Part shown: positions 1 to 64,000 of the stretch, one piece after another
Numbering within the stretch: the first letter of the stretch is position 1
Layout: each line of letters opens with the position of its first letter
From: an uncultured bacterium
GTDB lineage: Bacteria > Patescibacteriota > Patescibacteriia > Magasanikbacterales > UBA922
Direction of reading: 5' to 3'
Assembly (NCBI GenBank): GCA_937861125.1
Contig: CALMAY010000038.1
Coordinates: 254,921-318,920 of the forward strand
DNA length: 64,000 bases
Program-made: the position numbers and the translations under genes
Notes under the pieces: model-generated
The model's input: only the letters and a program-made list of their open reading frames with translations
Told to the model about the DNA's origin: nothing
The model's database searches: none

Positions 1-987
1 CTCTACGAAGAGCGACCAGATTTTGTTGTCCCAAGTAGTCGTTTGGAAGAGATTCGTCAATTCGTCAAAGGAGGACTCGAAGATTTTAGTATCTCACGCC
101 TCAAATCCAAGATGCCTTGGGGGGTTCCAGTTCCAGGAGACGACGAGCAGGTGATGTACGTCTGGTTTGATGCACTTGTGAACTATATCTCCACACTCGG
201 CTGGCCACAGGACAATGTAGTATTTGAACAAAACTGGCCAGGAGTGCAAGTAGCTGGAAAAGACAATCTCCGTCAACAAAGTGCAATGTGGCAGGCAATG
301 CTCATGTCCGCACAGCTAGAGCCATCCAAACAAATCTTTATCCACGGATTCATCACGAGCGAAGGACAGAAGATGAGTAAGTCACTGGGCAATGTGGTAG
401 ACCCATACGAGCTAGTAGGGAAGTATGGTACTGATCCAGTGCGTTTTTACCTCCTTGGGGCACTCCCAAGTTATGATGATGGGGACTTCTCGATGAGCCG
501 TTTTGACGAATACTACGGCGCACATCTCGCCAACGGTATCGGCAACCTCAATGCACGCATCCTCACAATGGTAGAAAAGTATTGTGATGGTAAAGTACCA
601 GAACGAACACAAAATGTGTTCAATACAGAACAATACTGGGATCGCTTTGACCAAGCGCTCACTGAATACAAATTTGATGAAGCGATCAAGGTAATCAATG
701 AACTCGTCTCAGCAGTGGACGGATATATCTCAGTAGAGAAACCATGGGAGAAGGCAAAGCAGGGAACACTCGACGTTTCTCTCTTCTATACACTCCTCGA
801 ATCACTCCGCCATATTGGTCTCCTCTTGCTTCCAGTTATGCCAAATACTGGAGCAAATATATTGTCCCAATTTGGTATTGACCCAACCACCATAGCACTT
901 GAACTTGATCAACAGTGGGGGAGACTCGAGACTGGAAGTATGACCAAAAAAGCTGACAACCTCTTTCCTCGTATTGAACAAACATAA
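1..987 (+). CDS. metG: methionyl-tRNA synthetase, C-terminal part (5' end outside window)
   Basis: Frame is open from base 1, so the track start at 43 is an internal TTG. It has the class I KMSKS loop (QKMSKSLGN), a [10 protein letters not shown] motif and a helical anticodon-binding C-terminus. Confidence 0.9.
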
Positions 988-1007
988 TACTCAGTATATT
1001 TACACCA

Positions 1008-1041
1008 CAAATGACAGTCTCTGGCTGTCGTTTGTGTTTTT
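1008..1041 (+). terminator. intrinsic terminator after metG
   Basis: 10-bp stem CAAATGACAG/CTGTCGTTTG (one G-U) with a 7-nt loop, followed by TGTTTTT. Confidence 0.7.
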
Positions 1042-1073
1042 ACACAACAAGAGAGTAACCTATACACCTCCTC

Positions 1074-1102
1074 TTGCTAAAAATTCAAAAACCTGCTATA
1101 CT
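1074..1102 (+). promoter_or_regulatory. sigma70-type promoter candidate for typA
   Basis: TTGCTA - 17 nt - TATACT, 24 nt upstream of the typA ATG. Confidence 0.5.
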
Positions 1103-1126
1103 TAGGCAACTTTTAATATATCATCT

Positions 1127-2917
1127 ATGGAAATCAGAAATATCGCGATTATCGCTCACGTTGACCACGGCAAGACCACCTTGACCGACTCCTTGATGCG
1201 TCAGACTGGCATGGTCACAGACGAGACCGTCAGTATGGATAGTAATGCTCTGGAACAAGAGCGCGGTATTACGATTTATGCCAAAAACGCAGCGTTATTT
1301 TACAAAGACACAAAGATCAACATTGTAGATACTCCAGGCCACGCCGACTTTGGTTCAGAAGTAGAGCGTGTGCTCCGCTCGATTGACTGTGTGCTGTTGA
1401 TCGTAGATGCACAGGAAGGTCCGATGCCTCAGACCAAATTTGTACTCAAAAAATCACTCGAACTTGGTCTCAAACCAATCGTTGTAATCAATAAAATTGA
1501 TAAACCAGCAGCCCAACCAGATGTTGTCCATGAGCAGGTATTGGAACTCTTTATGGATCTCGGCGCCAATGATGAACAGCTTGATTTCAAGACTGTATAC
1601 GCGATTGGAAAGCTCGGTATTGCAAAACTCAATCTCACTGATGAATCAACAAACCTTGACCCATTACTTGATACTATTCTCAAATACGTTCCACCGGCAC
1701 CAGCTGATACAACTGTTCCATTCCGCATGCAACCATTTAACCTCAGCTATGACAACTTTTTGGGTCGTCTGGCTGTTGGACGTGTATATGAAGGAATTGT
1801 CAAACTAGGGGACAAAGTCATCATCAAAACCGCCGAGGGCGCAAGTCGTAGTGGTAGTATTACCAAAATCTACACATTTCATGGTACGCAAAAAAAGGAT
1901 GTTACAGAAGCACAGGCAGGCGATATTGCTATGATTGCGGGTCTCCCAGATATTTATATTGGCGAAACTATCTGTCAAAATGCTGACCAGGAAGCACTTC
2001 CTGCAATTCACGTAGATGAACCGACCATCTCTCTTGGATTCCTCGTAAACAATTCACCATTTGCAGGCCGCGAAGGAAAATTTGTTACCAGTCGTCAAAT
2101 CCGCGAACGCCTTGAAAAAGAACTTGAAATCAACGTTGGACTCAAAATCGATTTCTCAGATACAGATCGCTACAAAGTATACGGACGAGGGGAGATGCAC
2201 ATCGCTATTTTGCTTGAAAATATGCGACGTGAAGGTTTTGAGCTTCAAGTCTCTCAACCACAGGTTATTATCAAAGAAGAAAACGGTGTCAAAGTAGAAC
2301 CATTTGAAGAAGCGACTGTTGATGTCCCAACTGAATTTAGTGGTGTTGTTATTGAAAAAATGTCAAAACGCAAAGGAACTATGACATTTATGCAACCAAA
2401 TGCAAACAACACCATGATTCGTATGCTCTTTGAAATCCCAACTCGTGGATTACTAGGTTATCGTGGTGAGTTTATTATGGATACACGCGGTGAAGGTATT
2501 TTAGCGAGCCATATGATTGGATTCAAAAAACATGTGGGTGTCATCGAAAAACGCCAAGTAGGATCTATGATCTCCATGATGACTGGCACAGCGCTTGCAT
2601 ACTCACTGTGGAACCTCCAAGACCGTGGAACACTCTATATTGGCCCAAATACAGAGGTATATGAGGGTATGGTGATCGGAAACACGGCCAAAGGTGAGGA
2701 AATGGCTGTCAACCCAATTAAAGGAAAACAACTTACCAATATGCGTGCCTCTGGATCTGATGACGCAATATTGCTCACACCACCACTTGAAGTCACACTT
2801 GAACGCGGACTTGAAATCATGACTGAGGATGAATACCTCGAAATTACACCAAAATCAATTCGTTTGAGAAAACAACATTTGACTGAAGCTGATCGCTCAC
2901 GTGCGAAACGAAGCTAA
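1127..2917 (+). CDS. typA: translational GTPase TypA/BipA
   Basis: N-terminal G domain ([27 protein letters not shown]) and EF-G-like domains; length and C-terminus are typical of BipA. Confidence 0.92.
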
Positions 2918-2938
2918 ACATAACAAGTGAACTAAAAA

Positions 2939-2966
2939 CCAGCCCGACAATGTGGCTGGTTTTTTT
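2939..2966 (+). terminator. intrinsic terminator after typA
   Basis: Stem CCAGCC/GGCTGG with a 9-nt loop, followed by TTTTTTT. Confidence 0.75.
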
Positions 2967-3000
2967 GATCTCTATTTTCCCTACTTTGTATATATATACA

Positions 3001-3028
3001 GTGTCGTATAAGATATATTGTACGACAC
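3001..3028. other. candidate dif-like Xer recombination core site (11-6-11)
   Basis: GTGTCGTATAA GATATA TTGTACGACAC: 11-bp arms are inverted repeats (10/11) around a 6-bp AT spacer, with inner ATAA-N6-TTGT resembling the dif ATAA-N6-TTAT. It lies in the convergent gap between the plus-strand and minus-strand gene blocks. Confidence 0.35.
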
Positions 3029-3063
3029 TATATAGATAGGAATGCCTAGGAAGCGACCAAACT

Positions 3064-3086
3064 AAAAACGGCTATCAAGGCCGTTT
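3064..3086 (-). terminator. intrinsic terminator after ftsQ-like gene
   Basis: The minus strand reads AAACGGC-loop-GCCGTTTTT directly downstream of the stop at 3131. Confidence 0.6.
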
Positions 3087-3130
3087 CATTTGGAGACTCT
3101 CCTCTCTTCTCTTGTATAGTTAGCCATCTC

Positions 3131-4174
3131 TTATTTCCAATATGCTCGACCAGTGTATCGAATATCAATATATGACACAGCTGTCTCACTTTTTTTACTC
3201 TCAGCATTTGCCTGATCAAAAACGGACATCTGTGTAGAGACTACTCGTGGGTCCAAGCGGATCAGTAGATCCCACCCCTCCCCTGTCTTGATATGACCAA
3301 ACTGTCCAGTTTGATCAATTTCAATAAAACGAGGTGTGATCATGCGTTTTTTTAATTCTTCATAATAGGATAAAACAGCTCGTAGCGTATCAGCGTCCAC
3401 AGTGGTACTGTCTTTTACTGCCTCCAATGCTCGAGTATCATAAATCAGAGGTAGTTGTCCAAATTCAGCCTGTATCGAGGCGACATCGGGAATATGAGTA
3501 CGAGAGACTATAACCGTCTCTACTGGAGGCTCTGGAGTCACTACAGTGCTTGTCACACCAAGAGAGGTTGTTGTACTAACATCAGCAGTGGCTGGTGCAG
3601 CGTACTGGACACTTTTCTGCTCTTGCCACTGATCACTTGGCACATTTTTGAGCACATCTACAACCACCCCATCCTCATCAATATAGCTATACTGTCGACC
3701 ATTATCATAGAGAAATGTAGCTTGTTTCTCACTCACCGTCACAATGATTTTGTTTGGAAACTGTTTTGTAATGTCTACCGAGTGGATAGGATATCGTTTG
3801 AGCAGAATAGACTCCACATCACTGAGGTTGGCGACAAAGTAATTGTTTTGTGGAACAAAGAAAAAACGCTTACCTTCCATGATTCCTGCGACAACACTTT
3901 TGACGTCAACAGAGGCAACACGCTTGGTACCCTCAATAGAGATATCAGTGATACGAAATGCAGGATGATACATCAATATAGCGGCCGTCGTACCAAATGA
4001 AACAACACAGACAGAGACAAGTACCGCCACTTTGCGTGTCGATCTCTTCTGCTCGTCTTTCTTTTTGAATGGATTATTCTTTGCTGGTCGCCAATCAAAA
4101 TCTTTCGTATGGCGCATGTTGACGCTACGAGAGACAGACTGTACACGAGTTTTGCGAACACCAAACAAAGACAT
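3131..4174 (-). CDS. ftsQ: FtsQ/DivIB-like cell-division protein (POTRA)
   Basis: Basic N-terminal tail, a single TM helix (VAVLVSVCVVSFGTTAAILMY), then a POTRA-like FRITDISIEGTKRV...KIIVTVSEKQATFLY segment. It is the last gene of a murF-containing wall cluster. Confidence 0.7.
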   Translation of the reverse strand: MSLFGVRKTRVQSVSRSVNMRHTKDFDWRPAKNNPFKKKDEQKRSTRKVAVLVSVCVVSFGTTAAILMYHPAFRITDISIEGTKRVASVDVKSVVAGIMEGKRFFFVPQNNYFVANLSDVESILLKRYPIHSVDITKQFPNKIIVTVSEKQATFLYDNGRQYSYIDEDGVVVDVLKNVPSDQWQEQKSVQYAAPATADVSTTTSLGVTSTVVTPEPPVETVIVSRTHIPDVASIQAEFGQLPLIYDTRALEAVKDSTTVDADTLRAVLSYYEELKKRMITPRFIEIDQTGQFGHIKTGEGWDLLIRLDPRVVSTQMSVFDQANAESKKSETAVSYIDIRYTGRAYWK

Positions 4175-4177
4175 ATG

Positions 4178-5206
4178 TTATGAGAAACCACGTTTCTTAC
4201 TACGAATCGTCTCGACTATCCATGTCAGATAATATCGAGATGACAGCACAATATCATGACAATGAACAATGTCGCGCTGATATCCGCCAAATCCTTTTTT
4301 GTAATGTGTAATACCAAAAAACGGATGGTCCTTGCTAGCAGTTTCTGGTGCAATACCCCAAAAATTATACAGAGTCATTCCCCGCTTCTTTGCCTCTACA
4401 ATAGATTTCCACTGCAGCAGGTACGCAGTTGGCAATCGCTTATCCTGATTGAGCGATGCGGCGTGACGATAACTTGCAGTATTGCCAAAATATATAATAA
4501 TGGAGGCCGCATCAAGCGTCCCATCCGGGAGGTAACCTAAAAATATAACAGCATTCCCCTGCTCCACTAGTGAACAAAATTCGTGTTCAATATACGCACG
4601 TGAAAAACGATGAAATTTATGTCGTTTAGCAGTCTCATCATGAAGATCATTAAAGAGTTTTAACGCTTCCAAGTCTGTTCGCATCTCAACTCTGACCCCA
4701 TCTCGCTGACAACGATTGATCAAATTACGATGGTTTTTATTCATGTTTGCAAGTAGCTTTTCTTCTGACTCTTTGAGCGGGAGAAGCCACGTCGTCTCAG
4801 CAAGTATATGCATTGGTGAAGGTTTTGCTCCAATTGATTTTAATAGCTGCTCATACTCCCCTGTCTCATCAAAAAATGGTGAAAAGCGGACAAAGTGATA
4901 GCCTTGTTTTTTTCCAAACTCTGTCAAAAAACTAAAAAATATGTTGTATAATTCTACGTCAGAATTACTCCCAATCGGACCATATGGAAGATAGAGAAAA
5001 TTACCACGCTTGGCATGAGTACTCGTGACCAAACTACCAAATACCAATGTACCACTCTCATCTACCACACCAAACAACCACGCCTGCTCACCCTGTTTTC
5101 TATAAAATTCTGCATAGCTAGAAGACTGCACAAAGAGTGTATCCGGCTGTGCCAGTACAAATGCATCCCAGCGTTTGTTGTCTATTTCAATCACTTTGTA
5201 TGTCAT
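4178..5206 (-). CDS. FemAB-family peptidyltransferase (lipid II amino-acid transferase-like)
   Basis: About 340 aa with a double GNAT-like FemABX layout (FVQSSSYAEFY..., LYLPYGP, ASYRHAAS, YLLQWKSIVEAKKRG, YNFWGI). Confidence 0.75.
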   Translation of the reverse strand: MTYKVIEIDNKRWDAFVLAQPDTLFVQSSSYAEFYRKQGEQAWLFGVVDESGTLVFGSLVTSTHAKRGNFLYLPYGPIGSNSDVELYNIFFSFLTEFGKKQGYHFVRFSPFFDETGEYEQLLKSIGAKPSPMHILAETTWLLPLKESEEKLLANMNKNHRNLINRCQRDGVRVEMRTDLEALKLFNDLHDETAKRHKFHRFSRAYIEHEFCSLVEQGNAVIFLGYLPDGTLDAASIIIYFGNTASYRHAASLNQDKRLPTAYLLQWKSIVEAKKRGMTLYNFWGIAPETASKDHPFFGITHYKKGFGGYQRDIVHCHDIVLSSRYYLTWIVETIRSKKRGFS

Positions 5207-6435
5207 ACTGTTCCAGCAATAATACGTTGTTGATCATCTGACAACACAATAGATGGGTGTGTCCCAAACACAAAAATATGCTTGGCGACCTGCTCGGCTT
5301 TTGGACATACTCCATCTCTATACCCCACTGTTTCTCTCTTGGCATCGTCAGGTACTATCGGCGTATTTGACCACAGTGCTGAGATGATAATACTCGCCTG
5401 GCGCAAACTATACTCAGTGGTATCTGGAACGTCGGTATATGCAGCGACAAATAATGGTACAATCCCCTCTTGATTTGATTGAGCACATTTTGTACTCAGA
5501 CTCTTTCTCACTACGGTAGCGAGAGTTTTTCTTTGTTCTACTATTGTGTTCAATTGACGAAGTTGAGTGAGAAGTATCATAGCCAGAGCTGCTGGAAACT
5601 GCACCGGCGTCCACATATCTTGCTTACCCTCTAGCTCTCCGTCAGAGACGATCTTTGGTAAGATATGTGTGATACGCAATAGTGTAAACAGATGCCCAGA
5701 GAGACCAACAAAAAATAATGAACGGACCAACGCAGCGGCTGGATAGTAGAGTAAGTGTCTGAATAAAAGCAGACGTGGAAATAAAGAAAGAGTATTAATT
5801 TTCTTTTTCACAGCATCCATATATGCAAGGTTATTCACCGCTACTGCTCCACCACGAATACTGCTAATAATTTTTTCAGTTCCAAAACTAAGAATCGCTA
5901 AATCACCAAAAGTCCCCAGTGGCTTTCCTTCATACGTCGAACCAAGTGAATGTGCACAGTCCTCTATGGTTGGGATTCCCGCCTCTTTGGCGATGCGAAG
6001 CAATTCAGTAAGCTGTCCAGGATACCCAAATGTATGCTGCAAAATAATTGCCTTTGTCTTTGGTGTTATTCGCGCCTTGAGTGACACCGGATCAATACAG
6101 AGCTGGTCATCAATATCGACATATACAGGTGTTGCTCCGAGTGCCACAATCGCGTTGGGTACGACAATACAGGTGTAACCCGAAACTATCACCTCATCCC
6201 CTGCCCCAACACCCAATGTCTGTAGCGCCAGATAGAGTGCACTGCGCCCACTATCAACTGTATACACAGACACATCATTGAGATATGTAGAGAGTAGAGA
6301 TTCCACTTCGCGTACAGGCTCAGGAGAGTACCACGTCCCCCACTGTGTCGGTAGGAGCAAATGCAACGACAGACGAAGTGATTCCTTCGTCATGTTGGGA
6401 GCAAAGCCAAAAAATGTGTACTGTTTTGCACTCAT
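5203..6435 (-). CDS. DegT/DnrJ/EryC1/StrS-family PLP aminotransferase with a hydrophobic insert
   Basis: SGRSALYLALQTLGVGAGDEVIVSGYTC, DCAHSLGS and SFGTEKII (PLP lysine context). It has 4-nt overlaps with both neighbours. Confidence 0.7.
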   Translation of the reverse strand: MSAKQYTFFGFAPNMTKESLRLSLHLLLPTQWGTWYSPEPVREVESLLSTYLNDVSVYTVDSGRSALYLALQTLGVGAGDEVIVSGYTCIVVPNAIVALGATPVYVDIDDQLCIDPVSLKARITPKTKAIILQHTFGYPGQLTELLRIAKEAGIPTIEDCAHSLGSTYEGKPLGTFGDLAILSFGTEKIISSIRGGAVAVNNLAYMDAVKKKINTLSLFPRLLLFRHLLYYPAAALVRSLFFVGLSGHLFTLLRITHILPKIVSDGELEGKQDMWTPVQFPAALAMILLTQLRQLNTIVEQRKTLATVVRKSLSTKCAQSNQEGIVPLFVAAYTDVPDTTEYSLRQASIIISALWSNTPIVPDDAKRETVGYRDGVCPKAEQVAKHIFVFGTHPSIVLSDDQQRIIAGTV

Positions 6436-8087
6436 GTGTTTGAAATAAATGGAGTACAGCGATCAATGATACTAGTATAGACTGCTCCAGGAATGCGATT
6501 TTCAAACAATACCACCGCTGGTGTTTGTTCATACTGTTCCAAATGAGTAAGTAACTGATTTGGCACGTCTTTAAGAAAAATATCCAGCTTGTACTTGTCA
6601 GAAATAGCACCTTTTCGCATCGGTGCTTCTTGATCTTTGGTTACCAGCACCAATTCATCAGCAACAAATGCGATCTCACCTGCAATTGTCTCATGAATAC
6701 GATCATTTTCATCCCCCAGTTCAATCATACCTCGTGTCACCACCACACGACGCATATTTCCCGGAAAACGAGATAGTACGTTGAGTGCGGCCCGAAACCC
6801 ATCTGGATTTGAATTATAACTATCATCAATAATTACACTCTGACCAAACTGACGCAATGTGAGCCCCCGTCCTGGCTGAGGCAGTGTCTTGAATCGCTCT
6901 ACAGCCGCCTCAACAGTCATACCGAGGTATTCTGCAACGAGAAGGACTGGAGCAACGTTCATCGCATGATGTGCACCAATAAGTGGGATATGCACATCGT
7001 ATTTTTTTGAATCTACACCCATACCACATGTCACCATCGTCCCTGAGAGCGTCTCATGTGCATCATCAATATTACATGTTGGTTGATACTGATCTTCCCA
7101 ACCAAATGAAAGCACTGGTACAGAGAGTGTATGTAGTTTTTCGCGAATGTACTCGTTGTCAGTGTTGGCCACAGCCACACCACCAGACTGGACAGACTCT
7201 AGTAGTTCATATTTTGCCTTTTGTGTATGCCGAATAGAACCAAAGAGTGAGATATGCTGCTCATTGATCGCAGTAAGGATACCAATTTTTGGACGAACGA
7301 TGTCACAAATCGCCTTGATCTCCCCCATTTTGTACGCCCCCATCTCGACCACCATGACATCAATATCACGCAACTGACTTTTCAAAATCAGCTGTGCCAC
7401 ACCGATGTCTGTATTGGTATTTTTTGGTGTTTTCCAGACACGAAATTTGTCTCCGAGCACATATGAGAGCATCTCTTTGACCGTACTCTTGCCATAACTA
7501 CCGGTAATACCAATAACAGTAATATGCGGATGACGTGCCATCTTGCGTGTTGCTAGAGCAATGATACAACGCTTCACCCACACAGTCGGCAACTGAAATA
7601 TCAACACAACTGCAGCCATCAACAACGGACGCAGAATAAATATCATAAACACCCCATCCCATGCACCATCACCCAAAAGCAACGTTAAATCAAGCAACAA
7701 CACCAGACCAGTGAGAATGATTGCTTTTATCGTCCTCCTAGGTATTCTCAGACTCCTGTGAACCAAACCTCGCAACAACACAGCACTATCAAGTCCATAC
7801 AGAGCGACAGCCACCAACGACAGATACGACCCATTAAATGGCAACATGAGAAGAAAGCCACCCAGTGCCATACGGTAGAGCACTTTGTAGGACAAGAGAT
7901 ACTCTCGTCCCTGCACGGAACGGAAAAAATCAGCCATGCGATCAAGTCGATATTCTTTGAGCTGCCAATAGTAGAGAAAATCAATATAGGTACAGACCGA
8001 AGAAACCACCCAAAGAGCAGCAAATATGTAGTGCATTGTCGATATTGATTCGATCATACAAACAACGTTCTTTATATCATCGTACAA
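6432..8087 (-). CDS. murF: MurF-type Mur ligase (UDP-MurNAc-tripeptide--D-Ala-D-Ala ligase) with polytopic N-terminal membrane domain
   Basis: Mur ligase P-loop VIGITGSYGKSTVKEM and C-terminal DDSYNSNPDGFRAALNVL. The first ~190 aa are hydrophobic helices rather than the usual soluble domain 1. Confidence 0.8.
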   Translation of the reverse strand: MYDDIKNVVCMIESISTMHYIFAALWVVSSVCTYIDFLYYWQLKEYRLDRMADFFRSVQGREYLLSYKVLYRMALGGFLLMLPFNGSYLSLVAVALYGLDSAVLLRGLVHRSLRIPRRTIKAIILTGLVLLLDLTLLLGDGAWDGVFMIFILRPLLMAAVVLIFQLPTVWVKRCIIALATRKMARHPHITVIGITGSYGKSTVKEMLSYVLGDKFRVWKTPKNTNTDIGVAQLILKSQLRDIDVMVVEMGAYKMGEIKAICDIVRPKIGILTAINEQHISLFGSIRHTQKAKYELLESVQSGGVAVANTDNEYIREKLHTLSVPVLSFGWEDQYQPTCNIDDAHETLSGTMVTCGMGVDSKKYDVHIPLIGAHHAMNVAPVLLVAEYLGMTVEAAVERFKTLPQPGRGLTLRQFGQSVIIDDSYNSNPDGFRAALNVLSRFPGNMRRVVVTRGMIELGDENDRIHETIAGEIAFVADELVLVTKDQEAPMRKGAISDKYKLDIFLKDVPNQLLTHLEQYEQTPAVVLFENRIPGAVYTSIIDRCTPFISNT

Positions 8088-8812
8088 AAAGATACTACTG
8101 CATCAAGTAATTCTCTGCGTTTTTCGTGATGCAATCCATGTGTCGCACCAGAAATAACAACAAACTCCGCCTGTTTCAGACGCTTGTGTATCATTGTACC
8201 ATACTTTAGTAGTGTCATTCTATCTTTGTCTCCCCACACCACTAACGCAGGCACGGTAATACTATCCAGCGCGCTCTGCTGATCTTGGCGTATAATCTTT
8301 TTGTAAATCTCACGTTGCACTCCACTCGTTTTTTGGTAATCAGGAGAATCAGCCACTTTGTATAGTACTTTTTTGGCAACCTGTTCAAACTGTCTAATTC
8401 CAGGAATAAAGAATATACTTTTGCCTACTTTCGCAGCAAACCCAAGTGCGGAGCGTTTGAACCAAAAATCTTCACGAACGATAGAGGATGCCGCAAAAAT
8501 AACCCTATCACAGATATCTGGGTTGTTTCCAACTACATGAGCGAGAACCTGACCACCGAAAGAATGCCCCATGACAATAACTTTCGCATTTGGGTCTGTT
8601 ATTTTGGATTTGATATTTTTTATTTTGTCATTTACGAAAACAGAGTACTCCTCCACTCCCCACACCTCAGCCGGACACGGCTCATCACCAAAGCACGGCA
8701 GTTCAATCACTGTCACAGACGCAAAATATGGCTTTGCAATCTCTACAAATTCATGCCACGTTTGTTTGTTTCCGCCCCAGCCTGGGAGGATGATGAGATG
8801 TATGTTGTTCAT
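8072..8812 (-). CDS. alpha/beta-fold hydrolase
   Basis: Nucleophile elbow GHSFGG and a C-terminal GATHGLHHE histidine motif; ~245 aa. Confidence 0.7.
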   Translation of the reverse strand: MNNIHLIILPGWGGNKQTWHEFVEIAKPYFASVTVIELPCFGDEPCPAEVWGVEEYSVFVNDKIKNIKSKITDPNAKVIVMGHSFGGQVLAHVVGNNPDICDRVIFAASSIVREDFWFKRSALGFAAKVGKSIFFIPGIRQFEQVAKKVLYKVADSPDYQKTSGVQREIYKKIIRQDQQSALDSITVPALVVWGDKDRMTLLKYGTMIHKRLKQAEFVVISGATHGLHHEKRRELLDAVVSFCTMI

Positions 8813-8815
8813 ATG

Positions 8816-9370
8816 TTAATGAGAGAACTTTTCAGGAAACTTTATTCTCGCCATTTCATACGCAGCAAAAATATTTGTATGCATATTTTTTGACTGTTTC
8901 AAAAACATGTCTCTTAGTTGTTCGTACGTATATTCACAGACGATAATATCTTCACTATCATCAAAATTTGTTTGCGAAGAGACTACCACACCAAACGCCA
9001 CAAATATCTCTGCTTTTCGATTGGATATTGCAGGTGAACCAAAAAATGTCCCGAGCGAATACATTTCTTTAGCTGTATACCCAGTTTCTTCTTCTAGTTC
9101 TCTGTGCGCACAATCGATAGACTGTTCTGTCTTTGGATCAAATGTGCCAGCAGGAAGACTCAGTATACGAGAGTTTATAGGCACTCTATATTCATCAATA
9201 GTAATAATTGATCCACTTTGTGTAATTGGAAGCACAATGACACTTTCATTAAACTCATGAAAATACTCATACACCTGTACAGAACCACGAGATGTTACAA
9301 ATTCAGCCGCAGCTAAATCACGATATTTACCTTTATGAATTGTGGTGATGTTTTTGATCTGTGTACTCAT
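8816..9370 (-). CDS. NUDIX hydrolase (ADP-ribose pyrophosphatase-like)
   Basis: Nudix box ...AHRELEEETGY... Confidence 0.75.
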   Translation of the reverse strand: MSTQIKNITTIHKGKYRDLAAAEFVTSRGSVQVYEYFHEFNESVIVLPITQSGSIITIDEYRVPINSRILSLPAGTFDPKTEQSIDCAHRELEEETGYTAKEMYSLGTFFGSPAISNRKAEIFVAFGVVVSSQTNFDDSEDIIVCEYTYEQLRDMFLKQSKNMHTNIFAAYEMARIKFPEKFSH

Positions 9371-9768
9371 ACTACTATATATTTACACGCAATAAGCACC
9401 TCTTGAAATCCAGGGATTGTATTTTGAAGCTCAAAACATTCTTTTGCAGTAATCCATCTGTAACTTAAAATTTCTTCCGGACGAATTGTAATATCTGGTT
9501 CTTGCTCTACACGAGACTCAAATGAAACAAACCTAATTGGTTTTTGACCTTCATGCTGATAATCGATTTCAGACATGTACTTTACTGAACTTACAACAAC
9601 ACCAGTTTCTTCTTGTAACTCTCGCATCGCAGCATTCTCGTCACTTTCTTCTGCATCAACCTTACCCGCAGGCAAACCCCATGTTCCACCCTGCGGTTTA
9701 TCAGGGTGACGCTGTATAATGAGAAATTTGTCATTATACCAGAGGAATGTGCCGACGACGGTGATCAT
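9367..9768 (-). CDS. NUDIX hydrolase
   Basis: Nudix box GGTWGLPAGKVDAEESDENAAMRELQEETGV. Confidence 0.8.
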   Translation of the reverse strand: MITVVGTFLWYNDKFLIIQRHPDKPQGGTWGLPAGKVDAEESDENAAMRELQEETGVVVSSVKYMSEIDYQHEGQKPIRFVSFESRVEQEPDITIRPEEILSYRWITAKECFELQNTIPGFQEVLIACKYIVV

Positions 9769-9771
9769 ATA

Positions 9772-11028
9772 TTAAATAACACTCTTCCCCACATACTTCA
9801 CCAACACCTCTGGTACACGAATCGTCCCATCAGCTTGTTGATTTTGCTCAATCACCGCAATTGGGAACCGTGAGAGTACGACAGCAGTACCATTGAGTGT
9901 GTGGACAAACTCATTTGTTCCATCTTCTTTTTTGTATTTAATACCCAGACGTCGTGCCTGGTAATCTGTACAATTACTCGTTGATGTCACCTCACCAAAA
10001 TCACCTGCATGTGTCTCATCACCCTTCATCGTCATCCAGGCTTCGAGATCGTATTTGCGATACGCAGGACCTCCGAGATCCCCTGCTGGAATATCAATCA
10101 CACGATAGTGGAGTCCCAGTCCATCACAAATTTCTTTTTCAATCGCCAGGATTTCCTGATGCATTGCTTCACTCTCTTCTGGTTTGCAGTAGACAAACAT
10201 CTCGAGTTTGGTAAATTGATGAACACGGTAGAGTCCTTTACTGGTACGACCATACGCTCCCGCTTCTTTGCGGAAACAGTGTGAGAGGGCAACGTATTTC
10301 TTTGGACCGTTTGAGAGATCGAGCACCTCATCACGATGATACCCACCAACAGTAATCTCAGCAGTAGCAATGAGACTCATATCAGTGTTTTCAATCACAT
10401 AAATCTGATCCTGCGCATCACCACGTGGGTTATACCCAGTCCCGACGAGAATCTCAGTCTTGGCCATGTCCGGTGTCTCCATGAGTTCAAATCCGTGTGC
10501 AGTCGCAACATCGATCCCGTAATTGGTGAGTGCCATGTTGAGACGAACGAGATCGCCTTTACTAAAATAAAACTTAGCACCGGCAACCTTAGCACCACGC
10601 TCAAAGTCAATCATGCCGCGCTCAGTGAGCAATGTCTCATGATCTTTTGGTGTGAAATCAAATGATGGTTTAGCGCCATATACACCAACTGTCATGAAAT
10701 CCTCTTCCCCACCCGCAGGAGTTTCTGGATGTGTCAGGTTTGGTACCTGCATGAGGAGATCCATATACGCCGCGTCTGTTGCAGCCATACCCTCTTCTAG
10801 TGCTTTGATTTTTTCTCCTACTTCACGCATCTGTGCAATTTCCTCTGGAGTTGGTTTTCCTTTTGATCCAGCATTGCGTGCAGCACGAAGTGTTTCGATT
10901 TCAGTGATTTGTGTACGACGAAGTTCATCAACACGAATCAGTTCGTCAATATCTACTTTATTACGACGATTGATACAGTTTTGTTTGACGAGTTCTACGT
11001 TTTCTCGAATGAATTTAATGTCTAACAT
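9772..11028 (-). CDS. serS: seryl-tRNA synthetase
   Basis: N-terminal coiled-coil arm and class II motifs (CFRKEAGAYGRTSKGLYRVHQFTKLEMF, GTAVVLSR). Confidence 0.93.
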   Translation of the reverse strand: MLDIKFIRENVELVKQNCINRRNKVDIDELIRVDELRRTQITEIETLRAARNAGSKGKPTPEEIAQMREVGEKIKALEEGMAATDAAYMDLLMQVPNLTHPETPAGGEEDFMTVGVYGAKPSFDFTPKDHETLLTERGMIDFERGAKVAGAKFYFSKGDLVRLNMALTNYGIDVATAHGFELMETPDMAKTEILVGTGYNPRGDAQDQIYVIENTDMSLIATAEITVGGYHRDEVLDLSNGPKKYVALSHCFRKEAGAYGRTSKGLYRVHQFTKLEMFVYCKPEESEAMHQEILAIEKEICDGLGLHYRVIDIPAGDLGGPAYRKYDLEAWMTMKGDETHAGDFGEVTSTSNCTDYQARRLGIKYKKEDGTNEFVHTLNGTAVVLSRFPIAVIEQNQQADGTIRVPEVLVKYVGKSVI

Positions 11029-11062
11029 ATATGAAATTTTTTAAGTATTTGAAGTGAAAAGT

Positions 11063-11467
11063 TTATTTTTTTAGCACAACGATATAACTTGGTTTTTCTG
11101 GTAACTGTTCTATTATACCAGCTTTCACTGGATTCATTTTTGGCCAATTAATCCAACTGTCATGCCAACCATTTTTTACTGCAATGACGTAATGATCGTC
11201 ATCGTTCATATATATAATGTTACCTTCATTATAGATCAAATCTACATTTTTATCTGTCACTTTTGACCAACTAGCTTTAACTCCAAATAGTTTCAATACA
11301 GATACAATATCTCTACAATATAATCCTCTTTCTTGATATATACTATATTTTTCTTTTGGTATTTTTCTTACTACACTACCATATGAAATACCCAAAGCAA
11401 CCGCGATACAAGCAATACCACAACCTAGAGCATCTTCTTGTGGAATAAGAAAATATTTAGTACGCAT
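11063..11467 (-). CDS. stand-alone C39-like papain-fold cysteine peptidase domain protein
   Basis: The N-terminal Q-x5-CG-x-AC signature (IPQEDALGCGIACIAVALGISYG) and the later DDDHYVIAV histidine resemble the peptidase C39 catalytic Cys/His. No transporter domain is present. Confidence 0.5.
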   Translation of the reverse strand: MRTKYFLIPQEDALGCGIACIAVALGISYGSVVRKIPKEKYSIYQERGLYCRDIVSVLKLFGVKASWSKVTDKNVDLIYNEGNIIYMNDDDHYVIAVKNGWHDSWINWPKMNPVKAGIIEQLPEKPSYIVVLKK

Positions 11468-12497
11468 ATTCTTTCAATTCATTATACACCGATCTATACA
11501 TCTCTGCATTTGTTCCGATCAACTCATGGTTCAACACATCATCAAGTTCAAACCATCGCGCTTCTATTACCTCTTCATCCGAAGGTTTGAGCTCTCCACC
11601 TACGACTTTACACACATACGGAACGAGAAATACTTGATACGACGTCTGAGTATGCTGTTTCTCCATCAACTCTACGTGAATATGCTGCAACAATCGTACG
11701 ACTTCCACTTTCAAACCAACCTCTTCCTCTACTTCACGCACCACATTTTCATGAAGCGTCTCACCTGGATCAACTCCCCCACCAGGAAACTCCCATTTGT
11801 TATGAAATTGTGGCTGTCTAGGATCATTGCGCAGACTCATCAATATCTTGCCCTCATTCAGTATAAAGGCACATGGGACAACGATCTGTTTTAGTGCAAA
11901 ATTATTTCTGAAATAAAAACTTATTTTTTCCATCGCTTTTCCTCTGTGACTCGATGCATTTTTTTCCTCTGTCGTCATGTGATAATTCAACTTGTTTGCT
12001 GCTATATCAAAAAAGATAGGATCCAGCGGCATATTATTTTTTATTGGACCAGCAGGTTCTTCAAACAAATATCCATTGACGACATCACGTGTAGAGAACC
12101 ATGTTTCATTGAACGGATCATACAGTGTCATGCAGGAAGCGAAATATGCAGAACGCTCTCCCTCTTTGAGATCTTTTGCTTTCTCCAATATGTTCGCTAG
12201 ACGTTCCTCGTCTGTATTCCCAGTATCTTTGGTATGCACTCCAGGCCAACCATTTAGCCCATCAATAAACAATCCCGAATCATCAGCAAGTGAAATAAGT
12301 CCGCTTTTTTCTGCATAATATTTCGCCTTGAGCAATGAGTTGTACTCAATCTCCTCACCTATTTCTTCTGGTTCTGGAATCGGATCGATATCTTTGAGCG
12401 ACACAAATTCCACACACGACAACGTCGAAAAGAAGGAAGAAATTTCTTTGAATTTCCCCACATTTCCGGTGGCGATGAGGATTTTTGTTTTTTGCAT
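11457..12497 (-). CDS. fusion protein: RdgB/HAM1 non-canonical purine NTP pyrophosphatase + NUDIX (MutT-like) hydrolase
   Basis: The N-half has KILIATGNVGKFKEI...DDSGLFIDGLNGWPGVHT (ITPase family). The C-half has the Nudix box WEFPGGGVDPGETLHENVVREVEEEVGL. Confidence 0.8.
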   Translation of the reverse strand: MQKTKILIATGNVGKFKEISSFFSTLSCVEFVSLKDIDPIPEPEEIGEEIEYNSLLKAKYYAEKSGLISLADDSGLFIDGLNGWPGVHTKDTGNTDEERLANILEKAKDLKEGERSAYFASCMTLYDPFNETWFSTRDVVNGYLFEEPAGPIKNNMPLDPIFFDIAANKLNYHMTTEEKNASSHRGKAMEKISFYFRNNFALKQIVVPCAFILNEGKILMSLRNDPRQPQFHNKWEFPGGGVDPGETLHENVVREVEEEVGLKVEVVRLLQHIHVELMEKQHTQTSYQVFLVPYVCKVVGGELKPSDEEVIEARWFELDDVLNHELIGTNAEMYRSVYNELKEYAY

Positions 12498-12499
12498 AT

Positions 12500-12910
12500 T
12501 TACGACAATATTTTCAGAATCTTACTCGATTTATGTTTCCCTGACTTATACGATTTCAACCGAACAATTTTTGTATTCAATCCAAACTCTTTTATTTTTT
12601 CCTGTAACTTATCTGTAAACGCAATCTGATCATATCCGAGTGCAATCACATCTGGTTTTATTTTTTTGATCACTGCATACACATTTAACTTTGGATCTCC
12701 GAGCACCACCTGATCTACACAACGCAATTCTCGTAAAATAGTAACACGTTCTTTTTCTGTATGCACTGGTTGTTTTTTCTTGAGTAGCTTTACCGTCTTG
12801 TCTCTCGCCACCACCACCGTCAACGTCTCACCCAACTTTTTTGCTGATTGCAAAAAGTGAATGTGTCCAGCGTGGAGAATATCAAATGTACCAAAGACGA
12901 GGACTGTCAT
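12500..12910 (-). CDS. cytidylyltransferase-like nucleotidyltransferase (RibL/TagD-type, possible FMN adenylyltransferase)
   Basis: N-terminal GTFDILHAGHIHFL (HxGH) motif; ~135 aa single domain. Confidence 0.65.
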   Translation of the reverse strand: MTVLVFGTFDILHAGHIHFLQSAKKLGETLTVVVARDKTVKLLKKKQPVHTEKERVTILRELRCVDQVVLGDPKLNVYAVIKKIKPDVIALGYDQIAFTDKLQEKIKEFGLNTKIVRLKSYKSGKHKSSKILKILS

Positions 12911-13392
12911 ATTTGTTTTACCATTCTATACTCATTTACCACAGAGCCGTCTCCTACTGTTTGATCTGGAACTGTTTCTACTATTTCAAAACCGATTTTT
13001 TCATATAAACGAACCGCAGACGTCATATGTTCATTTACAAGTAAACTGAGTCGTGTTGCACCTTTTTCTTTTACTATGTCCTCAATAGCACGAATCAACT
13101 GTCCTCCAATATCCCGACCTCGAAATTCAGGATTAACATACATAGAGATAAGAACCCACTCTTGCGGTGTATCCATGGTAAACGCACCCGCAAGCCCAAC
13201 AGTACATTCTCCTTCAAACGCGCCAACATAGACATGGGTTTGTTTTTGCAATTTATTTTTCCACTCTTCATCAGATGTCTCAAGTTCTTTTTCATATGTC
13301 ACAAAAAACGCCTGAGGATCTGTTTGAAGTGCCTGCAAACGAATTTGTTTGAATTGTTCCCAATCATTTGGTGTGAGAACACGGATATCCAT
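12907..13392 (-). CDS. GNAT-family N-acetyltransferase
   Basis: Acetyl-CoA motif A context FRGRDIGGQLIRAIE and a GNAT-size protein. Confidence 0.75.
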   Translation of the reverse strand: MDIRVLTPNDWEQFKQIRLQALQTDPQAFFVTYEKELETSDEEWKNKLQKQTHVYVGAFEGECTVGLAGAFTMDTPQEWVLISMYVNPEFRGRDIGGQLIRAIEDIVKEKGATRLSLLVNEHMTSAVRLYEKIGFEIVETVPDQTVGDGSVVNEYRMVKQI

Positions 13393-13395
13393 ATA

Positions 13396-14880
13396 TTATT
13401 CTTGTTCTTCAGCCTCTTTTTGAACTACTGGCTTCATCAATGGAAACGCCATAATCTCACGGAGAGTGTGCGAACCAGTAATAAGCGCCACAAAGCGATC
13501 AATACCAATACCCGTCCCCGTTGCTGGAGGCATACCATGTTCGAGTGCTTCGACATAGTCCCAATCATTGTTCATCGCCTCATCATCCCCTGCAGCCGCG
13601 TCGCGTGCCTGTTCCTCAAAACGTGCACGTTGATCAACCGGATCGTTGAGCTCAGTATATGAGTTAGAAAGTTCAAATCCATTGACAATCAATTGGAACA
13701 TGTCGGTGTACATTGGGTCCGCTGCTTTTTTGGCCAAAGGTTTGAGCTCAACTGGATAGTTCATCACAAAGGTTGGTTGGATGATGAATGGACGAGTGGT
13801 TTCTTTGTAGAGATTATCCATCAGTTTTCCACGACCCACCACTCCTTCTGTCTCATACCCTTTTTCTTTCATCACTGCACGCAGACCTTCTTCGGTTGGA
13901 TAATCTGAAATATCGATCCCACTGCGCTCAAGCACTGCATCACGAAATGTGACCACAGGATACGGTGGAGTAAAATCAATCATATGTCCATCCGTTTGTA
14001 CTTTGAGATCACCGACTGAATTTTTGATAATAAACGGAATCATCTCTTGGTGTAGCCCCATGTTTTGATGTGCGTCAGCGTATGCCCAGTAGTACTCGAT
14101 CATCGTAAACTCAGGGTTGTGCTGATGATCCACACCCTCGTTGCGAAATGCACGACCGATCTCAAATGTTTTTTCAAATCCACCCACGAGTAGGCGTTTC
14201 TGCCAGAGCTCGCCGATACAAATACGCAAATGCACTGGTAAATCAAATGCATTGAGATGTGTATCAAATGTCTGTGCCATCGCGCCAGAGGCCACAGTCT
14301 CAAGGACCGGTGTTTCCACCTCATCAAATCCTTTGCTATAGAGAAACTCACGCATGTAGCGCAACACTTTGCCGCGCACAATCATTTTGTCACGACTCTC
14401 TGGATTCATGATGAAATCTAGATAGCGTTTGCGGTATCGTGTTTCATCGTCTTGAAGTCCGTGAAATTTGTCTGGGAGTGGGCGCAGTGCTTTGCTGAGC
14501 AATCTCCATGATGACACGAGAACTGACTCTTCACCACGTTGTGTCTTGAAACGTGTTCCAGAAACTTCGATAAAATCAGCAATATCAACAAACGCACCAA
14601 ACTGTTCAAATGCGCTTGCATCAACCGTATCTGATTTGAGCACTACTTGCATCGTTGCACTTCCATCATCGAGGTGACAAAATGTCAGTTTCCCCATCTC
14701 ACGTTTGGAGCGGATACGTCCGGCGATGATCACTGGTGTTTCTGCCTCTAGTGTCAGTGCGTCAACAATGCGGTGCGTACGACGCACTGTCGCTGGATAC
14801 GGATCAATCCCCGCTTTTTGAATCTCAGCGAGTTTGCCGAGGCGGACTTCGTGTTCGTCGTTTATGTTAATGTCTGGCAT
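13396..14880 (-). CDS. lysS: lysyl-tRNA synthetase, class II
   Basis: OB-fold N-domain and class II motifs (FRNEGVDHQHNPEFTMIEYY, GIGIDRFVALITG). Confidence 0.93.
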   Translation of the reverse strand: MPDININDEHEVRLGKLAEIQKAGIDPYPATVRRTHRIVDALTLEAETPVIIAGRIRSKREMGKLTFCHLDDGSATMQVVLKSDTVDASAFEQFGAFVDIADFIEVSGTRFKTQRGEESVLVSSWRLLSKALRPLPDKFHGLQDDETRYRKRYLDFIMNPESRDKMIVRGKVLRYMREFLYSKGFDEVETPVLETVASGAMAQTFDTHLNAFDLPVHLRICIGELWQKRLLVGGFEKTFEIGRAFRNEGVDHQHNPEFTMIEYYWAYADAHQNMGLHQEMIPFIIKNSVGDLKVQTDGHMIDFTPPYPVVTFRDAVLERSGIDISDYPTEEGLRAVMKEKGYETEGVVGRGKLMDNLYKETTRPFIIQPTFVMNYPVELKPLAKKAADPMYTDMFQLIVNGFELSNSYTELNDPVDQRARFEEQARDAAAGDDEAMNNDWDYVEALEHGMPPATGTGIGIDRFVALITGSHTLREIMAFPLMKPVVQKEAEEQE

Positions 14881-14914
14881 ACAATTTAGTTTGAAAGTTA
14901 TAAAGTTGGAAAGT

Positions 14915-15424
14915 TTATAAAGTTATAATGTAATCTTTCATGGGCATTTCTCTGGGTTCTGTTTTGTGTTTTAAGGTGGATATGCCTATATATACACCCC
15001 CAAGCGATTCACACAATTTCTGACTTCCAATATTTTCTGGAGCCGCTCGATATAACAATGAATCTAATTGTAATGCCTCTCTTGCAAATACCAATAATGT
15101 TTGTAGCGCATCCTTACCATATCCGTTTCCTTGCGATGACTCCTTGATCCAAATACCTACTTCCTTTTTTCCTGGTATATCTTCATGAATACTACAGGTA
15201 CCAATAAACTGCCCTGAAACTAGATCTACTATGTTAAAAGTATATGTTTTACCTGTCAGATTATCTTGCATAGCGTTTTTGATAAACGCATCTGTCTCAG
15301 AAATATCAATTGGTGCTGACCAGCTCATAAACCGAACTAATGTCGGAGTAGACGCAGCAAAAATATCCTCTCGGTATTTCTCCGAAATAGGAACTAATAT
15401 TACTTTTTTGCCTGTATACTGCAT
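14915..15424 (-). CDS. GNAT-family acetyltransferase (RimJ/RimL-like)
   Basis: QGNGYGKDALQTLLVFA acetyl-CoA binding motif; ~170 aa. Confidence 0.7.
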   Translation of the reverse strand: MQYTGKKVILVPISEKYREDIFAASTPTLVRFMSWSAPIDISETDAFIKNAMQDNLTGKTYTFNIVDLVSGQFIGTCSIHEDIPGKKEVGIWIKESSQGNGYGKDALQTLLVFAREALQLDSLLYRAAPENIGSQKLCESLGGVYIGISTLKHKTEPREMPMKDYIITL

Positions 15425-15432
15425 AAAGTCAA

Positions 15433-15876
15433 TTACTGAGGACTAGACCAAAACTTACGAATTACATAATGAAATAAAGACACAGCACACAGATATAATA
15501 CAACTACCTTAAAACCAAACCTATATGGTGCTAATATATAATTCCACAATTGTTTCTGTGTATAAACAACATCATACCTAGCGTCTATATACATTTTATG
15601 TATCACCACATCAGTCTTCATGCCAAATGGTAGTTGAAGGGTTTCGCGGACAGCAACAGGCGCTGGATCACCCCAACCATTCATGTATTGACGTAATGAT
15701 TTTACCACCCACACTGATAGGAGAAAAATTATAATAGCAATAAGGATATGCTTTTTATTAAAAAGCCAAAAAGTATTAGATTTTTTCCCTATATACTGCA
15801 TAGAATTCATATAGATAATAGTACCAAAACCACCATAAAAAAACAACCCTGTACAGAGCTCGTACAGGGTTGTCAT
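15433..15876 (-). CDS. hypothetical membrane protein
   Basis: Long ORF with 3-4 predicted hydrophobic helices and no recognisable family. Confidence 0.45.
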   Translation of the reverse strand: MTTLYELCTGLFFYGGFGTIIYMNSMQYIGKKSNTFWLFNKKHILIAIIIFLLSVWVVKSLRQYMNGWGDPAPVAVRETLQLPFGMKTDVVIHKMYIDARYDVVYTQKQLWNYILAPYRFGFKVVVLYLCAVSLFHYVIRKFWSSPQ

Positions 15877-15884
15877 TTTTTGGC

Positions 15885-16358
15885 TTATTTTACCTCTGAA
15901 ACGGTAAATACTTGGGTGCCAGCTGGTATCTCTACCGTGACGGTGTCACCCTTCTTTTTGCCGATAAATGCCTGTCCGAGTGGTGACTCATTACTGATCT
16001 TTCCCTTGAGAGGATCAGCTTCTTGAGCACCGACGATCATATATTCCTTCTTTTTTCCCTTTGACTCCACCACAATTGTGGAACCAATAGAAATCACACC
16101 ACCTTCTGAGTGATCTGAGGATAATATTTGTGCAGACTCCAAAATAGCGCTAATCTGAGCGATTCGACTCTGGGTCCACGCCATTTCTTCACGAGCAGCG
16201 TGATATTCAGCATTTTCTGAGAGATCACCTAGCTGACGAGCATCATCAATACGCTTCGCAATATGAAGTAATTTGGTAAATTTGAGTTCTTTGTATTCTG
16301 CCTCTAATTCAGCCTTTTTTTCTGGACTGATAAACTGGGCTACTGCATCTTCTGACAT
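15885..16358 (-). CDS. greA: transcription elongation factor GreA
   Basis: Coiled-coil N-domain with DLSENAEYHAAREE and a C-terminal FKBP-like domain. I chose the ATG at 16358 (MSEDAV...) over the longer track ORF. Confidence 0.88.
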   Translation of the reverse strand: MSEDAVAQFISPEKKAELEAEYKELKFTKLLHIAKRIDDARQLGDLSENAEYHAAREEMAWTQSRIAQISAILESAQILSSDHSEGGVISIGSTIVVESKGKKKEYMIVGAQEADPLKGKISNESPLGQAFIGKKKGDTVTVEIPAGTQVFTVSEVK

Positions 16359-16477
16359 ATTATATCGTACCTTAGTATAAAAGAAATAAATAGCCGCCAA
16401 AATAAGAATGGCGGACTATATAGATGTATCTATATTACCAGATATCACTAAGACTGTCAAGTACAAAAAAGACTCAC

Positions 16478-16900
16478 CTAAGACGTTCCCCTCCTTGGAA
16501 AGGAGGGGTCAGGGGTGGTTGACAACGAAGTATCCAAAGACGAACACACATTGATAATATCTTGGGTAACAGATTCTATCTCATCCCTAATTTGCTCATT
16601 ATGATAGCGGCACACACGTAAACCCTGAGACACCAGAAAAGCTTCTCGAATACTATCACTTTTCTTTTTAAACACCTCTCCATGAATATTTCCATCGACT
16701 TCAATAACCAGATGCAGTGATGGACAATAAAAATCCACAATGTACCTACCAATACTTTGCTGTCGTCTAAACTTGTATCCTAATCTATTATTTCTCAATA
16801 CATACCACAACTCTTGTTCTGAAGTTGTCGAGCCTTTTCGTAATTTTTGTCGTGTACGCTTCAAAGATTCAATGTTGTGAATTTTTGGTTTATGTTGCAT
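16478..16900 (-). CDS. DUF559 (Vsr/very-short-patch-repair-like endonuclease fold) protein
   Basis: ELWYVLRNNRLGYKFRRQQSIGRYIVDFYCPSLHLVIEVDGNIH is the DUF559 core. The C-terminal tail (..TPDPSFPRRGTS) is encoded by the flanking repeat. Confidence 0.8.
   Translation of the reverse strand: MQHKPKIHNIESLKRTRQKLRKGSTTSEQELWYVLRNNRLGYKFRRQQSIGRYIVDFYCPSLHLVIEVDGNIHGEVFKKKSDSIREAFLVSQGLRVCRYHNEQIRDEIESVTQDIINVCSSLDTSLSTTPDPSFPRRGTS
16483..16522. repeat. left inverted repeat flanking the DUF559 gene (contains internal hairpin CCCCTCC-TTGGAAA-GGAGGGG)
   Basis: ACGTTCCCCTCCTTGGAAAGGAGGGGTCAGGGGTGGTTGA matches, with a few mismatches and indels, the reverse complement of 16906-16947. Confidence 0.75.
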
Positions 16901-16905
16901 AGGTA

Positions 16906-16947
16906 TCAACCCCACCTAACCTCCCCTTTCTAAGGGGAGGGACGTTT
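16906..16947. repeat. right inverted repeat flanking the DUF559 gene
   Basis: TCAACCCCACCTAACCTCCCCTTTCTAAGGGGAGGGACGTTT is the imperfect inverted copy of 16483-16522. Confidence 0.75.
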
Positions 16948-16972
16948 ATAGCTAAATACAAAGAATTAAGAA

Positions 16973-18958
16973 CTAATTATTATTCTCAATCTTCCCCCAC
17001 TCTCGCAGAAAATCATAGGCAATCGGGACTGCCACAGCTGAACCCTCTTTCCCCTCCTCTACGAGCACTGTGATGGCAATCTGTGGGTTTTCATACGGCG
17101 CATAGCCAGTAAACCATGCATGGTTATTTTTGTTGGCGTTCCACTGGGCTGTACCCGTCTTACCTGCTGCGCTAAATGGAAGCTGCGACAAACGTCGACA
17201 CGAGCCGTACACCACACACTCATGCATACCTTGTGCCACAATTTCAATGTTTCGTTTCTTGGCAGGGAGCTCTCGCACCACCGTTGAACTCACCGTCGTA
17301 CTCACGTTTGTCTCCTTGTCAATAAACCCATGCACAAATCGTGGCTGATAGACTGTCCCACCATTGGCAATCGCGGCGGTAAGCACATTGATCTGCAGAG
17401 GTGTCACGAGCACATCACCCTGACCGATTGAGACATTGTAGGTATCACCGATATACCATGGTTCACCTTTGGTTTTTTCTTTCCACTCTTTGGATGGGAG
17501 AAATCCATCTGACTCACCCGGAATATCTACCCCCATTTTCTCAGAAAAGCCAAATGACTTGAGTCCCGCCATGAGCGCGTCAACTCCCATACCCTCACGA
17601 TCACCATATCCACCGACGAGATAGTAGAAAAAAGTATTGACCGACTGTGCCAGTGCTTTGGTCACATTGGTAATACCGTGTCCCCCACCCTGCCAATCAG
17701 GAAAAAACCATCGTCCGACTGCGAGTCCACCTGTACTATTGACCGTCGTCTCTTTGGTAATAGCTCCAAGCTCCAGACCAATTAAAGCAACAAATGGTTT
17801 GAGTGTTGACCCAGATGGATAATTTCCACTCACGCCACGATTGATAAATGGATTGCGCTCATCAGCGAAATAGGCGGTATACGATGCAGTCGTGATACCA
17901 CCGGAGAAATCGTTGTTGTTGTAGGATGGCGTACTGACATATGCGAGCACTTCACCTGTGTGCACATTACTGACAATCGCTGCAGCTTTTGGATAACTCG
18001 CATTGAGATGCGCTGCTACCGCTTTTTCCAATGCTGCCTGCACACGGATATCCATCGCCAGCGTCATATACTGACCCGCCACCGGTGACGACTCCGAGAG
18101 GACGCGCTGCACACGCCCGAGCGCATTGACCTCTACGAGACGACGACCGTACGTCCCACGCAGTTGTGATTCGTATGTTTTTTCCAGTCCTGTCTTACCA
18201 ATATCATCTGATGGTAAATATCCGGTTTTGTATAGTGCATCTAATTCATCTTTTGATAATTTTCCTAAATATCCCAGCACATGTGAGAGCCCCTCGACGC
18301 GCTGCGTCGGCGAGACTTCGGCAAATGTCTGCACATACTGTCGTTTGCTCCCGCGAATAATGGAGATACCTGGCAAGTCAGAGAGCGAGACATACAGCGA
18401 GAGCGCCGTCTCATAGGGAATGTCTTCTTCGATCACCACAGACTCGTAGCGATATGATCCATATTCTTTGAGTGTCGCCTCGATTTCATCTTCTGGTTTT
18501 TGGGTCAAGGCAGCAAGACGAGAAACAATTTGTTTTCTCTCCTCTACATCACGTGGCAGATCTTGCGGCACGAGTGCGAGTGAAAACTTTGGCACGTTTT
18601 GGGTCAACGCCACACCATTGGCGTCCAAAATCACACCACGCTCGGATGGAATCGGCACAACGCGTTGTGAATTGCGTAGCGCTGCAGTTTGAAACGAACC
18701 ACTCGCAAACAGCTGTACATACATCAATCGAGCCAAGACAATAAAAAACACACATCCAAATAGCCCAAGCAAAATCTGAATCGAACGTCGATTGATACTC
18801 GTGACAATGTGTGCACGAGTTGATGGCAGCGGATCGAGTCTCCCCGTCTTTGCATCGATATGCATCGCACCCTCGACCCAATCATTCCCAATATGACCAG
18901 TTTCTATATGCAAGAAGCCGTCAGGAAAATACGATTGTTGTTTGTCATCATCTTTCAT
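16973..18958 (-). CDS. mrdA: penicillin-binding protein 2 (elongasome transpeptidase)
   Basis: N-terminal TM and dimerisation domain, with transpeptidase motifs STLK (SGSTLKPF), SVN and KTGTA. It lies directly downstream of mreBCD. Confidence 0.88.
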   Translation of the reverse strand: MKDDDKQQSYFPDGFLHIETGHIGNDWVEGAMHIDAKTGRLDPLPSTRAHIVTSINRRSIQILLGLFGCVFFIVLARLMYVQLFASGSFQTAALRNSQRVVPIPSERGVILDANGVALTQNVPKFSLALVPQDLPRDVEERKQIVSRLAALTQKPEDEIEATLKEYGSYRYESVVIEEDIPYETALSLYVSLSDLPGISIIRGSKRQYVQTFAEVSPTQRVEGLSHVLGYLGKLSKDELDALYKTGYLPSDDIGKTGLEKTYESQLRGTYGRRLVEVNALGRVQRVLSESSPVAGQYMTLAMDIRVQAALEKAVAAHLNASYPKAAAIVSNVHTGEVLAYVSTPSYNNNDFSGGITTASYTAYFADERNPFINRGVSGNYPSGSTLKPFVALIGLELGAITKETTVNSTGGLAVGRWFFPDWQGGGHGITNVTKALAQSVNTFFYYLVGGYGDREGMGVDALMAGLKSFGFSEKMGVDIPGESDGFLPSKEWKEKTKGEPWYIGDTYNVSIGQGDVLVTPLQINVLTAAIANGGTVYQPRFVHGFIDKETNVSTTVSSTVVRELPAKKRNIEIVAQGMHECVVYGSCRRLSQLPFSAAGKTGTAQWNANKNNHAWFTGYAPYENPQIAITVLVEEGKEGSAVAVPIAYDFLREWGKIENNN

Positions 18959-19514
18959 AGGATCGACGAGAGAGCGTAAACAACTCTTTTTTGGAACGCA
19001 TACGAAGAGACGGGACAGTCACCGTCACAATCGCGACCACAATCGCCACAATACTCGGTGTCAGCACCAATTCCCACAGCAAGATATCAGAGAGCCGCAC
19101 AAAACTCAGTGGGACATCCGTATAGACACTCACAATAAAGCGTAACATGAAATACAGTGCCCGAAACAAAACAATACAAATCGCCGTCAACGCCAATCCA
19201 GAATACCACGACCGATTGGTAAAGATACGCTCATAGAGCCAATACACACACAGTGTGGCAATCGTCCCAGAGAGCAGCAACACCCCAAACGGTGTCCCCG
19301 CACTATATGCGTCAAGAAAGAAAAACAACAAAAAACTCAACCACACCACCGATCCGTTTTCAAACAAAAACAAATAACAAATCAATGAGGCGATAATGAC
19401 ATGCACAAACACAAACGGCTCAGGCAACACACTGGTAAAAAAAATATGCACTGTCGTGATAGTGAGCAGAAGCAAGATAAAGCCAATAAGTTTTGCAAGT
19501 TTGTAGAGGAACAT
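18948..19514 (-). CDS. mreD: rod-shape determining protein MreD-like membrane protein
   Basis: Polytopic ~180-aa membrane protein positioned between mreC and mrdA. The call rests on position plus hydrophobicity. Confidence 0.6.
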   Translation of the reverse strand: MFLYKLAKLIGFILLLLTITTVHIFFTSVLPEPFVFVHVIIASLICYLFLFENGSVVWLSFLLFFFLDAYSAGTPFGVLLLSGTIATLCVYWLYERIFTNRSWYSGLALTAICIVLFRALYFMLRFIVSVYTDVPLSFVRLSDILLWELVLTPSIVAIVVAIVTVTVPSLRMRSKKELFTLSRRSYER

Positions 19515-19537
19515 ACCATTTTATCAATTGACTTACT

Positions 19538-19641
19538 TACGTCATTGCGAGGAGCTCGCGCGACGAAGCAATCCACAACATTGGTTTTACGCTTGCCAGA
19601 CGGATACTGGATTGCTTCGCTTTGTCGCTCGCAATGACGTA
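19538..19641. repeat. palindromic MITE/REP-like element, family A copy 1
   Basis: Arms TACGTCATTGCGAG...GAAGCAATCC and GGATTGCTTCGC...CTCGCAATGACGTA, in the mreC-mreD spacer. Confidence 0.85.
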
Positions 19642-19668
19642 GGGGTCTTTTGCGTACTATTCAAACCT

Positions 19669-20460
19669 CTACATCTGTATCAACACCGACACAGCCGAGA
19701 GTGAATCATACTGTGACAATGGCGTGACAATCGCACGCTGAAACGGTTCATACGGCTGACGCTCGACCGCCTCCACTGTCCCCACCACCAATCCTTTTGG
19801 TATACCCACAATTCCCGAGGTCACCACTGTCTGTCCTACTTCAACAATCTCATTTTGTGGAATAAAGTTGATATGGAGCGAAATACCAAAACCTCCCTCG
19901 AGTACACCAATCGTCGTCTCGTTGCCCGCAAAGGTGACACCCATGCGACTCTGTGAATCCTCGAGCAACCGCACCAGTGAGGTCCCCTCCTCCACACGAA
20001 TAATCTGTCCAATCAAAATACCATTTCCCACAATCACTGCATCACCCACAGAGACACCACTCGTCTCTCCACGATCGAGCACGATCGTCTGCTCGAGCGG
20101 ATCAATCCCCTTGCCAATCACGCGCGCACCCACATGACTGAGCTCGCGTTCACGGACAAATTTGAGTTGCTGCTTGAGTGTCTCGTTTTCTGCTGTCAGC
20201 AGTGCAACGGTCGCTGTATCCACCGTACAGACATTTTTTTGTGAGATCAATTCGATATACGCTTTTTCCAATTCTTTGGGATCATCAAATACTTGTATCT
20301 CATTTTCGAGTGAAACACTAAAACTATAGGCACTCGACGCCAGCGGACGAATAATTGAGCGAATCGTACGCTCAATCGGCGCGAGCCACGAGAGAAAATG
20401 AAAAACAATCGTGATACCAATCACGATGAGAAAAGCGATGAGAATACGGAGACGGTTCAT
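19669..20460 (-). CDS. mreC: rod-shape determining protein MreC
   Basis: N-terminal TM, coiled coil (ENETLKQQLKF) and beta-barrel repeats (GDAVIVGNGILIGQI, GQTVVTSGIVGIPKGLVVGTV). I chose the ATG at 20460; the track ORF starts at the GTG at 20478. Confidence 0.85.
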   Translation of the reverse strand: MNRLRILIAFLIVIGITIVFHFLSWLAPIERTIRSIIRPLASSAYSFSVSLENEIQVFDDPKELEKAYIELISQKNVCTVDTATVALLTAENETLKQQLKFVRERELSHVGARVIGKGIDPLEQTIVLDRGETSGVSVGDAVIVGNGILIGQIIRVEEGTSLVRLLEDSQSRMGVTFAGNETTIGVLEGGFGISLHINFIPQNEIVEVGQTVVTSGIVGIPKGLVVGTVEAVERQPYEPFQRAIVTPLSQYDSLSAVSVLIQM

Positions 20461-20488
20461 ATACGTGAATATATACACACAATAACAT

Positions 20489-20590
20489 TACGTCATCGCG
20501 AGGAGCTCGCGCGACGTGGCGATCCACAACGTTTGTCCAATTGACCATGGATTGCCGCGTCGTCGCTTTGCTCCTCCTCGCAATGACGTA
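20489..20590. repeat. palindromic MITE/REP-like element, family A copy 2
   Basis: TACGTCATCGCGAGGAGCTCGCGCGACGTGGCGATCC...GGATTGCCGCGTCGTCGCTTTGCTCCTCCTCGCAATGACGTA, in the same orientation as copy 1, in the mreB-mreC spacer. Confidence 0.85.
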
Positions 20591-20683
20591 GGGCACATCA
20601 CCTTGAACCACGTCATAGTGGAGAGAGGTGGCTTTAGTGTTAAATGTATTTCACTTCGTTTCGGTCGGAATGACAACGGTACA

Positions 20684-21730
20684 CTACCGATTCGCCCGCG
20701 GAGACGGCAATGCTACTTCTGTAAGCAACTGCTCATCTTCGAGCAACACCGCAGTCCCACGCACCACTGCAGTGAGTGGATCGTCAGCAATACGCACAGG
20801 GATCTCCGTCTCACGTGCAATAATCGTATCAATCCCGCGCAGCAACGCACCACCACCACAGAGCAGCATTCCACGCTCATGAATATCCGCAGTCAATTCT
20901 GGTGGTGTCATCTCGAGCGTCATCTTGACGTGGTCCACAATCGTATCCACGCCACGAGAGAGCGCCTCACGAATATGTCCGTCTGTCACCATCACCTCTT
21001 TTGGTAGCCCTGTCATCACATCACGTCCACGCATCGGAAACTCGATCTGCTGACTCAGTGGGAGCGCTGATCCAATTTTGAGTTTGATCATCTCTGCATA
21101 ACTCTCTCCGATATAGAGGTTAAAGACTTCGCGTGCATACTGAATAATACTTTTGTTCATCTCCTCACCGGCAATCGGCGTGGATTTCCAATTCACAATC
21201 CCGTGCAGTGAAATCACCGCCACCTCAGTACTACCACCCCCAATATCCACCACCATATTTCCAATCGGTTCAGAGATCGGCATACGCGCACCAATTGCTG
21301 CTGCCATTGGTTCCTGTATCAAAAAGACTTCGCGTGCACCCGCCGCAATCGTCGCATCCTCCACTGCCTTGGTCTCCACCTCAGTCACGAGTAGTGGCAC
21401 TGCAGTCACGACACGTGGACGCTTGCGCCAGCCAGACTGACCCTCAGTCACTTTGTCGATAAAGTAGGCGAGCATTTTTTCTGTCACCTCATAATCTGAG
21501 ATAATACCCTTTGAGAGTGGACGAGAGATCTCGATATGCGGTGGCGCTTTGCCCAGCATGTTTTTGGCTTCCTGCCCGACGGCGAGGATGCGCTCCGTCT
21601 TGGTATTAATTGCCACAACAGACGGCTCGTTGATGACGATCCCTTTTTCTTTGGTATAGACGCGTGTATTGGTCGTCCCCAAATCAATTCCAATTTCACT
21701 GCGCGTGGCGGCATTCCAAAACTTACGCAT
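20684..21730 (-). CDS. mreB: rod-shape determining actin homologue MreB
   Basis: IGIDLGTTNTRVY, DIGGGSTEVAVISL and LCGGGALLRGID motifs. I chose the ATG at 21730; the track start is a TTG. Confidence 0.93.
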   Translation of the reverse strand: MRKFWNAATRSEIGIDLGTTNTRVYTKEKGIVINEPSVVAINTKTERILAVGQEAKNMLGKAPPHIEISRPLSKGIISDYEVTEKMLAYFIDKVTEGQSGWRKRPRVVTAVPLLVTEVETKAVEDATIAAGAREVFLIQEPMAAAIGARMPISEPIGNMVVDIGGGSTEVAVISLHGIVNWKSTPIAGEEMNKSIIQYAREVFNLYIGESYAEMIKLKIGSALPLSQQIEFPMRGRDVMTGLPKEVMVTDGHIREALSRGVDTIVDHVKMTLEMTPPELTADIHERGMLLCGGGALLRGIDTIIARETEIPVRIADDPLTAVVRGTAVLLEDEQLLTEVALPSPRANR

Positions 21731-22979
21731 ATTGTTGTATCTTTTCAATAAGACTGTCTAATGTCACCATACTACTTTCTTCACTGACACGTTCTTTCCA
21801 CTCAACTGCGTTTTGCTCGAGTGTTTTGCTACTGACCACGAGACGAAGTGGGATACCAATCAAATCACTATCCGCAAATTTCTCTCCCGCACGTGCATCA
21901 CGATCATCATAGAGCACCTCGATCCCCGCCTGCTGCAGTTGTGTATAGAGTGCATCAGCTTTCATTTTTTCTTCGTCCGTTTTGGCCAGTGAGACCAAAT
22001 GCACGTGAAATGGTGAGACTGCCATAGGCCATTTGATTCCTTTGTCATCAGAAAACTTCTCTACCAGTACTCCCATCAAACGGGTGATACCAATTCCATA
22101 TGATCCGAGCCACACCGCAGTGTTTCCACCCTCACTATCCGCAAATCGGAGTCCCATCTCCTCACATTTGGTACGACCAAAGTTAAAGATGTTGCCCACC
22201 TCCGCCGTTTTCACCTCCTGCAATTCTTCGCGTGTCACACCGAGTGTTTTGAGTGTCTCGTCGTTGAGTACCTCAGTATTGATGGCGATATGTTTGTCAC
22301 GGTTGATATAGATACTATCCTCACCCGCATCAGTAATCGTCTGAAACTCATGACTAAACTGTGTAAACGCACCACCAGAAGCAAAGGTCACAAAGGTATC
22401 CTCAGCAATCCCCACACGACGAAAGACGTTCATATACGCCTCAATCGTCTTGTCATAAAACGCCTGATGTGTCGCCTCGTCGGTCGCGTATGAGTACATA
22501 TCTTTCATCACAAACTCACGGCCGCGCATGATACCACTTTTGGCACGCAGCTCATTGCGTAGTTTGGTTTGAAATTGATAGACGTATACTGGCAAGTTTT
22601 TGTAACTGACAATATAGTTTTTCATCATCTCAGTAATCTGCTCCTCGTGAGACCACCCAAAGCCAACTTCCGTCCCATTTTTGAGTTGTGATTTGAACCA
22701 AACATCTACCATCTCATCACTCCAACGATTCGTCGTCTCCCACACTTCTTTGCGCTGCAGTGAGGTCATGATGAGCTCGAGTCCACCGATGGCATTCATC
22801 TCTTCGCGGACGATCTGTTTAATTTTTTCAACCACGCGCAAACCCAGTGGCAGATAGGCGTAGACGCCTGCCATTTCTTTGTAGACATATCCTGCACGAA
22901 TCAGCAGCTGTGCGTTTTTGGACACTTCATCTGCTGGTGCGTTTTTGAGTGTTTTGGTAAAAAGTAATGATTGTTTCAT
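21723..22979 (-). CDS. proS: prolyl-tRNA synthetase (short form without large editing insertion)
   Basis: RAKSGIMRGREFVMKDMYSY motif 2 context and a C-terminal anticodon-binding domain (HVHLVSL...); 418 aa. Confidence 0.88.
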   Translation of the reverse strand: MKQSLLFTKTLKNAPADEVSKNAQLLIRAGYVYKEMAGVYAYLPLGLRVVEKIKQIVREEMNAIGGLELIMTSLQRKEVWETTNRWSDEMVDVWFKSQLKNGTEVGFGWSHEEQITEMMKNYIVSYKNLPVYVYQFQTKLRNELRAKSGIMRGREFVMKDMYSYATDEATHQAFYDKTIEAYMNVFRRVGIAEDTFVTFASGGAFTQFSHEFQTITDAGEDSIYINRDKHIAINTEVLNDETLKTLGVTREELQEVKTAEVGNIFNFGRTKCEEMGLRFADSEGGNTAVWLGSYGIGITRLMGVLVEKFSDDKGIKWPMAVSPFHVHLVSLAKTDEEKMKADALYTQLQQAGIEVLYDDRDARAGEKFADSDLIGIPLRLVVSSKTLEQNAVEWKERVSEESSMVTLDSLIEKIQQYA

Positions 22980-22982
22980 ATA

Positions 22983-23435
22983 TTATGTATGTGAGCGATT
23001 GACGGTATATCGATATACTGCCAAGAGAAAAAGACAAAAGAGAAAGAGCGCGACGTTCCACGGGCGCAAGACGCGCAGTGACTGCAAAAAGAGCAGTAGC
23101 ACGAGACTCGCAGAAAGCATCGCCGAGTACCAAAATCGTACTCCCACCAGTCGAAACAGCGGTATTCCCTCGTCCGAACGCCACGACGCGAGCAGCGACC
23201 AGACGACAGTAGATGTGCCCAAGAGGGCAAAAAAGAAGCTCAAATAAAAGAAAAGAAACCCAGCGAGGTTACTATGAAACGGATCTACATTGAACAGCAC
23301 CAAACCAAAGGATACCCAGCAGAGCGCTGTGCCAAAAAGCATGGTGAGGAGGTATTGACGAAAGGTCATAGAAACAAAAGGGAGCTCTCCAGTTGGAGCT
23401 CCCTGTATTGTATGGGAAATGGGGGTGTTTGGCAA
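22983..23435 (-). CDS. hypothetical membrane protein
   Basis: About four hydrophobic helices; no recognisable family. Confidence 0.45.
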   Translation of the reverse strand: MPNTPISHTIQGAPTGELPFVSMTFRQYLLTMLFGTALCWVSFGLVLFNVDPFHSNLAGFLFFYLSFFFALLGTSTVVWSLLASWRSDEGIPLFRLVGVRFWYSAMLSASLVLLLFLQSLRVLRPWNVALFLFCLFLLAVYRYTVNRSHT

Positions 23436-23496
23436 GGGGGTTAAACTAAATAAAAAAATTCATTATTTATGCAAAAATTAGTATAAAAAATAATAG

Positions 23497-25101
23497 CTAA
23501 CTATTTAAAAATTCCACAAATTCATCTGTATGAGCTGGGGCTAATTTACCCTCTTTTAATTGCCGAAGAATATCTAACGGCTTCTTAAATTTTTCATTAT
23601 TAGAGGTCTTATCAAAATTAACATACGTTTCGAGATCCACTTCAAAACTCTTAACACTTGAAGTAAATTTGTTGCAGGCATTTACAATCGCCTCATTCCA
23701 TTCTTCGTGTTTTGGAGTTTTATTATTGTCTTTATCAAACATGACTGAATGTCTTATACCAAATTGTTGACACAATCTCATAAAATACGGGATATTACTT
23801 TTGTTTCCACACTCAACAATATATAAATTTTTATCTAAATTATTTTCTTTTAGTAGATAATTTAAAAAAGCCTTGTCTGATGCCCCCTCAACAAGGACTA
23901 CTTTATCCACAAAAAACATAGTATTCCTATCTGGATTTAGCCACAAAATAAAATCAAAATCTGGAGCTTGAATTTGAAGTTCTCCCAAGAATTCTTCACT
24001 CGCACTATATTTAGTTGTCACACCAGAATTTTTGACAAATCTAGAAATACACTTCAGTGAATCATTTTTAGAACTAATTAAATTGGGTGAATGGGTGCAG
24101 ACTAAAACCTGACTACTTTCAGTTTTTGCTAGCTTTTCTAGATTTTTTAAAAGCTTACATTCTTGGTCATAGTGCAGTAAAGCCTCCGGCTCTTCATAGA
24201 GGAGAAGGGTCATATCACCATTAAATTTCTTCTTATCTGATTTCATTTTTTTTCCTTCAATCTCAGCCCACAACAAAAGCAAATTATTAACAATTGAGCG
24301 CTGCGCACCAGACCCCAAATTCATAGGGTCTTCCTCTATATTTGTCTCGTTAGAAATCAAGTTTAATTTTGCACCTGATAAAATTATATCCTCTGGTGAA
24401 GGTGGCGAAATTGAAATCTGTGATTTCAAACCCCAATCACTAAGTCTTAAAGATAAATTCTCCTCAATCTCATTTACACTCTTAAACTCACCAGTAGCTT
24501 TTACTGGACTCTTTAAATCATTAGTAAACTCTTTAGTATCTTGGACAAGTTTATTCCAAGATGGTAAGTCAGTTAATGTTTCTGTTAAAATTCTACTAAC
24601 CAATTTTGAAAAAAGTGATGATTTAGTTTTTTTAAGTTCTTCACCAAGTTCTTTTACAGCTGGAATATAAATCACCGTACCAAGTTTTCCCACAGCAACA
24701 TTTTTAGCACCAAAAAACTCTTCTTCACTTTCCTTAACATCTCCTGTTTGGTTATCTTTTATATAACCATGAACCTCCCCTCTTAAAGAATCTGTCTTAT
24801 ATCTTTTTACCACTCTTAAAATATTTCCATCAAGTTTATATTGTTCTGGCACTTGAGAGAATTCATTTGCACTTAGTTGATATTCAATCAATATTTCTAT
24901 TGGCTGATGAGCAGCATCAGAACGAAGAAAATCTTCTAATTTTACATCATAATCTCCATAAAACGCTCTTATTGCATGCATTACAGATGATTTACCCGCA
25001 TTATTTTGCCCAACACAAGTCCACACATCATCCAAAGGACCAGAAATAGTCACATCTTTAAGCGAGCGAAAATTAGTAATTTTAATAGTTTTTATTTTCA
25101 T
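23497..25101 (-). CDS. OLD-family nuclease (ABC/AAA-type ATPase + C-terminal Toprim)
   Basis: Walker A GQNNAGKSS, signature-like LGSGAQRS, Walker B LLLYEEPEALLH and H-loop VCTHSP. The C-terminal Toprim has VVLVEGASDKAF and MFDKDNN (DxD). It overlaps the upstream methylase gene by 4 nt. Confidence 0.8.
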   Translation of the reverse strand: MKIKTIKITNFRSLKDVTISGPLDDVWTCVGQNNAGKSSVMHAIRAFYGDYDVKLEDFLRSDAAHQPIEILIEYQLSANEFSQVPEQYKLDGNILRVVKRYKTDSLRGEVHGYIKDNQTGDVKESEEEFFGAKNVAVGKLGTVIYIPAVKELGEELKKTKSSLFSKLVSRILTETLTDLPSWNKLVQDTKEFTNDLKSPVKATGEFKSVNEIEENLSLRLSDWGLKSQISISPPSPEDIILSGAKLNLISNETNIEEDPMNLGSGAQRSIVNNLLLLWAEIEGKKMKSDKKKFNGDMTLLLYEEPEALLHYDQECKLLKNLEKLAKTESSQVLVCTHSPNLISSKNDSLKCISRFVKNSGVTTKYSASEEFLGELQIQAPDFDFILWLNPDRNTMFFVDKVVLVEGASDKAFLNYLLKENNLDKNLYIVECGNKSNIPYFMRLCQQFGIRHSVMFDKDNNKTPKHEEWNEAIVNACNKFTSSVKSFEVDLETYVNFDKTSNNEKFKKPLDILRQLKEGKLAPAHTDEFVEFLNS

Positions 25102-25859
25102 ACTATTTTTTGAAACACAAATAGATGCTCATGCATAATAAGCAAAAAGTTGCTTTCCTGCGACCGTTTTACCCAAAAACCAGTTGCCTTGCAGTTATGT
25201 TGGTGTTTAATAATATCCTCTCTCAAACTGAAGCCAGACTTCAAAAAACGCTCCATTACCTTAAATGCAAGAGGTTGGTACATCTTGTTTCGTCTCGTGT
25301 CTCCCATAAGCACCGCACAATACTTTCCAGGCTTGAGCGTGCGATATAGTTCCCCTGCTACTTTTTCCATCTCATCACAAAACGCATCAATATCATGTAT
25401 GTTTGAAAGGTCGTTTTTTAACTTACCTTCACTATATTTGATAATATCAGCGTATGGCGGATGTATGATAATTAAATCAGCACTCTCCTCAGGCATCTTT
25501 TTCAAATCACGCGCATCCCACAAATATAACTTGTGCCAAGATTTATTTTTTACAGGAAAATCAAGACACTTTTTTGTTCGCTCAAGTGCTTTTTTGTTTA
25601 CATCAGAACAAATACTATTTCGATTCAAAATCTTTGCCTCAATCGCAGTCGTACCACCTCCCACCATCGGATCAAATACAACATCCTTTTCTTTTGAGTA
25701 CCTCAAAATAAGATTACGAACCACTTCTGGAGACCAATTCCCCCTCCAGTCAGACGTGTGTGTCGCCCATTTTCCACGACGCGGAAAAGACCAGACTGTT
25801 GTACATTCTAGATCAAACTGTTCGGGGTGAAGTTTTAGTTCTTTTATAAAAGACATCAC
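25098..25859 (-). CDS. SAM-dependent DNA methyltransferase (amino-MTase with FDPMVGGGTT motif I followed by IIHPPY motif IV)
   Basis: Motif I VVFDPMVGGGTTAIEA, then motif IV LIIIHPPYADI about 70 aa later. It has 4-nt overlaps with both flanking genes. Confidence 0.75.
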   Translation of the reverse strand: MMSFIKELKLHPEQFDLECTTVWSFPRRGKWATHTSDWRGNWSPEVVRNLILRYSKEKDVVFDPMVGGGTTAIEAKILNRNSICSDVNKKALERTKKCLDFPVKNKSWHKLYLWDARDLKKMPEESADLIIIHPPYADIIKYSEGKLKNDLSNIHDIDAFCDEMEKVAGELYRTLKPGKYCAVLMGDTRRNKMYQPLAFKVMERFLKSGFSLREDIIKHQHNCKATGFWVKRSQESNFLLIMHEHLFVFQKIV

Positions 25860-26476
25860 TTTGCAATTTCAAAAATTTTTGCGACTAATTGAGGACGAGC
25901 GTAAAAAGCACGGGTTGTTGAATTTTTCGATCCCTTTGTTCTTGCTTGTATCCACTTTCCATCTCTTCCTGTCAAAGCTTCAAATCCTTGGGTTTTTAAT
26001 TTATTACGTATAAAATCATAATCAGCTTTAATCTCCATAATCAAATCATCTGTTTCTGCAAAATCAAGACTAACAACATCGATAATTTCAGCTTTATCAG
26101 CATTTTTCCCATGCCAAGCAACTGCACAAAAAACAATAGTTTTTAATTTAGCCCAACAATGACTACTAAAAAAATCTTCTTCAAGTAGTTGTTTCTGGTT
26201 AAGCATCGTAATCGCCATTGTTTCTTTTGGTTTAAGCTTGCCTTTTCTATCATAATTGAAACTAACTGATTTCAACTCATAAGTAAGACCGTTTGGAGCT
26301 TTTGAATTATTATTAGTCAATCCCGCAAGTCTTTCAAGAACAAGACCTTTCCAACCTTTATTTTGTTTTCCAGTCTCAAAGGTCGTAATTTTATATTGGA
26401 TAGCCAATTCTCGCAGATCTTGACCTATATATTTTTTAAGATTTTCAATTGCTTTCGCACGAGTAATTATATTCAT
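25856..26476 (-). CDS. MutH/Sau3AI-fold (GATC-type) restriction endonuclease
   Basis: Aligns by eye along its length to E. coli MutH: KGWKGLVLERLAG ~ KGWIGVLLEIWLG, TYELKSV ~ GVELKTI (E-x-K), GKWIQARTKG ~ GEYLQIRPKA, RAFYARPQL ~ RGFYLKKNF. Confidence 0.7.
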   Translation of the reverse strand: MNIITRAKAIENLKKYIGQDLRELAIQYKITTFETGKQNKGWKGLVLERLAGLTNNNSKAPNGLTYELKSVSFNYDRKGKLKPKETMAITMLNQKQLLEEDFFSSHCWAKLKTIVFCAVAWHGKNADKAEIIDVVSLDFAETDDLIMEIKADYDFIRNKLKTQGFEALTGRDGKWIQARTKGSKNSTTRAFYARPQLVAKIFEIAK

Positions 26477-26481
26477 AATTT

Positions 26482-27459
26482 TTAATAATTAGTCACCAAA
26501 ACTTCAAAAACTTTTCCTCTTTTACTTGCGTTAGAGTTAATTGCTCTCCCAGCCTGCACCTTGTTAATTTTTACCTTTTTATCTTTTATTTCAGAATATA
26601 TTTCATTGATAAATGGTGTATCTGAGTTTGAAAGCATAACAAAACAACCACGCTTGTGTAGTTCTACAAAAGTATCTCGAAGTTCAATCTGTTCTTTATC
26701 CAAAAAAACATCTTTAGTGTACGAAGTAAATGATGCCGTTTTACTGACAGGATAGTAAGGTGGATCGAAATATATAAAATCTCCTTTTTTTGCCTTTTTT
26801 AACACTTCTTTATAATCCTGATGTTTAATTTCTACTTTTGCAAGTGATAGTGATACTTTTCTCAAGTTAACAGCGTCACAAATAGACGGATTGTTATAAG
26901 ATCCAAAAGGCACATTGAACTCCCCTTTTCCATTAACACGATACAATCCGTTAAAGCATGTACGATTGAGATAAATAAACCGGGCAGCAATTTGTAAATC
27001 ACTTAATTTTTCTATTTTCTTGGCGCGTATTTTGAGAAAAAAATCTTTATCGTATTTATACGTCTTAAGAAGTTTAATGAGAGATTCTACATTATCTCGT
27101 ATAACGATATATGTTGTTACCAACTCTAGATTCATATCAGAAAGTACAGCTTTTTTTGGAAGAAGATCAAAAAAAACAGCACCGCCTCCGACAAATGGTT
27201 CAAAATATGTATCTTTATTTGGGTCAAATTCATCTGGCGGATACAGACCCATACTACTAAACTGTTTCAATAACTGTCTTTTTCCCCCGACCCATTTTAC
27301 AAATGGCTTAGGTCTATCAACCACAATCTTTTCAACGTCAACCATCTCTTTTGGCTCTGGTGCCAAATCAACAGCTCGCTGTGCAAATATAAAATTAACA
27401 CCAAATTGATTTTGAATCTGAAGAACTTTTTCTGCTGTTGTCATATGTTTGAAATACAA
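26482..27459 (-). CDS. Dam-family (D12 class) N6-adenine DNA methyltransferase
   Basis: FVKWVGGKRQLL, motif I FEPFVGGGAVFF and motif IV FIYFDPPYYP. The start could alternatively be the ATG at 27444. Confidence 0.88.
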   Translation of the reverse strand: MYFKHMTTAEKVLQIQNQFGVNFIFAQRAVDLAPEPKEMVDVEKIVVDRPKPFVKWVGGKRQLLKQFSSMGLYPPDEFDPNKDTYFEPFVGGGAVFFDLLPKKAVLSDMNLELVTTYIVIRDNVESLIKLLKTYKYDKDFFLKIRAKKIEKLSDLQIAARFIYLNRTCFNGLYRVNGKGEFNVPFGSYNNPSICDAVNLRKVSLSLAKVEIKHQDYKEVLKKAKKGDFIYFDPPYYPVSKTASFTSYTKDVFLDKEQIELRDTFVELHKRGCFVMLSNSDTPFINEIYSEIKDKKVKINKVQAGRAINSNASKRGKVFEVLVTNY

Positions 27460-27466
27460 AAGTATT

Positions 27467-27766
27467 TTACACCAAATACCTCAACCGATCCACCTCAGAC
27501 ACACCCAATCGCTCATTGATCATAGAGACAATCTCTGCCTGACGCAGACGAATCTCACTGGCAGCGATAGAGCTCGCACAGGTGACGGTGAGTGTACGGT
27601 TTTTGACATACAGCGGTTTGACGTGCTCTGCGAGTCCCGCTGGGAGGATGGAGGTGATCACATCAGTAGCGATATCAATAGCCGACGCAGCCACAACACC
27701 TCGCATGAGTGGCGAAGCGTCTTGCATGCGTTGTTTGAGTGAGTCACTGAGAGAGCTGAGGGTCAT
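27467..27766 (-). CDS. DUF721/DciA-like protein
   Basis: About 100 aa with the DUF721 pattern (VKPLYVKNRTLTVTCASSIAASEIRLRQAEIVSMINERLG). I chose the ATG at 27766; the track start is a TTG. Confidence 0.6.
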   Translation of the reverse strand: MTLSSLSDSLKQRMQDASPLMRGVVAASAIDIATDVITSILPAGLAEHVKPLYVKNRTLTVTCASSIAASEIRLRQAEIVSMINERLGVSEVDRLRYLV

Positions 27767-27830
27767 ACTATGGATAGAGTACCACGAGACGGATGCGAAA
27801 GACAAGGAAAATATACGGTGTGGATAACTA

Positions 27831-27859
27831 TTGACTTTTATATAAAAACGTGGTATATT
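27831..27859 (+). promoter_or_regulatory. strong sigma70-type promoter with extended -10
   Basis: TTGACT - 17 nt - TATATT with TGg immediately upstream of the -10 (TGgTATATT). Confidence 0.6.
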
Positions 27860-27865
27860 CTATTT

Positions 27866-27927
27866 GATCGTAAGATCACTAACTTTGTTGCTTAGAGCCT
27901 CCCGCAAGGGAGCCTCTTTTGCTTTTT
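27866..27927 (+). ncRNA. candidate ~60-nt small RNA, cis-antisense to the 3' end of the NYN gene
   Basis: It begins about 7 nt after the promoter -10. It ends in a 10-bp hairpin AGAGCCTCCC-GCAA-GGGAGCCTCT (one mismatch) followed by TTTTGCTTTTT. There is no plus-strand ORF. Confidence 0.45.
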
Positions 27928-28667
27928 ATACCTATCTCTCGATACCAACAAATAAAATCATTGATTTTTTGAATATCAAAAATGAGAAGACCTTTACTAC
28001 TCAAACCACCCAATTCTCGCGAAATCTTCCCTGCAGTAGCGAATAACACAACCTTTTTTCCCATAGACATCAATTTTTGGATAGTGTCTGCAAAATCACT
28101 ATCCCCACTCCACAACACAAACACGTCAGCTCTACCCCGCTCACAATCCAACGACATATCAGTGCCGATTTCAACATCAAAATTACATTTTCTATCCTCA
28201 ATGTAGAGTTCTCCTTGTTTATTCATTTCAGAGAATTTGCCATTGAGGTATTCAACTGTCTCACCACTATATTTACGCAATAAAGAATGCTTGATAAACG
28301 GACTGAGTAGCGCAGTGGACTGAGGCGATGAACGTCCCACGTCTATTGAAAATCTCATTATTTTAACTGGTTTTGTTCTAAACAAATATCCGTACTGCTC
28401 TATATCCTTTTTTTCTTTTTCCGAACGCTCATCCCCTTCTAAATAACCACTATAAAAATGAACCGCCTGAACGGTACTAAACGAGTCAAAAAATTGCTTT
28501 AAGCGCTTAATGTCAACGTGCCACCCCAGTTTTGTGCTCCACGGACGAACATTTGCATAATCAATATACATACGAGTAGTACCAGAAAACATATTCTCTA
28601 GCTCTTGTATTACCCGTGTTTTTTCTTTTGCAATATCAGCAATCTTTTGTGTTTTTGGTACAAACAT
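27879..28667 (-). CDS. NYN/LabA-like (PIN-like) domain protein, putative RNase
   Basis: MYIDYANV... N-terminal acidic motif and VFVLWSGDSDFADTIQKLMSMGKKVVLF, characteristic of the NYN/LabA family. Confidence 0.72.
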   Translation of the reverse strand: MFVPKTQKIADIAKEKTRVIQELENMFSGTTRMYIDYANVRPWSTKLGWHVDIKRLKQFFDSFSTVQAVHFYSGYLEGDERSEKEKKDIEQYGYLFRTKPVKIMRFSIDVGRSSPQSTALLSPFIKHSLLRKYSGETVEYLNGKFSEMNKQGELYIEDRKCNFDVEIGTDMSLDCERGRADVFVLWSGDSDFADTIQKLMSMGKKVVLFATAGKISRELGGLSSKGLLIFDIQKINDFICWYREIGIKSKRGSLAGGSKQQS

Positions 28668-28676
28668 ATTGAGACG

Positions 28677-28886
28677 TTAGATCTTTTGATACCTATACTG
28701 ATATCGAATGTTATCCGCAAAAAATTGACCTGGTGAGACTGCTTGGATAAACTGCAAATATACAAACTCAGGTACATCAAAATACTGGTAACTATCACCA
28801 GACACAAACTCAACTATCAACAAAGAATTTTCTTTGTCGTACTGGGCAGTAGATACATGAGACGAGTTGAGAGTTATTTTTTGCAT
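28677..28886 (-). CDS. KTSC domain protein
   Basis: 69 aa; the pattern SSHVSTAQYDKENSLLIVEFVSGDSYQYFDVPEFVYLQFIQAVSPGQFF matches the KTSC domain layout. Confidence 0.7.
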   Translation of the reverse strand: MQKITLNSSHVSTAQYDKENSLLIVEFVSGDSYQYFDVPEFVYLQFIQAVSPGQFFADNIRYQYRYQKI

Positions 28887-29035
28887 ATATCAATATGTTA
28901 CACCATATTAACAAAATAAAAAATGTTTGATATACTTATGTTGTAAGAAGTAAGACCTGTCGCGTTGGGTTACCGGATGGCAACTCGTTAAAGCGAGAGG
29001 CTTTTTTATTTTATGCCAAAAAGACGAATGACTAG

Positions 29036-29055
29036 ATTCCCGACTACTCGGGAAT
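29036..29055 (-). terminator. hairpin downstream of the helicase gene
   Basis: ATTCCCGA-4 nt-TCGGGAAT, 17 nt after the stop. The T-run is displaced (..CGTCTTTTT), so this is a weak call. Confidence 0.4.
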
Positions 29056-29071
29056 GACACTTGGGCGAGTG

Positions 29072-31996
29072 TTACGGCCGTCCATCAGGCCCAAAGACCT
29101 GCGACCAATCCGTCGCATAGATTTCATCAATCAAGCGAATCATCTTTTCGCGCAGTTTTTCTATATCTTTGTCGGCACCCAGGAAGCTCTGACTGCTTTG
29201 ATCATTGAGATAGTAGTAGGTCAGTGCACCGACATCTCCATACGCCTGATAGCTACGGAGTGAACTCACTGCCATTTGATACAGCAGGAGCTGTTCTTTG
29301 TCATGGGCTTCGAGTTTTTTCTTTGGTGAACCAGTCTTGTAGTCCATGATCTCAAGCAGTCCGTCTTCGCGTCTATCGATACGGTCAATTTTTCCAGTCA
29401 CCGTGTATTCACCGAGCTTGATCTTGAACCCGCTCTCGAGAAACAGTGGAATGCGCCAGGTACCATCGTGCTTTTTGTAGTATTCACTCACGATCTCTTT
29501 GCCTTTGTGATAGTACTCTTCGCGCTGTTCTCGACTCTCATACCAATCAGGAATCCACGACTGCTCAAAGAGCGACATCATCTCCTCCACTGTTGGAACA
29601 CTCAGTCCCTCCGTCTTGGTCACTGGTGCAGTGTCAAAGAGTGAACTCTGTGAGATACTGTTGCGTTCACTGAGGAGTTCATAAAACCGCTGGAGCGTGA
29701 GGTGCATACTCTGCCCAAAACTAAAATGTGGACTCCCCTTTTGTGGGATTTTGAGAATGCGCTCGATCTTGTACTGATACGGATCTTCTTCAAAGAGATG
29801 GAGCTGTGAAAATGAAAATGTTTTTGGGAGTTCGTACTGCACTGCCCCTTCTTCACCGCGAACGATATTGACGTGCTGGACTTTGTGGAGCAGCTGTGAC
29901 TCGGTCGGGATCTCGAGTCCGACACTGATAGTCTCAACGTTGAGTTCACTGACAAACTGACTGATCTTTTTTTCACGCACACCACCATAACTTTTGGCAC
30001 TCGTCAGTGTCAGAGTGTGACGTGCACGGGTACAGGCGACGTAGCACAAACGTCGTTCCTCTTCGATATGTGCATCACCACTTGGCAGCATTTCTTTGAC
30101 GAGCCCATCTGGGAGTGCGATCGCGTCCCCGCGTCGACGAGATGGGAATCGGTCAGAGACCATGTTGACGACAAAGACATGATCAAACTCAAGTCCTTTG
30201 GATCCGTGTACGGTCATGATACGAACTGCTCCCGCTGGTGCTTCCTCTTTTGGCAGCGCACCCTCGTCCCCTGATTCGAGCAGTGTTTCGAAATATGCGA
30301 GGAACTGTCGGACATCACACTGTGGATGGTTGACCTCATATTCGTTCATGCGATCCAGAAATGCGCGCAGATGTGCGACAGCACGGACCGCCATCGCGTT
30401 GCCCCGTGCATCTTCGTCTGTGAGATAGGTAAAATAGCCACTGTTCTCAAAAAAGTGATACAGCACCGTCGTCGGACTCTCACTCTTGGCTTCGCTCATA
30501 CCTGCGTGAATCAGTGAGAGGAGTTTGTCACACACAGCAATCGCCTCACCAGTCATTCCACTCTGCGCGACCTGCTTTAGTGCCTCGTAGTATGAGACTG
30601 CTTTTTGTTTAGCAAATGATGCAAAGCTCGTTATATCGTGTTCACTGAGTCCAAACATCGGCAGACGCAGGAGCCGATACACCGCATTGGACTCACGGTG
30701 ATTATCAAGCAACTGTAGATAGGCAATGGTATCGAGCACAATACTCTGACGAAACAATCCACTCGAGGCAGAGTAAAAAAATGGAATCCCACGCTTGCTG
30801 AGCGCCTCCATAAAGCCTTCGGCATGATTGTTGGCACGCACGAGAATTGCAAAGCTATCCCACTCACAATTCTCTGCGGTGCGAATCTCAATCATCCGCT
30901 CCACCACCCCACGCACCTCATCCTCGCCAGTCGGATACGCAACATGCGTTACGACAGACTGCTTAGTGCTTAGTACTGATTGCGTACCTGCTGACACTAG
31001 CCGTTTGTCAATCCCCAGCTTCACTTCCAACCGATCTGGATTGTTGTGCTGCACCAGCGCATACGACGCATCCAAAATTTCCTGACGTGAACGATAGTTT
31101 TCATTGAGCACCACACTCACTGCATCGGGATAGTCTTCTTTGAATCGCAGGATGTTGCTGACACTCGCACCACGAAAGGCGTAGATACTCTGATCATCGT
31201 CGCCCACAACGCATAATTTGCCACTCTGCCCAACGATATGCTTGGTGAGGATATACTGAGCCCAGTTGACGTCCTGAAACTCGTCTACGAGCACATACTT
31301 GAACCGCTTTTGAAGAATTGCGGCGACACGTGGACGCTCGGTGAGGAGCTTGACGCTGTAATACATGAGATCACCAAAATCCAGTGCATTGTGTTTGAGG
31401 AGAAGTTGATTGTATTGACGATAGACTGCGGCGAGCTCCAGCAGTCGTGTTTGTTCATCTTTTGATTCTGCCTCAGCGTCCGCATCAATCGCCATGTTTT
31501 GTGCATAGGTCAGATACTGTTCAGGAGAGATCAATTCATCTTTACATTTGAGGAAATGACGAATCAAGCCATCGAGATGTCGAGATGGGTTACCAATTGG
31601 ACGATAGTATGAAAGACCAATATCATAGACCGATTCACGCAGCATCAACCAGCTATCAATCTCGGTATAGAGTTTGAAACGATTTGGGATCCCCACATCA
31701 AGTCCAAACTCCTCGAGCAGCTCCTGTGCAAAGGCATGAAACGTACTGATGTGCATCTGCGCGTACCCAGTATCAATGAGACTATCCACGCGCTCCTGCA
31801 TCTCAAACGCCGCGGCATCCGTAAAGGTAAGCGCGAGGATCTCCTCAGGTTTCGCCAATCCGTTTTTGACCAAGTAGGCGATCTTTTCGGTGATCACCGT
31901 CGTCTTGCCCGTCCCCGCTCCGGCGACAATCAACAAATGACCGTCGCTATATTGGACGGCCTTTTGTTGGGATGAGTTGAGTGCTCGTTCCCCCAT
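29072..31996 (-). CDS. UvrD/PcrA-family SF1 helicase fused to a C-terminal PD-(D/E)XK (RecB/AddB-like) nuclease domain
   Basis: Helicase motifs AGAGTGKTT, VDEFQD, GDDDQSIYAFRGA, TVHGSKGLEF and VACTRAR. The C-terminus has GKIDRID...LEIMDYKTG (D..D/ExK). Confidence 0.85.
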   Translation of the reverse strand: MGERALNSSQQKAVQYSDGHLLIVAGAGTGKTTVITEKIAYLVKNGLAKPEEILALTFTDAAAFEMQERVDSLIDTGYAQMHISTFHAFAQELLEEFGLDVGIPNRFKLYTEIDSWLMLRESVYDIGLSYYRPIGNPSRHLDGLIRHFLKCKDELISPEQYLTYAQNMAIDADAEAESKDEQTRLLELAAVYRQYNQLLLKHNALDFGDLMYYSVKLLTERPRVAAILQKRFKYVLVDEFQDVNWAQYILTKHIVGQSGKLCVVGDDDQSIYAFRGASVSNILRFKEDYPDAVSVVLNENYRSRQEILDASYALVQHNNPDRLEVKLGIDKRLVSAGTQSVLSTKQSVVTHVAYPTGEDEVRGVVERMIEIRTAENCEWDSFAILVRANNHAEGFMEALSKRGIPFFYSASSGLFRQSIVLDTIAYLQLLDNHRESNAVYRLLRLPMFGLSEHDITSFASFAKQKAVSYYEALKQVAQSGMTGEAIAVCDKLLSLIHAGMSEAKSESPTTVLYHFFENSGYFTYLTDEDARGNAMAVRAVAHLRAFLDRMNEYEVNHPQCDVRQFLAYFETLLESGDEGALPKEEAPAGAVRIMTVHGSKGLEFDHVFVVNMVSDRFPSRRRGDAIALPDGLVKEMLPSGDAHIEEERRLCYVACTRARHTLTLTSAKSYGGVREKKISQFVSELNVETISVGLEIPTESQLLHKVQHVNIVRGEEGAVQYELPKTFSFSQLHLFEEDPYQYKIERILKIPQKGSPHFSFGQSMHLTLQRFYELLSERNSISQSSLFDTAPVTKTEGLSVPTVEEMMSLFEQSWIPDWYESREQREEYYHKGKEIVSEYYKKHDGTWRIPLFLESGFKIKLGEYTVTGKIDRIDRREDGLLEIMDYKTGSPKKKLEAHDKEQLLLYQMAVSSLRSYQAYGDVGALTYYYLNDQSSQSFLGADKDIEKLREKMIRLIDEIYATDWSQVFGPDGRP

Positions 31997-32002
31997 ACAA
32001 CA

Positions 32003-32965
32003 CTACGGCTGCAATGAATCTTTGATCTCGTCCAAACGGTACTGCTCAATCTCACGATCAAAACAGAAGTATCCTGCGTCATGTGACCAGTTATACATAC
32101 CATAATCATAATAGGACGTTACTGGCGAAGTCTGTTTGGTACGCTGTGCCACTTCTCGATCATAACTCATCTGCGCAAATGTCGCACAGAGTTTGTATGT
32201 TGATATACCTGTTACTTCATAAACATACTGTTCTCCTGTCACCAGATCGCGATCACGACGCATGAGTGGATCCACGCCATCAAACACAACATCCAGTGAT
32301 GCGGGCAATACTTTATTCGCACGACTAAACTCATTTTGGATCAATGAATCAATATTTTGCAACATAGAAACGCGTTGATCATCGATACGACGTTCGCGCT
32401 GTTGTTTTGGTGAGCCCATGATGAGAAACGATCCGAGCAGTGAGAGTACAACAAACACAATGGTTGCAATTTCAATACCGCGCAAGACGAGTTTGTTTCC
32501 CTCCTGTTTGACCGTCACGAGGTAATAGTAAAACGCCATACCAGATACCAACAAAACTGATAGTACCTGCAAGAAGAAACGAAGGGTCAAATTACCATTG
32601 AGGAAGCTATACACCACACTAATCATCGTCACAAGCATTACAATTGCAGAGACAAAGACAGTGAGATACATGAGCCATTTGCGCAGACGAAATTCAACCA
32701 TCTCAGGTTCTTGTTTCATCAGTTTTGCCAAATACCAGACACTCCACGCGTACACAGGGAACGCGATAAAGAGAATCGCCACTGGCGTACGAATCATATC
32801 TGCTGGATTGTAATAATATCCTGCCGTATCCAAAATATCAGGAATAAATCTCTGGATAATTGCAAACACCACAATCAACAAAGAGATGGTTGACATGTAC
32901 AATGTCGTGATAGAGAGTGCATGGAGAAAGAAGTCTCTCGCACTGTTTTGTTTGAGTGGTTCCAT
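32003..32965 (-). CDS. DUF5671-like polytopic membrane protein
   Basis: N-terminal ARDFFLHALSITTLYMSTISLLIVVFAIIQRFIPD pattern and 5-6 TM helices followed by a soluble C-terminal domain. Confidence 0.6.
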   Translation of the reverse strand: MEPLKQNSARDFFLHALSITTLYMSTISLLIVVFAIIQRFIPDILDTAGYYYNPADMIRTPVAILFIAFPVYAWSVWYLAKLMKQEPEMVEFRLRKWLMYLTVFVSAIVMLVTMISVVYSFLNGNLTLRFFLQVLSVLLVSGMAFYYYLVTVKQEGNKLVLRGIEIATIVFVVLSLLGSFLIMGSPKQQRERRIDDQRVSMLQNIDSLIQNEFSRANKVLPASLDVVFDGVDPLMRRDRDLVTGEQYVYEVTGISTYKLCATFAQMSYDREVAQRTKQTSPVTSYYDYGMYNWSHDAGYFCFDREIEQYRLDEIKDSLQP

Positions 32966-33060
32966 ATGATTAGTTCATAACCAATAGCACGTAGCCAGTA
33001 GGGCTAACACTAGTGGTGAATAATGAGTAAAAGTACCTATAGCGTACCATGTGTAGAAAC

Positions 33061-33082
33061 AAAAAGAAAGCGGTCACCCGCT
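33061..33082 (-). terminator. intrinsic terminator after the small Cys-rich ORF
   Basis: The minus strand reads AGCGG-GTGA-CCGCT followed by TTCTTTTT, 10 nt after the TAG stop. Confidence 0.6.
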
Positions 33083-33091
33083 CCCCTTTTT

Positions 33092-33235
33092 CTACATATC
33101 ACTGTCAGTGTCTACATCTTCTATCTCTTCTGTATCGATTGCTTTGTCACATTGACAACCGCAACCACCACAGTTGAAACATCCGTCGCAGATAGTATCC
33201 TCTGCGCCGCATGATGAGCATGTTCCCTGGATCAT
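33092..33235 (-). CDS. 47-aa cysteine-rich small protein (9 Cys, acidic tail), absent from the ORF track
   Basis: Hand translation: MIQGTCSSCGAEDTICDGCFNCGGCGCQCDKAIDTEEIEDVDTDSDM. There is an in-frame TAA 30 nt upstream of the ATG. The ORF lies between the atpC terminator and its own terminator. Confidence 0.5.
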   Translation of the reverse strand: MIQGTCSSCGAEDTICDGCFNCGGCGCQCDKAIDTEEIEDVDTDSDM

Positions 33236-33310
33236 ACGAATTGTATGAAAATCTATATGAGATTAGGTACCCCCAATCTTCTCTATAAGTATACCAAAAA
33301 ATACAAAAAG

Positions 33311-33338
33311 CAAAAGAAAAGATGTGGATAAATCCACA
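33311..33338 (-). terminator. intrinsic terminator after atpC
   Basis: The minus strand has a TGTGGA/TCCACA stem followed by TCTTTTCTTTT just after the atpC stop. Confidence 0.6.
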
Positions 33339-33345
33339 CCCTCTT

Positions 33346-33762
33346 TTATCTCTTGTATTTACGAGCAACACCTAGACGAGTCAAGGCTCGTTCGATCTCA
33401 GCCTGCACACGAGCAAACTCAATATCTTCGATATCATGTTGCTGTGCAAGCAACTCCTGAGCACGTGCATGAGCTTTTTCAGCGCGTTCAATATCGATAT
33501 CCTCAGCACGTTCAGCGGTATCCGCGACAACATAGAGCTCATTGGTACTACGCATCTCCAAAAATCCAGTAGAGACCGCGATACCATGTTCTCCGTCAGC
33601 TTTTTTGATCACCAGCTCACCTGCCTTGAGGCGAGAGATCATAGGGATATGATGCGGCAACACTGCAATCTGACCAGTGGAGGTAGGTAAAATTACCTCA
33701 TCCACTGAGTCCTCATAGACAATGCCATCAGGCGTAACAATTTTGAGTAATAATTGAGACAT
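33346..33762 (-). CDS. atpC: F1 ATP synthase epsilon subunit
   Basis: Beta-sandwich N-domain (LKIVTPDGIVYE...) plus a helical C-terminus; last gene of the atp operon. Confidence 0.88.
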   Translation of the reverse strand: MSQLLLKIVTPDGIVYEDSVDEVILPTSTGQIAVLPHHIPMISRLKAGELVIKKADGEHGIAVSTGFLEMRSTNELYVVADTAERAEDIDIERAEKAHARAQELLAQQHDIEDIEFARVQAEIERALTRLGVARKYKR

Positions 33763-33771
33763 AATAAAAAA

Positions 33772-36089
<2,318 letters not shown>

Positions 36090-36156
36090 ATGTTGCGGAT
36101 ATACAGTTGATCCGGATTTACGGATACTAACAACTTAGAAAACTTAGACAACTTCT

Positions 36157-37647
36157 TTACTTCGTAAACTCTTTCATCGCATCTTTGAGACCATTCTCTA
36201 CTTCCTCACCCCACGCACCACCTTTAATTTGTTCAAGCAATGCTGATTTGGTAGTACGCAAGAAATTCAAATATGATGTTTCTTTTGCCCCCACCTCTGC
36301 TGGTTCCACACTGTCATAAAACCCAGCGTTGAGTGCATAAATTGACGCAACTTGTTCTTCCATCTTGAGTGGTGCAAATTGTGGCTGTTTGAACAATTCA
36401 GTAATACGACGACCACGCTCAATTGTTTTCTTTGTATCAGCATCCAAATCACTACTAAACTGCGCAAATGCTTCGAGCTCACGAGCCTGCGCTGATTGCA
36501 ATTTCAAACTTCCTGCCACTTTTTTCATTGGCTTGGTCTGGGCTGATCCACCCACACGTGACACAGAGAGACCTGTGTTGACTGCTGGACGAATACCTTT
36601 GTTAAAGAGTGTAGACTCCAAGAAAATCTGACCATCAGTGATCGAGATCACGTTGGTAGGAATATAGGCAGAGATATCTCCTGCTTGTGTCTCAATAATA
36701 GGAAGTGCTGTAATAGATCCACCACCTGCTTCTTTGGTGAGGTTACATGCACGCTCAAGCAAGCGTGAGTGGAGATAAAAGACATCTCCAGGATACGCCT
36801 CGCGTCCTGGTGGACGGCGAAGAAGCAAAGACATCTCACGATACGCCACCGCTTGTTTACTGAGATCATCATATACTACCAATACATCTTTACCATTGTA
36901 GGCAAAATACTCAGCCATTGTCACACCAGTATATGGTGCGAGGAAACTCATCGGAGCTGGATCAGATGCACCAGCAACCACAACAATCGTATAGTCCATT
37001 GCACCTGCATCTTTGAGTTTTTGCACAACACGAGCAACTTTTGATTTTTTCTGGCCAATTGCTACGTACACACAAACCATGTTTTCGCCTTTTTGGTTGA
37101 TGATAGCATCAATCGCAATCGCTGTCTTTCCTGTCTGACGATCACCAATAATCAACTCACGCTGTCCACGACCAACTGGGATCAACGCATCAATTGATTT
37201 AATACCTGTCTGCATTGGACGATTCACTGGTTCACGTGTCATCACACCAGGAGCGATGCGCTCCACTGGCATATACTCTTTTGTCTTGAGTTCTTTTCCG
37301 CCGTCAATTGGATTACCTACTGCATCTACCACACGACCAATAAGCTCGTCACCTACCGGTACAGACATGATACGATTGGTGCGTTTGACGGTATCTCCTT
37401 CTTTGATATGACGTGACTCACCCAAAATAACCGCACCAACAGTTTGTTCTTCGAGGTTCAAAGCGATACCAAATGTGCCACCAGGAAACTCAAGCATCTC
37501 TTGAGCCTGAGCACGATCAAGTCCATCAATACGAGCAATACCATCTTTTACTTCAATCACTGTACCAATTTCTGAAACTGTTGCTGTCGTATCAAATTGT
37601 GCAATACGTTCTTTGAGTTGTGCAACGATTTGTTCTGTGTATGACAT
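36157..37647 (-). CDS. atpA: F1 ATP synthase alpha subunit
   Basis: P-loop GDRQTGKTA and typical alpha-subunit conservation throughout. Confidence 0.96.
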
Positions 37648-37656
37648 ATAAAGAAT

Positions 37657-38046
37657 TTATGAGACAAGATGTGTATGGAGTTTTTGTAATGACTGTTTGA
37701 GACTCGCATCAATATGAAGTGTCTTTGTCTGTGCGGTAAAACCCCCCAGCAGTGACGAATCTTTCACATGTGTGTAGTTCATATCCGCAGCGAGAAGCCT
37801 AACAATTGATTGCAACTCATCATTACTCACATCATGTGCAGTAGTGATCACTGCGATTGGTCCTTTACTCCATTCTTCAGCACGTGCTTGGAATGTCTGT
37901 ACAATTGTTTTCAGCAGATGTGATGCATGTTCCTTGCGGAGATACTCATGAAACACAGAAATTGCTTTGTCGATATCCGCCTGTGCAATGTCTCGTGTCA
38001 GTGCGTAGAGTATATATGCATACTGTGCCACTGTCTTTTTTTGCAT
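37657..38046 (-). CDS. atpH: F1 ATP synthase delta (OSCP) subunit, short form
   Basis: Position between atpF and atpA and a C-terminal LGGFTAQTKTLHIDASLKQSLQKL OSCP-like motif. It is only 129 aa. Confidence 0.7.
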   Translation of the reverse strand: MQKKTVAQYAYILYALTRDIAQADIDKAISVFHEYLRKEHASHLLKTIVQTFQARAEEWSKGPIAVITTAHDVSNDELQSIVRLLAADMNYTHVKDSSLLGGFTAQTKTLHIDASLKQSLQKLHTHLVS

Positions 38047-38049
38047 ATA

Positions 38050-38670
38050 TTATTTCTTGATCAAGGATTGAATATATTTTGTATCAATCTCTTTGGAAAG
38101 AGTTTCTCCCAATACTTTTTGTAATGTCAACACAATCATGTCTGCTGTTTCTTTTTTGATTTCCTCTCGCATATCAGCACGTTCACGTTCAATATTTTTC
38201 TTTGCTTGCTCAATCAACAGTTCAATCTCTTGTTTTGCTTTACCACGAAGTGACTCAGCAAGTTTTTCTGCACTTTCGTGAGATGCTGCTACGATAGCAT
38301 TGGCCTCAATTTTGGCCTCATCAATTTTTTCCTGATATTTTTGTTGACTCATGAGATGATTGGTCTCAATTTCTTTCGCCTTATCCAGACTCTCATCAAT
38401 AAGTTGCTTTCGTTCTTCCATTTTTTTGGTTAATGGTTTGAGAATCAAAAACCAAACAATTCCAAGCACGATTGCAAAGTTGACGAGCTGAAATGCAAAC
38501 AACTGTGCATTGATACCCAGTGACGCTGTAACAGATTCATCTGCTGGTGCACTCATATGAGAAATTGTCTCAGCATGCACTTCTGTTTCTGTTGTGTGTT
38601 CATTTTGAACTTTTGCCATATACATGTAATTGGGAATAACTATACTTTTTACGAAAGACATGGAATCCAC
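38050..38670 (-). CDS. atpF: Fo ATP synthase b subunit (with N-terminal extension; true start may be internal)
   Basis: TM segment LFAFQLVNFAIVLGIVWFLILKPL followed by a long charged helix. Confidence 0.82.
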   Translation of the reverse strand: MDSMSFVKSIVIPNYMYMAKVQNEHTTETEVHAETISHMSAPADESVTASLGINAQLFAFQLVNFAIVLGIVWFLILKPLTKKMEERKQLIDESLDKAKEIETNHLMSQQKYQEKIDEAKIEANAIVAASHESAEKLAESLRGKAKQEIELLIEQAKKNIERERADMREEIKKETADMIVLTLQKVLGETLSKEIDTKYIQSLIKK

Positions 38671-38691
38671 GTCTTCCGTCGAAGAGTATAC

Positions 38692-39033
<342 letters not shown>

Positions 39034-39074
39034 TTATTTTACACAGCATAGCTACGGACTACAGCATTTTTGTT

Positions 39075-39109
39075 AATTGTCACCGGTCAATTGTCAATTG
39101 TTATCAATG
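39075..39109. repeat. period-7 tandem array AATTGTC ACCGGTC AATTGTC AATTGTT ATCAATG
   Basis: Read directly; the array runs into the atpB stop codon. Confidence 0.65.
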
Positions 39110-39880
39110 GCTTCCATGCGGCTCCTCCACCGCTACGGTCAAATACACCAATGTCAACATCGCAAACACACTCGCCTGAATCAATCCAACCAAAAGTTCA
39201 AACAACATAAACGGTGTCGGTGCGGCCAAAGAAACCAAAGCCGTGATCACTGATAACAGTACCTCACCCGCAAAGATATTTCCAAACAAACGAAGTGAGA
39301 GAGACAACACTTTGGCAATTTCACTAATGATTTCAAGTAGCCCTACACCAAACTCAATAATTGCCTGAAATACAGCAATTGGACCGTGTGCAAAACTTTT
39401 AAAAAAATTACCGAACTGTAAAAACTTTCCAATATGGACAAACACCCCAACAGAGAGCATACCAAAGATATGTGAAGATACTACAGCCACCAATGCCATA
39501 GCCAGTGTCAGGTTCAAATCAGTATTGGCAGGACGAAGCAACATCGAGTGCCCAACACTAATACTCCCAGTCCCAGGTATCAAACCAAGCCAGTTGGAGA
39601 GTAAAATAAAGAAAAAGACCGACCCGACAATAGGTAAAAAGCGCATTGTCTTTCGTCGATCTTGCGTCACACTATCAAAATACGGCAACAACATCTCAAG
39701 TATCAACTCACATCCGTTTTGAAATCGTCCCGGACGAAGTGTGAGCTTGCGCAGTGCATACGCGACGAAAGCAAGTATCAAAATACCAATCCAAACATTG
39801 ATCAGCGTATTGGTAATAGCAACTGGACCAATGTGGCCAATCACTTCAGGAGCAAGGGTTGGGATGTGAATTTCTGCCAT
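39104..39880 (-). CDS. atpB: Fo ATP synthase a subunit
   Basis: Polytopic protein with the conserved LSLRLFGNIFAGE arginine helix. Confidence 0.92.
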   Translation of the reverse strand: MAEIHIPTLAPEVIGHIGPVAITNTLINVWIGILILAFVAYALRKLTLRPGRFQNGCELILEMLLPYFDSVTQDRRKTMRFLPIVGSVFFFILLSNWLGLIPGTGSISVGHSMLLRPANTDLNLTLAMALVAVVSSHIFGMLSVGVFVHIGKFLQFGNFFKSFAHGPIAVFQAIIEFGVGLLEIISEIAKVLSLSLRLFGNIFAGEVLLSVITALVSLAAPTPFMLFELLVGLIQASVFAMLTLVYLTVAVEEPHGSH

Positions 39881-39886
39881 ATATAC

Positions 39887-40138
39887 TTATTGTAAATCAA
39901 TATCGCTATATTCTTTGCCGTATCGTTTTGCTTTTTTCCAAACACTGTATCCAGAAATGAGCGCAGAACAGATAAACGCGACCACAGTGAGAGAGTACCC
40001 ATATCCGTATTTTTCAGACACATACTGAGCAAAAGCAACAAGCACAACCACTGGAATAGCTATCGTTGCGCCCATATCTCCCATAATACGCAAGGCTAAA
40101 AGTGTATACGCACGTTGTTTTTGAGAATCTGTCTTCAT
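39887..40138 (-). CDS. atpZ: AtpZ/AtpI-like small membrane protein
   Basis: First gene of the atp operon; two TM helices with LALRIMGDMGATIAIPVVV. I chose the ATG at 40138. Confidence 0.65.
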   Translation of the reverse strand: MKTDSQKQRAYTLLALRIMGDMGATIAIPVVVLVAFAQYVSEKYGYGYSLTVVAFICSALISGYSVWKKAKRYGKEYSDIDLQ

Positions 40139-40248
40139 ATACGTACACAAAAAGGATAACACCCAAAACCCAATCCGTCAATGCTTTTGAAGGCACTCAT
40201 CTGTGGATAATTTAGCTTATTACAGCCAAATTTATAGAAAAATGAAAT

Positions 40249-40277
40249 AGTATACACTACCTTGCGATAAAAATCAA
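40249..40277 (-). promoter_or_regulatory. sigma70-type promoter candidate for the atp operon
   Basis: The minus strand reads TTGATT - 17 nt - TATACT, about 110 nt upstream of atpZ. Confidence 0.55.
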
Positions 40278-40290
40278 GACTTTTCAAAAT

Positions 40291-42123
40291 TTAATCTATA
40301 AAAAACAAAGGAACCTTGAGATTTTTTACCTGGTCGAGGCGATAATCAAGAACTTTTCTGCCCACAAAAATCGCAGTAACAAGATCATCCTCTTTAGCCA
40401 AAGCATCAATATTGTCCTGAAGGAACCCAGTTCGACTAATATACTCAAAATCAATAGTAGCCTCACCTTTATCAGAACGTGTGTTATTAACTTGCATGAA
40501 TGCTAACTTTGCCTGCCCTTCAATAGAGGCTGCGTACTCTTGAGTATATTTATCTTCTGGACAATGAAGCACTACAATACGATAGATATTATGACGAACA
40601 GCCCACTGCGTCACATATGGAAGACGATCCAAGAATGAATACCCACGTGAACCCAAAACCACAAACGGAGTTTTACCATTTTGAATTGCGAGTTCAATAC
40701 TATCTTTAATTGGCTGTGCCACACCCAACCATTTTGCTATAAATGGGGTCAATGGTGGCTCTACAATGAGCGTAGACAAAATAACCCACATACCAATTGG
40801 TACCAACCCATCCAAGCCAGGAATACCACTACTCATCACGGTAATCAACAATACTGCCGGGATAGCACCTGTCTCACGAACAAATGAAACAAATATCAAT
40901 TCTTTTACAGTAAACCTATCTTTTCCAAACAAAGAAAACGGTGCTAACGTCAGAAATACAGAAATAGGCCGAATTACGAACATAAACAACACGGATGCCA
41001 CAATACCAATACCAGCATACGCAATCAATTCAGGTATATCTACCAATGCACCAAGCAAAATAAAAATGGTTGGTTTAAAAAATCCTTCGATAGTGTAATT
41101 AAAGAAATGCTCTGTCTGATGCATGTGGCGAGAAAGCACAAACAATAGACCGGCAATAAACGATGCCAAATACCCACTTCCATGAAACGCTGCCGCAAGA
41201 GTAAAGATACACAACGGGACAAAGAGAAAATATGCAGCGTGTGCCTCAGCCTCTTGTCCATGATTTGAGATGGCTCGGGTCAATACTGTCAGTAACCCAA
41301 ATCCAAGTACACCAAAAATCACACCATACAAAATTTCCTCAAACAGGATATGCCCAACTTCAGCAGAAAACAACGACTGATACGCATCAGTAATTGAGAT
41401 AAATGAACCCCCCGCAACCAAAATTCCCAAAAACGCAACTGTCAACAATGTACCCGTTACATCCGTGACAGCACTTTCTGAAATAACTAAATCTTTGGTC
41501 TGACGATTATTAAACCGAAGTGAACGAAGTACAGGAATAATCGCGGCAGGATCAGTAGATGCCAAAATAGCTCCAAGCAATGCTGCAACCACCACAGGAA
41601 CATGGGTACCAAAAAGATTGCCCAAAAAATAGACACTACATGAAAGCAATACTGCAGTAAGAAATAAACCGAAAAAAGAAAGACTCAAAATTTTCCAGAT
41701 CAATTTTTTGAAGTTGTCAAATGGTGTCTCAAGTCCACCGCCAAACAGTATCAGTGTTGCTCCTGCCCCTACGATAATACCCAAAATATGGTCATGAGCT
41801 GTAATACTCCCAAGCATCGGTTGCGCTGCAATACCAAAGAAAATTGCCACGACGAAGGAAGGAAAATGAACACGAACAGCACAATAGTGAATCACGAAAC
41901 TAAGCAAGAAAAGCACTGAAACTGCGAAAAAAGTAATAAGCATGCCTGCATCAGCACTATGATGAAACAAATCAAACAAAACTGGTGACATGCGAGAAAG
42001 TACGATAGTGAGACAAAGTGCACCAATAAGCACACCATAATTTGACAGTATTTTTTTCATACAAAAGATATAATATAACTGCAACAGTATACACACATAC
42101 ACCAAAATCGTCAATGGTTTCAA
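40291..42123 (-). CDS. cation:proton antiporter (CPA1/NhaP-like) with soluble C-terminal domain
   Basis: About 11-12 TM helices with the ASTDPAAIIPVL motif typical of Na+/H+ exchangers, plus a ~170-aa cytoplasmic tail. Confidence 0.75.
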   Translation of the reverse strand: MKPLTILVYVCILLQLYYIFCMKKILSNYGVLIGALCLTIVLSRMSPVLFDLFHHSADAGMLITFFAVSVLFLLSFVIHYCAVRVHFPSFVVAIFFGIAAQPMLGSITAHDHILGIIVGAGATLILFGGGLETPFDNFKKLIWKILSLSFFGLFLTAVLLSCSVYFLGNLFGTHVPVVVAALLGAILASTDPAAIIPVLRSLRFNNRQTKDLVISESAVTDVTGTLLTVAFLGILVAGGSFISITDAYQSLFSAEVGHILFEEILYGVIFGVLGFGLLTVLTRAISNHGQEAEAHAAYFLFVPLCIFTLAAAFHGSGYLASFIAGLLFVLSRHMHQTEHFFNYTIEGFFKPTIFILLGALVDIPELIAYAGIGIVASVLFMFVIRPISVFLTLAPFSLFGKDRFTVKELIFVSFVRETGAIPAVLLITVMSSGIPGLDGLVPIGMWVILSTLIVEPPLTPFIAKWLGVAQPIKDSIELAIQNGKTPFVVLGSRGYSFLDRLPYVTQWAVRHNIYRIVVLHCPEDKYTQEYAASIEGQAKLAFMQVNNTRSDKGEATIDFEYISRTGFLQDNIDALAKEDDLVTAIFVGRKVLDYRLDQVKNLKVPLFFID

Positions 42124-42165
42124 AATTTTTCTTTTTAAGAACTATACCCATCCATATCTTGTCAA

Positions 42166-42199
42166 ATAAAAAATGCACGCCTGATATAAACCGTGCATT
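42166..42199 (-). terminator. intrinsic terminator after tatD
   Basis: The minus strand reads AATGCACG-12 nt-CGTGCATT followed by TTTTATTT. Confidence 0.65.
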
Positions 42200-42224
42200 T
42201 CTTACACAATACAACTTCTATACA

Positions 42225-43076
42225 TTATGACATGTGGATACGACCAAACAAAGTCTTTGCATTTCGTACCGTCGTCTCTCGCATCTCTGTACCCGACACA
42301 CCTCGTCTAGCGGCAAACAACGTCACCACCTCTTCCACCATCCATGGCTCGCTGCGCTGCCCTCGATACGCCTGTGGTGCGAGATATGGTGCATCGGTCT
42401 CTACGAGTATCCGATCTAGTGGAATCTTATCTACCACTTCGAGCAATTGCTCTTGGGCTGTTGGATTTGTCTTTTTGACAGGAAATGTAACAACGCCAGT
42501 AAATCCGAGATAAAAACCCATATCAAGATATGCTTGCGCCTGCTCCCAGTTGCCAGTAAAACAATGAATGACTGCTTTTATATTAATCTTCTGATCTTTT
42601 AATCTTTTAATAAGTTCTTCATGTGCATCTCTGACATGAATCACAAGTGGTAGATCATGTCGCTGGGCTAACTCTACATGCTTGAGAAACAACCCCCACT
42701 GTTTTTCCATTACTGCACTGAGCTCCTGATCCTTTGGTACATGAAACGCATCCAGTCCCGTCTCCCCTATTGCAACCACTTTGTTTGAAGAACGAACGAG
42801 TGTGTCATAAAACTCCATATCAAAATCCTCACCTCGTGCCACAAACATCGTTGTTTCTTCCTCCACAGTAATTTTTTCTGTTTGAATCGGATGCAACCCA
42901 ATTGTGGCATAGACGTCATCACGACTCTCTGCCAGCTCAACCGCTTTTTGACTCGTACTCTGCTGTGTACCAATGACATTCATGACCACACCCTTCTCTT
43001 TACAACGCCCAAGAACGACCTCTCGGTCGTCCTGATACGCTTTAAATTGAACATGACAGTGGGTATCTATCAGCAT
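42225..43076 (-). CDS. tatD: TatD-family metal-dependent hydrolase/DNase
   Basis: MLIDTHCHVQF, GETGLD, HCFTG and ETDAPYL motifs. Confidence 0.9.
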   Translation of the reverse strand: MLIDTHCHVQFKAYQDDREVVLGRCKEKGVVMNVIGTQQSTSQKAVELAESRDDVYATIGLHPIQTEKITVEEETTMFVARGEDFDMEFYDTLVRSSNKVVAIGETGLDAFHVPKDQELSAVMEKQWGLFLKHVELAQRHDLPLVIHVRDAHEELIKRLKDQKINIKAVIHCFTGNWEQAQAYLDMGFYLGFTGVVTFPVKKTNPTAQEQLLEVVDKIPLDRILVETDAPYLAPQAYRGQRSEPWMVEEVVTLFAARRGVSGTEMRETTVRNAKTLFGRIHMS

Positions 43077-43080
43077 ATAT

Positions 43081-43407
43081 TTACTGAAGAAAACATCTAT
43101 CTTGGTACTCTAGTAGTACTTTTTTCATCTCTAGCAACAAACCATCAGGTATCGATTCTACTATTTCCTCAGGATTAACATCGTCATCCATAAATGCAAA
43201 TGCAACAACACAGGCACGATCCAGACCTTCATTTTGTATCGCTTCTATAATAGCATTTTCCACAGTATCACCATCAAATATACCACCAAAAAGATCATCG
43301 GCATTATCAAAAAGAAGATTGCGAATACGTTCGATATGCTGGCGACAAAGTTCCCTTCTCTCCCTTTCAATAAACTTACTTGAATCAAATTCACCTTCCA
43401 TACTCAA
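43081..43407 (-). CDS. hypothetical acidic protein
   Basis: ORF tightly packed between neighbours (4-nt gap downstream, abutting upstream); no family recognised. Confidence 0.4.
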   Translation of the reverse strand: MSMEGEFDSSKFIERERRELCRQHIERIRNLLFDNADDLFGGIFDGDTVENAIIEAIQNEGLDRACVVAFAFMDDDVNPEEIVESIPDGLLLEMKKVLLEYQDRCFLQ

Positions 43408-45477
43408 TTATTTAAATAACATTCCACCCCACTCTACCACACTAAATCCTTTTCGAACAAACGGACGAATTGGTAGTGGATCTACGGTACGAGCTTCATC
43501 AAGTGGTTGGAAGTACATAAAGACACGAAGTACGCTATCTGGCTTTGGTGTAATCTTTAGCGGTGCAACCGCTTCAAACGCACGCTGATCTGCAAATGTG
43601 ACAAAGACATATGGTTTCTCAACCATCTTTGGGAGCCAAAACTCGAGGAAATCAGCAATCTCTGTCTCATTCATACCAAACTGAGCAAGAACTTTTTTCA
43701 TTCCATTCTCCACATCATCTTGTGCAAAAACAAATCCTTGTTTTGGGTATTCAAATCCAGACGCATATCCTTCCCAAAACAAATATGGATATGACTGCCC
43801 GTCATCGTATGATGTCAATGCACCATTTGGTTCAGCTTTCACATTCCACCCACCCATTGGATATTCTGGAATCGTCTCAGTAAATCCACCGTTTGGTGCC
43901 ACCTGTACATTTACATCTGTTGTTTCTTCTGGATAGAGATAGATAACTGGTTTGCCACATTCAGCCATTGATTGATACTTTGATTTTTGATATACACGCC
44001 AGTTTCCCATAGAATCTTTCCAAAAAAATACTGGGTTGTCTGCAAGAAATTGAGCGTATTTTTCTGTTTCTGTTTGTGTAACCAAACGACTTCCTCCTTC
44101 AGATTCAGGCAAAGTCGGATCAATACCATTCTCCGAAAAATACATCGATCTTGACCCCTCAAAACCATATGCAAACAACTGCTTATAATACGAATGTTCT
44201 TGTGGGTTTACTACTGTAAACACTGGTTCACCTTTTTGTTTGGTCATTCCAACTTGTTTCAAATCAGACACCTTAAACCAGGACTCATTCGTCACAATAT
44301 TTGTAAAAGGCACCACTCCTTGCTGACATCCACCGATCGCTACAGTGCCTCCAAGCACAAATGTATCACTTACATTATCACGTCCATCTGTCCAATTAAT
44401 TTCTGGAATATACCGTGCTGCATACATATTCTTTTCTTCTTGATTATCTGGCCACTGAAGAAAATATGGAATATATTCATATAACCTACGGCCTCCTGGT
44501 GTATTCAATACAAATGCATTTCTATCCATGTAAAAGATGCCCCACTCTTTAGACTCAAAACGTGTCGCTGTACGTAACGGAGGATTCATCTTACCAGTAG
44601 ATACATCATAAATACCGAATATATTTTCATACGGTGTACGTGATTCCCAACCACTAAAAGAACCAATAGTACGTTCCATATACTCATACCTTGATGAGAG
44701 CATCGTCCCAGAACCATCCTCAAGTGCTATCTCCTGGGGAGTAACATTTGTCTGAGGCAGATTAAGTATTTCTGCAGGAATTGCACCAAGTAGGATTCGA
44801 GACAGTAGCTTATTCTCAGTGTCCCAAATAGACTGTGTATATTCAGAATTATTTTGCACAGCTGTCAAAGCGCTTGGCTCTATTACAATAAACTTTTTTG
44901 AACTGGTACTATCAAACAGTACATAGTATGGAAGTGATGTAATACCCATACCCTCTTGAGGTAAAAACAACAAATACATCGAACGTCCTTCCCAACCAAG
45001 TCCAGAGATAATCGTACCAACTTCATACAAATACGGATAACAGTACCAATCACTCCGTGTATCATCAGGGGACAAATACTGACACGCACCGCCCTGAAAC
45101 TCTTTACGTAATTGTTCTACATCTTCAAATGCAGAAAACATTTCAGGAACAATATCTTTATCAGCCAAAGAAATAAATCTCGGTGTCTCCAACCAGTCAA
45201 CCTCAAACGCTACAGGAGCAATATTAGTATATATTTTCCATAGTGAATTTGGTTCCAACAAAAACTCACCACGCGTATCGGTTCCTGAAACCAGTGTATT
45301 ACCTTGATTTTCTACTGGTAAAGTGGGCTCTTGTATAACCACATCTGTACGTTCGACAGTCGGTGCCACATTACGAAACACCACTAACTGCAGAATCACC
45401 CCGACACACAGTAACACAAAAATAACCCCACTAAACACCCAAAACTCTTTTGACATGGATGGCGTTTGCATACACAT
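43408..45477 (-). CDS. hypothetical large exported/anchored protein
   Basis: N-terminal TM/signal anchor (FWVFSGVIFVLLCVGVILQLVVF), 689 aa, Trp/Tyr-rich; no family recognised. Confidence 0.5.
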   Translation of the reverse strand: MCMQTPSMSKEFWVFSGVIFVLLCVGVILQLVVFRNVAPTVERTDVVIQEPTLPVENQGNTLVSGTDTRGEFLLEPNSLWKIYTNIAPVAFEVDWLETPRFISLADKDIVPEMFSAFEDVEQLRKEFQGGACQYLSPDDTRSDWYCYPYLYEVGTIISGLGWEGRSMYLLFLPQEGMGITSLPYYVLFDSTSSKKFIVIEPSALTAVQNNSEYTQSIWDTENKLLSRILLGAIPAEILNLPQTNVTPQEIALEDGSGTMLSSRYEYMERTIGSFSGWESRTPYENIFGIYDVSTGKMNPPLRTATRFESKEWGIFYMDRNAFVLNTPGGRRLYEYIPYFLQWPDNQEEKNMYAARYIPEINWTDGRDNVSDTFVLGGTVAIGGCQQGVVPFTNIVTNESWFKVSDLKQVGMTKQKGEPVFTVVNPQEHSYYKQLFAYGFEGSRSMYFSENGIDPTLPESEGGSRLVTQTETEKYAQFLADNPVFFWKDSMGNWRVYQKSKYQSMAECGKPVIYLYPEETTDVNVQVAPNGGFTETIPEYPMGGWNVKAEPNGALTSYDDGQSYPYLFWEGYASGFEYPKQGFVFAQDDVENGMKKVLAQFGMNETEIADFLEFWLPKMVEKPYVFVTFADQRAFEAVAPLKITPKPDSVLRVFMYFQPLDEARTVDPLPIRPFVRKGFSVVEWGGMLFK

Positions 45478-47282
45478 TAAAACGTAAATGAAAGATAATT
45501 TTCTTTAGTATACTTTGAAAGAAGTGCTTCGTCAAAATATGTCCGAATAAAGGTATATCGCTCTGACGGACTCTTGAGCCTCACCGCACTTTTTTCTCCT
45601 TGCAGAGGAAAGAGATACGCATGAACATGTTTTTTATCTTCTTTGATAAACGTGAGCCCAACTGCATATCCCTCTTGTGTCGGCACAGAAAAATACTGAT
45701 CAAAAATAAAATTACCCATTGAGTAAAAAATTGGACGGTCATTGTATACCTCAATTTCCTGCGTCACATGTGGATGATGACCCAAAATAACATCGGCACC
45801 TGCGTCAATAAATTGATGCGCGAGTGTCTGCTGTCGTGGATGTGACTTGGTCTCATATTCCACACCCCAGTGAATATTGGCGATCACGAAATCAGCTTCT
45901 TGTTCCCCTTTTTTTACTAGTTCAATCGCACTCGCAATATCTGTATTTGGATGTGTGTCATTGACCCCAACATAGGCGAGTTTCACACCACCTACCTCTT
46001 TGAGTAAGTACGAATCATCAGCCACTTTGTACTGATGTCCATAAAAATCAATCCCTGTAGTACGCAAGTGATTTCGCGTTTCACTATCCCCTGCATATGC
46101 CATATCCACAGAATGATTGTTTGCCAACGTAAAGAGATTAAATCCATATGTTTGTAACTGAGGAATAAGCACGGGATCAAATCGAAATGCAATCGATTTC
46201 TCAGTTGGTCGACGCACATCCGCAAATGGACCCTCCAAATTTGCAGCAGTAATATCAACACCAGAAAAAAATCTTCCTTCATTTCCTGCGAGCGGATCGA
46301 GAAGATATGGAATTCCTTTTTCCCCCATCGCTTTGGCGACATTGCGATCCAGCATCATATCTCCAAAGTTTAATGTTGAGGCAAACGCAACTGATTGTCT
46401 CTCTCCTACAACAAAAAACGGAATGAAATAACTCGTGGTCTCAAGTACGTCACGTGTCCCGATAATACGCTCGGAGTTGTCAGAAAATGATGCTGCTATT
46501 TTTTGTGCCCCACGAAATTCTAGATACCGCAACAGTGTCTCCAAACTTGGAACAGAATCAATTTCTAATTTCTTTAATCGATCATAGTCAAATGACTGAA
46601 TCACCGCATGAGATAATTCATCATGAAAATCAGCCACCTCGACACGTTGATAATGTGAAAAATCAATAGAAGCAACAACAACAGCATCTTTTGGTAACAT
46701 ATCAACAAGCACACGAGCAAGCTCTTGATTTTCTTCACTCGTCATATCACCTCGAAGTGCAAACGTGATTACTTGTGTTTTAGGTAATGTACGAGCAATG
46801 AACGGAATAATTCCATATATACTGTGTTCTTCTTTTATTACCTCCTCATCAACTGTTACAGCAGCATACTGTCTTACCCTCTCAAGTAATTCAATGTTTG
46901 TCTGTACCTCATCAAATGGCGTTTTCCAATCTCGCATTGTTGTTGAAATTTTTCCACGTCCACGTCCAAAATGATCTGGCCCAATAATAACAACTGTAGA
47001 CGGTTTTTGTCTTTTGATTGTTTCAAAAAATGTTGCAATATATTTTCCTGCAAGTAAATGATGCGGGACAATACCACCAACCACATCTGTTTGTAACAAT
47101 GGGATCTGTGGCTTTGCATCATACAGTGCATCAAAAAATGCCTTATCCCACGGTGCACTAACCTGATATAGACGTTGAATCGTCTCTTTTTGCGGCTGAT
47201 TTATGTCGTGTTTCACGACGCTACAGCCACTCAATAAAAAAAGACACCCCACGCACAATACCAGTGTCTTTTTTATATACAT
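45477..47282 (-). CDS. lipoprotein fusion: MEMO1/AmmeMemoRadiSam-B-like domain + CapA/PGA-type metallophosphatase domain
   Basis: Lipobox LLSGCS. The N-half has GGIVPHHLLAG...IGPDHF...DFSHY (Memo-like). The C-half has NFGDMMLDR, ANNHSVD, HWGVEYE and LGHHPHV (CapA family). Confidence 0.7.
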   Translation of the reverse strand: MYIKKTLVLCVGCLFLLSGCSVVKHDINQPQKETIQRLYQVSAPWDKAFFDALYDAKPQIPLLQTDVVGGIVPHHLLAGKYIATFFETIKRQKPSTVVIIGPDHFGRGRGKISTTMRDWKTPFDEVQTNIELLERVRQYAAVTVDEEVIKEEHSIYGIIPFIARTLPKTQVITFALRGDMTSEENQELARVLVDMLPKDAVVVASIDFSHYQRVEVADFHDELSHAVIQSFDYDRLKKLEIDSVPSLETLLRYLEFRGAQKIAASFSDNSERIIGTRDVLETTSYFIPFFVVGERQSVAFASTLNFGDMMLDRNVAKAMGEKGIPYLLDPLAGNEGRFFSGVDITAANLEGPFADVRRPTEKSIAFRFDPVLIPQLQTYGFNLFTLANNHSVDMAYAGDSETRNHLRTTGIDFYGHQYKVADDSYLLKEVGGVKLAYVGVNDTHPNTDIASAIELVKKGEQEADFVIANIHWGVEYETKSHPRQQTLAHQFIDAGADVILGHHPHVTQEIEVYNDRPIFYSMGNFIFDQYFSVPTQEGYAVGLTFIKEDKKHVHAYLFPLQGEKSAVRLKSPSERYTFIRTYFDEALLSKYTKENYLSFTF

Positions 47283-47285
47283 ATA

Positions 47286-47846
47286 TTAAAACGCAGTAGT
47301 AGAAGCAATATCCGTCACACGACCTTCTACAAAATCAACTGTTTCTTCGACCAATCGTAATGCATCTGGTAATAACGGTAACAAAATACTTGCCATAGCA
47401 ATTAATGACGGCGCAATTGTCGAATCAGCAAGACGATCCATAAATGGAGCTGACAAAGGAAAACGTTCAATAAAATACAAGATAAGCCCAAGTGTAATCG
47501 CACCTTCAAACGCACCAAGCACACCACCAAGCATCCGATTAATTCCATTGATAAATGGAAGGCTTGTAATAATACTTGTGCTTTTATCAATCACCCAGAA
47601 AATAAACCCAACCAATCGATTGATAATAATAAATGAGATAATAAACATCACGACACGCGCAATATTATCCTCCCACCCCGTAAGTGCAACAAGCCAATTG
47701 GCAAGTGGCTCATAGTATCGACTAGCAAGATATGCACCAAGAAGTGTACCAAGCAATGACCCAAGCGTATGTACTAATCCAAACCACAGCCCAAACATGC
47801 CAAATCCAACGATAATAAGAAGAAAAATAAAATCGATAATATGCAT
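47286..47846 (-). CDS. cvpA: CvpA-family membrane protein
   Basis: N-terminal IIDFIFLLIIVGFGMFGLWFGLV pattern and 4 TM helices. Confidence 0.7.
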   Translation of the reverse strand: MHIIDFIFLLIIVGFGMFGLWFGLVHTLGSLLGTLLGAYLASRYYEPLANWLVALTGWEDNIARVVMFIISFIIINRLVGFIFWVIDKSTSIITSLPFINGINRMLGGVLGAFEGAITLGLILYFIERFPLSAPFMDRLADSTIAPSLIAMASILLPLLPDALRLVEETVDFVEGRVTDIASTTAF

Positions 47847-47856
47847 ACAATAAAAA

Positions 47857-49071
47857 TTATTGTGAAAGATAATTAAGTGGATTCACAGGAACACCATCAT
47901 CACGCACCTCAAAATGAAGATGTGGACCTGTCACAAACGGACCTGCGCCATTGGTTCCTGGGGTACCACCTGAAAGCCCGATCACATCTCCTCGTGCCAC
48001 AAACGCATCCTCTTTGACATACAAAGCACTCATGTGCCCATACACTGTTGACAAACCACCAGCATGAACAATCATGATAAAACTATAACATGATGGGATA
48101 CTACAATACTTCGCACGAGCTACATACCCACTCGCAGCAGCCTTTACCGACGTACCTTGTCCAGCACGAATATCAATCGCATTATGTTCAAACACATGTC
48201 GATATGGATAACTCGGATCATGAAAATATGCAGTAATATACTTGCTTGGTACAGGCCAAAGCATAGATGAGCTATCATCTAACTCCTCATCTAATTTATT
48301 TTCTGCCTCTAGTTTTTTGCGTACCTCTTCTTCTATGCCAGCAATCTCACCTTCAATCTGCTGATATTGACTTCGTAGCGTATTGAGTAATGTTTGAAAT
48401 GTCAACTCTGATGACTTTGTCTTGGCCAGCAATCCACTTTTCAACTCAGCTTGTTCTTCCAATGATTGTCGCTTTGCATCAAGTGCTTCTTTGGTTTTTT
48501 GTACCGCTACTGTAATTTCCTCAGTTTGATTTTTTTTTGATTCCAAATCCTCTTTTGCGATACGAACATTCTTGGCAGTCTTGCCAATATCTCGCTCAAC
48601 TGTTTTTACCGCCTGTGTCTGAGTATAAAAATCAGAAAAATTATCGTATGCAATGAATATCTCTAGACTATTTTTTTGATCACTTTGATGAATTGTACGA
48701 AGTAACTCAGCAAGTATTTTCTTTTGTCTTTCAATTGTTGTTTTTTTATCTTCAATCTGTAACCCAAGCGACTGCAGCTCCAAAGCTAATGTATCAAGTT
48801 TGGTCTGCGTCGCATCGATATCGAGCTCCACCTGCTTACGTCGATTGTCTAGGATGGCAATCTGATTGGACAAAGACATCGCCTCTGTTTGTTTCACTGC
48901 AATTTCTTTTTTGTACCCCTCAATACTCTCTTCTATTTGACGCACTTTTTCTTTCTTCTCAGCAATCCGTTGGTTTAACTCTTCAATTTCAGTTAACGCA
49001 AAAACAGAGCTGATTGATACACACAGACTGATACAGACAAAAATACTACTGATCCAAAAAGTACATTTCAT
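47857..49071 (-). CDS. M23-family metallopeptidase with long coiled-coil (EnvC-like)
   Basis: Signal anchor, ~250 aa of heptad-rich coiled coil, and a C-terminal LytM domain (IDIRAGQGT...HMS...GPHLHFEV). I chose the ATG at 49071; the track ORF starts at the TTG at 49200. Confidence 0.85.
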   Translation of the reverse strand: MKCTFWISSIFVCISLCVSISSVFALTEIEELNQRIAEKKEKVRQIEESIEGYKKEIAVKQTEAMSLSNQIAILDNRRKQVELDIDATQTKLDTLALELQSLGLQIEDKKTTIERQKKILAELLRTIHQSDQKNSLEIFIAYDNFSDFYTQTQAVKTVERDIGKTAKNVRIAKEDLESKKNQTEEITVAVQKTKEALDAKRQSLEEQAELKSGLLAKTKSSELTFQTLLNTLRSQYQQIEGEIAGIEEEVRKKLEAENKLDEELDDSSSMLWPVPSKYITAYFHDPSYPYRHVFEHNAIDIRAGQGTSVKAAASGYVARAKYCSIPSCYSFIMIVHAGGLSTVYGHMSALYVKEDAFVARGDVIGLSGGTPGTNGAGPFVTGPHLHFEVRDDGVPVNPLNYLSQ

Positions 49072-49233
49072 ACCAACAGTATACCATACACGCGGATTGA
49101 AATATACATTATCCACAAGAAAGCCTTGACATCTCTCTCTCTTTGTTAACGTGTATGTGCGCACTGGACCACCCTTTGGTGGCAGTAGCGCGTTCAACAA
49201 CCACCTTCAGGAGGCAGAAATGAAAATGTTCTG

Positions 49234-49301
49234 GTCGGTTCACGGCTACGTGCCGTGAACCGACGATCCGGCCCGGCCGCAGCTTGCTCTGCGGCCGGGT
49301 C
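49234..49301. other. two adjacent GC-rich perfect hairpins (13 bp and 11-13 bp)
   Basis: GTCGGTTCACGGC-5 nt-GCCGTGAACCGAC (49234-49264) and CCCGGCCGCAG-6 nt-CTGCGGCCGGG (49272-49299), the latter followed on the plus strand by ..CGTTTTT. Confidence 0.8.
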
Positions 49302-49341
49302 CTTCGTTTTTACACCAAAACAGTGTACATCACATGGTGCA

Positions 49342-50304
49342 CTATTTTTTCCAAAACACATCCGTATAGACTCCCACCCCTTTGATCAAGAATGATCTGA
49401 CAACATCACGTTGATTTGGTGTATGTACATATGTACCAACACCCCTATCACGAAGTAATACTGCAAAACGGTCAGTATACCGTTTATCCCACCACATCGT
49501 CACGACAGTAATATCAGGATTCTCTCCGACGAAAGATACTACTTCGTCATCCGTCATCTCGCTACGATAGAGGGTAAAAATTACATCATTGAACTCGTAG
49601 GTACGCACAGACATCATGTCATCAGGATTGTATACCTGCGGAATGATACGATCCTTGATATTTCCTTCATAAAACAATGGATCAGCTGCGAGAATCTCTA
49701 GTGTGTGAGCAAATTCGTCTTTGATATCAAGCACAAATGATACATCTCGATATGTCTGTAACAATACCAATGCATCATGCCATGTCAAAATAGTAAACGT
49801 ATCTCGAAATTTTTTACCCAAAATAGCACTAGAGGAAACACTCCGATACGTATCACCTGCACGCAGGCCGACGAGTGGTTCGGTATTATCATGAAGTAAA
49901 AAAGCCTGATCATCGGCGGTAATGACGATATCAATCTCAAAGATACGAAATCCTTGCTCGTATGAATACAAAAACGCTTCCAGGCTATTGGTCCCCGTCC
50001 CATCCACCGTCGTTGTTGCAATCGTCCCCATCGCATGTGCGACGATGAGCTGTTGATTAATTCTATCAAACTGAATTGGTGTTACAGGTGGAATCTGCTC
50101 GATATCTGTTTCTGCCACCTCAGAGGTGGTCACCATATCTACTAGCAACTCTACTGTTGCTGAAGCCACTTCCTCTTGCAATGCTACAGGCTCACTTTCT
50201 TGAAGTGCTATTGAGGGATCTTTTGTCCGCTGAACTGATAAAAAAAAGATACCCACCCCCGCCACAGAGATAGCACCGCACAGGAGAAGTATCTTTTTAT
50301 ACAT
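49342..50304 (-). CDS. membrane-anchored glycerophosphodiester phosphodiesterase (GDPD)-like protein
   Basis: N-terminal TM, then VAHAMG...NSLEAF...FEIDIVITADDQAFLLHD matching the GDPD H..G/N..E/E.D/HD pattern. Confidence 0.6.
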   Translation of the reverse strand: MYKKILLLCGAISVAGVGIFFLSVQRTKDPSIALQESEPVALQEEVASATVELLVDMVTTSEVAETDIEQIPPVTPIQFDRINQQLIVAHAMGTIATTTVDGTGTNSLEAFLYSYEQGFRIFEIDIVITADDQAFLLHDNTEPLVGLRAGDTYRSVSSSAILGKKFRDTFTILTWHDALVLLQTYRDVSFVLDIKDEFAHTLEILAADPLFYEGNIKDRIIPQVYNPDDMMSVRTYEFNDVIFTLYRSEMTDDEVVSFVGENPDITVVTMWWDKRYTDRFAVLLRDRGVGTYVHTPNQRDVVRSFLIKGVGVYTDVFWKK

Positions 50305-50310
50305 ACAATG

Positions 50311-51741
50311 TTACAAGAGAGAAATTGCATGATTGATACGAGCCAACGCTTCTTCTTTCCCCAAAACAAATGCAATCTCAAATGGTCCAGGACTATTTTG
50401 TTTTCCGCTCAATGAAACACGCAGAGGCCAGAGTACATCCCCCTTCCCATATCCCATAACCCCTATCCAGTCGACTATCGCTTTTTCCAGATACTCTTTT
50501 GTCCAATCAACATCATCGATTTCTATTAATTTCTGTTTAATTTCTATTAATTTCTGTTTTGCATCTTCGACAGTTGATTTTTTCCAGATCAAAATTGCTG
50601 GATCATATTGTAGTTCATCGACAAAGACAAACGTAATATTTTCTGCCAACTCTTTTAGCGTTGCACTCCGTTCAACCTCAAGACCAATCGCATTTCGCAA
50701 CTTTGCAACTTCGTAACTTTTTTCCCCCATTACTTCTTCAAAAAATGGTTGTATTCTCTCAACAAGTATTTCAATTGGTAGTTTTTTCATCCATTCCTTA
50801 TTAAACCAATCCAATTTTTCTAAGTTAAACACCGCACCACTTTTTTGCACACGATCAAGTGAAAACACATCTACCATCTCTGAAAGAGAATATATTTCCT
50901 GTTCTCCACCAGGATTCCAGCCGATAAACGCAACAAAATTAAGAAGTGCTTCTTTAAGATACCCTTCATCGAGATAATCTTGAACTGATGTCTTATTTTT
51001 TCGCTTGCTCAATTTTGTCTTGTCCGCATTGAGAATCAATGGTAGATGTCCAAACTCTGGCAATGCCGCACCCATCGCTTCGTAAATCAATATTTGTTTT
51101 GGTGTATTACTCACATGATCTTCACCACGAAGCACATGTGTGATGTGCATATCGATATCATCTACCACCACAGCGAGATGATACAGTGGCATATCCAATC
51201 CTTTAGCAATCACAAAGTCATCCATATCTTTGGTATGAATTGCAACTTCACCACGAACCAAATCATTCCACTTTACCTCACGATCTTCTGGAAGACACAA
51301 ACGAATGACTGCACGCTCTCCTGCTGTAACACGTGCTCGTGCTTCTGCTAGTGGATAATCTCTAAATGTACCAGGATATCGTGTTGGTAATCCATCTTTC
51401 TCTTGTTGTGCACGAATTGCATCCAACTCCTCTGGTTTCATGAAACAGTAATATGCTTTTCCAGATTCCAAAAGTGACTCGAGCACCTCTCTATATCGAG
51501 CAGTCCTCTCTGATTGACGAATAATAGGAGTTGTTGGATCAAGCAAATCCATCGCAACAAGCCCCGCAAAAATTTGTTGCTCAAACTCCTTGGTAGAGCG
51601 CTCAGTATCAGTATCTTCACTACGAAACAACATGACTCCACCATTCTTTTTGGCAAACAAATAATTGTACAATGCGGTGCGCATCGTACCAATGTGAAAT
51701 GATCCTGTTGGAGATGGTGGGATACGAGTAATAACAGACAT
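50311..51741 (-). CDS. gltX: glutamyl-tRNA synthetase
   Basis: PSPTGSFHIGTMRTALYNY (HIGH) and KLSKRK (KMSKS). Confidence 0.93.
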   Translation of the reverse strand: MSVITRIPPSPTGSFHIGTMRTALYNYLFAKKNGGVMLFRSEDTDTERSTKEFEQQIFAGLVAMDLLDPTTPIIRQSERTARYREVLESLLESGKAYYCFMKPEELDAIRAQQEKDGLPTRYPGTFRDYPLAEARARVTAGERAVIRLCLPEDREVKWNDLVRGEVAIHTKDMDDFVIAKGLDMPLYHLAVVVDDIDMHITHVLRGEDHVSNTPKQILIYEAMGAALPEFGHLPLILNADKTKLSKRKNKTSVQDYLDEGYLKEALLNFVAFIGWNPGGEQEIYSLSEMVDVFSLDRVQKSGAVFNLEKLDWFNKEWMKKLPIEILVERIQPFFEEVMGEKSYEVAKLRNAIGLEVERSATLKELAENITFVFVDELQYDPAILIWKKSTVEDAKQKLIEIKQKLIEIDDVDWTKEYLEKAIVDWIGVMGYGKGDVLWPLRVSLSGKQNSPGPFEIAFVLGKEEALARINHAISLL

Positions 51742-51746
51742 ACAAA

Positions 51747-52031
51747 CTAACCAAAAAGAAAATCAAGCACATTCTCCCACCGTCTTTTTTTCTTATTTAC
51801 ATCAGCACCAGGCACAACATCTTGTGCAAAAAATTCTGAAAAACCACATTGATTACAGGTAAAGACAGCATATCCAGAAGCACTCAGGTTGAGAATACGG
51901 CTCGCAAAACCACCAGAAACATACGCCTCACGTACCTGTGCGACTCCATGCTGACATTTAGGGCAGACACGTTGTTGTGTTTTTATTTCTCCAAAAATTT
52001 TTTTAAACATAAACCAAATATGTAATATCAC
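51747..52031 (-). CDS. zinc-ribbon protein, hypothetical
   Basis: CPKC...CNQC four-Cys ribbon; 94 aa. Confidence 0.5.
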   Translation of the reverse strand: MILHIWFMFKKIFGEIKTQQRVCPKCQHGVAQVREAYVSGGFASRILNLSASGYAVFTCNQCGFSEFFAQDVVPGADVNKKKRRWENVLDFLFG

Positions 52032-52034
52032 ATG

Positions 52035-52409
52035 TCACATTACCTTGCGAATCTCTGCTACTACAGAATCTAGAGAAAAGACAGGAATACTATCAGAACC
52101 CCTTTTCTTTGGATACCCCACACTCGTATCTATAGTTGTCTCCACCCCAGCTACTTTCATCATATCAGGCCAGACACGAAATACCACGCGACGCTCAACA
52201 CCACCCTCTTTGCGCTGCACAGTAACGTTCACCATATCTCCAATATCATGCACAGACACAGTAGCATACCCAATATCAAAATTTTTTTGCTTTTCCTCAC
52301 CTAATAACACGCGCAACTCTCTAAGTGCCTCATGAAAATCACCATGCTCCGTACTTGCTTCCTCATTTGCATTACCAACAAATCTATGATCAATACTTCT
52401 TTCTGACAT
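52035..52409 (-). CDS. hypothetical protein
   Basis: ORF in an operon-like position; no family recognised; I chose the ATG at 52409. Confidence 0.4.
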   Translation of the reverse strand: MSERSIDHRFVGNANEEASTEHGDFHEALRELRVLLGEEKQKNFDIGYATVSVHDIGDMVNVTVQRKEGGVERRVVFRVWPDMMKVAGVETTIDTSVGYPKKRGSDSIPVFSLDSVVAEIRKVM

Positions 52410-53202
52410 ATGACAATATAAAGTAAAAAGAAAATAAAATAATTGCATCTATAATCCGCCAAAACCGCTTAGGCTGAACTAGTAGACGCCATAGCCATTC
52501 TAGTCCAACAGAGCGAAAAAGTCTAGGGGCACGTGTCACACTACCAGATACGAAATCAAATGACCCACCAACCCCCATCGCAAGTCGAACACTTGGTAAT
52601 TGGGATATATTTTCTGCAACCCATGCTTCTTGCTTGATATGTCCAAACGCAACAAAGAGTATATCCGGCGCCACAGAGATAATAGTATCCAAAAGCTGAT
52701 CATTTTCTTCTTTGGAATACTTGATTAACGAAAGACCAGTAAATGGTTCGTAATGAGTAATCATTTGCTGTGTATTCTGCGTATTTAGTTCTACATTAAT
52801 CTCAATAGACACACCCGCATGCGCACCAACAATTCTCAAATTAGGAAACTGTCGCAATAATTCTTTTTTTGTTTTTTCAAGCACTGTGTCAGATCCACTT
52901 CCGAGCAAAAAAACACTTTTATTCTCTTCTGACGCGATACGACATATATCAAGCATCACATCCACACCTGGCATTCGCCGTACTGCGCCACGAGTCAAGA
53001 GCTGAATACCAAATCCATCACAAATATTGAGATCTCCCCTGTTGAGTGTATCTCGAAACAACCGATACTTATGAGCCGCCACGAGCATTTCTGGGTTTGG
53101 AGTAAACAACATGTGCGAAGTATTGGAATGCAAAAAATCACGTACCTTTTCAAATACTTGCTCTTTTTTATATTGATCAATTCGAACACCCAGTACCTGC
53201 AT
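52390..53202 (-). CDS. WecB/TagA/CpsF-family glycosyltransferase
   Basis: FTPNPEMLV, ICDGFGIQL and GLEWLWRLLVQPKRFWR motifs. I chose the ATG at 53202 to avoid overlap with the NUDIX gene. Confidence 0.85.
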   Translation of the reverse strand: MQVLGVRIDQYKKEQVFEKVRDFLHSNTSHMLFTPNPEMLVAAHKYRLFRDTLNRGDLNICDGFGIQLLTRGAVRRMPGVDVMLDICRIASEENKSVFLLGSGSDTVLEKTKKELLRQFPNLRIVGAHAGVSIEINVELNTQNTQQMITHYEPFTGLSLIKYSKEENDQLLDTIISVAPDILFVAFGHIKQEAWVAENISQLPSVRLAMGVGGSFDFVSGSVTRAPRLFRSVGLEWLWRLLVQPKRFWRIIDAIILFSFYFILSYVRKKY

Positions 53203-53204
53203 AT

Positions 53205-53627
53205 CTACTTTGTATCTAAAAACGGGTGATAGCCACTTTCCAATAAATGACATACCGGTATAAACAAAGGTTGCGGAAGCATCTCCCAAGAAAACCATTC
53301 CCACTGTTCATTTTTATCCGGCTCACACAACATCACCTCTCCACTCGCCCAATCCCCCACCATAAACAACGTAATATAGTGCTTGTCCTCTTCAGAAAAT
53401 ATATCATTCGTCACATGAGCTAAGGACAGTTCACCCACCTCAACACCAACCTCTTCTCGCACCTCACGTCTAGCACATTCCTCCCAACTTTCCCCAAACT
53501 CCAAATGACCTCCTGGAAACGTCCATGTTCCATCACCATGAGCATTTTTTCGTTTTCCCATCAACACCTTACCATCTTTTCGAATAATGACCCCAACACC
53601 TACTTTTGGGCGATTTTCTTTTGACAT
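53205..53627 (-). CDS. NUDIX hydrolase (MutT-like)
   Basis: Nudix box [24 protein letters not shown]. Confidence 0.82.
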
Positions 53628-53675
53628 ACAAAATATATCCTAAATAGAGATTCTTTTGGTATACTATACCTAATC

Positions 53676-53703
53676 TTGACACCTTTTACCAGTATGGTAT
53701 AGT
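53676..53703 (+). promoter_or_regulatory. sigma70-type promoter for clpB with extended -10
   Basis: TTGACA - 16 nt - TATAGT, preceded by TGg. Confidence 0.6.
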
Positions 53704-53704
53704 A

Positions 53705-53731
53705 TTATCACTCTCACATATAGAGTGCTAA
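53705..53731 (+). promoter_or_regulatory. CIRCE-like operator (HrcA binding site)
   Basis: TTATCACTC-N9-GAGTGCTAA versus the consensus TTAGCACTC-N9-GAGTGCTAA (one mismatch). It lies between the promoter -10 and the clpB ATG. Confidence 0.7.
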
Positions 53732-53741
53732 CTTACATCCT

Positions 53742-56384
53742 ATGCTACCTCAAAACTTCACCCACAAATCCCAGGAAGCTCTCCAACGCGCAGCGGCCAT
53801 ATCGCAGGAGTACAAAAACCCTCAGGTAGAGCCTCCTCACCTCATGGCAGCCCTCCTCGAACAGGAGGATGGTGTTGTCGTCTCAGTCCTCAAAAAGCTC
53901 AATGTCACGCTCAAAGAACTCCGTGACAACACCCTCACCATGGTCAGATCTATCCCCCGCTCCAAAGACGGCGGATCAGTAAGTGGTAACCAGATCATGC
54001 TCTCACAAGCCACCGGATATATACTCGAACAAGCCCAAAATGAAAGCAAAAAAATGGGCGATGAATTTATCTCAGTCGAACACATCCTTCTCGCCTTTCT
54101 CTTAAACCGAAATCCAGTCTCTGAAATCCTCGGCAAGCAAGGGGCACAATATGACGACATACTCAAAGTCCTCGTCAGTGTCCGTGGAAACCAGCGCGTC
54201 GACTCACAAAGTCCAGAAAGTAAATATCAAGCACTGGAAAAATACGGTAAAAACTTTACCGAACTTGCTCGCAAAGAAAAACTTGATCCTGTTATCGGAC
54301 GTGATGATGAGGTCCGTCGTGTGATGCAGGTACTTACTCGCCGCACCAAAAACAATCCTGTGTTAATCGGTGAACCAGGGGTTGGTAAGACGGCCATTGT
54401 CGAAGGACTCGCCCAACGTATCGTCAAAGGTGACGTTCCAGAAAGTCTCAAAGACAAAGAGATTATTGGTCTCGATATTGGATCACTTGTCGCAGGTACC
54501 AAATTCCGCGGTGAGTTTGAAGAGCGCCTCAAAGCAGTCCTCAAAGAAGTCACTGAATCTGATGGAAAGATGATTCTTTTTATCGACGAGCTTCACACCA
54601 TCGTCGGAGCTGGTGGGAGTGACGGTGCAGTGGATGCCAGCAACATGCTCAAACCAGCACTCGCACGAGGAGAGCTCCGTACTATTGGTGCAACCACACT
54701 CAAAGAATACCAACAATACATAGAAAAAGATGCTGCCTTTGAACGTCGCTTTCAACCAGTGACTGTTACAGAGCCAAGTATTGATGATACAATCGCCATA
54801 TTGCGTGGTATCAAAGAAAAATATGAAGTACATCACGGTGTCCGTATTACTGACCCAGCGATTGTCGCAGCAGTGGAGCTCTCTACTCGTTATATCACCG
54901 ATCGATTTCTCCCAGACAAAGCGATCGATCTCATCGACGAAGCAACTTCAGCACTGCGTATGGAGATTGAAAGTATGCCTGATGAGCTCGACACACTCAA
55001 ACGCAAAATCATGAAACTAGAAATCGAACAGCAAGCACTCAAAAAAGAGTCAGACGAAGAATCCAAAGATCGTCTCAAAAAACTCAAAGAAGAATTGGAA
55101 AACCTCAAAGAGCGTAGTAACGAACTCGAAGTCCACTGGAAACATGAAAAAGAAATTATCAACAATATTCGTGAAAGAAAGAAAAAAATTGATACGCAAA
55201 AACAACAAGCTGAGATCGAAGAACGCAAAGGTGACCTCCAAAAAGTTGCCGAAATTCGCTATGGTCTGATCCCAACACTCGAAGCAGAGATACAGTCATT
55301 TGAAGCACAGCTTGGTGAAGTCCAAAAAGGCCGCACGATTCTCAAAGAAGAAGTCACTGACGAAGATATTGCAGGCGTCGTCGCTCGCTGGACAAAAATC
55401 CCAGTCAAAAAAATGCTCGAAGATGATCTCAAAAAACTTATCAAAATGGAAGAAGAACTCAAAAAACGAGTCATCGGCCAAGAAGAAGCAATCCATGCAC
55501 TCAGCAATGCTATCCGTCGCTCTCGTGCTGGTATGGGTGAAGAAAGACGCCCAATTGGATCATTTCTCTTTATGGGGCCAACAGGAGTGGGTAAGACAGA
55601 ACTTGCCAAAGCGGTGGCAGAGTTTCTCTTCAATGACGAATCAGCCCTCATTCGTGTGGACATGAGTGAATACATGGAGAAATTTGCTGCAAGTAAACTG
55701 ATTGGCTCTCCTCCAGGATACGTCGGATACGAAGAAGGTGGACAGCTGACGGAAAAAATTCGTCGTCGTCCCTACTCTGTCATCTTGTTTGATGAGGTAG
55801 AAAAAGCACATCCAGATATTTTCAACATGATGTTGCAAATTCTCGATGATGGACACCTGACTGACGCCAAAGGACGTAAAGTGAATTTCAAAAATACAGT
55901 GATCATCATGACGAGCAACATCGCCTCTGATGTGATTATGTCACTGGGCCGCCGCGGTTCATTTGGATTTGAAACAGCCAAGAGTGACAAGGCTGCTGAT
56001 ACCGATGAGAAAAAGATGAAAGAAAAAGTTACCGAAGCATTGCGTGATCATTTCCGTCCAGAATTTCTCAACCGTATTGACGAAACCATTATCTTTCACC
56101 CACTCAACGAAGAGCAAATTCGCTCTATTGTTGATATTCAACTCACACTTGTTGAACAACGATTATCTGAAAAGAAAATTGTACTCACTGTTAGTGATAG
56201 TGCGAAAGAATGGCTCGGTAAAAAAGGATATGATCCAAATCTCGGCGCTCGCCCACTCAAGCGTGTGATCCAAACAGAGCTCCTCGATCTCCTCGCGATG
56301 AAGATACTCGACGGCTCTATCAGTGATGGTGCCACAGTAAAAGTAGATGTAAAAAATGATCGACTCGAAATAAAAAAGAAGTAA
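53742..56384 (+). CDS. clpB: ClpB disaggregase (AAA+ chaperone)
   Basis: Clp N-domain, two AAA+ modules ([18 protein letters not shown]) and a long middle coiled-coil; 880 aa. Confidence 0.96.
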
Positions 56385-56388
56385 TAAA

Positions 56389-56415
56389 ATATCCACCGAT
56401 ATGGTGGATATTTTT
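56389..56415. terminator. bidirectional intrinsic terminator (clpB / ferredoxin convergent)
   Basis: ATATCCACC-loop-GGTGGATAT flanked by an A-run and a T-run. Confidence 0.75.
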
Positions 56416-56725
56416 ATTCTTGTGGAAACAACTTATTTCCATCCTTATCATAGAGATGAATTGCCAGCGTCGGACAACTCTCTGCCGCCATACGAATCAT
56501 CTCATCATCAGTACTCTCTGGATCCACGACATACGCGAGATTTTCCTCATCCATAGCAAATACACCAGGAGCAATCAACACACACGACCGCGCAGCAATA
56601 CATGCCTGTCTATCAACAACAATTCGACGAATCTCTCCGCCATTACGAATCTTCATTGAAATATCATCTGGAAGATTGTCTGGGAGTTTTACTTCTCCGT
56701 TTTCATTTTGTGGAAGTGGTTGCAT
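56414..56725 (-). CDS. small ferredoxin (single Fe-S cluster type)
   Basis: DRQACIAARSCVLIAPGVF ... AAESCPTLAI cysteine pattern (C-x5-C ... CP). Confidence 0.6.
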   Translation of the reverse strand: MQPLPQNENGEVKLPDNLPDDISMKIRNGGEIRRIVVDRQACIAARSCVLIAPGVFAMDEENLAYVVDPESTDDEMIRMAAESCPTLAIHLYDKDGNKLFPQE

Positions 56726-56727
56726 AA

Positions 56728-57045
56728 CTATAGTGGTAAAAAATCTTCATCAAAATCTATTTTATAAGCGTGTATATCTTCGCGTTTTTTTGCTTTTGTT
56801 TCTATATCTTCAATAACAGTACTTGGACTCGTATTTGTAACAAACTGACCATCTACTGCCACATTTGGTGCCTCACTACAAAACCCCAAACATCGACAAT
56901 AATCGAGATCTATCCTATCATCTTTTTCTCCTGCGTTCAAGCCAAAAAATGAAGAGAGTTTCTCCATGATACCCACAGCATTTTTACTCGAACAGTTTGG
57001 TCCGTTGCAGACCTTGATGGTTTTCATACAGTTTTTATTTATCAC
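56728..57045 (-). CDS. thioredoxin-like [2Fe-2S] ferredoxin domain protein
   Basis: CNGPNC (C-x4-C) and CRCLGFCSEAPNV (C-x3-C) arrangement, as in NuoE-type 2Fe-2S ferredoxins. Confidence 0.62.
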   Translation of the reverse strand: MINKNCMKTIKVCNGPNCSSKNAVGIMEKLSSFFGLNAGEKDDRIDLDYCRCLGFCSEAPNVAVDGQFVTNTSPSTVIEDIETKAKKREDIHAYKIDFDEDFLPL

Positions 57046-57055
57046 CTCGACATTT

Positions 57056-57189
57056 TGTCATCCTGAGCGAAACGAAACGAAGTGAAGTGCAGTCGAAGGA
57101 TCCCTTTCTTACATCTATTTTAGCTAGAACGAAGTGAATAGAAATATAGCAACTTACGAAAGGGATCCCTCACTTCGTTCAGGATGACA
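57056..57189. repeat. palindromic MITE/REP-like element, family B
   Basis: Arms TGTCATCCTGAGCGAAACGAA..GAAGGATCCCTTT and AAAGGGATCCCTCACTTCGTTCAGGATGACA around a ~50-nt centre. Confidence 0.85.
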
Positions 57190-57195
57190 GGTGTA

Positions 57196-57483
57196 CTAGA
57201 TACCCAAAGCCATTCGAAGTTCTTCACTCGGCTGATACGGAGGATCAAAGGTCAACTCAACTTCAACGGAAGAAGCACCTAAAGAAAGAACAGAAGAGCG
57301 AATGTCACCCTGAATTGTTGGCCCCATCGGACATGCAGGAGACGTGAGTGTGTGTAAAACATGAACAGACCCATCATCAGCAATAGAGATATCATACACC
57401 AAACCCATCGAGTAAATATCGAGGTTCAATTCAGGATCTTTGACCGTTTTGAGTTGTTCGATAATCTGTTCTTTGGTCAACAT
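57196..57483 (-). CDS. sufT: DUF59/SufT-like Fe-S assembly protein
   Basis: VKDPELNLDIYSMGLVYDI and LTSPACPMG motifs; 95 aa. Confidence 0.75.
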   Translation of the reverse strand: MLTKEQIIEQLKTVKDPELNLDIYSMGLVYDISIADDGSVHVLHTLTSPACPMGPTIQGDIRSSVLSLGASSVEVELTFDPPYQPSEELRMALGI

Positions 57484-57484
57484 A

Positions 57485-58216
57485 TTATGATATCCACTGT
57501 GTATAGCCAGACTGCTCTACCTCATGTGCCAGCGATGCATCACCGCTTTTGACAATTCGCCCATCTACCATAATATGCACCACATCAGGAACTACATATT
57601 CAAGCAATCGATTGTAGTGAGTAATCAAAAGCACACCTGTATCAGCACTTTTAAACCGATTGATCCCCTCTGCCACAATCTTGAGCGCATCCACATCCAA
57701 TCCTGAATCAGTCTCATCCAAAATTGCATACGTTGGTTTGAGTACTAGCATTTGTAAAATTTCTGCACGTTTTTTTTCACCACCAGAAAATCCTGTATTG
57801 ATAGATCGTTTTGCAAACTCCTCATCCATTGAAAGTGTTTGCATTACCTCTTTCACCTGTCGAAAAAAGGTAATCGGATTTTGCTTTTCCCCTTTGATCG
57901 CTTCGTACGAGAGACGCAAAAAGTTTACCAGCGACACACCACCGATCTCAGGTGGATACTGCATCGAGAGAAACAATCCGGCTTTGGCACGCTGATCTGG
58001 AGATTGCTCTGTCACGTCTATATCATCAACAACGACACTCCCACTAGAGATACTATATTTTGGATGACCAAGTAATGTATTCGCAAGTGTTGATTTACCA
58101 CTCCCATTTGGCCCCATGATCGCATGGACTTGCCCTTTTGGAATTTCCAAAGAAAGTCCGTGAATGATTTCGGTTTCTTCGACAGTAACGGATAGGTTTT
58201 TTATATTGAGTGACAT
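57485..58216 (-). CDS. sufC: Fe-S cluster assembly ATPase SufC
   Basis: GPNGSGKST, FSGGEKKR and LDETDSGLD motifs; ~245 aa. Confidence 0.92.
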   Translation of the reverse strand: MSLNIKNLSVTVEETEIIHGLSLEIPKGQVHAIMGPNGSGKSTLANTLLGHPKYSISSGSVVVDDIDVTEQSPDQRAKAGLFLSMQYPPEIGGVSLVNFLRLSYEAIKGEKQNPITFFRQVKEVMQTLSMDEEFAKRSINTGFSGGEKKRAEILQMLVLKPTYAILDETDSGLDVDALKIVAEGINRFKSADTGVLLITHYNRLLEYVVPDVVHIMVDGRIVKSGDASLAHEVEQSGYTQWIS

Positions 58217-58608
58217 ACTGTTTTTATTTTTTCAATCATATTTGTAAATCCATTCGCACGATGCATTGATAACTGCTCTATCATACCAATATCTTTAAGT
58301 ATTGAAAAATCCTCTTGTTTCATCCCCTCCATCTTACTCCCACCATACAACCACACAAGCAGTGCAATCATCCCTTTGGTAATCAAACCATCCGCGTCTC
58401 CAGATATTTCAATCACACCATCTTTATTTTCAACCAACAACCAAGCATCACTCTGACACCCTCGCACACGAGCCTCATCACTCTTTTTGTCCTGCGCAAA
58501 TACAGGCAATTGTTTTCCTAAATCAATCAAGTAAGCAAAACGATCGTCCCAGTTTGAAAGTGCGGCGAAATCTTCTTTGAGCTGTTGTTTTCGCTGCTCT
58601 AGATTCAT
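58201..58608 (-). CDS. sufE: SufE-family sulfur acceptor
   Basis: VRGCQSDAWL active-site cysteine motif; 135 aa. Confidence 0.82.
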   Translation of the reverse strand: MNLEQRKQQLKEDFAALSNWDDRFAYLIDLGKQLPVFAQDKKSDEARVRGCQSDAWLLVENKDGVIEISGDADGLITKGMIALLVWLYGGSKMEGMKQEDFSILKDIGMIEQLSMHRANGFTNMIEKIKTVCHSI

Positions 58609-59804
58609 ACGTGAACAACTACTTTTTTAAGTACGGTAATACACTGATCAATATCTTCTTTTGTCGTATACATACCACATGATATCCGAATTGTACCAGA
58701 CAATCCAAGATGATCAATCAATGGTGCCGCACAGTGGCTCCCAGTACGTACCACAATCCCCGCTTTTTCCAAAAACATATTTACATCACTCTCATGCACC
58801 CCATCAACGACAAACGATATAATTGGCCCACGCGGAAATTGTGTTGACCCAATCACACGAACTCGTTCAATTTTTTGTAATTCTGCAATCGCATACTGTG
58901 CAATTTCGACATCATGTGTCTGAATTTCATTCCACCCAAGAGACAATACAAAATCAACCGCAGCACCTAGCCCGATCGCTCCAGCTATGTTTGGTGTTCC
59001 TGCTTCAAAACGATATGGTGCATCCGCCCATGTCGCCTGTCCATACGTGACAGTATCTATCATCTCACCACCATACACGACTGGTTTCATTTTTTGAAGC
59101 AATGCTGTTTTGCCATACACTACCCCAATCCCTGTTGGACCATACATCTTGTGTCCAGAAAAAACATAAAAATCACAATCAATATCTACCACGTCTACAG
59201 GCATGTGCGCAACCGCTTGAGATCCGTCGACAATCACAACGCTCTTTGATTTCCCTCTCGCAATGCGAGTAACTTCTTTCACCGGAACAATAGTACCGAG
59301 TACATTGGAAACATGCGTCATACTCACTACCACCGTTTTCTCATCAATCATTGATAAAACAGAACTCATATCAATCTCTCCTGTTTTTGTATCAATCTCA
59401 ATAAAACGCAGTTCCAAATTATATTTTTTGACGGTCATCTGCCATGGAATCAAGTTGGCGTGATGCTCAAGACGAGTGAGAACGATATTTCCCCCTGGTT
59501 CAAAAAAATCAGTAAGACTTTTTTGTAACATGTTTAATCCCATTGTCGCACCAGAAGTAAAGATAATCTCAGAACTCTGTGCGCCAATAAAATGAGCAAC
59601 TTTTCCACGTGCAGATTCATATGCATTGGTAGCCTTATTTGAGAGCCCATTCACACTGCGGTGAACATTGGATCGATACTGTGTGTAGTACTCATTCATC
59701 GCATCAATTACCACCTGAGGTGTCTGTGTCGTCGCAGCACTATCAAGATAGACCAGGTCTGGGTGGTTTTGAAATATTGGGAATTGTGAACGGATAGTAT
59801 TCAT
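58605..59804 (-). CDS. sufS: cysteine desulfurase SufS (group II)
   Basis: LDSAATTQ, FSGHKMYGPTGIGV (PLP Lys) and RTGSHCA (catalytic Cys). I chose the ATG at 59804. Confidence 0.92.
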   Translation of the reverse strand: MNTIRSQFPIFQNHPDLVYLDSAATTQTPQVVIDAMNEYYTQYRSNVHRSVNGLSNKATNAYESARGKVAHFIGAQSSEIIFTSGATMGLNMLQKSLTDFFEPGGNIVLTRLEHHANLIPWQMTVKKYNLELRFIEIDTKTGEIDMSSVLSMIDEKTVVVSMTHVSNVLGTIVPVKEVTRIARGKSKSVVIVDGSQAVAHMPVDVVDIDCDFYVFSGHKMYGPTGIGVVYGKTALLQKMKPVVYGGEMIDTVTYGQATWADAPYRFEAGTPNIAGAIGLGAAVDFVLSLGWNEIQTHDVEIAQYAIAELQKIERVRVIGSTQFPRGPIISFVVDGVHESDVNMFLEKAGIVVRTGSHCAAPLIDHLGLSGTIRISCGMYTTKEDIDQCITVLKKVVVHV

Positions 59805-59924
59805 AATTGTTGATATCCTAGCAGAAATATACCAAAAAATCAAGGTGTCATACCTATTGACACGGGACCATTTTTTTGTTAGCGTACCAATAATTCACCA
59901 CCATACATCACACAAGGGGGAGTG

Positions 59925-60107
59925 ATGAAAGATGGAACGAGCGTCGCCATGATCGTCGTGCTCTACACCAGTATCGGTGTGGGATATGTGATCAACGGCA
60001 CACATGGCGTCTTTATTGGGCTCATAGTTACTTTTGCTGCAGGCATCATCCTCAGCATCGGTTTCTTGGGTCTCATCATTCAAAACCACCGAGAGAAGAG
60101 AAACTAA
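59925..60107 (+). CDS. small two-helix membrane protein, hypothetical
   Basis: 60 aa with two hydrophobic helices, a purine-rich GGGGGAG just upstream and a hairpin/T-run downstream. It is the only plus-strand ORF inside the suf block. Confidence 0.4.
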   Translation: MKDGTSVAMIVVLYTSIGVGYVINGTHGVFIGLIVTFAAGIILSIGFLGLIIQNHREKRN

Positions 60108-60124
60108 AAATTCCGCAATCAAAG

Positions 60125-60198
60125 ACCACCCGAACCAATGAGCAGTGTACTGAATTACTTGAGTACAGCGCTTAGGAGGAGTTCGGGTGGTGTTTTGT
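60125..60198 (+). terminator. long structured hairpin with T-rich tail
   Basis: 11-bp stem ACCACCCGAAC/GTTCGGGTGGT enclosing 45 nt (inner stem TGTACT/AGTACA), followed by GTTTTGTTTT. Confidence 0.5.
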
Positions 60199-60199
60199 T

Positions 60200-61159
60200 T
60201 TAGAAAAATTTTTCTTCGATAGTTGCTATATGACCAGAGACAAACAACTCCTCCGCTGTTTTTCTATCCAACCCACGCGAAAGAAAATAAAATAATTTCT
60301 CATCATCAATATAGGTCGTCGTCGCACCGTGTGAACACTTTACCTGATTATTGTTGATTTCTAGATTTGGAATTGCATTGATCTGAGCGCTATCTGAGAG
60401 CAGCAACGTGTCTTGACGTTCATACCCCTCACAATCATGCGCATCTGAGGCAATATGAACAAGACTACGATGCACTGCCTTGGCACTCCCACGAAGTACC
60501 CCTTTACTTATCGAATCTGACATGGTGTGCGGAGCAAGATGATATGTTGCTGCATAGATATCTGTTTGACTTGATTGACCTTGATCAAATACACCGTAGG
60601 TATTTCCTCTTGCGCCCTGTTGTTCTAGATATGTATGAAATGACGAGACATACACCTGTGTATGATGCACTTTTTCCACCCAGGTTATGTATGCATTCTG
60701 TTTTACATATGCACGAAACAATCGACATGCGATAGATGTTTTTTCTTTTGGGTCTATTTGATAGTGCACCGTCGCGCCTTCTTCAACAATAACATCAACA
60801 ATTGAGCCATACAACTCATTTGCAGACAATTCATCAGTAATAACCACACATGATCCTTTTGGAATAGTGATAACCAGGTGATGAATGTAATTGTCTGGAC
60901 GTGTCTCAAATGATAAAACGGAATTATTCATCACTGTCGCGTGTGTCTCAACACACAACACATCGATCATTGGGCCAAACACCGAAGTGCTCTCGCGACT
61001 ATGTAGTGCGTTTTTTTTATCTACGATATCGAAATTATCTATCCCACGCACCGCACTGCGCTGAAATATAAAATCAGAAAAACGATCAAATGGAATTTGA
61101 CTAATATCGGTAGTAATACCACTACCATATGGTATAAATTTTTTTTCTATGCTTGGCAT
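60200..61159 (-). CDS. sufD: Fe-S cluster assembly protein SufD
   Basis: SufB/D beta-helix C-terminus (..KCSHGATTTYIDDEKLFYFLSRGLDRKTAEELFVSGHI); directly downstream of sufB. Confidence 0.8.
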   Translation of the reverse strand: MPSIEKKFIPYGSGITTDISQIPFDRFSDFIFQRSAVRGIDNFDIVDKKNALHSRESTSVFGPMIDVLCVETHATVMNNSVLSFETRPDNYIHHLVITIPKGSCVVITDELSANELYGSIVDVIVEEGATVHYQIDPKEKTSIACRLFRAYVKQNAYITWVEKVHHTQVYVSSFHTYLEQQGARGNTYGVFDQGQSSQTDIYAATYHLAPHTMSDSISKGVLRGSAKAVHRSLVHIASDAHDCEGYERQDTLLLSDSAQINAIPNLEINNNQVKCSHGATTTYIDDEKLFYFLSRGLDRKTAEELFVSGHIATIEEKFF

Positions 61160-61167
61160 AATACAAA

Positions 61168-62568
61168 TTACCCAACGGAACCTTCCATTTCAAGCTCAAT
61201 CAACTTATTGAGCTCCACCGCATACTCAAGAGGAAGAGATTTGATGATTGGCTCAATAAATCCACTCACCACCATCTGCATCGCCTGTGCTTCTGAGAGT
61301 CCACGACTCATGAGATAAAAAATCTCCTCATCCCCTATTTTTCCTACTCGCGCCTCATGAGCTATATCCACCTTGCTGACATCAATTTTCATGTATGGAT
61401 GTGTGTTACTCACAGACGCTTCATCGATCAAAAGCGCGTCACATTCCACAGATACCTTTGACCGCTCCGCAGACTTGAGTACTTTGACCAGTCCACGATA
61501 TGTCGTAATACCACCACCTGCAGAAATAGATTTAGCAACAATCGTTGACCTCGTATCTGGAGCTGCATGAATCACCTTGCTCCCTGTATCTTGATTCTGA
61601 CCCTCTCCTGCAAAGGCGATACCCAGACTATCAGACTTAGCACCACGTCCACGCAGGATTGAACATGGATAGAGCATCGTCACGCCACTACCCATATTTC
61701 CATTGATCCACTCGATCACACCATTCTCATCCACCAGCGCACGCTTGGTATTGAGATTATAGGTATTCTTGCTCCAATTTTCGATACTGTAATATCGACA
61801 TCGCGCATTTTTGTGTACAAAAATTTCTACGCATCCTGCATGAATCGAGCTGCTATTGTATCGTGGTGCACTACAGCCTTCTATATACTGCACTTCTGCA
61901 CCTTCATCAACGATAATCAGTGTATGTTCAAACTGTCCTCCACGCTCGGCATTCATACGAAAGTATGCTTGCAATGGGAGATCTACTTTGACACCTTTTG
62001 GTACATAGATAAATGTCCCACCGCTCCACACCGCAGCGTGCAACATCACAAATTTGTGATCATTAATCGGAACACAACTTGTCATGAAGTATTTCTCTAC
62101 CAACTCTGGATATTCATGCACAGCAGTGTCCATGTTTTCAAACACGACACCTTTTACTTTGAGATCAGCTTTGAGATTGTGATACACAACATCACTATCA
62201 TACTGTGCACCCACACCCGCAAGCACTGTTTTTTCTGCTTCTGGAATACCCAGGCGATCAAACGTGTTTTTAATATCAGCAGGAACGTCATCCCAACTCG
62301 TTGCCTCCTGCGTTCCAGGGCGAACAAAGTACACAATGTTTTCCAAATCAAGCCCACTGAGATCTGGGCCCCATGTTGGAATCGCTGTTTGATTGTAGAG
62401 CTCAAATGCTTTGAGACGTTTCTCCAACATCCATGTTGGTTCATTTTTTTGTGTACTAATCTCTCGTACCACTTCTTCAGTCAATCCTGGGGTAGCTTTA
62501 AAAGACGACGAATCAACATTGGCGTCGTCATAGAAACTTCTATCTAATACACTACTATGATCTAACAT
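61168..62568 (-). CDS. sufB: Fe-S cluster assembly scaffold SufB
   Basis: Highly conserved SufB sequence (..HEARVGKIGDEEIFYLMSRGLSEAQAMQMVVSGF). Confidence 0.95.
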   Translation of the reverse strand: MLDHSSVLDRSFYDDANVDSSSFKATPGLTEEVVREISTQKNEPTWMLEKRLKAFELYNQTAIPTWGPDLSGLDLENIVYFVRPGTQEATSWDDVPADIKNTFDRLGIPEAEKTVLAGVGAQYDSDVVYHNLKADLKVKGVVFENMDTAVHEYPELVEKYFMTSCVPINDHKFVMLHAAVWSGGTFIYVPKGVKVDLPLQAYFRMNAERGGQFEHTLIIVDEGAEVQYIEGCSAPRYNSSSIHAGCVEIFVHKNARCRYYSIENWSKNTYNLNTKRALVDENGVIEWINGNMGSGVTMLYPCSILRGRGAKSDSLGIAFAGEGQNQDTGSKVIHAAPDTRSTIVAKSISAGGGITTYRGLVKVLKSAERSKVSVECDALLIDEASVSNTHPYMKIDVSKVDIAHEARVGKIGDEEIFYLMSRGLSEAQAMQMVVSGFIEPIIKSLPLEYAVELNKLIELEMEGSVG

Positions 62569-62569
62569 G

Positions 62570-63757
62570 CTACATCGTATTTAACAAACGCAACGTACGT
62601 GACAATTGTTTGATTACAAAAACACTATCCTCTTTTTTTGTCCCACGACCCATCGTTAGACGGATACACTCTTTTGCTTGTTTTTCAGATAGTCCAATTG
62701 CACGAAGCACATGTGAGCTACCATATGAATCAGTAGAGCATGCAGAGCCAGCGGAACATTCTATTCCCGCAGCATCCAAATACAAAATCAATGTTTCCGC
62801 TTCGATGTTTGGAATGTGAATATTGAGATTATTTGGCAATCGCTCATCCGTGCATTGTGGACCGTTTACTACACCAATGGATTGCTTCTGCAACTGTGAG
62901 AGAAAAGATATCTGTATTTGTCGCAATCGTTTTGCTTCCTTCTCTTTCATTTTTTCTACTAACTCTAATGCTTTTCCAAATCCAACAATTGCCGCAACGT
63001 TTTCTGTTCCACTACGCATACCTTTTTCTTGACCACCACCATACATAATTGACTCAAGCATCACACCACGACGTACAAACAACGCGCCAACTCCTTTTGG
63101 TCCATAGATTTTACTTCCGTTCACTGTCATGAGATCAACGTGTAAACGCTCAACAGAGAGATCGCAGTAATTAACCGCCTGACATGCATCAGTATGAAAT
63201 AAAACAGTTTGTTTTGGATTTTGTTTTCTATATTGCAACAACATCTTTCCAATCTCTGCAATTGGTTGAATGGTTCCAATCTCATTGTTTACATATCCAA
63301 TAGAAATCAAAACGGTATTTTTTTTAAGTGCTTTTTTTATCTGTTCAACCGTGATCAATCCATTTGAATCAACGGGAAGATATGTCACTGCACATCCTTC
63401 TTTTTCCAATTGACGAATTGGTTCGAGCACTGATGAATGCTCGATAGTAGTTGTGATGATATGCGGTCGAGCTTTTCTGGCACTATGATTTTTTAACTGT
63501 CTGACCGCACCAAGTATCGCCATATTATTCCCCTCAGTCCCTCCACTAGTAAATACAATCATGTCAGGGTTTGTATGAAGAACATCTGCAACTTGTCTAC
63601 GAGCACTCTCAACCGCTTGCCGAGCCACCACACCCGAACGATACAGTGCTGAAGGGTTTCCATGCTCTGATATCAAAAACGGCTTCATGACAGAAAACAC
63701 CCGTGAATCAAGCGGGGTTGCAGCAGCATGGTCGAGATAAATGCGTTTATGTAACAT
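62570..63757 (-). CDS. NifS/IscS-like class V cysteine desulfurase
   Basis: FTSGGTEGNN, GSKIYGPKGVGALF and ECSAGSACS (catalytic Cys loop). I chose the ATG at 63757; the track start is the TTG at 63778. Confidence 0.88.
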   Translation of the reverse strand: MLHKRIYLDHAAATPLDSRVFSVMKPFLISEHGNPSALYRSGVVARQAVESARRQVADVLHTNPDMIVFTSGGTEGNNMAILGAVRQLKNHSARKARPHIITTTIEHSSVLEPIRQLEKEGCAVTYLPVDSNGLITVEQIKKALKKNTVLISIGYVNNEIGTIQPIAEIGKMLLQYRKQNPKQTVLFHTDACQAVNYCDLSVERLHVDLMTVNGSKIYGPKGVGALFVRRGVMLESIMYGGGQEKGMRSGTENVAAIVGFGKALELVEKMKEKEAKRLRQIQISFLSQLQKQSIGVVNGPQCTDERLPNNLNIHIPNIEAETLILYLDAAGIECSAGSACSTDSYGSSHVLRAIGLSEKQAKECIRLTMGRGTKKEDSVFVIKQLSRTLRLLNTM

Positions 63758-63799
63758 ATAACATGTAACCTGTAACAATTTGTTACATGCTATATGTTA
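63752..63799. promoter_or_regulatory. 18-bp inverted repeat, candidate operator in the nifS-like / FNR-like divergent region
   Basis: TAACATATAACATGTAAC - 12 nt - GTTACATGCTATATGTTA (17/18 complementary), with a nested TGTAACA-ATT-TGTTACA. It overlaps the nifS-like start codon. Confidence 0.5.
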
Positions 63800-63885
63800 T
63801 ATGACATATATCTGCGATCTTGAAAAAAACAGACACATATGATACGATTCTACCGTAAATAAAGCCAAAAGTCAACCAAATAGAT

Positions 63886-64000
63886 ATGACAGAATACCGC
63901 ATCACCCTCCTCCAAAAAGAACAACTTACTCCAAATGTCTTTGAGCTCCGTTTCGATCGCCCAAAGGGCTTTGTTTTTTCTGCTGGCCAATTTATTCAAC
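63886..64000 (+). CDS. FNR-like FAD-binding oxidoreductase, N-terminal fragment (continues beyond window)
   Basis: MTEYRITLLQKEQLTPNVFELRFDRPKGFVFSAGQFIQ resembles the beta-barrel FAD-binding domain start of the ferredoxin-reductase family. Only 38 codons are visible. Confidence 0.45.
   Translation, partial: MTEYRITLLQKEQLTPNVFELRFDRPKGFVFSAGQFIQ

Follow-up and report, generated by a model that had tools for sequence, protein, structure and literature searches.

The Class 1 OLD nucleases, which include P2 Old, TsOLD (6P74), Vibrio cholerae OLD and E. coli YbjD, are single polypeptides of ∼530 aa that combine an ABC ATPase with a Toprim domain, and the class is defined by an isolated gene (PMC10568477, PMC6755086). 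Activities in the OLD family vary widely, from exonuclease to nickase and tRNase, and the Toprim domain of YbjD is dispensable (PMC13261556). P2 Old senses the inhibition of RecBC and cleaves tRNA (PMC13261556). V. cholerae OLD acts in defence as a single gene (PMC12392090) and is a nickase (PMC13261556, PMC12392090).

Defences based on an ABC ATPase, alone or with Toprim, have also been described in restriction–modification (R-M) or other defence operons: RloAB and AbiL (PMC13064643), MADS3–4 (PMC11464382) and the embedded systems of Payne et al. 2024 (doi 10.1101/2024.01.29.577857). The last group, HEC-01, HEC-04 (an ATPase–Toprim fusion in Hma) and PADLOC PDC candidates in Type I R-M, BREX and DISARM, is nested in the same orientation within multi-gene defence operons. 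HEC-04 needs its Walker A and Toprim residues, and embedding is discussed as a back-up arrangement (Payne et al. 2024). In RloAB, from Campylobacter Type I R-M loci, and in AbiL, an OLD-like ABC ATPase and a Toprim-type nuclease lie inside Type I R-M loci, according to the passage of PMC13064643 that cites Miller et al. 2005; these are two split genes and the nuclease is of the RloB type (PF13707). PARIS (AriA/AriB, Class 4 OLD) has an ABC ATPase sensor and a Toprim effector, AriB (DUF4435), which are usually split. It senses the anti-restriction protein Ocr (PMC11464382), its trigger, and is hence functionally a back-up for R-M; embedding in R-M operons is not characteristic of it. PrrC, among the Type I R-M genes of EcoprrI, is an ABC-ATPase suicide nuclease that is active when restriction is inhibited; it has an anticodon-nuclease domain in place of Toprim and is physically masked by one specific R-M enzyme. 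The concept of ABC-ATPase/Toprim defences inside R-M, BREX or Hma operons (PrrC, RloAB, HEC-04), with a back-up role, is thus not new.

Here we describe an island in a 64,000-nt stretch of DNA from an uncultured bacterium of the Patescibacteriota (the window) in which an OLD gene follows a Type II R-M cassette. The DpnII, MboI and LlaDCHI systems likewise have two methylases and one endonuclease, and the methylase–endonuclease–methylase (M-R-M) gene order of the window cassette is that of MboI. The endonucleases of those three systems belong to the DpnII family and do not have the MutH fold.

Results

A compact, AT-rich island of four genes

Four closely spaced genes, all on the minus strand at 23497–27459, encode a Dam methylase (M1), a MutH/Sau3AI-fold endonuclease (R), a second amino-methylase (M2) and an OLD nuclease (Table 1). 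The open reading frames lie where originally reported from the sequence, and the predicted identities were confirmed with Pfam, TIGR and NF models and with PADLOC.

Table 1. Features of the island and its borders
Feature	Coordinates	Strand	Details
Junction between dciA stop and M1 ATG	27445..27466	-	22 nt; sharp GC fall, 52% to 33%
M1, Dam-family (DpnM-like) N6-adenine DNA methyltransferase	26482..27444	-	320 aa from ATG 27444, the start used by gene callers
R, single-domain MutH/Sau3AI-fold endonuclease	25856..26476	-	206 aa; PF02976 6.4e-11; NF040973 Sau3AI 2.7e-17; PADLOC REase_II PDLC03553 1.3e-12
M2, second amino-methyltransferase	25098..25856	-	252 aa from ATG; 253 aa from GTG 25859
OLD-family nuclease	23497..25101	-	534 aa; AAA_15 2.4e-31; OLD-like_TOPRIM (PF20469) 5.9e-16; PADLOC Old 5.9e-54
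OLD Walker A, GQNNAGKS, residues 31–38	24988..25011	-	G31, N33, G36 and K37 invariant among 57 homologues; aligns with TsOLD P-loop
OLD Toprim catalytic core, residues 396–458	23728..23916	-	E405, G406, D456 and D458 invariant among 57 homologues
Terminator-like hairpin	23379..23404	-	Consensus scan; stem of 9–10 bp, 6 GC pairs, T-rich tail

Read from the sequence, the TAA stop of M1 is followed after 5 nt by the ATG of R. The stop of R falls within GTGATG, giving an overlap of 4 nt if M2 starts at GTG and of 1 nt if it starts at ATG, which the gene callers favour. M2 and OLD have ATGA in common, an overlap of 4 nt. The 5-nt gap and the M2/OLD overlap therefore stand as first proposed, and the proposed 4-nt overlap of R and M2 depends on the GTG start. 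The island had also been placed 7 nt after the dciA stop; this holds only for an in-frame TTG at 27459, upstream of the M1 ATG, which would extend M1 to 325 aa. From their spacing alone we infer that the four genes are co-transcribed and translationally coupled.

The dciA/M1 junction showed neither a promoter-like nor a terminator-like site. The terminator-like hairpin, which follows the OLD stop after ∼93 nt, is probably the 3′ end of the transcription unit. It sits within a doubtful 150-aa open reading frame that gene callers annotated in one of seven identical contigs.

The GC content of the island is 33.9%, compared with 42.8% for the remainder of the window and, in the genes on either side, 51.9% (dciA) and 45.8% (proS), in agreement with the AT-richness noted at the outset. 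No other block of the window is as AT-rich, and the two lowest-GC 1-kb bins among 64 fall within the island, 2.7 and 3.2 standard deviations under the mean. These values support a foreign composition. The exact four-gene arrangement was seen in one population only, where it is common to all 15 contigs with an identical OLD.

The R-M cassette differs from MboI and DpnII

M1 contains a DPPY motif and matches PF02086 (5.1e-59) and TIGR00571 (271.8 bits; cutoff 114.85); its closest solved structure is DpnM (2DPM, 5.6e-71). In M2, motif I (FDPMVGGGTT) precedes motif IV (IIHPPY), and PF01555 (N6_N4_Mtase, 4.3e-25) is matched in two stretches of permuted order. The full length of M2 matches the PADLOC model MTase_II PDLC03376 (7.5e-85). 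Unlike the second methylase of the DpnII system, M2 is not DpnA-like, as its match to DpnA (5HEK) is weak and partial (6.9e-4).

R is a member of the MutH/Sau3AI family of GATC-cutting enzymes, and a domain search gave no match to the DpnII-family domain PF04556. Given the MutH fold of R and the nature of M2, the cassette is not simply of the MboI/DpnII type, to which it was originally likened. R is a single domain, whereas Sau3AI-like proteins have 465 aa, and it also differs from them in lacking the canonical catalytic Asp: in an alignment to E. coli MutH, Asn62 stands in the place of the first acidic residue. None of the nine aligned family members has an acidic residue between E48 and E67, while E48, E67 and K69 are invariant, the latter two within an ELK motif at residues 67–69. 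Homologues of R numbered 1782, and all the named ones were from Patescibacteria/Paceibacterota or unclassified bacterial MAGs. R is presumed to be the GATC restriction enzyme of the cassette, and GATC specificity is likewise the expected one for the cassette as a whole.

The fourth gene encodes a full-length OLD nuclease closest to Class 1

The OLD protein has an ABC ATPase at about residues 1–345, with a helical insert, and, starting near residue 396, a Toprim domain. The invariant residues in Table 1 bear out the predicted OLD architecture with intact ATPase and Toprim catalytic sites. Its AlphaFold model (pLDDT 85.7) has TsOLD from Thermus scotoductus (6P74) as the top fold match (TM 0.63/0.65). 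TsOLD is also the top sequence match, at ∼17% identity; E405-G406 and D456-x-D458 align with its LVEG and DED. As in Class 1, the protein keeps the EEPE Walker B/D-loop and the Toprim residues E...DxD, and it lacks the size increase from the Class 2 Toprim helical insert.

The top PADLOC model was Old. The AriA model covered residues 1–342 (1.4e-32), and the match to the solved AriA was limited to residues 295–359. HEC models were not among the best 25 PADLOC matches listed. A domain search for RloB (PF13707) gave no match, and the window OLD differs from RloAB and AbiL in being fused.

A clade of OLDs associated with R-M genes of many types

We defined the close OLD clade as Patescibacteria relatives of at least 50% identity, found in 18 independent contexts. 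R-M genes directly adjoin OLD in 13 of these and lie no more than two genes away in 16, compared with at most 9 of 72 distant homologues (Fisher's test: direct adjacency, P = 1.4e-6; within two genes, P = 1.1e-9); the sample is small and drawn from metagenome contigs by pattern search, with possible bias, and gene calls in the control set are crude. Linkage of OLD homologues to R-M genes, a check set beforehand, was thereby upheld for the close clade. The 114 immediate neighbours of the 72 distant homologues included ResIII (3), SWI2_SNF2 (2), Methylase_S (2) and N6_N4_Mtase (2). Five RloB neighbours were found, only among the distant homologues.

The R-M types, confirmed with PADLOC models, were diverse. 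OLD lies between hsdS and hsdR in Type I contexts, between mod and res in Type III contexts and upstream of the endonuclease gene in Sau3AI-like Type II contexts; in the Type IIG-like setting the RM protein is on one side of it and the S subunit on the other, and in the Type ISP setting it is two genes downstream of the Type ISP gene. In the window, it follows M2, the last methylase. OLD and its R-M neighbour overlap by up to 11 nt or lie up to 14 nt apart. Adjacency is kept across divergence down to ∼52% identity, yet OLDs that are 85–89% identical are paired with unrelated R-M types; those of L164 (Type I) and L077 (Sau3AI-type), for example, are 89% identical. DNA homology ends within ∼12 nt of the ends of the OLD reading frame. 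A complete R subunit is present in every Type I and Type III context. Other passengers in these operons encode Fic, DUF2130, GIY-YIG and T5orf172 proteins.

Two close OLDs, in L001 and L003, have no adjacent R-M genes. Conversely, the M-R-M cassette occurs without OLD in other Patescibacteria (L181, L182). No homologues of M1, R or M2 were found beside any other close OLD, so that the linkage is not to the GATC system of the window. The four genes are therefore not one conserved system but a lineage-specific joining of two modules.

Discussion

Module 1, an autonomous Type II R-M cassette, is common in Patescibacteria and unites two methylases, the DpnM-like Dam enzyme and the second amino-methylase, with a short endonuclease of the MutH/Sau3AI fold. 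Since it is found elsewhere without OLD, OLD is an add-on. Module 2 is a full-length OLD, nearest in sequence and fold to Class 1, from a clade habitually found in or beside R-M operons; this setting, with start/stop overlaps, sets it apart from the isolated Class 1 genes. The members without adjacent R-M genes indicate that OLD is probably autonomous. Overall, the original observation was confirmed and its interpretation is partly supported.

We favour, at about even confidence, two separable defence modules, with OLD as a second line of defence, a nuclease that is autonomous and co-expressed with R-M. Its gene would share a transcript and translational coupling with the R-M genes, and the protein would act on its own, with the ABC ATPase as sensor or gate and the Toprim domain as nuclease. 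Once a phage evades or disables restriction, it may mount a second-line response, probably abortive or growth-arresting. P2 Old, PARIS and Gabija suggest by analogy that the trigger would most likely be a phage counter-defence or a cue related to DNA ends, and not contact with a particular R-M protein, while the nucleic acid attacked could be DNA or tRNA; the proposed trigger, target and abortive phenotype derive entirely from analogy. Residence in R-M operons would provide co-regulation and co-transfer. To our knowledge, DNA-mimic anti-restriction proteins do not classically act on Type II enzymes, and a pure 'anti-anti-restriction' reading of the window is weaker for it.

Two other explanations are each possible but unlikely. 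One is that OLD acts after cleavage by any R-M type, loading on double-strand ends or nicks and degrading DNA 5′–3′ like P2 Old and TsOLD, which would render restriction irreversible in small-genome bacteria without RecBCD-type degradation. If what OLD needs is a shared product, DNA ends, the R-M type would be immaterial, and this fits the pairing of 85–89% identical OLDs with Type I, II, IIG-like, III and ISP systems. OLD also directly adjoins the endonuclease gene in the Type I, Type III and Sau3AI-like contexts, and published Class 1 OLDs are nonspecific 5′–3′ exonucleases that also linearise circles (PMC10568477). However, a methylase gene separates OLD from the endonuclease gene in the window, L001 and L003 have no R-M neighbour, and an ungated exonuclease would also attack breaks in host DNA. 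Moreover, activated P2 Old cleaves tRNA and V. cholerae OLD nicks (PMC13261556, PMC12392090).

The second, which we also rate as improbable, is that OLD, whether a defence gene or a selfish one, is independent, has no functional interplay with R-M and hitch-hikes in a 'genomic sink', where insertion is tolerated, a promoter is free and mobile cassettes provide transport. Unrelated defence genes are indeed widely embedded in Type I R-M, BREX, DISARM and Hma, 96.7% in the same orientation (doi 10.1101/2024.01.29.577857); the operons studied here hold other passengers, and OLD homology stops at the reading-frame borders. Against this, direct adjacency far exceeds that of distant homologues, persists down to ∼52% identity and involves start/stop overlaps that were re-formed repeatedly, which together suggest selection for co-expression over neutral accumulation. 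Selection for co-regulation and for functional synergy are not separable with these data.

The original prediction also raised a guard that responds to inhibition of the R-M layer. In a PrrC-type version, OLD would be inactive while bound to that enzyme and freed when a phage protein inhibits it; PrrC within EcoprrI is the classical precedent, as brought up in the discussion of doi 10.1101/2024.01.29.577857, and tight gene coupling is consistent with a complex. We consider such a guard very unlikely, because near-identical OLDs are paired with HsdR, with a Sau3AI-like endonuclease, or with a MutH-like endonuclease and two methylases, which are structurally unrelated, and because some clade members have no R-M partner. 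Least probable of all is that the island does not restrict, Dam and R forming a methyl-directed nicking or repair module, or R being inactive, with OLD as a methylation-guided effector resembling MADS (a methylase, an ATPase and a Toprim protein; PMC11464382): the missing acidic residue of R would fit, but the cassette is widespread without OLD, E48, E67 and K69 are invariant, R matches the REase_II model common to Sau3AI-like enzymes, and the complete R subunits of the Type I and Type III contexts show that OLD is no endonuclease substitute.

The original view that the context was undescribed is superseded by the published embedded defences and their proposed back-up role (Payne et al. 2024; PrrC; RloAB and AbiL; MADS3–4). 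The present clade differs from the embedded ABC-ATPase defences in its Patescibacteria hosts and in its occurrence in Type II, IIG-like, III and ISP loci, whereas Hma, BREX, DISARM and Type I R-M were the systems screened in the preprint; the window OLD, for its part, is attached to the 3′ end of the operon and not nested. The literature makes passing mention of an 'ATP-dependent endonuclease' in one Patescibacteria Type I island, and we found no description there of a clade of full-length OLDs that is specialised for R-M operons regardless of their type. A known idea, that such nucleases are back-up defences, thus has a natural test bed in this cassette and its OLD from an R-M-associated lineage.

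The block encodes a restriction-modification cassette and an OLD protein

The four-gene minus-strand block of the original prediction was found in its place (Table), with domain matches for all four products: a Dam methylase (M1), a MutH-like endonuclease (R), a second amino-methylase (M2) and OLD, a 534-aa ATPase-Toprim protein. Its junctions, read from the sequence, are a 5-nt gap, a GTGATG overlap and an ATGA overlap, as had been claimed. The position given for the Dam start, 7 nt after the dciA stop, fared less well, since the gene callers use an ATG at 27444, which is 22 nt past that stop. The block is also AT-rich as described, with a GC content of 33.9% compared to 42.8% in the remaining window. 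The two lowest-GC bins of the 64 1-kb bins in the window both fall inside it, and GC content changes sharply at the dciA junction. The genes are packed as in an operon, with OLD overlapping its upstream neighbour, the methylase gene, by 4 nt, and we infer from the sequence that OLD is co-transcribed and translationally coupled with the restriction-modification (R-M) genes. A promoter scan of the window gave no excess of sites (15 versus 18.5 ± 4.5 in shuffled sequence), was uninformative for this phylum and placed no promoter-like site at the dciA-Dam junction.

When the surroundings of the island were searched for terminal repeats or target-site duplications, the only finds were two short AT-rich matches (14 nt direct, 16 nt inverted) that pair the spacer after OLD with a region upstream of the KTSC gene; their orientation is mixed, and they were judged to be probably chance. 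The NYN-domain (262 aa) and KTSC proteins are encoded just beyond dciA in a stretch of lower GC (36–39%); the former has weak PADLOC NYN and HEC-09 matches, and an unrelated NYN gene precedes the cassette in L181, one of two loci with cassette relatives. The 150-aa ORF between OLD and proS has no Pfam match, contains the strong terminator-like hairpin, and only one of seven identical contigs has it annotated; it is unlikely to be a gene.

Features of the block, its surroundings and the loci compared (coordinates without a prefix are window positions; L numbers denote loci with OLD homologues)
Feature	Location	Strand	Remark
Four ORFs	23497-27459	-	Dam, MutH-like endonuclease, second amino-methylase, OLD
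R, region of residues 48-69	25856-26476		Asn at the MutH D70 position
Terminator-like hairpin	23404-23379	-	About 93 nt 3′ of the OLD stop
150-aa ORF	22983-23435		Between OLD and proS
Spacer after OLD	23444-23480		Pairs with 28875-28923
NYN-domain and KTSC proteins	27879-28886		Beyond dciA
UvrD helicase-PDDEXK_1 fusion	29072-31996		974 aa, AddA/AddB-like
mreB	20684-21748		proS-mreB-mreC neighbourhood
Type I, HsdM-(x)-HsdS-OLD-HsdR	L164, L078/L079, L165-168, L081, L177, L178, L094
Type III, Mod-OLD-Res	L169-172, L176
Sau3AI-like Type II, RadC-OLD-[465-aa double MutH-like]-C5 methylase	L077, L173, L080		NOV_C gene between in L080
Type IIG-like RM protein-GIY-YIG-x-OLD-S subunit	L002
Type ISP-x-OLD	L087
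OLD adjoining divergent Vsr/C5-methylase/PDDEXK_5 cluster	L174
No R-M neighbours	L001, L003		Only these two; L001 beside Nhi/AbiO-like helicase
DUF2130	L078:2934-4106		Inside Type I operon
DUF2130	L174:4169-5269		Directly after OLD
Fic_N+Fic	L164:3236-4399, L165:627-1796, L078:58-933, L177:2942-4303		Heading or inside Type I operons
RadC	L077:7335-7988, L173:5329-5997, L004:3451-4134, L177:346-1017, L178:640-1287		Preceding OLD/R-M block
GIY-YIG ORFs (82-84 aa)	L001:3254-3502, L002:7394-7648		Just upstream of OLD

M1 matches PF02086 (5e-59) and TIGR00571 (272 bits, above its cutoff), and its closest solved relative is DpnM of the DpnII system (2DPM; 5.6e-71, 242 bits). M2, with motif I before motif IV, matches PF01555 (4e-25) and PADLOC MTase_II (7.5e-85); against DpnA (5HEK) it gave only 6.9e-4 over about 60 residues. 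R (206 aa) has the MutH/Sau3AI fold (PF02976, 6e-11; NF040973, 2.7e-17; PADLOC REase_II) and matches MutH/Sau3AI models only. The cassette therefore shares with DpnII/MboI-type GATC systems a DpnM-related Dam-like methylase, but has neither a DpnII-family endonuclease nor a DpnA-like second methylase. From the family membership of M1 and R, the cassette would be expected to recognize and methylate GATC. The GATC observed/expected ratio in the window is 0.88, unremarkable among 4-mer palindromes and not notably avoided.

The family of the 206-aa endonuclease has 1782 homologues, and the named ones come from Patescibacteria/Paceibacterota or unclassified bacterial MAGs. Compared with the catalytic D-(X)n-E-X-K triad of the MutH/Sau3AI family, E48 and E67-L-K69 are invariant and Asn62 stands at the position of the Asp; nine of nine family members (the window R and eight close relatives) have no acidic residue between E48 and E67. 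The position of MutH D70 is a conserved Asn, in 'APNGL', whereas the Sau3AI-like relatives (L077, L173) keep the Asp. Variant active site, nickase and inactive enzyme are all candidate states. The occurrence of the cassette without OLD, which is widespread, argues for a functional endonuclease: in L182 a beta-lactamase-family gene comes next, and in L181 a PLD-SNF2 gene and an Eco57I-like gene. Mismatch repair was rejected as the main reading of a Dam and MutH-like pair because, in each of the three contexts seen, a methylase lies on either side of the endonuclease, and because the block is a low-GC island.

OLD has both domains of its family. The ATPase domain matches AAA_15 (2.4e-31), the Toprim domain matches OLD-like_TOPRIM (PF20469, 5.9e-16) and the whole protein matches the PADLOC Old model (5.9e-54). 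The N-terminal ABC-type ATPase retains Walker A, ABC signature, Walker B/D-loop and H-loop (GQNNAGKS, GSGAQR, EEPE and THSP), invariant or nearly so across 57 homologues, and aligns to the ATPase region of the Thermus scotoductus OLD (TsOLD). The Glu and DxD metal-binding motif of the C-terminal Toprim is present as E405/G406 and D456/D458, invariant in the same homologues and aligned with LVEG and DED of TsOLD. An AlphaFold model (pLDDT 85.7, pTM 0.79) has the OLD-family fold; the best Foldseek match was TsOLD (6P74, Class 1; E = 7e-24, TM 0.63/0.65), followed by GajA and then the retron Eco8 OLD. By its motifs and fold the protein is a bona fide OLD nuclease, and it is probably active.

Close OLD homologues occur in R-M operons of many types

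The close clade (at least 50% identity) comprises about 40 clusters of proteins of about 530 aa, and its named members come from Patescibacteria or Parcubacteria MAGs. Viral contigs yielded only five distant matches (22–34% identity), giving no evidence for a phage origin of the clade.

The link between OLD and a GATC system implied by the original prediction was not borne out: tblastn for Dam, MutH-like and M2 homologues, covering 156–180 loci, found none adjoining a close OLD homologue, and a conserved four-gene system was rejected. Linkage of OLD to R-M genes, set as a check beforehand, was upheld in another form, as the contexts of the close clade are overwhelmingly R-M operons of other kinds (Table). 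The assignments to Types I, IIG, II and III were confirmed with PADLOC models, and OLD and its R-M neighbours overlap by up to 11 nt or lie up to 14 nt apart.

As a control, Pfam was run on the genes directly beside 72 distant OLD-family homologues (22–31% identity, many phyla), 114 neighbours in all. The commonest neighbour was RloB (five matches), and R-M families were represented by ResIII (3), SWI2_SNF2 (2), Methylase_S (2) and N6_N4_Mtase (2). Direct R-M adjacency was seen in 13/18 contexts of the close clade versus at most 9/72 distant ones (Fisher p = 1.4e-6), and an R-M gene lay no more than two genes away in 16/18 (Fisher p = 1.1e-9), for loci from pattern-based searches, with crude gene calls in the control and contexts from related genomes that are not fully independent. 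A distant OLD-like group (L018, L028, L109, L113, L133; 23–26% identity) has a Type III Mod homologue 450–750 nt away, and so the family may have gained its R-M association on more than one occasion.

Several other genes recur in these loci. DUF2130 is found beside two OLD-family genes and also twice among the 114 neighbours of distant homologues; it may be a further OLD-associated component. Fic genes are present in four OLD-carrying Type I operons, which therefore host several passengers. In five loci RadC comes before the OLD/R-M block, and the window block lies next to proS-mreB-mreC; in these genomes the surroundings of radC and mreB may be a hotspot at which defence cassettes integrate. 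The small stand-alone GIY-YIG ORFs could have an accessory role in mobility or as nucleases.

A distance tree groups OLDs of 85–89% identity that come from Type I operons (L164, L078) as well as from Sau3AI-type ones (L077, L173, L080), and the window OLD is sister to this group (74–77% identity). Nucleotide homology between OLD genes of different contexts ends within about 12 nt of the ORF ends. It follows that OLD has repeatedly moved between unrelated R-M operons, with no sign of partner-specific co-evolution. The S-OLD-R arrangement may be ancestral, since the most divergent members (L177, L178) sit in Type I operons. Taken together, the comparisons show that the R-M cassette and OLD are two separable modules, and that the R-M association is specific to the clade and independent of R-M type.

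The window OLD differs in context from the known OLD classes

By sequence and fold the window OLD is nearest to Class 1, which is defined as an isolated gene (PMC10568477, PMC6755086), but it overlaps a methylase gene, and 13/18 clade members abut R-M genes. The defining partners of Classes 2 to 4 are missing. Neither the window nor the clade contexts have the adjacent UvrD/PcrA/Rep-like helicase GajB of Class 2 (Gabija). The UvrD-like gene at 29–32 kb was considered for this role and rejected: it is five genes upstream of the block, PDDEXK-fused and not conserved beside homologues; its product bears on DNA-end handling in the host. Class 3 (retron) has an adjacent reverse transcriptase and ncRNA, and no RT domain was found in the neighbours; the score against the retron Eco8 NCBIfam model was 59 bits (cutoff 250). 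Class 4 (PARIS) combines AriA with a separate or fused DUF4435 AriB, whereas the window Toprim is OLD-like_TOPRIM with no DUF4435 match, and solved AriA aligns to OLD residues 295–359 only. RloAB/AbiL is a two-gene system of an ATPase and an RloB-family protein, unlike the single fused window OLD, which has no PF13707 RloB match.

The same-orientation nesting of embedded defences (Payne et al. 2024) is seen in the S-OLD-R and Mod-OLD-Res homologues, but the window OLD, as the last gene of its block, is an appended gene and not a nested one. Published work describes the embedding of defence genes in Type I R-M, BREX, DISARM and Hma, among them many ABC-ATPase systems and one ATPase-Toprim fusion, and gives a back-up rationale (doi 10.1101/2024.01.29.577857). 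RloAB, with its ATPase and Toprim parts split, is found in Type I loci of Campylobacter, and in MADS3-4 such proteins are combined with a methylase (PMC13064643, PMC11464382); one paper mentions in passing a Patescibacteria island carrying a complete Type I R-M system and 'one putative ATP-dependent endonuclease' (PMC12455944). The literature gave only passing mentions for hsdS/hsdR with Toprim and for COG3593, and mostly unrelated papers for RloA/RloB. The searchable literature yielded neither a full-length OLD clade specialized for R-M operons across Types I, ISP, II, IIG and III nor an OLD appended to a Type II cassette. The observation is confirmed and its interpretation partly supported; the concept behind that interpretation was already established.

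Possible roles of OLD in restriction operons

OLD would act as an autonomous ATP-gated Toprim nuclease that supplies a second layer once restriction is evaded or inhibited. This proposal leans on published relatives: P2 Old, which cleaves tRNA once RecBC inhibition has activated it (PMC13261556); PARIS, whose trigger is the anti-restriction protein Ocr (PMC11464382); HEC-04, an ATPase-Toprim fusion of the embedded kind that requires its Walker A and Toprim residues (doi 10.1101/2024.01.29.577857); and Vc OLD, a single-gene defence that nicks DNA (PMC12392090). Alternatively, OLD may process ends or nicks made by any R-M system, which accounts equally well for the independence from R-M type, or may be a mere hitch-hiker in R-M operons; both are live alternatives. 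A PrrC-type guard, in which a latent OLD is physically masked by its cognate R-M enzyme, is unlikely because the same OLD is found with unrelated R-M enzymes.

Beyond an autonomous second layer, a more ambitious reading, to which we give little credence, is that the clade is a dedicated, type-agnostic restriction partner. It would read a signal shared by all R-M systems (cut ends or nicks, or restriction failure) and turn a single or evaded cut into irreversible destruction or abortive arrest. If true, the context-based logic of the field would make it a fifth OLD class, and it would be the first nuclease with a demonstrated functional link to each of the Type I, II, III and ISP systems.

Gene context is what sets the OLD classes apart, and single-gene Class 1 has the least understood biology; the genome-reduced Patescibacteria are mostly without CRISPR. 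As the general idea is already published, our findings are an extension rather than a surprise. The clade bears on whether embedded ATPase-nuclease genes cooperate with the host system, back it up or ride along, on what the OLD ATPase senses, and on how genome-reduced Patescibacteria layer their defences. In nearly every case the OLD of this clade has an R-M operon as its context, and the type of that operon varies while OLD is nearly constant, amounting to a natural experiment. The window provides a compact four-gene construct, with the natural three-gene cassette without OLD as its control, and the clade is an unusually clean natural system for testing the role of embedded OLD nucleases.

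What the first reader, a model, noticed from the sequence alone, without database searches (positions are those of the whole stretch)
27819..27927. Promoter-to-terminator unit on the plus strand: candidate ~60-nt sRNA antisense to the 3' end of the NYN RNase-like gene
Seen: a near-consensus promoter is present (TTGACT, 17-nt spacer, TGgTATATT; 27831-27859). It is followed ~35 nt later by a GC-rich 10-bp hairpin (27894-27917) and TTTTGCTTTTT. There is no plus-strand ORF, and no plus-strand gene for >20 kb on either side. The hairpin and T-run lie inside the last ~15 codons of the minus-strand NYN ORF (tail ..KRGSLAGGSKQQS), and on the minus strand the hairpin has no U-tail. A perfect DnaA-box 9-mer (TGTGGATAA, 27819-27827) sits just upstream, between this promoter and the dciA-like gene.
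Inference: this is a cis-antisense sRNA that could control the NYN gene (a type I/III toxin-antitoxin-like logic), or it may simply insulate dciA from read-through.
Basis: partly seen in the sequence, partly recalled or inferred. Interest (0 to 1): 0.6.

Follow-up and report, generated by a model that had tools for sequence, protein, structure and literature searches.

The report
Conserved antisense RNA of NYN nuclease
The flagged promoter-to-terminator unit is one copy of a previously undescribed, strongly conserved ~60-nt structured small RNA gene that in over 120 uncultured-bacterial loci lies tail-to-tail against the same NYN ribonuclease gene, often inside restriction-modification loci, and most likely holds that nuclease in check.

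Summary
Within the window alone they are not beyond chance, because promoter-like sites are no commoner than in shuffles. Comparison with other loci settles it. The same element lies antisense at the 3' end of the NYN gene in 79 of 79 evaluable genome loci, and all 46 metagenome loci found by an RNA-only pattern carry it. The sigma-70 promoter is conserved and sits a fixed 7 nt before a 5' GNRA hairpin (P1). A near-invariant 12-nt linker and a long 3' stem (P2) with a U-rich tail follow. Covariation is strong: 16 of 18 pairs change on both sides, and 0 of 500 shuffles reach the observed values. G.U versus A.C counts (161 to 18) place the RNA on the window + strand. The disordered NYN C-terminal tail is read-through translation of the RNA gene. 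A DnaA-box 9-mer abuts the -35 in about a third of loci. Flanking genes vary and are enriched for restriction-modification genes, and a KTSC gene precedes NYN in about half the loci. Intact NYN never lacks the RNA, whereas some intact RNAs sit beside NYN remnants. There is no Rfam match and no report in the searched literature. Best reading: an antitoxin-like RNA regulator of NYN. Expression and function are untested.

The parts
27819..27827 (+). DnaA-box 9-mer TGTGGATAA, ending 3 nt upstream of the -35
   Evidence: Sequence read. A box with at most 1 mismatch abuts or overlaps the -35 in 43 of 113 distinct loci, and it is perfect in 21. Of 38 perfect boxes in 787 kb, 25 lie within 130 nt of the sRNA. 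DnaA binding was not tested.
27831..27836 (+). -35 hexamer TTGACT of the sRNA promoter
   Evidence: The family consensus is TTGAC(T/A), with T 111, T 101, G 105, A 86 and C 74 of 113 loci.
27851..27859 (+). Extended -10, TGgTATATT
   Evidence: In the family, TAnnnT is invariant at A2 and T6 (113 of 113). The TG extension is present in 63 of 113, the spacer is 16-18 nt, and the -10 ends a fixed ~7 nt before P1 in 79 of 113.
27866..27927 (+). Predicted sRNA transcript (~62 nt). The covariance-model match spans 27861-27928.
   Evidence: nhmmer E = 7.7e-13. CM R1 scores 70.2 bits, E = 9e-17, and this is the only copy in the 64-kb window. The 5' end is inferred from the promoter position and the 3' end from the U-tract. 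Neither end has been mapped.
27865..27878 (+). P1: a 5-bp hairpin UGAUC-GUAA-GAUCA at the 5' end
   Evidence: Folded. All 5 pairs change on both sides across the family. The loop is GNRA in 51 of 79 sequences.
27879..27889 (+). Single-stranded linker, CUAACUUUGUU here and CUAAUUCUAGA in the family. It contains the complement of the NYN stop codon (27879-27881).
   Evidence: Near-invariant columns in alignments A2 and A3. The window copy differs at 3 positions.
27890..27922 (+). P2: a long stem with a GCAA loop. It has invariant closing pairs G-C and C-G, a U-rich internal loop, and a C.C mismatch (27898/27913) where the family has a conserved G.U.
   Evidence: RNAalifold predicts it independently. 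Eleven of 13 pairs change on both sides. G.U is found in 68 of 78 sequences at the conserved wobble. The closest relative, L146, shows compensatory A-U to G-C changes.
27923..27927 (+). U5 tail, the putative intrinsic-terminator U-tract together with UUUU at 27917-27920
   Evidence: In the family the 5 nt after the closing GC read K-U-U-Y-U, with U at 85% at positions 2 and 3.
27879..28667 (-). NYN (LabA-like) nuclease gene, 262 aa. Its last ~19 codons (27882-27938) are read-through across the sRNA gene.
   Evidence: Pfam PF01936 at 1.9e-13. The AF2 model's best PDB match is 2QIP. Tail residues 244-262 have pLDDT below 50. Homologues stop at different points inside or just before the RNA gene.
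28677..28886 (-). KTSC-domain gene (69 aa), 9 nt upstream of NYN and probably co-transcribed
   Evidence: Pfam PF13619 at 4.2e-19. It lies adjacent upstream of NYN in 42 of 80 genome loci and 34 of 46 metagenome loci.

Best explanation
Window 27866-27927(+) is a real small-RNA gene and a member of an undescribed structured RNA family. The family is always encoded convergently with, and overlapping or abutting, the 3' end of one family of NYN (PIN-like) ribonuclease genes. A conserved sigma-70 promoter, often flanked by a DnaA box, drives it. The RNA starts at a 5' GNRA hairpin, carries a near-invariant 12-nt single-stranded linker, and ends in a long G.U-containing stem plus a U-rich tail. I infer that it works as a negative, antitoxin-like regulator of the NYN nuclease. 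The NYN transcript has no terminator of its own before the RNA gene, so it must run into that gene. The sRNA is therefore fully complementary to the 3' end of every NYN message and can duplex with it, leading to processing, decay or transcriptional interference. The invariant linker and stem base further suggest that NYN and/or KTSC also recognise the RNA directly. What is shown: conservation, structure, strand, promoter and linkage. What is inferred: expression, NYN toxicity, neutralisation by the RNA, and any role of DnaA.
For: The element was found in 79 of 80 NYN loci. The one exception is cut off by a contig end. All 46 loci retrieved by an RNA-only DNA pattern are true family members, and nearly all sit next to NYN. 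On covariation, 88% of cells are paired and 16 of 18 pairs change on both sides. No shuffle out of 500 reaches the observed values, and slid-partner controls pair only 31-61%. RNAalifold recovers P2 independently. For strand, there are 161 G.U cells against 18 A.C cells, the loops are GNRA or UUCG only on the + strand, and one G.U is conserved in 68 of 78 sequences. The promoter is conserved at a fixed distance from P1. The element is conserved whether it lies inside the NYN ORF or after an earlier stop, and the encoded tail is disordered. The conservation is therefore at the RNA level and not the protein level. Flanking genes vary, with 57 and 61 clusters on the two sides, so NYN plus RNA is the conserved unit. 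There is an asymmetry typical of toxin-antitoxin pairs. Intact NYN always has the RNA, while 7 of 46 RNA-first loci keep the RNA and its promoter beside only a C-terminal NYN remnant or none. The context is restriction-modification and defence: ResIII in 14, HsdS in 7, MTases in 7, plus GmrSD and RhuM, among 140 flanking ORFs. One locus reads Mod-KTSC-NYN-RNA-Res. One MAG carries two copies (L040 and L056). The NYN catalytic acidic residues are invariant. A bacterial NYN has been shown to be a sequence-nonspecific ssRNase (bioRxiv 10.1101/2024.04.08.588522).
Against: No transcript evidence of any kind is available. NYN toxicity is unproven, and LabA-like NYN proteins have no established function (PMC5499597). 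A purely antisense mechanism does not explain why the linker and stem base are nearly invariant. The position of the stop codon relative to the duplex varies between loci, so cleavage of the duplex would not have a uniform effect on translation. The linker shows no pairing to the NYN or KTSC start regions. The orphan RNAs could equally mean that the RNA has a function independent of NYN, and two of them (L107, L117) show decay. The 'NYN always has the RNA' statement rests on only the 80 best of 201 relatives. The window copy itself is a divergent member, with 3 linker changes and C.C in place of G.U.
Confidence: 0.5

Rival explanations
1. Operon insulator or read-through valve. The convergent promoter and stable hairpin exist mainly to control how much transcription from KTSC-NYN continues into the gene that follows (res, dciA and others). 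They would act by RNA-polymerase collision and by antisense-directed processing of the polycistronic RNA. A DnaA box at the junction would act as an additional regulator or roadblock.
For: Of 70 downstream genes, 53 are co-directional with NYN. Eighteen of these start within 70 nt of the sRNA 5' end, inside or just beyond the sRNA promoter, which leaves no room for a promoter of their own. In the window and in its closest relative the downstream start codon lies 12-13 nt beyond the DnaA box. The module sits between mod and res in Type III systems, where uncoupling of R from M expression is a known need. An antisense RNA is known in the EcoRI system (PMC3141266).
Against: In 17 of 70 loci the next gene is on the other strand, and many downstream genes lie more than 100 nt away. 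The RNA is nevertheless equally conserved in those loci. An insulator needs neither an invariant linker nor a conserved G.U. Linkage is to NYN and not to any particular downstream gene.
Confidence: 0.2
2. Ribonucleoprotein partner with a function in trans. The RNA would be a cofactor, scaffold, decoy or specific substrate of the NYN (and KTSC) proteins, for example directing or gating the nuclease against foreign or cellular RNA. The antisense overlap would then be only a consequence of tight gene packing.
For: The linker, the closing pairs and the G.U wobble stay near-invariant while the NYN proteins diverge to 51% identity. This pattern is typical of protein-recognised RNAs. KTSC is regarded as a nucleic-acid-binding domain (PMC7824862, PMC9503650). 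Orphan RNA copies survive without NYN.
Against: The convergent overlapping arrangement is kept in all of roughly 125 loci, with no exception and no relocation. That argues the cis geometry matters. An invariant 'guide' would imply a single conserved target, and none was identified. KTSC is absent from about half the loci.
Confidence: 0.2
3. Not an independent RNA. The conserved palindromes would be a DNA-level site (recombination or attachment site, or operator) or a 3'-end structure of the NYN mRNA itself.
For: The DNA contains several short palindromes (2x GATC, TCTAGA, AGCT, GGCC) and sits at the border of variable, restriction-modification-rich flanks. The minus-strand fold is also fairly stable, at -19.1 kcal/mol with z = -2.5.
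Against: G.U pairs outnumber A.C by 161 to 18, so the helices are consistently better on the + strand (88.2% versus 78.2%). GNRA and UUCG loops read correctly only on the + strand. A conserved promoter at fixed spacing points into the element. P1 covaries and its GATC is not obligatory. On the NYN strand the hairpin has no U-tail.
Confidence: 0.05

Closest known systems
Type I toxin-antitoxin loci with 3'-overlapping antisense antitoxins (B. subtilis txpA/RatA and bsrG/SR4; E. faecalis par Fst/RNA II). Cited from my own knowledge.
   Same: A small RNA with its own promoter and terminator is transcribed convergently with, and is complementary to, the 3' end of the mRNA of a potentially harmful gene. 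The module is compact, found in accessory regions, and can be multi-copy.
   Different: Those toxins are hydrophobic peptides of about 30-60 aa, whereas here the partner is a 250-aa NYN nuclease. Those RNAs are not conserved in sequence and structure across phyla. Here the linker and stem base are invariant and a DnaA box flanks the promoter. Toxicity and neutralisation have not been shown.
Type III toxin-antitoxin / abortive-infection systems (ToxIN, AbiF-like; PMC5772629, PMC12373285)
   Same: An endoribonuclease is paired with a dedicated structured RNA that is thought to hold it inactive, in a defence-associated context.
   Different: Type III antitoxins are tandem repeats upstream on the same strand and are processed by a ToxN/AbiQ-fold toxin. 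Here there is a single-copy antisense RNA with its own promoter and a NYN-fold protein. An RNA-protein complex has not been tested.
SymE/SymR of E. coli (PMC1891008)
   Same: A cis-encoded antisense sRNA represses a nuclease-like toxin gene. That locus lies in the hsd/mcr/mrr restriction island (the island location is from my own knowledge).
   Different: SymR overlaps the 5' end and RBS of symE. SymE has an AbrB/MazE-like fold. Regulation is by LexA/SOS, not through a DnaA box.
PrrC anticodon nuclease embedded in the EcoprrI Type I R-M locus. Cited from my own knowledge.
   Same: A latent RNase gene is inserted between restriction-modification genes, consistent with a back-up defence logic. 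Here the arrangement is Mod-KTSC-NYN-Res or lies next to HsdS.
   Different: PrrC is held in check by the R-M proteins and has no RNA partner. It has a different fold.
LabA-like NYN proteins (Pfam PF01936; PDB 2QIP)
   Same: The protein partner belongs here, with Pfam 1.9e-13, Foldseek hit to 2QIP at E = 2.7e-6, and invariant acidic residues.
   Different: This subfamily has a ~60-residue helical insertion and an N-terminal helical extension. No NYN protein was previously linked to a dedicated sRNA in the literature I could search.

Membership tests
Any Rfam 15 RNA family | Covariance-model score at or above the family's gathering threshold | tested here: not met
   There were no gathering-level hits in the 64-kb window. 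The permissive search of 27700-28100 gave only sub-threshold noise of at most 20 bits. The same held for a typical family member, L014, where the best hit was Phe_leader at 25 bits against a threshold of 55.
Conserved structured RNA (new family) | Helices supported by compensatory changes across homologues, beyond controls | tested here: met
   Between 14 and 16 of 18 pairs change on both sides. No shuffle out of 500 reaches any measure, and slid controls pair only 29-61% against 86-88% observed. RNAalifold finds P2 independently.
Independent sRNA gene (promoter to intrinsic terminator) | Sigma-70 -35/-10 at the correct spacing upstream of the RNA 5' end, conserved in homologues | tested here: met
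   The mean is 9.4 of 12 consensus matches in 113 loci. The -10 A2 and T6 are invariant, TG is present in 63 of 113, and the distance to P1 is fixed.
Independent sRNA gene (promoter to intrinsic terminator) | GC-rich stem followed by a U-tract | tested here: met
   The window has a stem followed by UUUUGCUUUUU. In the family the tract is interrupted (YUUUGC-KUUYU) and has 3-6 U in the 8 nt after the closing GC in most loci. It is therefore weaker in many members.
Independent sRNA gene (promoter to intrinsic terminator) | A discrete transcript of the predicted size is detected | not testable with these tools
   No transcriptome data are available for the window's organism or its relatives.
Type I toxin-antitoxin | RNA antitoxin complementary to the toxin mRNA | tested here: met
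   The NYN ORF runs at least 19 nt into the RNA gene in about 58 of 79 loci and ends at the RNA's 3' end in the rest. No terminator intervenes.
Type I toxin-antitoxin | Toxin is a small, usually hydrophobic peptide | tested here: not met
   The partner is a 245-276-aa soluble NYN-fold protein.
Type I toxin-antitoxin | Toxin is growth-inhibitory and is neutralised by the RNA | not testable with these tools
   This needs expression experiments. The only indirect hint is the asymmetry in which intact NYN always has the RNA while some RNAs lack intact NYN.
Type III toxin-antitoxin | Antitoxin is a tandem-repeat RNA encoded upstream of the toxin on the same strand | tested here: not met
   There is a single copy, on the opposite strand, downstream of NYN.
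Type III toxin-antitoxin | RNA binds and inhibits the toxin protein | not testable with these tools
   This is inferred only from the invariant linker and stem base.
NYN / LabA-like nuclease (PF01936) | Profile match, NYN fold and conserved acidic active-site residues | tested here: met
   Pfam scores 51.6 bits against a cut-off of 24.2. The Foldseek top hit is 2QIP with probability 1.00. D36, N39, D164, E166, D170, D189 and D191 are invariant in 24 homologues. Nuclease activity was not tested.
DnaA box | 9-mer matching TTATCCACA | tested here: met
   There is a perfect match at 27819-27827. The position next to the -35 is conserved in 43 of 113 loci.
DnaA box | Bound by DnaA with a regulatory effect | not testable with these tools
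   No binding or expression data are available.

The most novel reading that the evidence does not exclude
KTSC-NYN-sRNA would be a new class of RNA-gated nuclease module, a toxin-antitoxin or abortive-infection system. In it a 60-nt structured RNA both base-pairs with the nuclease mRNA and is recognised by the nuclease or KTSC protein through its invariant linker and G.U stem. Its promoter would be tied to the replication initiator DnaA, so that disturbance of replication or transcription (for example by phage, or by loss of the flanking restriction-modification genes) lowers the RNA and unleashes the RNase. The module would be widespread in Patescibacteria and inserted inside restriction-modification operons as a second line of defence or as an addiction device.
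Probability: 0.25. Interest if true: 0.85.

Novelty: new variant of a known kind. Interest (0 to 1): 0.75.

Why it matters
Patescibacteria (CPR) have almost no described regulatory RNAs, and LabA-like NYN proteins have no established function. This work yields a well-defined RNA family: an alignment of about 125 sequences, a consensus structure, a calibrated covariance model and a promoter. It is tied to one NYN nuclease family and, in about half the loci, to a KTSC protein. This gives a directly testable handle on what these nucleases do. If the RNA is an antitoxin or gate, the module would add a NYN-based, RNA-controlled system to the toxin-antitoxin and defence repertoire. It would also explain a recurrent insert between mod and res genes. 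The result corrects annotation too. The C-terminal 'tail' of hundreds of NYN proteins is translated RNA gene and not functional protein.

Tried and rejected
Known RNA families and tRNA/tmRNA were checked and nothing was found. A repeated or mobile copy of the hairpin within the window was sought, and there is a single occurrence.

The idea that the conserved NYN C-terminal tail is a protein feature was rejected. The nucleotide element is conserved even when the ORF stops before it, and the tail is predicted to be disordered. The idea that the RNA is on the NYN strand was rejected on G.U versus A.C counts and on loop types.

Pairing of the linker with the NYN or KTSC translation-start regions has no support (mean z = +0.8 and +0.2). 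A first run of that script timed out.

Phage or plasmid carriage was examined. All 18 pattern hits in IMG/VR were chance matches with neither NYN nor the RNA. Only one weak NYN relative was found in IMG/VR. There were no tblastn matches in the plasmid or phage collections.

Membership of a known defence system was tested and gave only weak PADLOC hits, NYN at 1.2e-9 and HEC-09. NCBIfam gave nothing for NYN or KTSC, and there were no sequence-level PDB relatives. Six literature searches found no description of this RNA or of a KTSC-NYN module.

An origin of replication at this site was considered because of the DnaA box and dciA. It was rejected because there is a single box, no cluster, and uniform gene orientation around it. 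A sense-strand promoter for the downstream gene inside the RNA gene (TAGAAT in the linker) was also considered. No conserved -35 or TG accompanies it, so it was judged unlikely but is not excluded.

Full report
OBSERVATION. All the elements reported are in the sequence at the stated coordinates. The DnaA-box 9-mer TGTGGATAA lies at 27819-27827. TTGACT is at 27831-27836, followed by a 17-nt spacer and TGgTATATT ending at 27859. A GC-rich hairpin with a GCAA loop spans 27894-27917 and has 9 pairs plus one C.C mismatch. TTTTGCTTTTT runs to 27927.

The minus-strand ORF 27879-28667 is a NYN-domain protein (Pfam 1.9e-13), and the next gene downstream is DciA-like (6.3e-13). A 5-bp hairpin with a GUAA loop sits at 27865-27878, exactly where transcription should start. 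The large stem also continues to closing pairs G27890-C27922 and C27891-G27921.

Taken alone, the window gives only weak statistics. Promoter-like sites number 13 against 18.3 expected from shuffles, and terminator-like sites 8 against 5.9. The fold z-score is -3.3 on the + strand and -2.5 on the - strand. There is no Rfam family and no tRNA here.

THE ELEMENT IS CONSERVED, AND AS RNA. The NYN protein has 1737 relatives (E <= 0.001) in the protein database, those named by a source being Patescibacteria, and the best 120 listed are at least 62% identical. Many share a C-terminal tail (..ERKRDPxxGAPKL) that aligns with the window's ..KSKRGSLAGGSKQQS, while others stop just before it.

I fetched 80 genome loci. 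The tail turns out to be the translation of a conserved nucleotide element. The same sequence is present whether it lies inside the ORF or after an earlier stop codon. A profile HMM finds it in 79 of 80 loci, and the missing one is cut by a contig end. It always lies antisense at the NYN 3' end and is always single-copy, and the window has one copy in 64 kb.

The stop codon falls at several discrete places. In 44 of 79 loci it is a conserved TAG in the linker. In 10 it lies in the P2 loop, and in 21 at the RNA's 3' end. The AF2 model gives pLDDT below 50 for residues 244-262. The tail is therefore a by-product of the RNA gene and not a protein feature.

STRUCTURE AND STRAND. On the window + strand the family reads as follows. 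P1 is a 5-bp hairpin. A ~12-nt linker (ACUAAUUCUAGA) follows. P2 is a stem of up to 14 pairs of the form GCUU-RGGGGCCCC / GGGGUCCCY-UUUGC, and then comes a U-rich tail.

On the MAFFT alignment, 86.4% of cells pair and 14 of 18 pairs change on both sides. No shuffle out of 500 reaches any measure, and sliding the partners drops pairing to 29-61%. On the model-based alignment the figures are 88.2% and 16 of 18. RNAalifold recovers P2 with its closing pairs unaided.

A subfamily turns the tandem U.U mismatches into A-U and U.G pairs (GCUAA...UUUGUGC), which confirms that the 'T-run' proximal part is stem. The strand is settled by three observations. G.U cells number 161 against 18 A.C cells, giving 88.2% standard pairs on the + strand and 78.2% on the other. 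One wobble is G.U in 68 of 78 sequences. The P1 loops are GNRA in 51 of 79.

After the closing GC the sequence is K-U-U-Y-U-A. This is a clean U5 in the window and a weaker, interrupted tract in many relatives.

PROMOTER AND DnaA BOX. In 113 distinct loci the -35 is TTGAC(T/A) and the -10 is TAnnnT, with A2 and T6 invariant. TG precedes the -10 in 63 loci and the spacer is 16-18 nt. The -10 ends a fixed ~7 nt before P1 in 79 loci.

A DnaA-box 9-mer with at most 1 mismatch abuts the -35, usually ending 1-3 nt upstream, or overlaps it as TG-TGGACA-A. This is seen in 43 of 113 loci, and the box is perfect in 21. Of 38 perfect boxes in 787 kb of fetched DNA, 25 lie within 130 nt of the sRNA. The closest relative of the window's NYN (71% identity, L146) has the same box, -35 and extended -10, and shows compensatory changes in P2. 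Whether DnaA binds is untested.

LINKAGE AND CONTEXT. Genes on both sides of the module vary, with 57 clusters among 75 downstream ORFs and 61 among 76 upstream ORFs. NYN plus the RNA is therefore the conserved unit. dciA follows it only in this window.

A 69-71-aa KTSC gene sits about 11 nt upstream of NYN in 42 of 80 genome loci, in 34 of 46 metagenome loci, and in the window. KTSC is regarded as a nucleic-acid-binding domain (PMC7824862, PMC9503650).

Immediate neighbours are enriched for restriction-modification genes. Among 140 flanking ORFs there are ResIII in 14, HsdS in 7, N6_N4 MTase in 4 and HsdM in 3, plus GmrSD, RhuM and HNH. L023 reads Mod-KTSC-NYN-(RNA)-Res with gaps of a few bases, and the window's closest relative is followed directly by Res.

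In the window the module is followed by dciA, then a D12 MTase, a MutH/Sau3AI-like nuclease, an N6_N4 MTase and an OLD-family nuclease. One MAG carries two modules (L040 and L056). A few loci come from contigs labelled Acidobacteriota or Omnitrophota. The family is absent from the plasmid and phage collections and essentially absent from IMG/VR.

SEARCH FROM THE RNA SIDE. A 20-base RNA-only pattern retrieved 46 metagenome stretches, and all are true family members by HMM and CM. Most have full-length NYN. In seven (L105, L107, L117, L121, L131, L139, L138) the RNA and usually its promoter are intact, but only the last 21-90 codons of NYN remain, or none. Two of the seven show incipient decay of P2. 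So intact NYN was never seen without the RNA, while the RNA can persist without NYN.

MECHANISM. The NYN fold and acidic residues are intact. Pfam and the invariant D36, N39, D164, E166, D170, D189 and D191 are, and the best structural match is 2QIP. A bacterial NYN has been shown to be a non-specific Mn-dependent ssRNase (bioRxiv 10.1101/2024.04.08.588522). PIN-like toxins are known to cluster with R-M systems (PMC5499597).

No terminator separates NYN from the RNA gene, so every NYN transcript must contain the full complement of the sRNA. The most economical reading is an antitoxin-like negative regulator acting on the NYN message, by duplex formation followed by processing, decay or polymerase collision. 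The near-invariant linker, closing pairs and G.U wobble go beyond what antisense action needs. They suggest recognition by NYN and/or KTSC as well. I found no pairing of the linker with the NYN or KTSC start regions.

There are two serious rivals. The first is a read-through valve for whatever gene follows. Of 70 downstream genes, 53 are co-directional, and 18 start within 70 nt of the RNA 5' end with no room for their own promoter. The second is an RNP with a trans function. A DNA-level site or an mRNA 3' structure is unlikely given the strand evidence.

COMPARISON AND NOVELTY. The geometry is that of type I systems with 3'-overlapping antitoxins (txpA/RatA and bsrG/SR4, from my own knowledge). 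It also resembles SymE/SymR (PMC1891008), which from my own knowledge lies in a restriction island. The logic of an RNA holding an RNase recalls type III systems (PMC5772629). An RNase embedded in an R-M locus recalls PrrC. The module meets neither the type I definition (the toxin is not a small peptide) nor the type III definition (no same-strand repeats, no ToxN fold). No Rfam family matches, and six literature searches found no description. I rate it a new variant of a known kind: a new structured sRNA family paired with a NYN nuclease.

CAVEATS. There are no expression data. Function is inferred. The linkage statistics come from the best 80 of 201 genome relatives and from a pattern that selects intact RNAs. 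The window's own copy is a somewhat divergent member, scoring 70 bits with three linker changes and C.C in place of the family G.U.

Noticed in passing
window 28677-28886 (-): A KTSC-domain ORF of 69 aa lies 9 nt upstream of NYN. The same pairing recurs in 42 of 80 genome loci and 34 of 46 metagenome loci, so KTSC-NYN is a conserved two-gene operon in the clade closest to the window.
   Followed up: partly
window 23497-27459 (-): A defence or R-M cluster lies just downstream of the module. It comprises a D12-class adenine MTase (26482-27459), a MutH/Sau3AI-like endonuclease (25856-26476), an N6_N4 MTase (25098-25859) and an OLD-family ATPase-TOPRIM nuclease (23497-25101; PADLOC Old 5.9e-54). 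P1 of the sRNA contains two GATC sites, which may or may not relate to a GATC-specific system.
   Followed up: partly
window 27467-27805 (-): The dciA-like ORF is called from a TTG at 27805, which lies 13 nt beyond the DnaA box. An in-frame ATG at 27766 (MTLSSLSD..) is an alternative start. dciA is found next to the module only in this window.
   Followed up: partly
window 33323-33338 (+): TGTGGATAAATCCACA is a palindromic pair of overlapping DnaA-box-like 9-mers in an intergenic gap. Further perfect boxes lie at 40202 (+), 23903 (-) and 49109 (-), the last about 22 nt upstream of a TGgTATACT extended -10. Five perfect boxes occur in 64 kb against 0.87 expected.
   Followed up: partly
L023 696-6559; L040; L146 3-4453: The KTSC-NYN-sRNA module (NYN-sRNA only in L146) is inserted between or next to the mod and res genes of Type III restriction-modification systems, with intergenic gaps of only a few bases. 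The res start codon lies 12-20 nt beyond the sRNA promoter and DnaA box.
   Followed up: partly
L105, L107, L117, L121, L131, L138, L139: These loci keep an intact or near-intact sRNA gene and promoter, but NYN is reduced to a C-terminal remnant or is absent. In L121 the remnant is fused to an unrelated ORF.
   Followed up: partly
L040 and L056 (same MAG, CAIPHR01): Two diverged NYN-sRNA modules (65% and 57% identical to the window NYN) occur in one genome bin, which suggests accessory, multi-copy behaviour.
   Followed up: no
L074, L076 (Acidobacteriota-labelled; L076 on a 3.0-Mb contig), L052, L073 (Omnitrophota-labelled), L061 (Clostridia-labelled): The module also appears outside Patescibacteria according to the record titles, which hints at horizontal transfer. 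The labels of several binned MAGs look unreliable.
   Followed up: no
window 29072-31996 (-): A 974-aa UvrD-type helicase is fused to a C-terminal PD-(D/E)XK nuclease (AddA/PcrA-like). The strong PADLOC GajB hits probably reflect generic UvrD similarity, because the OLD/GajA-like gene is 4 kb away and not adjacent.
   Followed up: no
window 1-64000: Almost all long ORFs between about 3.1 and 53.6 kb are on the minus strand. The whole window contains no tRNA and no Rfam-recognised RNA.
   Followed up: no
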